From Mobula hypostoma (Eukaryota), in assembly GCF_963921235.1 (NCBI RefSeq), contig NC_086117.1:29264001-29328000 (forward strand): DNA of 64,000 bases, written 5' to 3'. The first letter of the stretch is position 1; every line of letters begins with the position of its first letter. Shown here piece after piece: positions 1 through 64,000 of the stretch. Both the position numbers and the translations under genes were made by a program. Under the pieces are notes generated by a model. It saw only the letters and a program-made list of their open reading frames with translations, was not told where the DNA came from and ran no database searches.

Positions 1-255
1 TTAAGGTGCTTGGAAGTAGGTACAGAGGAAATGTCAGGGGTAAGTTTTTTATGCAGAGTGGTGAGTGCGTGGAATGGGCTGCTAGTGACGGTGGTGGAGG
101 CGGATATGATAGGGTCTTTTAAGAGACTCCTGGACAGGTACATGGAGCTCAGAAAAATAGAGGGCTATGGGTAACCTAGGTAATTTCTAAGTTAAGGACA
201 TGTTTGGAACAGCTTTGTGGGCCGAAGGGCCTGTATTGTGCTGTCAGGTTTCTAT
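1..255 (+). mobile_element. CR1-type LINE 3' end fragment
   Basis: CR1 ORF2 C-terminus/3' UTR sequence (tttaaggtgcttggaagtaggtacagagga...gggccgaagggcctgtattgtgctgt), nearly the same as the copy at about 29595-29860. Confidence 0.85.
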
Positions 256-1397
256 GCTGGAGACTCATCAGCCGTCGAATAAAATTATCAAGAAGAGAGA
301 TGTGTGGAAAGCTTGGGGAAGGACATGGGGAACAAGGTTCTGAGTCAGATATTGATAGCCCATGAAGATTTTTTATTTGTCCTAGAGGGTGAGGTATTGA
401 ACTCAAGATGGAATTGTGGTATTTATTTGCTTAATATCTTTGATAAGTTCAACACCCCATTTCAGACCATGATCATTCTTAGAAATATACCTTGTGCTTT
501 GGAAAACTTTTGGACATAATAGTTAGATGCAAAACAACCAGCAGCAGAAAGGAAATTGTTATTCTTCAGGCAGCTTTAGTAATGGAGATGAGATTCTCCC
601 GTCTGCTCACGGAGGCTGAGACCATGAACAACGGGTTGTGACCAGGTGATCAGGGAGCAGAAGTCAATTAGTTGAGCAGCTGTGAAAGGTTGATAGTGTT
701 TTGCTGACGTCAGAACAAAAACTTTTCTACAAATGTTTACTACAATTTAATATTGATATGAATCTCAAAAATACATCTATACATATCGAAATATAAAATT
801 TATATAAAAATGACTGTTTACAGAAAATATACATTTTTTCTTAGGATTGACATCTTATTTCCTGATGCAAAGTTGATGGGAAATTTTCACCTTAACAGAT
901 GTTGAATACAGCCACAAGAAGTGGGCAAGGATAGGGTGGTGTGAAGGAGGGTTGTGCAATATGGCACCATTGGATATCATAAAGTTAACAGTGTGTCATT
1001 TAGTTCCTTATCTTTAAATGTGTTTTTACTATCCTTCCTGTATTCACTGAGATTCAATGCAAATTTGTCAAAGGAATACAACACAAATCTTAATATGAAC
1101 TCCAGGTAGCATAAATATCTGCAAATTGAGAGATTTTCAAGGTCTGTGAGAATGGTAGATTAGTCAAACTGCGAGAAATGGCAAGGATACAATCCAACAT
1201 GAATACAGGTGCTGCTCCACCAGATGCTACTCACTTAGAGATCCTTCCTGTTCACAGTGCTAACCTTCACACATTTGCTTATCGGCTGATATCCATTCAC
1301 AATTTTGACTTTTGCCACTGCCTTCATTGCAATTTCCTTTCCCGTGTTTAATTACCAAATAAAACAAAAGTGAAATCCGACAGCAAGATGAGTGGAC

Positions 1398-2260
1398 TCA
1401 GCACAGAAAGCCGTTTTCCAAGTGATCCTCAGGATTCACTGTTACGACAGGGGTGATGGGGATATCTGTATTAGTGGGTACTGTTTGGTTGAGATGATGT
1501 AAAATATTGGCCATCATTCTCAGCTTGAAATTAGAAGGGGAGATCTCTTGCTTAGGTTCCGCATTAATGAACCACATTGAGACGAGGGACATTGGCACAG
1601 CTGTTAGTTCAGTGGCTGGCTGCAGGCTGAGGGTAACAGTACAGGAGAGATTTTTCACTATTTCTGCAATTATAATATTAGAACCTGCTCTGGGAGAAGA
1701 ACCAGTTTGCAACCAAAGAACTTGACTGTAATCTTGCACTTTACTCATTCCATCTGTACCCAAATCCCCATCACAGACTAGCAATAAACTGGCAATAGTC
1801 TTGGAGAGGCAAAGCATTGTATTCCATGAAACACCATAACCAATTCCAATTAACTGAGCTTGGAGGATTTCAGCAGGGTCAGTGGGAAGCTGATTGAAAA
1901 TATTTTCCAGTGCTGCCCAGAAACCATCTGACTGCCTTGGGAACAAGACCCTTAGTTTACGAAGCTTTTGATTCAGTGAGTGTTGATGACTGAACTTTGG
2001 TGAGTCAAGGTGGAGGAGAAGAGGGTCATCGTGTTTGGAGCAAACTAACAAGATTGTGACGACAACAAAAATGGAAGTTAGAACTGCAGCAAGTTTTAAC
2101 GAAACAAAAAAGTCCGACTCTGGAGAGATTGAAGTCGTCTGCTCTCTTGGTTCCACTTCGTACCCACAGGAATTGTGATCAGCTCCAGGAAAACCGTACC
2201 ACTGAGCTGTATCAGTATTTGCCATCTGTTCATTGGACATATCCCTGATTGCGCTCTCAT
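1398..2260 (-). CDS. Terminal coding exon of a LAP1/LULL1 (TOR1AIP)-like type II membrane protein (TM helix plus luminal LAP1C-like domain)
   Basis: Open 863-nt exon after acceptor tttgtcacag (phase 1). Hydrophobic helix LAAVLTSIFVVVTILLVC, then LRVLFPRQSDGFW..PTDPAEIL..MLCLSKTIA and C-terminal VVTVNPEDHLENGFLC. These resemble LAP1/LULL1 motifs as recalled: FPGQ..LW, PTEPA, LKCLS, LVLPVQPE..GICL. Confidence 0.7.
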
Positions 2261-3264
2261 CTGTGACAAACATTTAAAAAAGCATGTCATACTTATTTAG
2301 TACTTTTTCTCCTAAAAAACATCTCAAAGCACTCAACATAAAATAAATACCGAAATTCAAATGAAGTGACAGATCCACAGGGAAGAGTTTAGTTCGAAAT
2401 ACAGTGGGCAGATGCTGTAACAAATGCAACTCAGATTCACAGAACAGTTTAATAACAGAGACAGGGGGCAGATTCTGTAATATACATAAATGTGGTGCCA
2501 TATTAATCACTGATACGTGGAGCAGAAATTATAGATGAACAGTATCATGTTTGATTAATGATATTGTTGGAATCCACTTCTTAAAATACTTTTTATAAGA
2601 TATTAGATGAATTAATGTAACACTAAAGTCATAGTTTAATCATAATTTGTACTTTCTAAAAACAAACTCATGTCATTTTCACAGTATGTATTTTCACAGA
2701 AAGTGGAACAGCAGTATCATAACCTTTCTCATTTTTCACTGGCTAAGTGTTAGCACAGTACCCTCATAACATAATTGTACAACTGTTGATTGGTTTATTC
2801 TTATCTAAGGAATTTCTGTTATCAGATTATAAAGGTGACGGACTTTTCAAGAGGTGCGATCTTCATTGTTGCTTTTCATTGAATCTCTGCTTTTGCCTCT
2901 CAGGCCTTCACTTAGTTTCAACTGTATCTTCGTCTAAACCTTAAAATAAATGTTCACTATTCCTCACCATTCTTGACCCCCAGAAGAACCCCAAGGATCA
3001 GAAAAAATAACAGAGATTCAACAATATGCAGGACAGACATGCTGACAAACAGAGCAAACAAAAATATGGATGGATAAACAGGATCCTTTCTCCGACAAGT
3101 GTTCAGAGTGTTTGGCAGTTTACATGGCAAGCTTCATTAGAAACTTATTAACTGATAGATAGCCCTACAATATCTTTGATGGGACAGCAAGGAAGCTTAC
3201 ATCAGGAACACCAACACATGCTTAAACATCACAATCCCCCAACTGTACTGCAAAATGGCAATAC

Positions 3265-3520
3265 ATTAATACAGCTGACAGAGCCACTGCCTGGTAGCTC
3301 CAGTGACCTGGCTTTGATGCTGACCTCAGGTGCTGATGGTGGGGTTTCCGTTAGGTGCTGCAGCTTCCTCCCACATCCCAAATACATGAGGGCTGGTAGG
3401 TTAACTAACCACTGTAAATTGCTCCCAAATGTGTAGGTGAATATGGAGTTGATGAGAATGTTGGGAGAACAAAGAAAAATTGACACTAATGCAGAGGTTT
3501 GGTTGGGCAGCAAACCCAGT
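3265..3520 (+). mobile_element. Decayed HE1/V-SINE-like tRNA-derived SINE
   Basis: V-domain-like gggtttccgttaggtgctgcagcttcctcccacatcccaaa...ggtaggttaac...tgtaaattg. Confidence 0.55.
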
Positions 3521-4565
3521 CAGCAGCTCTGACACCAGCCCATTCTCTATGACCATACAACCTTCAGGCTGGGCTTAACCTGACTGCTCCAAAGGCGACA
3601 CCGCCACAGTTTTACACAGACCAGTGGATCTAGTTGACCAGCTATTGGCCAACTGCTGGATCTGGGTCAACTATCAGAAAAGGATAGCAACATAAGTTCT
3701 TCAGTTCCTGGACACTGAGGTGCTGCATCTGGTGAGGAATCTCCTCAAACAACCAAGGTTTGTATTACCTCAGGAATGTTGCTCTGAAGACAAAAGGTGC
3801 AAACGTTACTAAGGTGTGGAACTAACCACACTCTGAATGTGTAGACTAAATGGCAGCGGGAATTTAAAGAGCTATTCTTTTTTTTTCTTTTGAATGTGTA
3901 ATTCCGAACTTTGGTGACTGCGACAGAGGTTTACAAACTTCGATAAGTTCCGGAAATCTGAACCAACGATCAGAAACTCTGAGAATTCTCAGAGCAAACA
4001 ACATTTGTGGAGGGAGAAAACAAGCTATCTCAGTATTTTCTGGGATTATAATGGAGGTGGGGGATCTAGGTCATTGCTCAGAAGCGCCGGCTGTGAGCAA
4101 CTCAATGCAGAGAAGTGGAGTCGATTGTTCTGGCAGAATCGAGGTACAAGTACAATTTAAAAAACTTCCTTGCAATGGCATTATAGGTATGCAGATTCAG
4201 ACAACACACAGAACATAAATTATACATAAATTCATTTGCCTTCACACAAGTTGCTTGACCTGCAGAGTTCTTCCAGTACTTTACCTTTGCTTCAGATTTC
4301 CAGCATCCGCAATACCTTGTGTCTCAACATTATGGAATTGTTACATTCGACTTTGCGAAAGGTGAAAACAAAAGTACGACTGTGGAGCCCTAAAGTTTCA
4401 AGAGTGAAAAGGCTGGGATAATCCCTTCCCTTCCGTTCAATCTGATTCCTGGTAGATTTTTGTCAAGTTGTGTATCCACCTGCTTCCCAGTCCATGGGAC
4501 ACTCCTCTCCAATCGGAGCAGTGACCCTTACTCCGGCCAACTCTCCCTGCCTTCTCTCTACTCAC

Positions 4566-4978
4566 CTAGGTTACGGGACGGAGCTGGCGTCACTGGGCTG
4601 TGACCAGGTGGATTTGACAGGGTTCCGGTTCCTGCTATTCGCCCGCTGGTGCCCCCAGACTCTGTGGTCCGGGACTTGGAATCTCGGCCCGGGACCAAGC
4701 TCTGGGACTCTCCTCCCTTCTCCTCCATCGCTGGAGCCAAACCGGTCAGTCCGGTTTCCGGGAGGGAGGGATCAAGAGGCGGGCTGCATCCCAGGAGATC
4801 GGGCTCGGCTTCAGCTCACTGACTCCATCCAACCCGATGCCAGTCGGATGGCGCAGCCACCAATGCATCCGTCTCGGGGCAGAGCCGGGCTGGGGGCAGC
4901 GGGAACCCGGCGCTCATGGTCCCGACCGGCTGCGTCCGGGACTCGGGACCGCCCGGAAAGGCGGCAGCCGGACAATCA
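4566..4978 (-). CDS. Upstream exon of the TOR1AIP-like gene (disordered N-terminal region; ATG at 4728, MEEKGGESQ...SRNL)
   Basis: Acceptor ttttatttccag at 4979/4980 and donor G|GTGAGT at 4565. The phase-1 donor matches the phase-1 acceptor at 2260. ATG 4728 has strong Kozak context (GCGATGG); the joined CDS is 341 aa. Confidence 0.6.
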
Positions 4979-5127
4979 CTGGAAATAAAACTAAAAGGTG
5001 GGGACATTGAAACAGCAACGGAAAGTACTGGGGAGTCGGCGACAGCTCGGCTACCTTGCCCAAGAGGTGCAGTCACCATTTAATACTCCGAAACCTATTC
5101 AGTTCCTCCCGCCGCCCAGAGCCTCAC

Positions 5128-5177
5128 CTGTCGAGGATGGCCAACCGCGCATGCGCAGGTGGTGACTGCGGCGCCAT
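5128..5177 (-). CDS. Putative first exon of the TOR1AIP-like gene (MAPQSPPAHARLAILD), possibly part of a uORF/5' leader
   Basis: ATG 5177 (atcATGG) and donor AG|GTGAGG at 5127. Splicing to 4978 keeps the same frame as the main ORF, but that frame has a TGA at 4818-4816. Confidence 0.4.
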
Positions 5178-5328
5178 GATGATGAGGTGTAAAGTCAGCA
5201 TGTGAAGGCGTGAATAATGGCGCCATGATGGTGAGGACTGGGGAGGTGGCTCGACAATGACGTCGACGGAAGTTCTGGGGATTGCTTTTCCGTTGTTGTT
5301 CATAAAGTTTGTTGAAATAAGGCTCTTC

Positions 5329-5353
5329 ATGGCAATGCGGTTTCTACCGGGCG
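5329..5353 (+). CDS. MRPS2: MRPS2 exon 1 (MAMRFLPG, start of mitochondrial presequence)
   Basis: ATG in ttcATGG context, followed by donor G|gtgagt, phase 1. Confidence 0.75.
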
Positions 5354-8300
5354 GTGAGTGACCTCAGCCGGGGATCTGTTGTAAAGGGGCTTCATGTACT
5401 GGTCTCGTTGGGCAAAGGTTCTTTCAGCGAAGCACTAGGAGGGCCAAATCTACTCCTGGGATATCCCAGCAACACACATCAAAGTTGCTGGTGAACGCAG
5501 CAGGCCAAGCAGCATCTGTAGGAAAAGGCGCAGTCGACGTTTCAGGCGGAGACCCTTCATCAGGACTAACTGAAGGAAGAGTGAGTAAGGGATTTGAAAG
5601 CTGGAGGGGGAGATGCAAAATGATAGGAGAAGACAGGAGGGGGAGGGATGGAGCCAAGAGCTGGACAGGTGATAGGCAAAAGGGGATACGAGAGGATCAT
5701 GGGACAGGAGGTCCGGGAAGAAAGACAGGTGGGGGGGGGACCCAGAGGATGGACAAGAGGTATATTCAGAGGGACAGAGGGAGAAAAAGGAGAGTGAGAG
5801 AAAGAATGTGTGCATAAAAATGAGTAACAGATGGGGTACGAGGGGGAGGTGGGGCCTTAGCGGAAGTTTGAGAAGTCGATGTTCATGCCATCAGGTTGGA
5901 GGCTACCCAGACGGAATATAAGGTGTTGTTCCTCCAACCCGAGTGTGGCTTCATCTTTACAGTAGAGGAGGCCGTGGATAGACATGTCAGAATGGGAATG
6001 GGATGTGGAATTAAAATGTGTGGCCACTGGGAGATCCTGCTTTCTCTGGCGGACAGAGCGTAGATGTTCAGCAAAGCGGTCTCCCAGTCGGCGTCGGGTC
6101 TCGCCAATATATAAAAGGCCACATCGGGAGCACCGGACGCAGTATATCACCCCAGTCGACTCACAGGTGAAGTGATGCCTCACCTGGAAGGACTGTTTGG
6201 GGCCCTGAATGGTGGTAAAGGAGGAAGTGTAAGGGCATGTGTAGCGCTTACACGTATAAGTGCCAGGAGGGAGATCAGTGGGGAGGGATGGGGGTGACGA
6301 ATGGACAAGGGAGTTGTGTAGGGAGCGATCCCTGCGGAATGCAGAGGGGGGGGAGGGAAAGATGTGCTTAGTGGTGGGATCCCGTTGGAGGTGGCGGAAG
6401 TTACAGAGAATAATATGTTGGACCCGGAGGCTGGTGGAGTGGTAGGTGAGGACCAGGGGAACCCTATTCCTAGTGGGGTGGCGGGAGGATGGAGTGAGAG
6501 CAGATGTGCGTGAAATGGGGGAGATGCGTTTGAGAGCAGAGTTGATAGTGGAGGAAGGGAAGCCCCTTTCTTTAAAAAATGAAGACATCTCCTTCGTCCT
6601 CGAATGAAAAGCCTCATCCTGAGAGCAGATGCGACAGAGACGGAGGAATTGCGAGAAGGGGATGGCGTTTTTGCAAGAGACAGGGTGAGAAGAGGAATAG
6701 TCCAGATAGCTGTGAGAGTCAGTAGGCTTATAGTAGACATCAGTGGATAAGCTGTCTCCAGAGACAGAGACAGAAAGATCTAGAAAGGGGAGGGAGGTGT
6801 CGGAAATGGACCAGGTAAACTTGAGGGCAGGGTGAAAGTTGGAGGCAAAGTTAATAAAGTCAACGAGTTCTGCATGCGTGCTCCAGATAGCTATGAGAGT
6901 CAGTCGGCTTATAGTAAACATCAGTGGATAAGCTGTCTCCAGAGACTATTCCTCTTCTCACACTGTCTCTTGCAAAAACGCCATCCCCTTCTCGCAATTC
7001 CTCCATCTCCGCCGCATCTGCTCTCAGGATGAGGCTTTTCATTCTAGGACGAGGGAGATGTCTTCATTTTTTAAAGAAAGCGGCTTCCCTTCCTCCACTA
7101 TCAACTCTGCTCTTAAACGCATCTCCCCCATTTCACGTACATCTGCTCTCACTCCATCCTCCCACCACCCCACTAGGAATAGGGTTCCCCTGGTCCTCAC
7201 CTACCACCCCACCAGCCTCCGGGTCCAACATATTATTCTCCGTAACTTCCGCCACCTCCAACGGGATCCCACCACTAAGCACATCTTTCCCTCCCCCCCC
7301 CCCTGCATTCCGCAGGGATCGCTCCCTACACAACTCCCTTGTCCATTCGTCCCCCCATCCCTCCCCACTGATCTCCCTCCTGGCACTTATACGTGTAAGC
7401 GCTACACATGCCCTTACACTTCCTCCCTTACCACCATTCAGGGCCCCAAACAGTCCTTCCAGGTGAGGCATCACTTCACCTGTGAGTCGACTGGGGTGAT
7501 ATACTGCGTCCGGTGCTCCCGATGTGGCCTTTTATATATTGGCGAGACCCAACGCAGACTGGGAGATCGTTTTGCTGAACATCTACGCTCTGTCCGCCAG
7601 AGAAAGCAGGATCTCCCAGTGGCCACACATTTTAATTCCACATCCCATTCCCATTCTGACATGTCTATCCACGGCCTCCTCTACTGTAAAGATGAAGCCA
7701 CACTCAGGTTGGAGGAACAACACCTTATATTCCGTCTGGGTAGCCTCCAACCTGATGGCATGAACATCGACTTCTCTAACTTCCGCTAGGCCCCACCTCC
7801 CCCTCGTACCCCATCTGTTACTCATTTTTATGCACACATTCTTTCTCTCACTCTCCTTTTTCTCCCTCTGTCCCTCTGAATATACCTCTTGCCCATCCTC
7901 TGGGTCACCCCCCCCCCTTGTCTTTCTTCCTGGACCTCCTGTCCCATGATCCTCTCGTATCCCCTTTTGCCTATCACCTGTCCAGCTCTCAGCTCTATCC
8001 CTCCCCCTCCTGTCTTCTCCTATCATTTTGGATCTCCCCCTCCCCCTCCAGCTTTCAAATCCCTTACTCACTCTTCCTTCAGTTAGTCCTGACGAAGGGT
8101 CTCGGCCTGAAACGTCGACTGCGCCTCTTCCTATAGATGCTGCTTGGCCTGCTGCGTTCACCAGCAACTTTGATGTATGTTGCTTGAATTTCCAGCATCT
8201 GCAGAATTCCTGTTGCCTGGGATATCCCTCTGTCAGCTTCGTCTCTCTACCTATCACCCGGCCACATCTGGATTCGGAAACTCCGAACCTCCCACTTATC

Positions 8301-11300
8301 TGCGCCGTTACTGGCTGTTCCCAAACAATCTACTGGTGGAACTCGAGGGCGACCAGCGTCTGTAGCAGTGGGGCTTTGCGGGGTGGGCAAGTCGAGACGA
8401 GACACTACATCAGATCCAGTTCCTCCAGCAGATTGCTTGATGTCCAGATTCCAGCATCTTCAGCCTTTGGCCATTTCCATTTTCCTCCGGAGTCACTGCG
8501 ATGCCCATGAAGAATCATCGACCCGAAATATGAATTCTGTTTCTCTCTGACTTGATGTGTATTTCAGCTTTTCCTTTTCAATTTCCATGCTACCGCGTTA
8601 ACATTTTGTGTTTTGCCTCGCCCTCTCCTGATTTTGGCCGAAGGTCTGTTTCACCTTGTAATCTGATATATTGCCTCTTTGCCTCTCTTAGTACTGCCGC
8701 GATTGGGCTTCATAACCCAATCTGTACTTTCTTCCAACCAACACCTGAAAGGCCAAACGTATGGGCACGTCGCAGGGCCTCTCCCAGCTATACAGGTGCC
8801 TCCACAAACAGGTCAGTGATGAGCTTATGAAGTTGGGTATTGGAACTTGCTTCACTATACAATCTTGAAGAAATTGGGAGGCGGGTCTTGTGGACAAGGT
8901 GACCTTGAAGAGGGGAGAGCAGACTGGAATGTGAAAACATTGCAAGTCTTACTTGATCGGGGGAAGTTTTAGAAGTAATTCAGTTTGGCAAACTAGGAGA
9001 TAGGAGAAGCTGCCAACAGGTAGTTACCATCTTTGTCACTTATTGTGTAAGCACCTTATGTCTGATGAGGGGCAAAGTGAGAGGGTTTTCGTAGATGAAG
9101 AAAGTTGGCAGTTATTTTTGATATCCAGTATGATCTTGCAGTTGTTTGACTGGAGATCAGATAAACCTGATAAGTTTGATGTGGTTCCTCTTGAATGGCA
9201 AGTTCAAATGTATAAATGCCATGAAAAATAGCTTTTTTGCACCAACAACAATGACTTAAAATAAATTGTACTTGTATCTGTTATTGATTATACATTTCTC
9301 TGACGAAATGTGGCCAAACCACGTCTCTGTCAGGTATATTCAAATCTCTCTCATATGGGCATTTGGTAGTGGAGATGACTGAGGTACCACTGAAAGCATT
9401 TGCAATGGGGGGGATTAATATTGCTATTTTCTGGGGAGGGAGGCATTAATGGTGTGGCTGAGCAGGTAGGTCTTTGCATAAATTTAATTGGGGTCGACTT
9501 GTAGTTTTGAATTTGAAAGTGCAGTTATGCGTGGCTTGGGAGTGTTTTTATTCTTTCCTGCTAGGAGAGAAGCGGGGTTAAGAAGAGAAAAGGAAATGTG
9601 GTTAAAGGCTGGCGTGCACAAATGATGTCCTTTCTGCCGTCAGTGCAGAGGAGAGCAATCTTGAGGATTATCATCCAGCTGGGCATGGAGGCAGTGAGAA
9701 AGGGAGCTGCTTAAGTCACTGAAAATTGCAAGCTGTTTGGTGCAACGGATAAGGGGAGATGGTGGGCGGAAGGGTATGCCCTGCTTGTAGCTTAATGTGT
9801 TCATTTCTGGATTTTGATTAGACAGTGAGGCATTTAATAAGTAAGTGGGGATAGATTAGAGCAGGGTTCCCATACCTTTTTTTTGCCGTGGACCCCATTA
9901 AGTAAGATTGGGAACCCCTGGACTAGAGTGAAAAGGGGTGTCGCACTCCCAGTGCCCTCATCCAATTTATATTTCTAATTGCCATTGGTAAAATCAGTCT
10001 GAAAAGCAGTGTTGCTTTCCACATATATGCTAATTACAGTCATCTGTACTTCACTGCGATCTCTCTTGATCCTTTCTACTCTCACTAAATTATCTTTCTG
10101 CTTTTTTGATGTACATTAGTGAATAGGTGGAAATTCATTGTAGCTTAATATTGTGAAGACTGAAGGAATCAATATTGTTGACTCTCTCACAAGCTATATT
10201 CCCAAATCAGTGAATCTGTCACTGTTCCTGCATTGAGCTCAGAGTGAAGCCAACTGTTTGTAACCTTAACCCCCAGAATTCAATTGCCCATTCAGTTCTT
10301 CACTAAAACTGTCAATTTCTACTCAATAACATTGTCTATTCTGGTACTCCCTTCATGCTGTTAAAATCTTCATCCATGACTTCATCTTCAAATTTGTTAT
10401 TTCAAATTCACTCCTGGCCACTTCAGACATCCATCCCTCTGCAGACTTCGTGAATCTCTGCCTCCTAACTTGCATTAAGTATTTTTTTACTCAAAGCTAA
10501 TGTTCCCTATGTTGGTTTCTGGTTAAGCAATACCCAGTATTTGAATCGATTGCTCAGCTCCATTTTCTAACTCTATTGTCTCTAATCTGGTGGCAAAGTG
10601 TGAAGTTACTGGACTCAGATTTTGGCCTTCAATTTAAATTCTGTCAATGCAGCTCAGGGCTTTAAATTAATCAAATTAAACAAGTCTAGGTTCCTTAAAG
10701 GAACGAAAAGCATCTGTAGTGATAACTGTGAAGTACTGGTCGACTTTCATTAATCCGGCACCATCGGGACCTGAGGAGTGCTGGATTAGTGAAAATGCCG
10801 TATTACAGAAGGATCACACTAAGCAATAGCTAACCACCTCATCATACCTTTAAAATATCAAAGGATTCAGAGGTTCATTTAACGTTAGAGAAATGTATAC
10901 AATATACGTCCTGAAATGCTTTTTCTTCGCAACCATCCAGGAAAACAGAGGAGTGCCCCAAAGAATGAATGACAGTTAAATGTTGGAACCCCTAAGTTCC
11001 CCCCCCCCCGCACGTAAGCGGCAGCAAGCAACAATCCCCCCTCCCCACCGGCAAAAAATAAAGCGCACCCACTGCCAGCACTCAAGCGTGAGCTAAACGA
11101 TAGCAAAGACACAGACTTGCAGTTACCCCAAAGACTACATTTCACTCACAGTTACTGAGGGAATCCTTGTTAGTTCCTTTTCCTCCGCTTAGTAATGTGC
11201 TTAAATTCCGCGGGTCACCACATCTGATCTGAAGTCGTAGGCAGAAGAGAACGGAGTGCCAGCTGGGCAATGCCGGAGGGCAGTGTGTGACTGCCGGCAG

Positions 11301-14300
11301 GTGGGCGAGAAGGCGGACCGACCCAGTGCGCACCAGCTCCCTCGCCACTGGCGGGTGAGACAGGCGGGTACCAGGCGGCCACACCTCACGCAAATGATAT
11401 TAATAAATGCAGGAAAACAAGCAGGAATCGCCTTGCTTACAAGAGCGCGCCAACACCTGAACAGATCTAGCACAACCAAAACAATGTGTAGCAGATTGGT
11501 ACGGTGGCCTGGAAATTTGGAAATTACAGTTGTGTGGAAAATTTGAAATCAGTGCGGATTATCGAAGGAACCGGATTACAGTTAGTCGGATTAGTGGATG
11601 TCAACCTGTACTGGATTATTTATAAAACAAGCATCCTTGTCAAGGAAAACAATCTGCCAGGTCTTGCCAGATTGTTGTGCCCAATTCTGTCCCATTGAGC
11701 TGTTCTGATTTCAGGTACTCCACCACTGTTAGCCGTGCCTTCAGCTGTCATGGTGCTAAGTTCAGAAATTTCCTCCCTAAAGATCATCCTTTAAAGTTCA
11801 TAAAATCTATTGTCTCGACCAGTTTTTTGATTATTGGCCTTTATAACTCCTTATGTGGCTCACTATGAAATTTATTGGATAATGCTCTTGTTCAGTGTTG
11901 TTACTGTATTATAATTATTGTGTTAATCTAAATTGAACGGTTGAGCAAGCTTGGATTTTTCTCTTTGGAGTGAAGGAAGATAAGAGGTGCATTGATAGCA
12001 GTGTATAAGATGATGAGAGGCATGGACAGAGTGGACAGCCAGTGGCCTTTTCCCTAAGTCGCCAGTAGCTAATATGTGAGGACATAATGTTAGGGTGATT
12101 GGTGGAAAGCTTAGGGGGAAGGAATCAAGATTGTTTATTGTTTGTCAGTACATGAGTATAAAGGAGAACAAAATGATTGTTACTGTAGATCCATTGCAGT
12201 ATTAAAAAACATGCAATGAGCATAAAAGAGCACAGTAAAAAGCACAATAAATATAAATACATAAAATTAGCTTGCATACATTAACTGATTTTAGTATACA
12301 AAGTGGCGCTAGATAAAGGAGTACCTGTACAGAAGGTGACTCTGAGAGGAAATATGAAAATTAGTGGTGGTGGTGAGGTGGGTTTCATGGGTGGACATGT
12401 TGATCAGCCTGAGGGCTGGGGAGGTAATTGTTTTTGTTTCAGAGGTAGTGGTTTTTTTAATGCAGAGTGGTAATTATATAGAGCGCATTGTTGGGGGCAT
12501 TGGAGAGGCGGATGCATCAGCGAGGTTTATAGAAACATAGAAACATAGAAAATAGGTGCAGGAGTAGGCCATTCGGCCCTTCGAGCCTGCACCGCCATTT
12601 ATTATGATCATGGCTGATCATCCAACTCAGAACCCAGCCTTCCCTCCATACCCCCTGACCCCTGTAGCCACAAGGGCCATATCTAACTTCCTTTTAAACA
12701 TAGCTAATGAACTGGCCTCAACAGTTTGCTGTGGCAGAGAATTCCACAGATTCACCACTCTCTGTGTGAAGAAGTTTTTCCTAACCTCGGTCCTAAAAGG
12801 CTTCCCCTCTATCCTCAAACTGTGACCCCTCGTTCTAGACCTCCCCAACATCGGGAACAATCTTCCTGCATCTAGCCTGTCCAATCCCTTTAGGATCTTA
12901 TACGTTTCAATCAGATCCCCCCTCAATCTTCTAAATTCCAACGAGTACAAGCCCAGTTCATCCAGTCTTTCTTCATATGAAAGACCTGCCATCCCAGGAA
13001 TCAATCTGGTGAACCTTCTTTGTACTCCCTCTATGGCACTCTAAGACACTCTTAGGTGGGCACGTGGATGAAAGAAAAATGAAGGGCTATGTGGGAGGGA
13101 AGGATTAATTGATCTTGGAGTGGGTTAGAAGGTTGGCACATTATTGTGGGCCAAAGGGCCTTTACTGTGCTGCATCGTTCTGTGTTCTAAGTTGTTGATG
13201 AGGTAGGTTGAGATAGGATAGTCTAACCAGGTGGGAGACTTCAGTTGTGTCATTGCTCATCAGTCCAGTTCTGGTTAAAGTAGGTAGATTATAGAGATCA
13301 AGGACTTTATCTGACATGAGTGATCTATCGGGAAGTGAAAGCAGTTGTTTGAAATGCAGGCAGGTTAGCACTGAGATCCTTGAGATGACTGGACTTTTCA
13401 ATAAGGTCACGGTCGATAATAGGTTCAACTCCACGTTCCTGCCTACCCCCCAAATCGCTCACCACCTTGCAGAAGGGACGACAGGTGTTGAAGGATAGAG
13501 GTCAGAATTTGTACAGTGGATTTGTGGTGTCAGCTCAGCGAGACGTCTGAACTGTGGGTGAGCAGAATTGCGACCGTTAACCCTCTGCTGTTCAACTATT
13601 CCAGAGGATGACAAAGTTTTGAACGACCCCCTGAAACATCCTGATTTCTTCCACGTCAGTGAGCTCTTCACTGTCAAAGACCTCTTCGACGCCAGGGTGC
13701 ACCATGGTCACAAAAGAGGCTGTCGGAACAGGTAGGTGTTTGCTCTTCAGGGACTTGGACTGGATAAACCACAGAGGCTGGTAAATCATAAATGATGATT
13801 GGCGGTAGGAAATACTCTGAAGGGAGTCTGATGTAACTGAAAAAAAATCCCTTTTATCTTCCATTCTGTTTGAGGTGAAACTTTAGCATAGAAAACTAAC
13901 CAGTTGAGAGAATTTGTAATTTATTTAGGTAGTGCCACTTCAGAGATAGTGTGTGAATTGTACTGAAATGTGTTATTAAATAAATTAATTTTAAGCAAAG
14001 ATTTCAAGGCGAGGCATGAATATGGAAAGTTTTGGGTTTGGGATTCCAGCTTTTGAACCATAGCTCTCAGTGTGGAGTGATGTTGGAGCATGTCCAGAGA
14101 GGGTGGAAATTTCAACCATATGTGACTTTGCCCCCAGAACTTATTAGGGAACCCATGGGATACTGCACTTTTACAGACTGCCTCTAATATATTTTGGATG
14201 TTCAGATTGTCTAATTGGCACTCTGAAATCGATAGCTAATGTGGAAATGCAGGAGTGGGCATGGATGCAGATAGTCTGTCCTTAATTGCTAAGGTAAGTG

Positions 14301-15029
14301 ATATTGTCCTCTAGGGCATCGATATGATATAGCCTCAGAGGGGGAGGTTGTTAAGTCTAAGCTTTTTAAGCGGGAGTGTGTGGTTTCTGGATGATAGAGC
14401 TAACATTACTTACTAGCTGTGCCTTGGAGGATGGCTGCTCGGTGAGGTTTGTCTGTGAAAAGAATAGGAATCATGGAAACGCTTTGCCTCTCTTTAGGCT
14501 GATGGAACCATATCTATTCGGGTGCCGATTGGAACAAGACATTATAGACTTGGATCAGACGGTTCTTCACCTTCAGCAGGCTCTGAACTTCACTGCCCAT
14601 TGTGCATATCGGAAAGGGATCATCCTGTTCATAAGTCGAGCCCGTCAGTTTTCTCATCTGATAGAGAAAACAGCGCAGGAGAGTGGAGAGTACGCGCACA
14701 CCAGATATTGGCAAGGTGGGCTCTTGACCAATGCGCACGTCCAGTATGGCCTAGGTGTTCGCCTGCCTGATCTCATTATCTTTATCAACACCCTGAACAA
14801 TGTATTTGAACAGCATGTTGCCGTGCGAGATGCTGCCAAAATGAACATTCCAACAGTAGGAATAGTGGACAGTAACTGTAATCCAAGTCTCATTGCTTAT
14901 CCCATCCCAGGGAATGATGACTCTCCTTCGGCTGTTAAACTTTATTGTAAACTTTTTAAAATGACCATTCTCCGGGCAAAGGACAAAAGACGTCAAATGG
15001 ACCTTCTCCATGGACTCCAGAAAGAATGA
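5329..15029 (+). CDS. MRPS2: Mitochondrial ribosomal protein S2 (uS2m), spliced CDS join(5329-5353,8692-8811,13605-13731,14498-15029), 267 aa
   Basis: All three introns are GT-AG with compatible phases (1,1,2). uS2 motifs [40 protein letters not shown] and YPIPGNDDS are present. Confidence 0.95.
5532..5567 (-). ncRNA. Minimal type I hammerhead ribozyme motif in the inverted pseudo-LTR
   Basis: Reverse complement reads agtc-CTGATGA-agggtctccgcct-GAAAC-GTC-gact. Confidence 0.8.
5857..6881 (-). pseudogene. PLE ORF remnant: RT C-terminus plus GIY-YIG endonuclease (left arm)
   Basis: ORF 5857-6921 with LPFLDL, YYKPTD and YIGET motifs. It is truncated just downstream of the expected RT catalytic DD motif, so it is non-autonomous. 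Confidence 0.88.
6944..7789 (+). pseudogene. PLE ORF remnant with GIY-YIG endonuclease (right arm)
   Basis: ORF 7058-7789 is nearly identical to the left arm, with compensating frameshifts at poly-C tracts. Confidence 0.88.
8085..8120 (+). ncRNA. Minimal type I hammerhead ribozyme motif in the PLE pseudo-LTR
   Basis: agtc-CTGACGA-agggtctcggcct-GAAAC-GTC-gact: stem I agtc/gact, intact CUGANGA and GAAA core, palindromic loopless stem III (ACGT), GUC cleavage triplet. Confidence 0.85.
8692..8811 (+). CDS. MRPS2: MRPS2 exon 2
   Basis: Acceptor ctttgcctctcttag and donor AG|gtcagt; 120 nt, open in the phase-1 frame ([12 protein letters not shown]...PPQT). Confidence 0.75.
9930..10560 (+). mobile_element. 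Old L2-type LINE RT fragment (continues at about 11700-11930)
   Basis: Degenerate FHIYAxxxxLY and LNIxKTE RT segments; an L2-like 3' end (gccttcagctg...ttcctccctaaa) follows the MITE. Confidence 0.45.
10861..11140 (-). mobile_element. Non-LTR retroelement 3' tail fused to the rRNA fragment
   Basis: Ends in ...atttcaggacgtatattgtatacatttctctaacgttaaatgaacctctgaa. A related tail occurs at about 55530-56050 and resembles the Rex1/Babar-like 3' ends at about 48300-48375. Confidence 0.6.
11141..11237 (-). pseudogene. 28S rRNA 5'-end fragment (about 97 nt), preceded by GC-rich ITS2-like sequence (11238-11385)
   Basis: Reverse complement cgacttcagatcagatgtggtgacccgcggaatttaagcacattactaagcggaggaaaaggaactaacaaggattccctcagtaactgtgagtgaa matches the conserved 28S start, including the ITS4 primer region. 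Confidence 0.9.
11935..13190 (+). mobile_element. Old CR1 3' fragment interrupted by two nested insertions
   Basis: Collinear CR1 pieces at 11935-12120, 12440-12528 and 13040-13190. Confidence 0.65.
12529..13038 (-). mobile_element. Young CR1 LINE 3' fragment
   Basis: ORF 12627-13004 ([48 protein letters not shown]) and a (ctatgttt)n tail. Confidence 0.92.
13605..13731 (+). CDS. MRPS2: MRPS2 exon 3
   Basis: [43 protein letters not shown]; canonical ag/gt boundaries. Confidence 0.93.
14498..15029 (+). CDS. MRPS2: MRPS2 exon 4 (terminal coding exon)
   Basis: LMEPYLFG...IPGNDDS...GLQKE*; acceptor ctctctttag. Confidence 0.95.
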
Positions 15030-15111
15030 ATGAAGTAAAGTGATTAATATTCTGAGACAGAGCTGCCATCAGGCAAAGGAATCTGTAAAAACAGGAGGAA
15101 GTCTCCATTGT

Positions 15112-15117
15112 AATAAA
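15112..15117 (+). terminator. Probable MRPS2 polyadenylation signal AATAAA
   Basis: First AATAAA about 80 nt after the stop codon. Confidence 0.55.
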
Positions 15118-15766
15118 AAAAATTAACAATATATTAAATTAGTCTGCAGTTAGTGCACAATCTTCTTGAAGGTTCCTTCTCATTTTGGGACAAAGGCAGA
15201 AGGGAAAAGTTAATGGAAGAGTGGAAGGCAATGGGAAAGGTTTGAAATAGTTATTTGAGGTAGATATGAAAAAATGTCTCTACATCTGGGAAGTTCAAAA
15301 TGATAAGCTGGGTGCTACTGTCTCCAGAAAAAAACGTACATTCACCAGCAGGGAGAACCTCCCAAACTCATTTCATTCGTTCCATTGAAAGAAATCATCA
15401 GCTAATTCTAGAGTGTTTGCTTAATGATTTCTGCTGGCTATTGCTATGACCCTACATGAGTTCAGTATAATTCTAAAGATAAAAATCTGATGGCAGGTGC
15501 TGGAGGACCTTGGAACAAAACTAGAATGTTGAAAATATCCAGGAGACCAAATTGTATGGCTAGATAAACAGTCATACCATTGGTCGATCAGTACTCATTA
15601 AAACTCAGCTGAGGAACTTTGACCTAACTTTCAGCTTTCAACACAATACTAGTTGCATCTAGACATTCGGACATCAGAGATAAGGATCAAGGTTTGGTTA
15701 TTTGGCTCCTTGCATATTCTCCCCAATTCATGGTCAATCAGTTGCCTCGGTGCTACTTTTCAGTAT

Positions 15767-17945
15767 TAAGACCATAAGAAATTGGAACTGAATTAGGCCA
15801 TTTGGTCCATCTAGTCTGCTCCACCATTCCATCATGGCTGATTTATTATCCCTCTCAACCCCATTTTCCTGCCTTCTCCCCGTAACCTTCGATGCCTTGA
15901 CTAACCAAGAATCTATTAGCCTCTGCTTTGAATATACTGAAATGACTTGGCCTCTACAGCCAAATATGGCAATAAATTCCACAGATTTACCATCCTTTGG
16001 CTAAAGGAGTTAATTTGCATCTCTATTCTAAATCAACATCACTCCATTCTGAGAATGTGCTCTTTGGTATTTAACTCGCCCATTATAGGAAACATCCTAT
16101 CTGCATCCATTGTCTAGGCTGTTCAATATTTGATAAGTTTCAGTGAGACTCCGCCCCCCCCCATTCTTCTAAAACCAAGCAAGTACATACCTAGTGCCAT
16201 CAAACACTCCTCATATGTTAATCCTTTCATTCTCAGAATCATTCATGTGAACCTCCTCTAGACCCTCTCCAATGCCAGCACATTTTCTCTTGGATAAGAG
16301 GTCCAAAACTGCTCACAATATTCCAAGTGTGATCTGACCAATACATTATAAAGCTTCAGCATCTCAGCCTTGCTCTTATTTTCTAGTCCTTTCAAAATGA
16401 GTGCTAACATTGCATTTGCCTTCCTTACCACCAACTCGATCTACAAGTTAACCTTTAGGTGATGCTGCACAAGGACTCCCAAGTCCCTTTGAAACTCCAA
16501 TTTCGAATTTTCTCCCCATTTAGAAAATAGTCTATGCCTTTATTCCTTCTACCAAAGTGCATGAACATACTCTGCCTGTTCTTTCAATCTGCCCAAGTCC
16601 TACAGATACCCTGCTTCCTCAACACTACTTTTCTCTCTACCTATCTTTGTGTCATCTCCAATCTAGGCCACAAAGCCATAAATTCTTTCATCCAAATCAT
16701 TGAATTATAACGTGAAAAGAAACGGTCCCAGTACAGACCCCTGTGTAACACCACTAGTCACTGGCACCAACTAGAACAGGCCCCCTTTTTGCTGGATCTT
16801 TGTTTCCTGTCAGTCAGCCAATCTTGTATCCATTCTAGTAGCTTTCCTTTAAAATCATGGGCTTTTAATTTGTTAGCAGCTTCATGTGCGGCACCTTGTC
16901 AGAGGCCTACTGAAAATCCAAGGACACAACATCCTCTGATTCTCCTTTGTCTATCCTGTCTGTTGTTTTCCTCCAAGACGTCCAACAGATTTGTCAGGCA
17001 AGATTTCTCTTTAAGGAAGCCATGCTGTTTTTGCCCTACTTTATCATGTGTCTTCAAGCACCCCAAAATCTCATCCTTAATAATGGAATCCAACATCTTC
17101 CCAACCACTGAAATCAGGCTAACTGACCTATAATTACTGTTCTTCTGCCTGCTTCCATTCTTAAAGAGTGGATTGAAATTTGCAATTTTCCAGTCCTCTG
17201 GAGGTATTCCAGAATCTAGTGATTCTTGAAAGATCATTACTAATGCCTCCACAATATCTTCACCCACCTATTTCAGAACCCTGGGGTGTAGTTCATCTGC
17301 ACCAGGTGACTTTTCTACCTTAGGATCTTCCAGCTTCTCAAGCATCTTCTCCTTAGTAACAGCAACTACACTCACTTTTGCCCTGTGACACACTCTAATT
17401 TCTGGCATACTGCTAGTGTCTTCCACAGTGAAGGCTGATGCAAAATGCTTATTAAGTTCCTTTGCCATTTCTTTGTCCCTCATTCTTTGCTCTCCAGCAT
17501 AATTTTCCGGTTTTGTTATCCACTCTCACCTCTCTTTTACTCTTTATCTGTTATTCTTTATATATCTGAAAGTAAACTCTGATATTGTTGACTAGTTTAT
17601 TTTCATATTTCATCTTTTCTCTTATGTTTTTTGTATTTGCCTTCTGTTGGTTTTTAAAAGCTTCCCAATTCTCTAACTTCCCACTAAACTTTGCTATATT
17701 TTATGTGATTTCTTTTGCTTTTAAGCTGGCTTTGACTTCCCTTGTCAGCCACAGTTACCTCTCTTTAAATGTTTCTTCTTAGGATTTATCTATCCTGCAC
17801 CTTCTGGATTCCCCCCAAAACTCCAGCCATTGCTGTTCTGTCATCCCTACTGGCACCCCCTTCAGATCAACTTTGGCCAACTCTTCTCTCATGCCTCTGT
17901 AATCCCCTTTACTCCGCTGTAATACTGATAAATCTGACTTGAATC
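15767..17945 (-). mobile_element. Decayed CR1 LINE ORF2 (RT region)
   Basis: Fragments KSPGADELHPRVLK, PEDWKIAN, NYRSVSLISVVGKML and QHGFLKEKSCLTNLL with many stops. Confidence 0.88.
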
Positions 17946-18689
17946 ACGGGGAGTGCTTTGATCTGTGGTTAATAAAGTACCATTGCAAAATTGGTTCTGT
18001 GCGGTCAATATAGGCTTTACAAAATTCTCAATAGACACTTTATACTCAAGATATTTTGATTTTGTCTAACATTAGATTTAAATGCTTGGTTGCTGGTAGA
18101 GGGGTGGGTTAATTTCCCCAGAAAAGCTCATCCAAGTGTCATTCATATGGTTATTTTTATAATCTGTGATAAACATATTGATGTTGCTAAAGAACAGTCT
18201 TACATGTGGTGTAATTGCCTTTGCTTGATTTTTCAAATGATTCCTATACAAGTTCAAATGCCACTTGCCTTTAGCTCTATTCCAATTTTAATAATAATGG
18301 AAAACTAAAAATAGCAGCTTCTGATGCAAAGGCATTGTTATTCTGGGCAGTGGTAAATCAGTAATTTTTTTACACATTGTACACCAATGATTCAGCCACC
18401 ATTGTCACTGATGATTCAATATTAAAACAGTTCTGTCTGGAAAGTGCAGTGCCACACTGGGGAGGCGAGAGAGGAAAGACAACACCTCCCTCTGAAGAGG
18501 TGCTGCACCATCGAGAAGGCAATGCCTAAGGAGCATTATCAGATGGCAATATTGAAGGAGTGGACCACTGTTAGAGAGAGACCAAGCCAGTAATTGAAGA
18601 CAGACCCATTTGCTGCTGGATCTGTTTTTGTAAAGCAAAATATAGATGCATCTGATGTGATCCCAGCTTTGGTCATTTACTTCCAATGT

Positions 18690-19180
18690 ATTAGAGTCAT
18701 AGAAAAGTACAGCACAGAACCATCCATGTACCTACCCAAACTTCTCTCAAACATTGAAATTGAGCTCGCATGCACCACTTGCACTGGCAATTCCACACTC
18801 TTGTGACCCTCTGAGTGAAGAAGTTTCCCTCGTGTTCCCCTTAAACTTTTCACCTTCCATCTGTAACCCATAACTTCTAGTTGTAGTCCCACTCAATGTC
18901 AGTGAAAAAAAGCCTGCTAGCATTTACCCTATCTGTACCCCTCATAATTTTGTATACCTCTATCAAATCTCTCCTCACAATGTTCCAAGGAGTGAAGTCC
19001 TAACCTTTTCAATCTTTCCTTATAACTCAAGTTCTCCTGTCCTGGCAACATCCTTGTAAATTTTCCTTGTACTCTTTCAACCTTTAATGGATGATCAAAA
19101 CTGCACAAAATACTCCAAATTCGCCTCACCAGTATCTTGTACAACTTCAACATAACATCCCAATTCCTGTACACTTCCAT
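18690..19180 (-). mobile_element. CR1 3' fragment
   Basis: VMLKLYKILVR, ERVQGKFTRMLPG and LSYKERL motifs. Confidence 0.85.
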
Positions 19181-22100
19181 CAATCTCTCCAAGTAATTCC
19201 AACCAGCCTTGATGAGGCTGAGATCGGGGTTGTTGAAGCCATACTATCTAAAACCATATAAAACAATCTAGGGTCTCTAAAACTTTTGCATAGTGTTTTG
19301 TGCTTTGGAGACAATTTAAAGTGAACATTTACTCTACTAACTTGCACATTTTTGAGATGTGATTAAAACCTGGGGCATCCAAAAGGAGCTCGTGGTCGAA
19401 CAGAGTATGTACTATCCGTGTGCAATTGGCAGAGATCATGATTGAATGTGCATCTCCGGTGATGTGAGGCAGTGGTTCTTCTAGCTACCTTTGAACTAAA
19501 TCAAGAAGGGCAGCAGTTTCTTAAAAGATGTTGAGTTGGGGTGTGGGTTCTGTTTCCCACGTCCACAAGGATTTCCCCAGACATGCTTGATCAACAGATT
19601 TCATTGTGGGTACCTGGTTTCACATAGTTTGCAACTTTTTAGTTTTGCTCAAAGCCAGTGTCCAAGAGCTTTTGCTCTAAGTCTTAAATCCCACCATCTT
19701 GTGTACGAAGAAATGGGGAAATGATTTGGGTCCCATAGGAAGTAAAGGAATAATAATTAAACTATGTAGCTCTTTGAGCCTTCCGTGATTCATTTTGCTG
19801 CTTTAAACTTTGTTTGACCTAAATAGGACTAAAATGCAACAAAACATTTTGGTTTGGAGTGCTCACTTTCTAGGTAATGAGACGTTTGACTTGTTATGGC
19901 GGGTTCCCCCACCCAAACATCATGACAGGGAATACAACTTTTATATCTGAGGACACCTGGGACACTGTCTTGAGTTTACTTTAAGGGCTGGTCTCTGAAA
20001 CATTGTGATAAATAGGGAGGAGGGCAGTTTAGTGATGAAGCATATTAAAATGACACCATCAAACTGAGAAAACAGTAAACATACATTAACACAAAGATCC
20101 ACCTATTTTCGTTTGGTATTTATTTATTTACAAGGCATTCTTGGCATAGCAGTTGTTTTTTCCCCATCATTGATTATCTCTGAGAAGGTGCTGGTGAATC
20201 ACTTTGAACAGTTATAGACCACCTGGCGACGGTACTCCTAATGTCATTAGGTAGGGAATCGTAGAATGTAGACTCAATCATGCTGAAGTAACGACGACAT
20301 ATTTCTGGCAAAATAATGGGTCATATGAATAAGAACTTGCAGGTAGTGGCATTCCCATGTGCAAATTGTCCTTGCAGGTGGTGTAAGTATTTTTGGGGAA
20401 AATGTTGAAGTTGTGAACTACAGCAGTATACTTTGTGGCCGGTACACACTGCAATGTACATATGCTATGGTGGAGAGACTGAATTTTGAAGATGAAATAT
20501 GGTATGTCAGTCAAGTGGCAACTTCATCCTGGATAAATTTCTTGATACTTCAATCATCCAAGCAAGTGGATGGTATTCCATCATACTCTGACATGTGCCT
20601 TGTAGAAGCTAGAAAAGCTTATGGTATTGCTAAATATAAGTTTACACTAATCAATAGTTTTTATACGGACTGCATGGATCTTTAGAAGAGTGATAAGAGA
20701 TGGAATGGGCGCAACTCCCTGTCAGCCTTGCCTAATAATGTCTCCTTTTGGCCTGAAAAGATTTGGGGTTTTCTTGGTCTTTTTCTTGAAGAGGTCAAAA
20801 CAGGAATTTGAATAATTCCCCCCCCCCCAAATGCGAAACTAAATACTAAAATATCTAAAGAATATTTGCTGTAGGTTGTGATATAAAGTTCTGCAGTTTG
20901 GTGAAGAGTGCACTCCTGACATTGATCTGTTATACCATCACCAGATACATCCTGGCAGAGGAATGTGCATGTCTTCAGGATCACCTGGGATGAAGGATGT
21001 TAAAGTAAAGCTTGAAGTTATTAATTGATGGAAGCAGGGATGAGTGAAGCTTAGATGGATTAGCAGTAGCTCACCAACTGCACATGATCCACTACTGAGT
21101 ATCCAACAGTGGTGTGCAGAAACTGTTTCTCTTGACGCTCTAGAGTTAAGTCATGGTAATGGAAATATAGAGTTGGGAGAAAGTTACTAGAATATGCAGA
21201 CAAAATCCTTTTAAGGAATTCTGAGAAAAGCTTGCATGATCTGCTGGAATCATTCACAAGTAAAGGGGGATTGATGGATAAAATGGGAACTGTGCTACAT
21301 GTTCATATTTCCCTCCAAACCATCTATATAAGATTTTGAAGGTGTATTATTCAACATCACACCCTACAGTATATGGACTTGGATCAAACATTAAACAATG
21401 AAGTTGAGAGTTTCAATGCACCCATTTCAATTGGTGGCAAAGGTTTGGAACAGACTAACTAGGGAGTTCAAAGTAGCACCTCTTCCTCACTACCTAAATA
21501 CAAGACCATATGGTACAGGGGAGATTGGGAGAATGAATGAAGCTTCTATGAAGAAAAGTTGGGTGTGGTGTGTAGAAGATGTTGCTTAGAGCTAGTGAGG
21601 GAGTTATGAAGGCTCTGGTGATAGCAAGATCAGAAGCGAAGTTGAGGACTTAAAAGGTTTGGAGATATTAGTGTCATTGTGCAGAAAGGTGAATGGAATT
21701 GTTGGTGTTTTGGCTTGAAACCCTGCATCAATTCCTCTCCCTACACTGATGTTGCTTGACATACTGAATTGCTGCAGCAGATTGTTGCTTCAGATCCTAA
21801 CAGCAGTAGTCTCTTGTATCTGTAGAAGGTAAATATTTGAATTGCAACTTTTCGGAGGAGTTATTAGCATACTGACATACTCAATTTGTGACATTCATCA
21901 TGGGTTAAAGGAGATGGCAGGTTGAAAGTTACTACTAATAAATCTCATTCTGTTGATAAAAGTTATACTCACAAGATTGAGACTGTAACCAGTGGAACAA
22001 TTCCCTAACAATTAGCAAAAACCCACAAATAAATGAATGTTTCTTGTTCTCCAACCGCTATATTTCATCTTTAATATCATTTTCATCCCTCACACTACAA

Positions 22101-22258
22101 CAGATTTAAAGTCTGACAATGTAAAGGTTATTTTAAATTGTCTTATTAGGATCTACAGCTACTTGCCTAGAATTTTACGAAGTTGTTGACACAGATAATA
22201 CTAACTTATAAATGATGTTACAGACCCCAAATACAATGCTTAGAGAATCTCTGACCCT

Positions 22259-36404
<14,146 letters not shown>

Positions 36405-36919
36405 CCTCGGACCGGCCTCGCTGCCCGCACAACCCGGCACGGCACGACCCCCACTCTCCCTCTTCCTCGTAACGGGAGCTGGGCGAAGGAACCGACGCCC
36501 CTCGCTGCAGCCCAGGACCTAGGCAGGCATTAACGCCTACCCTCGGGCAGCGATCGCAGCGCCGAGCCCCATCAGCAGAGAGCAGGAGCCGCGGCTTCGC
36601 TCTGCTCGGCGCCGCTTGTGCGGCCACTCCGGGTTCGGTAAAGTCCTCGGCTGCAGCGAGCAGGATCGGGTGGGCATGCGCCGGGCATCCAAACGGGGGA
36701 GGAGGAGGAGGCGGGGGAGGAGGGGTGGGAGCGCGTCCCACGCCTGCCAATCCGCAGGAGGACGGGGAGGAGGTGCGAGTCCCGCCAGGGACCCGACCCA
36801 CGGGAACGGGAGCAGTAGGATGCCAACCATCGGAGATGGAGTCGGGTCGGATGGAGCAGAACCCGAAGGAAATGTAAGCACATCCGAAGCGAACTCGCCG
36901 TGGAAAACAGCAGCAAAGG

Positions 36920-37790
36920 AATCTCTAAAGAAGAATTCCACCGGCAGAAATTCTCCTCAACAGGAACCCATTTTTAGAAATTTTCTTAAACAACAATCCC
37001 ATCCATTTCAATTCATTTAATCGCAATCCCAGCAACAAGAGTCTTATTGAACGGAATTCCATCAACAGGAATTATATTAGCATGAACCCCGTCATCAGAA
37101 GTATTCCCAGCAGGAATCCCATCAACAGGAATAACTCCAACAGGAATCCCATCAATAAGGTTCTTGTCAACAGCAATCACGGTAACAGGAATCTTATCAG
37201 CAAGAAAATCCACAGCAGGAATCTAATCAGTAGGATTCCCATCAGCATTAATCTCCATAACCGGAATCACATCAACAGAAATGTCATTAATAGGAATCCC
37301 ATCAGCAGGAACCTTGAGCTGAAGGGCCTGTTTCTCTGCTGTACTGTTCTATGTTCTTTGTTAATATCACCAATAGTAATCAGATCAATAGGAATCTCTC
37401 AAAAGGTATCTCATCATTAGCAATCTTCCTAACACAAATGTCCCTAACATGAATCTCAAACGTAATTTCATGAATAAGAATATTATCAATGGAAATCTCA
37501 TAGACAAGGACCCCTCAACAGGAATCCAATCAACATAGATCCTAATAACAGGAATCTTATTGGCAAGAATCCCATCAATAGAAATCTCCTCAAAAGGAAT
37601 GTCACTGACAGGAATGCCATCAACAGAAATCTCCCCAGCAGGAATCCATTGGGGATTCTGTCAACAGGATTACATCAATAAAAGTACAAGCATTGGAACC
37701 ACACCATCTGTCACACAGACAAATCTTACACCAGTGGAGATTCCATTGGTAGGTTAATGGCAGTGACACGAATAGAGAATCAGCAATGTC
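36920..37790 (+). repeat. Degenerate tandem repeat of about 15 bp (consensus aacaggaatcccatc)
   Basis: Dozens of imperfect copies, for example cagcaggaatcccatcaacaggaataactccaacaggaatcccatc. Confidence 0.8.
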
Positions 37791-38639
37791 CACCGAAGTA
37801 GCAATAATTAAACTGGAACAGGAATTGCACCATCATCATACGAATGGAAATATTACCAAACAATGGGAATGAAAAAGGCAGCAATGAAATCAGAAATTAC
37901 AAGAGCAACATTTGCTTTAATCCTGTCGCCCGTTGTAAGGATTCCTACTGACATGATTCTTTTAAGCCGTAGAGAGAAATATAGCATAGAAATGGACCCT
38001 TCTGTACACTGAGTTTGAGCCAATGGTCAAACATGCCCTTGCATTAATCTTATATCAATATCACTTATCCTCAGCAGATTCTACCACTTACCAAACACTG
38101 AAGGTATTTGCCAAAACTACCAACCTGTGCCTCTTTGGAATGTGAGAAGAAACCAGTGCACCCAAAGGAAACTCACACAGACACAGAGAGAACATACAAA
38201 GTCCCCACAACATTCAAGATCAGTGTGGATCAACACTGCTAGGGTGGTGAGGAGGTAGCTCAAGGAGCCACAGCATTTTACGCCTTGCTGCCATTCCACA
38301 TGGAGGAAATGATGTGCCTGCTGTGGGTGTGTACGCTTTCTACTGGTGACTTTGATCTTATAATTCCTAATATTATAATAGATGTTGGTACTGTTCATGA
38401 CATTCCTATTTACTCAACTGACAGTGTAGAATGTTTCAAATATTAGTTGTATACCAGAGGAATGTAAAATAAAAAAACTTACAATAAAGGAGAAAAGTTA
38501 AGAGTTTCAAGCTAGTAAGATGTAAAAAAAATCAGACAATGAGAGCATCTGCCAATATGTAAAGGACGATGGACAACATAAACATTGATTCATTATAGCT
38601 TGAGTCTGGGGAATGAACAGTGCAAGATAAGGAAATCGC

Positions 38640-39950
38640 AAAGAGTGACCTATTTTGTATTTTGTTTGAAGATACTAACAGAGCCCCAACAATAGTGGGA
38701 AATCAGGGGGCAAAATGGAGGGAGTAATTTTAAGCAGTAATTATTATTGTGAAAAATATACTAGAGAAATTATTGGACTGATGACACTTGGTCTGTGTCC
38801 TTGCATCCTAAAGAGTGTCTGTAGAGTTATAAATGTTCAATATTCCCTAAAAGCTGGAAAAGTTCAACCACATTGGAAAGCTGTAAATGTAGCACACTCA
38901 CTGAAAGAAGAAGCGAACCAGAGAGCAGGTAGCCTTGAGCTAGTTAATTTTAAATCTATCATTGGGAAAATGCTGCAGTCTAATCCTAAGGGTAATTTTA
39001 GCACAGTAAAGCAGAATAAACATAGTCTAATGAAAGACAAATTATTTTTGATGATTATCAGAGTTTTTGAGGATGTAGTAAGGATGGAAATCCACACAGG
39101 TGAAATATTTGAATTTCTGGAAAATACTCAGTAAAAGACTACTTACTGGATGAGTTAGTTAAAGGCATTGAAGATAATAGGAAATAAAGCCAGGATCGGT
39201 GCTGGATCTGTTGTTGTTTATCGTTTATATTAATAATTTAGATGATAATATGGTAGAATGGATCAGCAAATTTGCAGATGACTCCAAGATTGGGGGCATA
39301 TTGAACAGCAAGGAAGGCTATCAAAGCTTATAGCGGGATCTGGACTAGCAGAGAAAATGGGCTAAAGCATGGTGGAATTTAAAGTAGACAAGTGTGAGGT
39401 GTTGCAGTTTGGGAGGACAAACCAAGGTAAGATTTACATAGTTCAACTGTAATAATTAACAGGAGTGTGAAGGTAAATTGGACTAGGTAGAAGATCATGT
39501 TGGAATGCACAGGTGTGCTGCGGTTGTTAGCAAAACCGCATTTAACATATCTCGCCTTGAGTTTCAGGAGAGATAAACTTGCATAAGTTGCAGTTCAGAA
39601 CAGATTACCTCATTGATCTCTTAGATGAAAGTGTGTCCGATGAAGAAAGCTAGAGCAGTTTGGACAACATACATTGAAATTTAGAAGAGCAAGAGGAGAT
39701 CTTAATGAAGATTTTGAGGGGGTAAAAGGAGAGAATGTATCCCCATGTGGGGGTATTTAAAATTTAAGATTTCATTTCAGAACAAGCAATTGCCAGTTTA
39801 AGAAAGGTTCTTTGGAATTCTCTGCCCCTCGAGAGCTGGGTCAGTGCTGATATGGGGAAAGTTTTGAAATAAAACCAAGGTTAGACGAGTCATGGTTTTT
39901 CTTAATAACTGAGCATTTGTCTTCCCTTGCTCGAATTTCTTCTGTTCATA
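38640..39950 (+). mobile_element. Heavily decayed CR1 fragments
   Basis: WKAVNV, IIGKMLQS and ISKFADDSKIGG (about 39260-39300). Confidence 0.65.
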
Positions 39951-39959
39951 TGAGGTGGG

Positions 39960-41145
39960 ATTGATATCGGTGAAATTGATGTCAGTCTCATTGCTTCTGT
40001 TTCTTTTGGTGTGATCGTTACTAGTATTGAGGCCAGGATTCCAGTACTTTTAGCCATGAATACAATTGATATAATTCCTGTTGGCTATTCTTGCAATGTC
40101 ATTTTGTTTGCTTTGGTTTTTTTTTGTTTGAAGTAATATGGTTGGTTCTGACACAAATTTGTTGATGCATCAGTAAGATGTTTCTTTTTGGTATTTGTGA
40201 GGCTAGACTCCTTTTGGTATAAGTGTAGTGTTGTTGGTGTCAATCCTATTGATGTGATTTCCATTGATTTAATTAATTGATATTGTACAGGTTCATGTTG
40301 ATTAAATTCCCAGAGTATTTTTGTAATTGTGAACAGCAATGACGCGATTCCTGTTCATATAAATATCATTAAGACAAGTCTGGTTGGTTAAATAGTTGTT
40401 ATTGTGATCACAGTAGGTGTTATTAATATGAGTTTGTGTTATAAGGTGTGCCTTTGAGCTCTTCATCTTTGTGAGAATGTTTATGGCTTGATTCCAGTCA
40501 GGCCCACAGGAATGGTACCAACATTGACCATACCAAATAAATCACATCAATAGAAATGTCACCAAAATGTCAGAGACTATAATACCCTTAATGGAATCCT
40601 TCCAACATAGAGTCAAATCAACAACAATTACTTCAGCAGTATGTACACCAACAGCTATTTCACCAGCAGGAATCTTACTAATATAAATCACGTCAGCAAC
40701 AGAAAGCATACCGACTGCAATCAAACCAATTTGAGATACAGAAACTACTGCCATTGATACTAACAGGAATCACATGGACAGGTATAATATTTCAAATCTC
40801 TTACTAGCTCTTCCTTCGGTTAGACCTGACGAAGGGTCTCGGCCCGAAACATCGACTGTACCTCTTCCTAGAGATGCTGCCTGGCCTGCTGCGTTCACCA
40901 GCAACTTTGATGTGTGTAGCTTGAATTTCCAGCATCTGCAGAATTCCTCGTGTTTGCATATCTACAGCAATGCGCCAATGCTCATCAAATAATATCAACC
41001 CCACTTTTGTCACACTGGTCCCAATTACCCTAACTCTAATCTAAGTAATATTAACATCTCCAATGTGATCAAACTCACACTCCCCATCACTCCAATAGAA
41101 TCACAGCAATGGCTGCATGTTGGCCGGGATGAAACATTTCAACAG
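39960..41145. repeat. Second, more decayed array of the same repeat, in both orientations
   Basis: gattcctgtt-type units at about 39960-40460; aacaggaatc-type units at about 40500-40790 and 40960-41145. Confidence 0.5.
40795..40956 (+). mobile_element. Solo PLE pseudo-LTR 3' end with a degenerate hammerhead (40822-40857)
   Basis: Closely matches 8060-8215. The core CTGACGA..GAAAC is intact, but stem I and stem III each carry a mismatch. Confidence 0.85.
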
Positions 41146-41859
41146 AAGGTCACCTGAGATGTAACCTCTCAGCATCTTTGAAAGCACAGCACATCCAGCC
41201 TTGAAGTGGATAGGTTATAGCAGCAGAAGACCTTGAAGATAGACTCAATGGGCACTTTATTAGGTACAGGATTAGTGTATAAGACTGAGGGTGTAGGTGT
41301 ACAGCAACTTGAGCTCTTGAGTTAAATAAGTTCAAAGGCCGTTGTTGGTTCTCTCTGAGGTTATTTGGTTAAAAGTTATTGTTATAAAGTGCTCTATCAC
41401 CCATAGGCATTTAACAGAGAATTCAATGTCTGTAAAGCACATTCCAATGTATGGGTAACTTACATCAAATGATCTATCTGCTATATGACAGATTGTAAAC
41501 TACTTCTCTTTAGTGAAAGAACAATACTAGAGCAGTGGTAATTGTTTATCTCATTGTAAGGCTTTGTAATTAATAGACATCAAAGTGCAATGTATGCTAT
41601 CTTATTTAAGATAGCTCATGGTAAAGTCTTGTATGACTGCAAAGCCCACCTGCAATGTGTGAATTAAGAATTCAATAGTTGTATGACTGTTGCAAGCTAC
41701 TCTTTATCTGAGTATCAGAACTGGAGAAGTAATAGCTTATGTTTTTGTGATATTCAATTCAATGATCTATAGCAGTGCAAGTCTGAAGTACTCTCTCTAA
41801 TGCAGAGGCATGTAACAATGGGTGTGCTATTATCTGAAAAGCTCAATTGAATTGTATAT

Positions 41860-42388
41860 AGAACATAGAATAGTACAGCACAGTACAGGCCCTTCGGCCC
41901 ACAATGTTGTGCCGACCCTCAAACCCTGCCTCCCATATAAGCCCCCACCTTAAATTCCTCCATATACCTGTCTAGTAGTCTCTTAAATTTCACTAGTGTA
42001 TCTGCCTCCACCACTGACTCAGGCAGTGCATTCCAAGCACCAACCACTCTCTGAGTAAAAAACCTTCCTGTAATATCCCCCTTGAACTTCCCACCCTTTA
42101 CCTTAAAGCCATGTCCTCTTGTATTGAGCAGCGGTGCCCTGGGAAAGAGGCGCTGGCTGTCCACTCTATCTATTCCTCATTATCTTGTACACCTCTATCA
42201 TGTCTCCTCTCCTCCTCCTTCTCTCCAAAGAGTAAAGCTCTAGCTCCCTTAATCTCTGATCATAATGCATACTTTCTAAACCAGGCAGCATCCTGGTAAA
42301 TCTCCTCTGTACCCTTTCCAATGCTTCCACATCCTTCCTATAGTGAGGTGACCAGAACTGGACATAGTACTCCAAGTGTGGCCTAACA
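41860..42388 (-). mobile_element. Young CR1 3' fragment, same subfamily as 42862-46400
   Basis: Near-identical inverted match to about 45870-46400. Confidence 0.92.
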
Positions 42389-42861
42389 CTTGTGACATAT
42401 TTTGAGTTAATTGAATCAATGTGTTTATGATGAATTGGAGAATATTCTTCACATGAAGAGTAATACTGGAGTTGGAGGAATGCTTTCTCTCTTTGCAAGA
42501 TCGTTTAGTTCAAAGTAATTCTGGTATGGAGTACTTTATCTTATTTAAAAGCTCTTGGAACACAGAGAGAAGCAATCTGCAAAACTCAGATTCAATGTGT
42601 GAAGAAATGAATCTGTTTAAAGATTGATTGTAAACCACTTCTCTTCATGTGAAGAGCAGGATTGGAGTAAGAGCAGTGGTTCATCTCATTGTAAGACTTA
42701 ACTCTATTCTGTTTAGAACAAAGAAAAATGTCTATAAAGCTGAGTTTGCACTGCACATTGACTGATGCTCCATTTAAACACAACAATGACCCTGACCCTT
42801 CTTGCTTGTTGACGTTGCATTAGTTAGCAACTCAGTAAATGTGGGAGGCTTGATTAATCTA

Positions 42862-45800
42862 TTATCTGGCACTGAGTCTGACCCTGTGGTGCAGAAGGGT
42901 GGGACGGAGAAGAGGAGAGCTGTCGTCATTGGAGACTCTATAGTCAGGGGAGCAGACAGGAGATTTTGTGGACGTGAGAAGGACACCCGCATGGTTTGTT
43001 GCCTCCCAGGTGTCAGGGTCCAGGATGTCTCTGACTGGGTGCACGACATCCTGGTACGAGAGGGAAAGCAACCAGAAGTCGTGATACATGTTGGCACCAA
43101 CAACATAGGCAGGAAGAGGGATGAGGTCCTGAAGTGTGAGTTTCGGGAATTAGGCAGAAGGCTGAAGAACAGGACCTCAAGGGTGACGTTCTCAGGATTG
43201 CTGCCAGTGCTACGTGACAGAGATGGTAAGAATTAGAGGAGATGGCAGTTGAATGCGTGGCTGAGGAATTGGTGCAGGGATCAGGGTTTTAGATTTTTAG
43301 ATCATTGGGATCTCTTCTGGGGAAGGTGGGATCTGTACAGATTGGATGGGTTGCACCTGAACTAGAGGGGGAGCAATATCCTTGCAAGTAGGTTTGCTTG
43401 CATGGTTCGGGAGGGTTTAAACTAATTTGCGAGGGGGATGGGACCCAGAGCAGTGAAAGAAGTGCATGGAGTAAAGCCAGATCTAACATACAGAGAGGCT
43501 TTGAGGAAGGAGAAGCAGAATAAACGGTGTAAAGACAGTAAGGTAGAAGGGCTGAAATGTGTGTACCTCAATGCAAGAAGCATCAGGAACAAAGGTGATG
43601 AACTGAGAGCTTGGATACATACATGGAATTATGATGTAGTGGCCATTACAAGGACTTGGCTGGCACCAGGGCAGGAATGGATTCTCAATATTCCTGGACT
43701 TCAGTGCTTTAAAAGGGATAGAGAGGGCGGGAAAAGGGGAGGAGGGGTGGCATTACTGGTCAGGGATACTATTACAGCTACAGAAAGGGTGGGTAATGTA
43801 GCAGGATCCTCTTTTGAGTCAATATGGGTGGAAGTCAGGAACAGGAAGGGAGCAGTTACTCTATTGGGGGTATTCTATAGGCCCCCTGGTAGCAGCAGAG
43901 ATACAGAGGAGCAGATTGGGAGGCAGATTTTGGAAAGGTGCAAAAATAACAGGGTTGTTATCATGGGTGACTTTAACTTCCCTAATATTGATTGGCACCC
44001 GATTAGTTCCAAGGGTTTAGATGGGGCAGAATTTGTTAAGTGTGTCCAGGATGGATTCCTGCCACAGTATGTGGACAGGCCGACCAGGGGGAATGCCATA
44101 CTAGATCTAGTACTAGGTAATGAACCGGGTTAGGTCACAGATCTCTCAGTGGGTGAGCATCTGGGGGACAGTGACCACCGCTCCCTGGCCTTTATAATTA
44201 TCATGGAAAAGGATAGAATCAAAGAGGACAGGAAAATTTTTAATTGGGGAAAGGCAAATTATGAGGCTATAAGGCTAGAACTTGCGGGTGTGAATTGGGA
44301 TGATGTTTTTGCAGGGAAATGTACTATGGACATGTGGTCGATGTTTAGAGATCTCTTGCGGGATGTAAGGGATAAATTTGTCCCGGTGAGGAAGATAAAG
44401 AATGGTAGGGTGAAGGAACCATGGGTGACAAGTGAGGTGGAAAATCTAGTCAGGTGGAAGAGGGCAGCATACATGAGGTTTCGGAAGCAAGGATCAGATG
44501 GGTCTATTGAGGAATATAGGGAAGCAAGAAAGGAGCTTATGAAGGGGCTGAGAAGAGCAAGAAGGGGGCATGAGAAGGCCTTGGTGAGTAGGGTAAAGGA
44601 AACCCCAAGGCATTCTTCAATTATGTGAAGAAAAAAAGGATGACAGGAGTGAAGGTAGGACCGATTAGAGATAAAGGTGGGAATATGTGCCTGGAGACTG
44701 TGGAAGTGAGCGAGGTACTCAATGAATACTTCTCTTCGGTATTCACCAATGAGGGGGAACTTGATGATGGTGAGGACAATATGAGTGAGGTTGATGTTCT
44801 GAAGCATGTTGATATTAAGGGAGAGGATGTGTTGGAGTTGTTAAAATACATTAGGACAGATAAGTCCCCGGGGCCTGACGGAATATTCCCCAGGCTGCTC
44901 CAGGAGGTGAGGGAAGAGATTGCTGAGCCTCTGGCGAGGATCTTTACGTACTCGTTGTCCACGGGAATGGTACCGGAGGACTGGAGGGAGGTGAATGTTG
45001 TTCCCTTGTTCAAAAAAGGTAGTAGGGATAGTCCGGGTAATTATAGACCAGTGAGCCTTACATCTGTGGTGGGAAAGCTGTTGGAAAAGATTCTTAGAGA
45101 TAGGATCTATAGGCACTTAGAGAATTATGGTCTGATCAGGGACTGTCAGCATGGCTTTGTGAAGGGCAGATCGTGTCTAACAAGCCTGATAGAGTTCTTT
45201 GAGGAGGTGACCAGGCATATAGATGAGGGTAGTGCAGTGGATGTGATCTATATGGATTTTAGTAAGGCATTTGACAAGGTTCCACACAGTAGGCTTATTC
45301 AGAAAGTTAGAAGGCATGGGATCCAGGGAAGTTTGGCTAGGTGGATTCAGAATTGGCTTGCCTGCAGAAGGCAAAGGGTGGTGGTGGAGGGAGTACATTC
45401 AGATTGGAGGATTGTGACTAGTGGTGTCCTACAAGGATCTGTTCTGGGACCTCTACTTTTCGTGATTTTTATTAACAACCTGGATGTGGGGGTAGAAGGG
45501 TTGGTTGGCAAGTTTGCAGACGACACAAAGGTTGGTGGTGTTGTAGATAGTGTAGAGGATTGTCAAAGATTGCAGAGAGACATTGATAGGATGCAGAAGT
45601 GGGCTGAGAAGTGGCAGATGGAGTTCAACCCGGAGAAGTGTGAGGTGGTACACTTCGGAAGGACAAACTCCAAGGCAGAGTACAAAGTAAATGGCAGGAT
45701 ACTTGGTAGTGTGGAGGAGCAGAGGGATCTCGGGGTACATGTCCACAGATCCCTGAAAGTTGCCTCACAGGTGGATAGGGTAGTTAAGAAAGCTTATGGG

Positions 45801-46400
45801 GTGTTAGCTTTCATAAGTCGAGGGATAGAGTTTAAGAGTCGTGATGTAATGATGCAGCTCTATAAAACTCTGGTTCGGCCACACTTGGAGTATTGTGTCC
45901 AGTTCTGGTCACCCCACTATAGGAAGGATGTGGAAGCATTGGAAAGGGTACAGAGGAGATTTACCAGGATGCTGCCTGGTTTTGAAAGTATGCATTATGA
46001 TCAGAGATTAAGGGAGCTAGGGCTTTACTCTTTGGAGAGAAGGAGGATGAGAGGAGACATGATAGAGGTGTACAAGATAAATAAGAGGAATAGATAGAGT
46101 GGATAGCCAGCGCCTCTTCCCCAGGGCACCACTGCTCAATACAAGAGGACATGGCTTTAAGGTAAGGGGTGGGAAGTTCAAGGGGGATATTAGAGGAAGG
46201 TTTTTTTACTCAGAGAATGGTTGGTGCGTGGAATGCACTGCCTGAGTCAGTGGTGGAGGCAGATACACTAGTGAAGTTTAAGAGACTACTAGACAGGAAT
46301 ATGGAGGAATCTAAGGTGGAGGCTTATATGGGAGGCAGGGTTTGAGGGTCGGCACAACATTGTGGGCCGAAGGGCCTGTACTGTGCTGTACTATTCTATG
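42862..46400 (+). mobile_element. Near full-length CR1 LINE: ORF1 SGNH esterase plus ORF2 APE endonuclease-RT, disabled
   Basis: AVVIGDSIVRG, VVIHVGTNN and DGLHLN (esterase); LNARSI, MGDFNFP and GDSDH (APE); DFSKAFD, QGSVLGP and KFADD (RT). Stops at about 43234 and 44131; frameshifts at about 44600 and 46080. Confidence 0.95.
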
Positions 46401-46965
46401 TCAGTCTAGTGGACTCTTAGTCTTTCTTCTCTATCCTGTGGTCAAATGCCAGCCACCAAAGGGCTTCTTGGACACTTCTAGTACTTGCTCAAAGACTCTA
46501 GTTCTGAAATAGCCCTAAGATCTGAACTATGAATAAAATTGGTCATATTCCCTTACCCCCAACTGACAGAAGAGCTGCATATGAAAAGTTTGTGGCTTCC
46601 AGAATCTCTTAATGAGTAAGGGAGAAAAACAAATATAGAGACCTATTTTCAACTGCTTGATTTGGTGCTCACTTTAAGAAAGCTGTAATTACATGATATC
46701 CTTTTATAAGGAAGGTATAGTTGTATTTGAAGGCATTATAAAAAAAGTCACTGGGATGATTCTTGTTTGAAGTGAAGTCAAGCAGCTAGTCCTATAATGA
46801 AAGAATCTAGTAGAAGAACGGGTAATTTTATTGAGATACTTGAGAGTCTGAGGGGATTTGACCGTGTAGGTGTTGTGAAACTATTTTTTCCATGTGGGAA
46901 AATTTTGCAGAGAGGTCATAGTTTCAGAAATGGGAAGGAATTGTTTCTTTTGGTGTTTGGAATTT

Positions 46966-47425
46966 GAAACATAGAAAATCTAAGCACATTACAGGCCCTT
47001 CGGCTCACAATATTGTGCTGACCATGTAACCTACTCTAGAAGCTGCCTAGAAATTCCCTGCCACATAGTCCTCTATTTTTCTAAGCTCCATGTACCTATC
47101 TAAGAGTCTCATAAAAGACTCTGTTGTATCTGCCTCCACCACTGCGGCTGGCAGTGTATTCCCAGTGTGAAAAACTGACCTCTGACATCCCCCTTGTACC
47201 TACTTCCAAGCACCTTAAAACTATGCCCCTGGTGTTAGCCATTTCAGTCCTGGGAAAATTCTCTGACTATCCACACGACCAATGCCTCTCATCATCTTAT
47301 ACACTTCTATCAGGTCACCTCTCATCTTCTGTCCCTCCAAGGAGAAAAGGCCAAGTTCACTCAACCTATCCTCATAAGGCATTCTCTCCAATCCAGGCAA
47401 CCTCCTTGATAATCTCCTCAGCACT
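46966..47425 (-). mobile_element. CR1 3' fragment
   Basis: LPGLERMPYEDRLSELGLFSLE..RGDLIEVYK. Confidence 0.88.
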
Positions 47426-47489
47426 TTTTAAGACAATTCTTTGTCTTAAAGTTTTAAAGGCTGAGTTATTGGCCATATGGGCAGATTTG

Positions 47490-48375
47490 GCTTAGTGGTG
47501 TCATAACAACAACCTCCCACTCAATGTCAGCAGGACCAAGGAACTAATTGTAGACTTCAGGAGAGGGAAACCAGAGGTCCTCGAGCCATTCCCTATCAGG
47601 GGATCAGTGGTGAAGAGGGTCAGTCACTTTAAATTTCAGGGTGTCACTATCTCAGAGGACCTGTCCTGGACCCATCATGTAAGTGTCATTGCAAAGAAAG
47701 CACAACAGCGCCTCCACTTCCTCAAATGTCTGCAGTGATTCAACATGACATCAAAAATCCTGACAAACTTCTATAAATGTGTGGTGGAAAGTATACTGAC
47801 TGGCTGCATTACGCTCTGGTATGGGAACGCCAATGCCTTTGAATGGGAAGTCCTACAAAAGGTAGTGGATTCTGCCCGGTACATAAAGGTAAAGCCCTCG
47901 CAACCATTGAGCACATCTACATGAAACACTGTTGTAGGAAAGCAGCATTTATAGTGAAAGATCCTCACCACCCAGGCCAAGCTCTTTTCTCGCTGCTGCC
48001 ATCAGGCAGAAGGCAGATGTGCCTCAGGATTTGCACCACCAGGTTCAAGAGCAGTTACTACCCCTTAACCATCAGGCTCTTGAACAAAAGAGGATTATTA
48101 CTCTCAGCTATTGAGATGTTCCCAAAACTGATGTTCTCACTTTAAGGTTTCTTGATCTTGTTATTTCATGCTCTCGTTATTTATTGCTATTTACTTATAT
48201 ATGCAGTTACAGTTTGTTGTTTTCTATGCTCTACTTGCCCTTTCATTGATTCTGTTTGTAATTACTATTCTAGAGATTTGCTGAGGATGCCTTCAGGAAA
48301 AGAATCTCAGGGTTGTATATAGTGGCCTGTATGTAACCAGATAATAAATTTTGCTTTGAACTTTTGAACTTTGAT
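47490..48375 (+). mobile_element. Rex1/Babar-like LINE 3' part
   Basis: WCHNNNLPLNVSRTKELIVDFRR, KKAQQRLHFL, KDPHHPG.ALFSLLPSGRR and TTRFKSSYYP; tail with aataaa and (gaacttt)n. Confidence 0.8.
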
Positions 48376-49309
48376 TATTGGCTGGTGGGGCTAGGAATGG
48401 TCGGGGATTTCAGAAACCAATACGAAAGTAGTTTGTGTAATGATTAGATCAGTTATGCTGGTACAGCTTTGAGAGGCTGAATGGTCTACTCCATCTCCAA
48501 TCTCTTACATTCTTATGCTCAAAAATATGCAACATTATGACCAGTCTTTCAATTGCTCCAACTGAATATAAAATGTAGTTTGCCCCGTCAACGGATAAGG
48601 CAATGAAATGAGTTCCTTATTAAACCAAGTTAAAAAACAGGATTTTCTGAGGATATTTTAACTATAGCATGTATCCATGAGGCCGATAAATTCTAAAAAC
48701 ATCCAAAATAATTATCTTTGGGCTGAAGCATACTTCCATCTGGTGACTGTTTATTTGGAGAGCTGTTAGTTATCTTCCTCATTGGTAACTTCTGTGCCTA
48801 TGCATTATAATACAGTAGTGAGAGATAAACTGGAGCTTGGATGTTGGTGCATCAAACTTTCCACTCCATGGCGGATTCTCCATTTAGTAAAAAATGAGCT
48901 GAGGGGCTCAAAACCCCTTTTTACGTAAGGAAGTGGTTGGCATAACTGAGACAGCTCCAGTGGTTGAAGGGGCATTGACTCTACGTACCAAGTTAAGCAA
49001 TTTGCTTATTTTTCTTTGGTTTACTTTATCTTTTTGTTTTAGTTTTCGGCACTCTTAAGGTGTTTTAAACATTCAGCATATTTTGGCTCATGTTGGAATT
49101 GTAACCGCAGAATGGAATATGTATTAACCAGGAACACACACAAAGTACGTGTAGGAACTCAGCAGGTCAGGCAGCATCTATGGAGAGAAATAAACAGTTG
49201 ATGTTTTGGGCCAAGACCTTTCATCAGGACTCAGATGAAGCGTAACTAGGTTATTATGCTTCATCCAAGGAGATCTCTCCAACAGAGATGTCTGCAACAT
49301 ATTATGAAT

Positions 49310-49780
49310 CAGATCAGAATCAGAATCAAGTTTATTATCACTGACATGTCATGAAATTTGTTGTTTTGTGACAGCAGTTCAGTGCAATACATAAAACATA
49401 TATTTTATATATATAATAGAGAGAGAAACAGAGCAAAAGTGAGGTAGTGTTCATGGGTTCATGGTCCATTCAGAAATCTGATGGTGGAAGTGTAGAAACT
49501 GTTCCTAAGACATTGCATGTGTGTCTTCTGGCTTTTGTACTTCCTCCCTTATGGTAGCAATGAGAAGAGGACGTGTTCTGGATGATGAGGGTCCTTAATA
49601 ATGAATGCTGCCTTCTTGAGGCATTGCCTATTGTAGGTGTCCTCAATGGTGGGGAGGCTATTGCTCACGATGGAGTTGAGTGAGGTTTCAATCCTCTGCA
49701 GTTTTTTTTCTGATCCTGTGCATTGGAGCCTCCATATCAAATGGTGATGCAAAACACTTCATGGTACGTCTACAGAATTG
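49310..49780 (-). mobile_element. Rex1/Babar-like 3' fragment
   Basis: LPTIED..KKAAFIIKDPHHPEHVLFSLLP; (tctgat)n tail. Confidence 0.75.
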
Positions 49781-50319
49781 TGCGATTTGCAGTGACAAAG
49801 CCTTTCCTTAAGCCAAACCTCTCATAAAGTGTGTCAAATACTGGACTTTGATACCCTAGAGTTGTCACAGATTGACAGAGGTCCGCTGTGAGTGATATAG
49901 GACAGATGGATACATAGGAGGTCAGGATACAGTGTATCCTGAATGACTTTGCCATGGCATATAGATCCCTGGGTCTTGTTTTGAATGTAAAAAAAGACAC
50001 AAGTCCTAAATCAGCCACCGCCCAACTAGCCATTTAGGTTGACAACATCACCCTTGAAAATGCGGATCACCTTGGCAGCAGTCTGTCCAAATTCTCATGG
50101 AGAGATGCTGTGCCGTGCAAAAGTCTTGGGCACCCTAGCTGTACATATAAATGTCTCTAAGACTTTTGCACAGGACTGTACAACATGGAAACAGGCCCTT
50201 CAGCCCGTCAAATTCATGCCATTCACGCCTATTTACACTCATCATATATTAACCCCTTTCTCACTACATTCTATCAACTCTCCCCTGATGCTACAGCCCC
50301 TCCTACTCACTGACCAATC

Positions 50320-51285
50320 TGGGCATCACGGTAACATTGCAGTTAGCACGGCGCTATTACAGCTCAGGGCAATGGAGCTGGGGTGGATCCAGTAGTCATT
50401 TTCCACATTGGAAGGAATGACATAAGTCAGGGCAGACTGTCAGCTCTGCAAGACAAATTTAAAGAGTTAGGTGGGAAACTGAGGGACTGAGCTGACAAGG
50501 TGGTCTTCTTGCAATTTCTGCCTATGCCACATATCAGTTCAGGTAAGATGGAAGAGATTAGAAGATTTAATGTGTGGCTCAAACCATGGTATACGTTAGA
50601 GGGACATTGGGGCAGCTTTTAGGGCAGATAGGATGGGTTGCAAGCTGAACTGGAGGGGCACTAATGTACGGGTCAGGCATGTGATTCAGTTAGTTGAGGA
50701 CTGTTTAAGCTCGGGATGGGGGTGAAGGGAACTTAGAACAGGCCAGGCTCAGCTGTTTAAGCACATTAATGGAGAGTGACATATTCAGACATGAACTGAT
50801 TATAGGCTTCAAAAATACAAAAATGGGTTGGAATAGGATGAAGAACATCAGTAATAGACTAAGGATGGCCTGTATACATGCAAGAAGTATTAAGAATGAA
50901 ATAAATGAGCTGGAATTATATGCAAGTCCATGTAATAGCAATAACTAGTTGTCTAGTTGAGAGTAGTACCTCAGAGACTTTCAAATCTATTTCAACACAC
51001 TATGTGAGTAGGGATTTGGCAAGTCTTGTTGGGCCAAAAGGCATGTTCTTGTCAAAAACATTCTAATGTTCTAGTTCGGAGTTCAATTCCGGTGCCATCT
51101 GTAAGAAGTCCTCCCTGTGAATGCATGGGTTTCTTCCCCCATTTCAAAGATGTACTGGTTAGTAGGTTAATTGGTCATTGTAAATTGCCCTGTGATTAGG
51201 TGAGGGTTAAATCGGTGGGTTGCTGGGTGGTGTGGCTCGTTGGGTTGGAAGGACCTGTTCTGCATTTTATCTCCATATAAATAAT
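50320..51285 (+). mobile_element. V-SINE interrupted by an internally deleted CR1 (about 50385-51072)
   Basis: tRNA-like head at 50320-50380; esterase-like VIFHIGRND insert; V domain resumes at 51075. Confidence 0.65.
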
Positions 51286-53254
51286 AATACAATTAATTAT
51301 CCTTCTGACCTGCACATCTTTGTAATGGGCAATGAAACCAGAAACTTGGAGGTTTATTTGTTTCACTGTTCATCAGTTTGGTATTTGTATGATTAGAATT
51401 GTCAAATACAAGGTCAAACCAAACTATATAGGCAAAGGAAATAATTAGCTTATAACCTTAGTGCTATCTTCTCTCTTACTGTGTGGATCTTACTGTTTCT
51501 ATGCAGTTCCCCTGGTGTGTGCAATGTTGCTAATAGTCTCCTGTTTCCTCTGGGTAATGTGCCTGCCATAGTTGGATAACTGGCAGTGGAAGCTGTGAGG
51601 TGTGTGTTTGGAGAATGGATGAATGGTAGGTATTTGAGGGGTGTGATGATGCAGATCAATATTAAGTAACTCCATTGCTGCTCCCTGGTCTTTTGTCCCG
51701 GTGTTTTAAATTCTCTTCCAAATACTTCCTATTTTCCAAAGCAACTTTGTATGTTCAAGAAGCTGGATTTAAAATATCTCTATAACAACCTGCCTTTACA
51801 TCGAGTTTTTAACAAAGACTAAATTATCTGGAGGTATTTTCCATGTTAAAAGAAGAAGGAATATAAATATGTACAATATCTTAGAGTGAACATCTAAATT
51901 AATGGTCTAAAACAGGACTGAATGTACAATCAAAGGGCCATTAGTCCATAGCTTGTTCCACATCACCCTACCTACTAACATTCATTGACTCCCAATATTT
52001 AAAGCATACATGCCTCATTAATGATGCGATTTGTTGCTCGTTTCTCAATGGTTACAGCCAGAAGCGTTGGTGCACCAGTGGTGGAGGCATGGATGCTTAT
52101 GGTGATGCTTGGATAGTGTCACCACCTGGAATTGTGTTGAAACAGTGGTCATCCAGGCATACAGGGCATATTCCATCACACTTGTGACTTGACTAGATGG
52201 TAAAAAGCCTCTGTGCAGTCAGGGCTGGAGAAATATTATTATAAGAGCTGTGGCTAGGTTTCTTTCTTAGGAACAAAAATTGTGGAGGGAACTTTAAATC
52301 AAGGTACATAAACTTTTAGCAGATCTAGCCAAAGCGATAAGGAAAGGATTATTTCTCTGAGTAGAGAGATCAATAAGTGTTAACAGGTTTTAGGCAATTA
52401 GTAGAAGGATTGAAGGAAAGTCTGCACTGAGAACATCTACAAGGAGCGCTGTCACAGGAACGCAGCATGCATCATCAGAGACCCCCAACATCCAGGCCAC
52501 GGTCTCTTCTCACTGCTGCCATCAGGAAGGAGGTACAAGAGCCTTGGGTCTCACATCACCAGGTTCAGGAACAGTTATTACCCTGAACCAGAATGGATAA
52601 CTGAAATTTTCTATCACATTCGCTAGGGAGTTTGACAACACAATTTATCTAATCTAGCATCTACAGCACAAGATGTACCACATTAACTGTACAACAGCAG
52701 TAAATGTGGCCAACATTAATTTTGAACTTGCTTACAAATATCCTGTGCTATATGTCTAATCACAAAGTACTGCTGAACACCTACTAACATCACGGGAGAA
52801 GCGTTGTCAAACACATGCCTTCTTCCCAGCAAGAGTGCCACACATCATGACATCACTGTAATCCAACAGTGCCCTACAATGGTCAAATTATGCATTACAG
52901 AATATTATCACATCATGTTAGTCCACAGGGCATATCAAAACTAATATTTTTTAAATATTACTGACTCCTTTCAGCAAGCATAGATAAATAGAACATGTCA
53001 AAGTCATTTATAATCTTTGTCTTTTAAAGTATCTCACAGCATATCTTCCAAAAAAAACCTGTCCGGTTATTAATGTTCTGTTAGTCATCTTTCCCATAAC
53101 CTAGTTATTGCTCCATACCTTATTTAATAAAATTGCCAGGTGAAAGTAAGAGCAGGGTGAAAATTGGCAGCAAAAGTGATAAGATTTTCTAGTTCAGGGC
53201 AAGACCTGGCGTTGTCACTGACTGACTCGTTGATGCATTGGACCTGAGAACTTG

Positions 53255-54115
53255 TCAAAGTTGAAGTAAATTTATTATCCAGTACATATATGTCACTATA
53301 TACTACCTTGAGACCCATTTTTTGCAGGCATTTACATAAAAGAAGTAAAATAGAATTTATGAAAAACTATACATTAATATAGACTGACACACAATCAATG
53401 TGCGAAAGAAGACAAATTGTGAAAATTATAAAAAATAATGCTGAAAACACAAGTTATAGAGTCCTTGAAAGAGGTTCTGTAAGTCATGGAATCAGTTCTG
53501 AGTTGAGGTTAGTGAAGCTATCCAGACTAGTTCAGGAGCCTGATGGTTATAGGGTAATTAACTGAAACTGATGGTAAGGCTTCTGTACTTTCTGCCCGAT
53601 GGTAGTTGCGGGAAGAGAGCATGGCCTGGACTGTTGGGGTCTTTGATGATGGATGCTGCTTTCTTGTGGCAGCACCCCTTGTAAATGTGTTCAATGGTGG
53701 GGAGGGCTTTGCCTGTGATGAGCTGGGAAGTATCCACCACGTACTGTTGACGTTTCTGCTCTTGGGCATTAGTGTTTTCATTACAGGCCGTGACGCCACC
53801 AATCAGGATACTCTCCACTGTATCTTTAGAACTTTGTCGAAGTTTTAGATGACATGGCATATCTAGACATCTAAGAAAGTAGAGGCACTGTTGTGCAATC
53901 TTTGTGATGGCATTTACATGCGGTCCTCGGACAGATCCTCTGTTAAGGAATTTAAAGTTACTGGCTGTTTTCACCTCTGATCCCTTAATGACAACTATCT
54001 CATGGACCTCTAGCTTCTTCCTCCTGTCAATGACAATCGACTCTTTGGATTTGCCGACATTGAGTGAAAGGTTGTAGTTGAGGCACCATTCAACCAGATT
54101 TTTAATCTCCCTCCT
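53255..54115 (-). mobile_element. Rex1/Babar-like LINE 3' part
   Basis: ORF 53558-54169: EIKNLVEWCLNYNLSLNVGKSKE, KIAQQCLYFLR, IIKDPNSPGHALF. Confidence 0.8.
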
Positions 54116-54137
54116 ACGTGCCAATTTGTCACTATGT

Positions 54138-54462
54138 GTGTGGCACAGTGGCACAAATAGTAGAGTCACTGCCCCGGATCGATCCTGATCTCAAATGCTG
54201 TCTGTGTAGAATCTGCGCAGATATTCTCCCCGTGACCACATGGGTTTATGCTGGATGCTTTGGTTTCCTCCTGCTCTCCAAAAATGATTGGGTTTGTATG
54301 TTGATTGACCACTGTGAAACGTGTCAACAAGTGGTAGAATCTGGGAGTTGCCGTGTTGAGAGAATGGAAAATGGTATTAATTAGGATTAGTGTTAACTGT
54401 TGGCTGATTGTCAGTGTGGACTTAGTGGGCCGGAGGGCTGGCTTCTATGCTCTATCTCTCTA
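54138..54462 (+). mobile_element. HE1/V-SINE-like element
   Basis: ggcacagtggcac..gtagagtcactgcc head, tgggtttatgctggatgctttggtttcctc V core, CR1-like tail gggccggagggctggcttctatgct. Confidence 0.7.
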
Positions 54463-56873
54463 TGGATCTACAGAACATGGCCCCAAGGGGCTGTTTAAGA
54501 GCCTTTATCCCATGTGAAGCAATGACTTATTTGTACTTCAATTTTAATTGATTCCATTGTTTGCTAATGAGGTGGTTTCATTAGATTGAGACTATGTGAA
54601 GATTTTGTGACTGCTTTGCAGAATGCGTCAGTCCATCATGAATTGCAAGGTGATCTTGAGTTTCAGTTGTCTGAATTTAAATTTCTGTCTCACACTCAAT
54701 CTGTCCTCAGCTTCCTGTTCCTCTCAAGGCAGTTTCCTGAGGTTGACCGTGACGTGCTTCCATTTTGCTTTTGTAGGCGAATGTGGGAAGTGTATACTTT
54801 TCCAAAGAAGGGCTGGAGGATGTTGACAGGATGAGCAAGTGGATAGTTTGTGAGATAGAGCACCCATTCCACTCCTTATATAGTGCTTCTGATTAATTGC
54901 AATACTGTCAATACTGTCTCGATTGTTTCTTCCGCAGTTTGACTGGTCAGGTGCTGAAGGTTTCCAGTAGTCTGTAGGGATGTTATTCTTCAAGGAAGAT
55001 TACAACACATCTTGAATTCCTTTCTTCTGTTCACCTGGTAATCTCATACTATAGTAGAACCTAGAATAGACCATATGTTTCAGATCTCTTGTGTCCTCAC
55101 ATTGCCTGATCAAAGTAGTCAATAGGGAGTAACCATACTTTCCACACTATTCCAATGGTTCAATTTAAGTACAAAAATCATAACTTCACCTTCTGACCAG
55201 GCATGTTGTGGGCTTTCCTGACTCAAAACAATGTTTTCAACAACGTCAAATAATGAGCATTTCATCAAATTTAATTCCAGATTTCACACAGTCTTTCAAA
55301 ACTCCCTTGGTAATTTCGTAAAACCAATCTACACTTTCATCTTTAACCGGATTTCGGTAACTTGACTCCTTTTTGTTTTATAATCGTTCCTACCTTCCAT
55401 CCAATCGGAGACCTTCCTTTTCATTCTCCCTCCCTTCTCATTTCTCTGCAAATTGGAATCAAAACACTCAAAGTGGCAGCTTGGCAGAAATAACAAAAGA
55501 TTCTTCCTACATCTAAAGAGCCCCTTTGAAAGGATTCAAAGGTTCATTTGTTATCAAAGTATACAACTTCGAGATTTTTCTTCTCGGGATAGCCACAAAA
55601 CTAAGAAAAAAAGAATGGCAACATGATCATCAACTTCCACACCCCTCTCGCCCGCACGAAACACAACAAGAACATCAGCCCCAGATACCTCTCCCCACAT
55701 AAAAATATTGACAAAAAAGCAATATCAACCCTCAAACTCCCTCCCCCTGCATGAAATGTAAAAAGGACACTGGCCTCCAAATCTCCCTCTCCCTGTACAA
55801 AGAAACTAACAATAAAATGCAACAAGAACCCTTTTCCCCCTGCACACAACACCCCAGGAACAGCAACCCCGAAATCCCCCTCCCACGCTCAAAAAAAGAG
55901 TAAGAATGGGTGAAAAACGCAGAGTATAATAAACTATAAGATTGGAAAAAGTCTACAGTCTGTTGTTGAAATCCATATCCAATGTGCAGGAAACCTCAGT
56001 AACAACCTTCGGACACAGTGGCAGGCCATGCAAGCTCCCCTCTCCAGCAGCAGATATTAGGTTTCAATATTTTCATATCTGTCACAAACTTAGAGTCACC
56101 TCCTTTTTCTTTTGTTTGGTTTTATCATCTATTAATACTTTTGAATGCATGATGAAGTTCTACAGCTTCTTTACTGCAAAAGTTTGTACTTTGATATTTA
56201 AGTTCCACTTTCATAGGACTGAATTTGCAGTGACAGAGCGGCTATGACTATGGTTATGAAACACTTAACCAATGGTAGTTTGGAACATGCACCAGTCCTC
56301 ATCGAGGAATCAGCAGTGTTTCCACTGAGCAGTTTCAAGTTCTTGGGTGTCAGTGTCTCTCTAAGGTATACCCTGGACTCAACATATTGATGCAATTATA
56401 AAGAAGGCACGGATGCATTGATCTGTGTATGAAGGATGTCAGAAATAAAGTCAATTTAATCCAATTCAACATATACTAAATGAGGAAAGAGATTGAAGTG
56501 AGTCAGGTATTAAGTGAAGTAAAAGGAAGAATAAGGAGAAACAATAAGGATTTGATTTTAATGAGGATGCAGGTACAGACAGTCCCGTAGGTTTCCACAC
56601 ACAGCACATAAAATGCCAAGTCAAACTGAGATGGTTATTAACAAAAGTACTCTTTAACTTTCAAGCTAAAGGTAAGTACAAAAAGCTATGACTATATATA
56701 TCACTGGTGGCGATAAATTCTGACACCACATTTTGAGAATGACATTGAACCTTACAGAGGATCGATAATACCAGGGTTGAGAGCTGCATGAACAGAGATT
56801 GGCGTTCAGAACAAAAGGGTTAAAGGGTATTTAATGGTATCATAAAAAGTCATGGAGCTTTTAGTAAGAGCAA

Positions 56874-57116
56874 TGTTGCGTATTTAATATTTCCGTACTA
56901 TTTGAGTAATCTTGTGTATATATATTGGTTGATTAAGCATTCTTGTTTGTTTAAATAATTCATTACGAGTTATAGGTATAAATATGTGAATTGCATTCAT
57001 CATCACGCTACCACGTGATACGTATACAGCTCGCTTAAAACACAAAGTCAGACCACTTTGGACTCTTGTGCCTTCCTTTGAATTAGTTTAATGTTTTGAA
57101 GTTACAAATCATAACA
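56874..57116 (+). mobile_element. Solo LTR of the Gypsy family seen at 24800-27481
   Basis: tgttgcg...cataaca, homologous to 27235-27481; 5-bp flanks agcaa/ggcaa (TSD with one mismatch). Confidence 0.8.
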
Positions 57117-57701
57117 GGCAAGTAGACACATCTGGAGTCACTAGGTAGAGAGCACAGAGTTAAGCTAACTGGTAGAAAGTAATCAGAATCGAGATGACGA
57201 GTTTCTTTAATAAACTAAGTTGCCATGGTCTGACGTTCATTTCCCAAAAGAATGGTGGAAAAGGATTTCATCGTGACTTTCAGCAGAGAATTGGATAAGT
57301 GTGTGAACAGGGAAACATAGTGGAGTTGTGGAAAAATAGTGCTACAACCACAACCTGTCACTCATCATCTGTAATACCAAAGAGCTGATTATTGACGACA
57401 GGAGGAAGAAGCTGGAGATCCGTGAGCAAGACCTCATCAGTGGAATGGAGGTGGAAGGGTCTATAGCTTTAAATTCTTTGACATCAATATATCAGATCTT
57501 TCTTGGGGCCAGCATTTAAGTGTCATCACAAAAAGGGCACAGCGATGCCTTTACTTTCTTAGAAGTTTGCATAGAATGGCATTCACCAGCGTCTTTGATA
57601 AACTTCTAAAGATGCACAGTGGTGAGTACCCTAACTGGATGCATCATGGCATCCAGTTATAGAAACACCAATGCCCAGGAACCAAAAAGGCCACAGAAAT
57701 T

Positions 57702-57975
57702 CACAAACATGAGAAAATCTGCTGATGCTAGAAATCCAAGGTAGTACACACAAAATGCTGGAGGAACTCAACAGGTCCGGCAGCATCTATGGAAAGGAAT
57801 AAACGTTTGCTGTTTTGGGCCGAGAATCTTCATCAGGTCCTGAAGAAGGGTCTCAGCCTGAAATGTCAACTGTTTACTTGTTTTCATGGATGCTGCCTAA
57901 CCTGCTGAGTTCCTCCAGCATTTTATGTGTGTTGCTTTGGACTTCCAGCATCGGCAGATTTTCGTCCTGTTTGTG
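57702..57975. mobile_element. Miniature palindromic PLE pseudo-LTR pair with back-to-back hammerhead cores
   Basis: Imperfect inverted repeat centred on ttcatcaggtcctgaagaa (57829-57847). Confidence 0.8.
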
Positions 57976-58494
57976 CCATTATGTCATTGTCACAAACACG
58001 AGCGAATCTGCAGACGCTGGGAATCCAAAGCAGCTCACACAAAATGCTGGAGGAACATTTGACGTTTCAGATGGAGACCCTTCATCAGGACTCATTGTGT
58101 GGTTTGGGATTACGACTTAGTATTTGTCCAACGGTGACCAAACTGAAAAAGGCAACACGGTTATTAGGGTAATTTCAAAGAGGTAATGAAAGATAGTACT
58201 GTGGAAACCTTATCAATTGTGACCATCAGGAAAGTCACAGTATCCCACTTATGGCTGCCACCCTCTGTAATGCCCTACTTTAGTTTGCAGAGGGTGGCAG
58301 CCATAAGTGGGATACTCAGTTAAACTGGGACTCAACTGATACCTCCAGGAACAGCTCAATTCACAGTCTCAGGCTGCAACTGACATCTAAGTTTACACTG
58401 ATCTTATTAAACTTAATGGGGTTTAATGGCATAGATTTTTGGAACAATTGGAATTGAATAACACATGCAATATGTACTAATTTAGAATCTCACG

Positions 58495-58676
58495 TACACA
58501 AAATGCTGGAGGAGCTCAGCAGATGAAGCAGCGTCTATGGAGGGGAATAAAGAATCAGCGGCTCGTGCTGAGTCCCTTCATCAGGAAACTCTTTATTCCT
58601 CTCCATAGATACTGCCTGTGCTCCAGCACTTTGTGTGTGTTGCTTTGGATTTCCAGCATCTGCAGAATCTCTGGTG
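58495..58676. mobile_element. Miniature palindromic PLE pseudo-LTR derivative
   Basis: cacaaaatgctggag...ctatggaggggaataaag / ctttattcctctccatag...ctccagcactttgtg inverted arms. Confidence 0.7.
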
Positions 58677-58887
58677 ATTAGAATGTCCCACATTTTGTTG
58701 GATGGCTTATTGCTGTCAGGCAATCAGTCAATTTCCTTTATAGGCAAAGGAGTCATGTTTCATGCTTTAACCAACATGGAGAACAACAGTAAACTTCCAA
58801 CCAATGGGATAATCTGGGTACAATGTGATTCTAATCGATACCCCTGTGGGAACCTGTCAACAAACAATCTGCTGGAGGAACTCAGCC

Positions 58888-59330
58888 AATAGACAATAGA
58901 CAATAGGACAGGAGTAGGCCATTCGGCCCTTCGAGCCAGCACTACCATTCACTGTGATCATGGCTGATCATCCACAATCAGTATCCAGTTCCTGCCTTAT
59001 CCCCATAACCTTTGATTCCACTATCTTTAAGAGCTCTATCCATCTCTTTCTTGAAAGCATCCAGAGACTTGGCCTCCACAGCCTTCTGGGGCAGAGCATT
59101 CCATATATCCACCACTCTCTGGGTGAAAAAGTTTTTCTTGAACTCTGTTCTAAATGGCCTACCCCTTATTCTTAAACTGTGGCCTCTGGTTCTGGACTCA
59201 CCCATCAGCGGGAACATGCTTCCTGCCTCCAGCGTGTCCAATCCCTTAATAATCTTATATGTTTCAATTAGATCCCCTCTCAGCCTTCTAAATTCCAGAG
59301 AATATAAGCCCAGTTGCTCCAATCTTTCAA
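58888..59330 (-). mobile_element. Young CR1 3' fragment inserted into a palindromic PLE mini-element (58858-59528)
   Basis: [29 protein letters not shown]...; flanking cagcc direct repeat at 58883-58887 and 59331-59335. Confidence 0.88.
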
Positions 59331-59631
59331 CAGCCGATCGAGCAGTGTTTGTGAGGGGAGAGGAATTGTTGATGGTTTGGATCAAAACCCTGCATCAGGA
59401 CTGTTGATGCTTCAGGTCAAAACCTTTTTGACCCAAACCATCAACATTTCTATTCCGTCCTACAGATGCTGCTTGACCCACTGGTTCCTTCAATAGGTTG
59501 TGAGTTTCTGCAGATTCCAGCATCTGTCATATCTGTGCCAGCTGGGAATAGTTCAACCTGAGTTGCCTGTCCCAAAGTTCTGAAGCATATTACAGGGTCT
59601 AATCACTTTCCCAAAAGAAGTTCAGCATAAT

Positions 59632-59908
59632 AGGGTGGCATGGTAGCGTAGTGGTTAGCACAACGCTTTACAGTACCTGTGACCCAAGTTCAATTCCCGC
59701 CGCTGCCAATATGTATTCGCCTTGACCGTGTGGGTTTCCTCTGGGTGCTCTGGTTTCCTCCCACAGCCCAAAGATGTACCGGTTGGTAGGTTAATGGGGC
59801 ATTGTAAATTGTCCTGTGATTAGGCAAGGATTAAATTGAGGGATTGCTGGATGGCGTGGCCTGAGAGGCTGTAAGAGCCTATTCCGCTCTGTATCTCAAA
59901 AAATAAAT
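59632..59908 (+). mobile_element. HE1/V-SINE-like tRNA-derived SINE
   Basis: A box ggtagcgtagtgg, B box gttcaattcc, V core tgggtttcctctgggtgctctggtttcctcccaca, CR1-like tail. Confidence 0.8.
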
Positions 59909-60839
59909 CTGATGATCAAACACAAGGCATCTTATACTTGCCTAACTCTATTTTTACTGAGGACAGTAAGATAACTGACTGACAAAATGGAAGAACCCTC
60001 ATCTTTTTAATACCTTGTTGTTTCAAAATAATTTAAATATGTCCTGATTTCCACATTAGAATGAAATGTAACTGTGCATTACTGCATGACAGTTTGCACA
60101 GACATTCCTGAGATTTCAGCATATCTTCTTTGAGAGATAATTATACATTTGACAAATGTTCAAGTAACACTTTAAAATTACGTTAAATCTCGAGAAGCCA
60201 CTGCTCTACTTAACAGATTGATTCCCACTGTGCGCAAAGGGTCAGTTGTTCTGTGCATATTTGGAAGTTGGATCATTGCAAAGCCAACTGAGAGTTGCAA
60301 ATATTGACAGGAAGTTGGGAGCTGCCTTGAGTGCAGTGTTTAATTTGACCTCTTCCTCCTAAATCAGCCGAGGTCACTGTCTCAAGTTAAGTAAATATAC
60401 AGCTGACTACTTCTGTGAGGTAATGAAATATTTGTGGCATGTGGTAGCACATTAATATGTTCACACATCAGCCTCTGAAATTTTCTATCACATTCGCTAG
60501 GGAGTTCGACAACACAATTTATCTAATCTAGTATCTTCAGCATAAGATGTACCACGTTAACTGTACAACAGCAGTAATTTTGAATTTGGTTACAAATATT
60601 CTGTGCTATATGTCTAACCACAAAGTACCGCTGAACACCTTCTAACATCACAGGAGAAGCGTTGTCAAACACACTGTTCACGGCCAGCTGTACTCTTCCC
60701 TGTACATTCAGTTCTGTGAAAGACAATTACTCAAAATGGTGGCTGACACTCATGCACTGTTCTAGGAAAAGTACTCAAAGGTCAATTTCTTCCTTGTCCT
60801 TTAAGAAAATAATTGAAGATTAATTGCTTAAGTAGGATC

Positions 60840-61360
60840 ATAAAAACATATAACACTGAAAAGGGTCCTCACAGCCCAACCCATTCATGCCGACTATCTT
60901 TGCCGATCACGTTAGGCCCTCTTCCTGTAGTCCCTTCCTATTCAAGTATGTGTCCGGATGAGTTTTAAACATTGTACATTACATGCCTTCATTCTGTTCT
61001 CTATAAACTAGTTCCAGATAGTCACCAACCTCTGTGAGAAAATATTACCATTAATTTCCTTTAAATTCCTCCCCTCTCACCTTAAACCTGCCCTATGAAA
61101 TGAAATTCTTGTTATCTAATATGTATGCCTCTCATAATTTTGTAAACCTCTATAAGGTCGCCCCTCAGCATCTTTTGTTCAGTGAGGTGAGCATAAACTT
61201 AGCCCAAATAATCCCTCCTTATGACTACAGCCCCCAGGTCCAGGCAGCAGCCTGGTGAACCTCTTCTGCACTCTCTATATTTTTACCACCTCCTTCTTGC
61301 AGTGTGGTAACAAGATCTGTACACAATATTCTAAGAGTAGTTGGTCCAATATTTTGCACG
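60840..61360 (-). mobile_element. Old CR1 3' fragment
   Basis: Reverse-strand CR1 ORF2 end (ctctcataattttgtaaacctctataaggtcgcccctcagc...ccaggcagcagcctggtgaacctc). Confidence 0.7.
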
Positions 61361-62717
61361 ACTCAATTTGTGAATTTTCTTTTGGTCAGTGCATTTCTGT
61401 TTGGAAAAGTATTTGCCAACAAAAAAAAAATCCTAGTTTATTTATTTAGGGCCGTTCTAGGAATTCTTTCAGGTCAGCAGCAAAAAGAAAGACTAGTACA
61501 ATAGCTTTCATACACCTTTAGAATTCATTTCATTGAAGCAGATTGTGGGAGTATCACATCAGAATTGAGAAAACTTAAAATTAGGGTCAAAGCATCATAC
61601 AGTCATAGTGAGGTAGCCCTCTGGGTTTTCGTAAATCATTAAGTACCCATTTTTATACTAATCTTATTGTTTGTTCGTACATTATGTGACGTGCCATATG
61701 GTGTGGATTGCCTTCTTCTGGCCAGTGTCTCTACAAGATGGGTGACCCCAGCCAATATCAATGCTCTTCAGAGATTGTCTGCCTGGTGTCAGTGATCGCA
61801 TAACCAGGACTTGTGATATGCTCTGGCTGCTCATGCTTCACATGACCCTGATCGGTGGGGGGGGGGGGGGTTGCTAAGCAGGTGTTATACCTTGCCCAAG
61901 GGTGACGTGCAGTCCAGCACAGGAAAGGAGTGCGGTACACCTCCTTTGGCAGAGATGTGTTTCCTCCATGTCACCCATCTTATTCTCTCCATTTTTCCAT
62001 CAGCTCCCCTGTGTTCTCTCACTCACCTACACATGAAAGGCAACTTACAGCAGCCAATTAACCAATTAGCCAATTAACATGTTTTAAGTTGCAGAGAATG
62101 AGGAGGAGTGAAGAGAACAAAGGAGATGTTTGTGATAGAGTGGACACAAGGAAAAACTGAATGATGTAAATTCTTACAGAGAGATGCTGTTGAAGGCTTA
62201 TTCAAGAAGAGATCAATTTGGAGGATGTGAAAAGGTGAAGAATTGAGGAAGAGAAAGAGTAAAATAAGGATGCATTCAGTTCTCTCTCATAGTGGGCATA
62301 GAATTGGAGAAAGAGGTACACTTCTTCTCAGTGCAGAATATTACCCTATAACTAGCCCTCACCAGTATCATATTTCCTTCCCATCTCCAGAGCATGAATC
62401 TTCTCTAACTCTTCTGATCTCTAGACTAATCCAATCACTTTACCCCCACATGATCTTCCTTGACATTGCTGTCCTTACCCTGATCTTCAACATCCCTTTT
62501 CTAAAATATACCTCCCAACCTTCCTCTCAATCTTCCAGTTCTCCTCGACCCATGCCTCACACCCTCTCAATCACCCATGATCTTTCACAAAACAATTTTT
62601 ACCCATCGCACTATGATCATTTACCCATCTGATCCTTGGGTTCCTGATTTTCTGAAGAGCTTCCCTATTTGACACTTGGGCAGGCTTCCAATAGGAAATC
62701 TGCTGCAAACCACGCAG

Positions 62718-62922
62718 TTAAAATCCCTTGTCATTTGAGGCATCCTGCACATCTGCGTGTCCCAACAATGTCTCCTCCTCCCCTAGTCTGGAATCTTTTC
62801 CTATCCAGGCATAACGGGGCAGTGACTCTGCCTGGATATCAATGATACTACGTTTTTTTTTCATACTTGTTTCATTTTTGGAAGTGTTGGCTATTGGAGA
62901 TAGATACTTCTTCCTCCAGTAT
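62718..62922 (-). CDS. Putative terminal coding exon of an unidentified gene entering from the right edge
   Basis: Strong acceptor ttatttcctgccttttcag, then an open frame (R)YWRKKYLSPIANTSKNETSMKKKRSIIDIQAESLPRYAW...DKGF*, like a cytoplasmic tail after a TM helix. No repeat similarity seen. Confidence 0.45.
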
Positions 62923-64000
62923 CTGAAAAGGCAGGAAATAATATGGAAAAGAGTAACGTATAAAGACAATGACCCTAAATGCACAGTGAATACGTACTAA
63001 TTTCCTATGGCAGTTTGCTTCTCAATTGATTTAAATTGTTACTTTTGAATTGGTTTGCAAATAGGAAAGAAAACAACAAACACAGTTTCTCGTTCCATGA
63101 CAAAAAAGGTATATTAATGGGAACATAACAGTTGGAACAAACTGTTTCCTGGTTTCCATTTGAGTGAAAAAGAAAGTCAATTTTTGATGCTTTTAGACCA
63201 TCTTAAATTGGGCTGAATTGTCTAATTCTGCTCCTATGTCTTATGGTCTTATCATCTAAAATTCAGAGCAGCTTTTGGAATTGTTATTGTGTGTTTCCTA
63301 TTCTCTCATCTTTATCCTGATGGTAATTTTTTTAATCATGCTGTGTATTATTTTATCTGTATTATTATTTTAATTTTTCATGATACAATTACCTGTTAAT
63401 TTTCATTATGCCTTTAAAAATACTTCTGAAAGGTACCTTTCACATTATGTGCTTGACCATTTCTCAAAGTTGGTAAGTTGTTTTATTATTGTCCCAAGTA
63501 CCAAGTACAGTGAAAAACTTTGTTTTGCTTGCCATCTAATACAACTCCTTTCATCACATCAGTGCATTAGGTGGTACAAGGCAGAATAAAGCGCCGTAGT
63601 TGCAGAGAAAGTGCACGCAATATGGTGCAAGGCCATAATGAAGTCAAGGGTCCAATTTATCTTACAAGGGGGCTATTCAATAGTCTTACAACAGTAGGAT
63701 AGAAGCTGTCCTTGAGCTGTTAGTGAGTGCCTTCAGGCTTTTGTATCCTCTGCCCGGGGTGGGAGAAGAGAAAATATCTAGGATGGGTGGAATCCTTGAT
63801 TGCTTCGGCTGCTTCACTGAGGCAATGAGAAATGTAGGGAGTCTACGGTGGGAAGCTGGTAAGAAGAAGTTTACCATTCTGAAGGGACTGCAATCCCTGC
63901 TTCCATTCCCACCAACCACTTCCCTTTTCTCTATTCATCTGCAGGAGAGGCAACATCTGCCCTTTTACCTCTTCTCTTCCTGCATGTTACAGCTGTCCTT

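Follow-up and report, generated by a model that had tools for sequence, protein, structure and literature searches.

The two-exon gene LOC134359924, located on the minus strand of the window (the whole stretch of 64,000 nucleotides of Mobula hypostoma DNA that was analysed), is transcribed, spliced and under purifying selection, and its 341 aa product belongs to a family that appears to lack the arginine finger and is best explained as an old paralogue of LAP1 (TOR1AIP1) and LULL1 (TOR1AIP2), the two activators of torsins. To the best explanation as a whole, namely an expressed and selected type II membrane paralogue that lacks the finger and is a putative non-activating partner of torsins, we assign a probability of about 0.45.

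Torsins are, to our knowledge, the only AAA+ ATPases of the lumen of the ER and the nuclear envelope, and their activity depends on an arginine finger contributed by LAP1 or LULL1. The protein behind primary dystonia (DYT1) is TorsinA, and mutations in LAP1 also cause disease. LAP1 and LULL1 are the only torsin cofactors of vertebrates that we know of, and no paper on a third TOR1AIP-type paralogue came up in a literature search. What appears to be new in the family described here is a LAP1/LULL1 scaffold minus its defining catalytic residue, encoded at a locus of its own, old, conserved, and outside the capture of Pfam. Over 400 million years of conservation without a finger would make a third paralogue a natural test of what a cofactor scaffold does once it is unable to activate, and the family might represent a physiological negative regulator, for which the field currently has engineered mutants only.

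Joining positions 4728-4566 and 2260-1398 of the window gives a reading frame of 1,026 nt, whose translation is identical to the RefSeq protein titled [quoted passage not shown]. The coding part of exon 1 (4566..4728, minus strand; 163 nt, ATG at 4728-4726) encodes residues 1-54 and provides the first base of codon 55, and it is preceded by a 5' UTR that extends at least to 4774 (minus strand), the reach of the spliced RNA contig. The terminal coding exon, exon 2 (1398..2260, minus strand), encodes the rest of residue 55 through residue 341 and the stop codon TGA at 1400-1398, in exact match with the protein, and is followed by a 3' UTR (1200..1397, minus strand), with RNA contigs extending about 380-455 bases beyond 1200. 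Between both exons lies a GT..AG intron of 2,305 nt (2261..4565, minus strand), with a donor in which G is followed by GTGAGT at 4566/4565, and an acceptor formed by a polypyrimidine tract and an AG ending at 2261. The mechanical open reading frame around exon 2 spans 1398-2273 (minus strand) and the true exon starts at 2260; the limits that the sequence-only reading had given for its feature, 1398-2260, are identical to those of the true exon.

The splice was seen in contigs of two public Mobula hypostoma runs (X2 and X3, from one study), in which exactly 2261-4565 is skipped; the skipped 2,305 bases read CT..AC at their ends on the plus strand, equivalent to GT..AG for the gene. Exon 2 was covered by contigs of runs X1, X2, X3 and X5, the coverage of the intron by RNA contigs was nearly nil, and in a second study a contig from a related species covers exon 2 and differs at 8 of 1,063 bases. 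Because the contigs join 2260 to 4566 and leave the intron almost bare, LOC134359924 is transcribed and spliced as modelled.

The protein consists of a short N-terminal part (about 108 residues), one transmembrane helix and a C-terminal domain of roughly 210 aa. The helix (residues 109-129; 2037..2099, minus strand) is the only place where the Kyte-Doolittle mean exceeds 1.6 over 19 residues, with a peak of 2.69 at 111-129, and it is preceded by a juxtamembrane SDF motif (S103-D104), cytosolic and invariant in the whole family. The C-terminal domain (residues 130-341; 1401..2036, minus strand) was delimited as LAP1/LULL1-like and AAA+-like by family profiles against the PDB and by VIA-align. 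Both N-x-S/T sequons of the protein (N258 and N312) lie in its C-terminal 212 residues, and since the single transmembrane helix is N-terminal to the domain that holds them, the arrangement fits a type II membrane protein with a predicted luminal C-terminal domain. Membership of the ER/nuclear-envelope system would be the best explanation for a protein of this kind.

All the motifs quoted in the sequence-only reading occur in the protein: FPRQSDGFW at residues 161-169, PTDPA at 180-184, C205-L-S, V329-N-P-E332 and the terminal C341. F161, P162, Q164 and W169 are invariant in the family and form an FPxQ....W block common to LULL1; its earlier rendering as FP.Q...W was right about the presence of the block and wrong about the spacing, since four residues, not three, separate Q from W, the same as in LULL1. 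Cys205, the cysteine of the CLS motif (codon at 1809..1811, minus strand), aligns with LAP1 C424 and LULL1 C310, and Cys341 (codon at 1401..1403, minus strand), the last residue of the protein, falls in a column conserved in at least 90% of the family and is the equivalent of LAP1 C582 and LULL1 C468. As V329-N-P-E332 also aligns with LAP1 V571-Q-P-E574, the alignments agree with the former claim that the disulfide cysteines and V.PE are kept. The disulfide C424-C582 of LAP1 (C310-C468 in LULL1) ties the C-terminus to helix alpha1 (PMC4358337, PMC4999309), and at sequence level the cysteine pair for this staple is retained in the Mobula protein.

The Mobula protein resembles LULL1 (TOR1AIP2; PDB 5J1S/5J1T) in its predicted type II topology, in the size of its luminal C-terminal domain (about 210-230 residues), for which an AAA+-like fold with no small domain is predicted, in FPxQ....W at the start of alpha0, in the equivalents of C310 (CLS) and of C468 near the terminus, and in a short cytosolic part instead of a long lamin-binding one. 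On the other hand, it has no Arg at R449, its last strand is preceded by a shorter segment, the TorsinA contacts R276, K283, E385, E415 and R419 are unmatched, and identity is about 15%; moreover, its gene is at another locus (beside MRPS2 in cartilaginous fishes), and the protein is unrecognised by Pfam LAP1_C. LAP1 (TOR1AIP1; PDB 4TVS) is the best profile match, with an end-to-end alignment that includes the equivalents of C424/C582 and a V.PE motif 9 residues before the terminal cysteine (8 in LAP1), and the Mobula domain, with no Walker A or B, would be nucleotide-free like that of LAP1. In contrast to LAP1, the Mobula protein has Ile321 at R563 and, by alignment, Val256 at E482, and Ala270 replaces C496, termed the most conserved cysteine of LAP1; its N-terminal part has about 108 residues, while that of LAP1 has about 340 and binds lamin and chromatin. 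Sequence and model together suggest that an AAA+-like nucleotide-free scaffold is kept in the C-terminal domain.

Close parallels are the engineered mutants LAP1 R563A/G and LULL1 R449A, which are likewise AAA+-like cofactor scaffolds minus the activating Arg; R563A and R449A lower ATPase stimulation (PMC4358337), and R563G is activation-deficient in cells (PMC7773337). Much like these mutants, the Mobula domain would still dock from the side on that face of a torsin protomer which binds ATP, where without a finger it could not complete the active site, and its role would be that of a non-activating partner, acting as a membrane anchor, as an ATP-state trap or as a competitor of LAP1/LULL1. 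That putative torsin binding has been retained together with a non-activating role is a tentative proposal, to which we give slightly less than an even chance. In the finger mutants the rest of the torsin interface is intact, whereas in the Mobula protein the other mapped contact residues are changed too, so that its binding to torsins is not to be assumed.

The charge contacts of LULL1 to TorsinA involve R276, K283, E385, E415 and R419 (PMC4999309). In HMM alignments, which may misplace residues of the mid-part of the domain by one or two positions, they correspond to A171, Q178, L273 (with E272 adjacent), K300 and A305 of the Mobula protein, respectively. Mean pairwise identity within the family is 0.28 for the whole luminal domain, and falls to 0.15 in the finger loop and 0.17 in the alpha2 region, which carry indels and are among the least conserved parts; higher conservation was found in alpha0 (0.43), alpha1 (0.48), the last strand (0.46) and the C-tail (0.60). 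Among the four interface elements of LULL1 (alpha0, alpha2, alpha4 and alpha5), alpha0 is the only one clearly constrained in the family. With its contacts changed and alpha2 poorly conserved, a lost or altered interface fits the data as well as a decoy does.

These observations lend themselves to an alternative in which protein and ancestry are the same and the family has left the torsin system, with the AAA+-like domain serving as a stable luminal scaffold for another partner or role in the lumen of the ER or the nuclear envelope. By alignment, neither the finger nor any of the five charge-contact residues of LULL1 has an equivalent in the Mobula protein, the variation of the finger loop and the alpha2 region is as described, and the best conserved parts are core and staple elements plus the cytosolic SDF motif, which has no known torsin role; furthermore, several large clades with torsins have lost the family or at least yielded no member of it. 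However, FPxQxExxW, where alpha0 begins, is the luminal block with the highest conservation, and LULL1 has it too, as part of an interface helix; residues of the interface may also change in step with those of a torsin paralogue dedicated to the family, and no search suggested an alternative partner or activity. On the interface comparison by itself, a torsin-independent role, the second option of the sequence-only reading, would be about as likely as that of a decoy; taking all the evidence into account, we consider it possible, though on balance unlikely.

LAP1 R563 and LULL1 R449 constitute the strictly conserved arginine finger of these cofactors (PMC4358337, PMC4999309). In the HMMER alignment, which is of low confidence in the C-terminal third, where the AF2 model is also poor, LAP1 R563 (chain position 211 of 4TVS) pairs with Ile321 of the Mobula protein (codon at 1461..1463, minus strand), within the segment NTDIPITPVVTVNPE (residues 318-332); the LAP1 string that the sequence-only reading had given for comparison (LWSR ISHLVLPVQPE) was found in the 4TVS chain of this alignment. 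The last 39 residues of the Mobula protein (303-341) contain no Arg and no Lys, so that no finger would arise under any reasonable re-alignment, and between the alpha4-like helix and the PE motif there are 21 residues, three of them prolines, versus 35 in LAP1, a difference of 14. The earlier statement that there is no Arg at or near the finger position is therefore upheld, and the Mobula protein very probably lacks a finger.

The finger column is occupied by I in batoids (4/4), V in the chimaera, G in sturgeons, S in the lungfish, V or M in amphibians, N, H or Q in squamates and in sequence P0011, and A in turtles and crocodilians, with R in no member, which suggests that the family as a whole, and not just rays or chondrichthyans, is without the finger. 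An Arg one column after the finger position is conserved in four turtles, two crocodilians and P0011, a sequence that groups with squamates in the tree. It sits in the context P[ND]KLW..AR followed by SLPVL, resembling the PDKLNGLWSR followed by ISHLVL of LAP1, and could be a finger retained or regained in these sauropsids.

It might still be argued that the Mobula protein is a torsin activator, with a misaligned finger or with another basic residue (K300, R302 or R245) reaching the active site. The low confidence of the alignment in the C-terminal third, the pLDDT below 50 at model residues 159-175 and 180-192, and the Arg one column off in turtles, crocodilians and one lepidosaur-like sequence, by which part of the family may have a finger, speak for this option. 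It is nevertheless improbable, as the region free of Arg and Lys takes in all the sites between the alpha4-like helix and the V.PE strand where a finger could reasonably be placed, the segment is much shortened with respect to LAP1 and carries three prolines, and the column holds Ile in all four batoids and Val in the chimaera.

Homology of the Mobula C-terminal domain with LAP1/LULL1 is in our judgement highly probable, the main evidence being the profile result, with the fold evidence supportive and not decisive. A sequence search of the PDB with the Mobula protein alone produced no match, and the same was true for a profile of the four batoids and for a profile of turtles and crocodilians alone. 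A 17-sequence family profile searched against 177,635 PDB sequences returned human LAP1 (4tvs_A, E=1.4e-6) at rank 1 and LULL1 (5j1s_B, E=2.9e-4) at rank 2, with the next match at E about 1. With a 27-sequence profile of the luminal domain, ranks 1 and 2 were again 4tvs_A (E=6.4e-6, over positions 9-228 of the 231 of the chain) and 5j1s_B (E=2.8e-3), and for both profiles the third-best match lay at E 0.24 to 1. Because the single sequence and the batoid profile find nothing and the wider family profile does, the link between the Mobula protein and LAP1 is transitive.

A Pfam scan of the four batoid proteins, including that of Mobula, yielded zero families at E values up to 10. When the family was scanned member by member, LAP1_C (PF05609) was the Pfam family matched by most single members, over the same part of the model in 3 of the 17 (chimaera, E=5.7e-4, 19.5 bits; lizard, 5.2e-3; caecilian, 0.022), all of them below the gathering score of 26.8 bits. 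A language-model lookup gave LAP1_C clusters for all ten of the best named matches (score 0.85, 182 shared features).

For the fold, AF2 run on the four-sequence alignment gave a model with a pLDDT of 42, unusable, and the model from the 27-sequence alignment reached a pLDDT of 63 and a pTM of 0.62, with the weak stretches at 159-175 and 180-192 already mentioned. VIA-align of this second model against 48,161 representative chains had as its best match 5j1s_B, the LULL1 chain of the TorsinA-LULL1 complex, with 143 residues spanning the whole model, an rmsd of 6.6 A and a Z of 8.3, a value still in the range reachable by models with no true match; the next row had a Z of 5.3, and the lower rows were the AAA+ modules of Lon, ClpB, ClpA, CbbX, HslU and ClpX at Z 4-5. 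Foldseek of the same model against the PDB detected no LAP1 match and START-like rows only (TM about 0.2), an Atlas shape search produced START/SRPBCC-like rows with TM <0.45 and no LAP1, and Foldseek against AFDB clusters returned only members of the family itself and no LAP1 clusters. The low-TM rows were read as a product of the weak middle of the AF2 model and not as a sign of a START fold. Of the checks named in the sequence-only reading, the HMM match came from the family profiles, and a LAP1-like fold drew support from LULL1 as the top VIA-align row, whereas Pfam LAP1_C stays below threshold and gives no match for the Mobula protein itself.

If the likeness to LAP1/LULL1 were the product of chance or convergence in an unrelated, lineage-specific membrane protein, the lack of any Pfam match above threshold, the failure of Foldseek to find a match in the PDB or among LAP1 clusters in the AFDB, the blank PDB searches with a profile restricted to batoids or to turtles plus crocodilians, and a Z of 8.3 attainable by models lacking a true match would all be accounted for. 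But four different methods, applied to very large libraries, converge on one small family, the alignment keeps the same order from end to end of the domain, and the protein agrees with LAP1/LULL1 in membrane topology, in the length of the domain, in the two disulfide cysteines and in the terminal V.PE...C, making coincidence a very doubtful explanation.

Selection on the gene behind this putative LAP1/LULL1 paralogue was measured among batoids. Codon alignments of the terminal exon of Mobula, sawfish and skate (three pairs), analyzed by the Nei-Gojobori method with bootstrap, gave dN/dS values of 0.24-0.30 in all three pairs (about 0.27), and the luminal part alone gave 0.26-0.30, with upper bootstrap limits of <=0.45. 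The exon is thus under purifying selection, and this comparison of orthologues, which the sequence-only reading had proposed, rules out neutrality. The layout is also common to sawfish, skate, chimaera, turtle and sterlet, in all of which one large terminal exon encodes the transmembrane helix and the whole C-terminal domain. The low dN/dS and the conservation of this layout across species exclude a pseudogene, a reading also at odds with the spliced RNA and with a frame intact across gnathostomes. A decaying or non-functional gene copy, in spite of the loss of a "strictly conserved" catalytic residue and of a patchy taxonomic distribution, is extremely improbable in view of a frame intact in >25 species spanning the gnathostome tree, a dN/dS of about 0.27, a spliced transcript, and conserved synteny and exon structure.

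An exhaustive HMM search across 1.84 billion representatives found 12 further distant full-length relatives, and the relatives known come from chimaera, lungfish, turtle, axolotl, gavial, caecilian, lizard, gecko, snake, sturgeon and bichir, all of them "uncharacterized". In an alignment-based search of a 5.8-billion-protein set, the matches listed were mainly from snakes. The gene tree tracks the species tree, with one copy per species and with support of 100/98 for chondrichthyans, 100/99 for bichir plus sturgeons, 99/97 for sauropsids and 100/100 for squamates. As the gene tree follows the species tree and the gene is single-copy, the family would be at least as old as the gnathostome ancestor, and it appears to have been conserved since. 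Searches with ray, family and turtle queries found no member in sharks, teleosts, frogs, birds or mammals, which is absence of evidence only.

LOC134359924 is arranged head-to-head with MRPS2 in the window and also in sawfish, skate and chimaera, and it is not at the TOR1AIP locus. The terminal exon of MRPS2 was located at 14376-15029 (plus strand; Ribosomal_S2, PF00318, E=7e-39), and beyond MRPS2 lies an exon of a FAM69/DIPK1-type kinase at 22259-23017 (minus strand; PIP49_C, PF12260, E=1.5e-62). In a lizard, the gene is found between an MFS transporter and an RNF183-type RING gene, with PRPF4 next; the sequences flanking the turtle, crocodile and sturgeon loci gave no information on synteny. 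The description of the protein as a divergent LAP1/LULL1-like cofactor consequently needs qualification: remote homologue is supported, but the protein is not the ray version of TOR1AIP1/2, belonging instead to a separate, old, single-copy family beside MRPS2.

In the human genome, MRPS2 and DIPK1B are presumably at 9q34.3 and RNF183 and PRPF4 at 9q32, with TOR1AIP1/2 at what we take to be 1q25. The regions 9q32-q34 and 1q25 are well-known paralogous regions, as illustrated by ABL1/ABL2, TOR1A-TOR1B/TOR3A, LHX3/LHX4 and QSOX2/QSOX1, and from this placement a whole-genome-duplication twin of the TOR1AIP ancestor emerges as a natural hypothesis for the origin of the family. In a more speculative scenario, which we regard as rather unlikely in its entirety, the family would descend from an ancestral third partner of the LAP1/LULL1 type, possibly such a twin of the TOR1AIP1/2 ancestor, that lost its Arg early, became a membrane-bound torsin brake or ATP-state trap, and was lost in mammals, birds and teleosts; if this were true, its loss in these groups would explain the lack of study.

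The occurrence of the family in tractable species (axolotl, lizards and sturgeon) makes binding, localisation and knock-out work feasible. Its analysis also exposes an annotation gap, as the family is uncaptured by Pfam and its database names are "uncharacterized" or wrong. The adjoining RNF183-type RING gene seen in a lizard explains why some lizard entries have been misnamed RNF183 and why the two genes are fused in one model of 494 aa. More than 25 RefSeq entries of the family are labelled "uncharacterized", and some carry the erroneous names RNF183 or FAM47E-like.

Within the C-terminal 25 residues, a P[ND]KLW..AR motif is conserved in turtles, crocodilians and one lepidosaur-like sequence of the family (proteins P0007, P0047-P0049, P0009, P0018 and P0011), and the Arg of this motif, which is missing from the remaining members, aligns one column away from the position of the LAP1 finger and is a candidate for a working finger. 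Variation was also found in the cysteine pair equivalent to the LAP1 disulfide. The CLS cysteine is absent from bichir and sturgeons, being replaced by His or Arg (P0012, P0015 and P0031), and the C-terminal cysteine is retained in sturgeons; a disulfide staple in the manner of LAP1 cannot be formed in either group.

Several members of the family are recorded under other names. In lacertid lizards (Zootoca locus L006, 10001-15801; proteins P0020-P0022), members of 325-326 aa are named "E3 ubiquitin-protein ligase RNF183 isoform X1/X2" by NCBI, and a 494-aa model from Podarcis lilfordi joins the family gene to the true RNF183, a protein of 196 aa encoded 3.5 kb downstream of the family gene. 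A turtle member is listed in AlphaFold DB as "FAM47E-like". Both names and the 494-aa fusion model are annotation errors.

LOC134359924 and MRPS2, whose terminal exon lies at window positions 14376-15029 on the plus strand (Pfam Ribosomal_S2, E=7e-39), form a head-to-head pair, an arrangement shared with sawfish, skate and chimaera. Between the LOC134359924 promoter and MRPS2 sits a mirror-image pair of retroelement copies, represented by long ORFs at 5857-6921 (minus strand) and 7058-7789 (plus strand) that encode near-identical proteins with a common tail (...[16 protein letters not shown]). Three successive plus-strand ORFs of 231, 159 and 490 aa at 43438-46097 look like a LINE-type endonuclease and reverse transcriptase, and the motif at their C-terminal end (...[14 protein letters not shown]...) recurs in shorter fragments at 12627-13004, 29299-29718, 42166-42498 and 58978-59385. 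A large exon of a FAM69/DIPK1-type kinase was located at 22259-23017 on the minus strand (PIP49_C, E=1.5e-62). At 36150-37020 the DNA is rich in G+C, and both strands carry overlapping ORFs rich in Pro, Gly and Arg; this stretch resembles a first exon or a CpG-island promoter, which may belong to the DIPK1-type gene.
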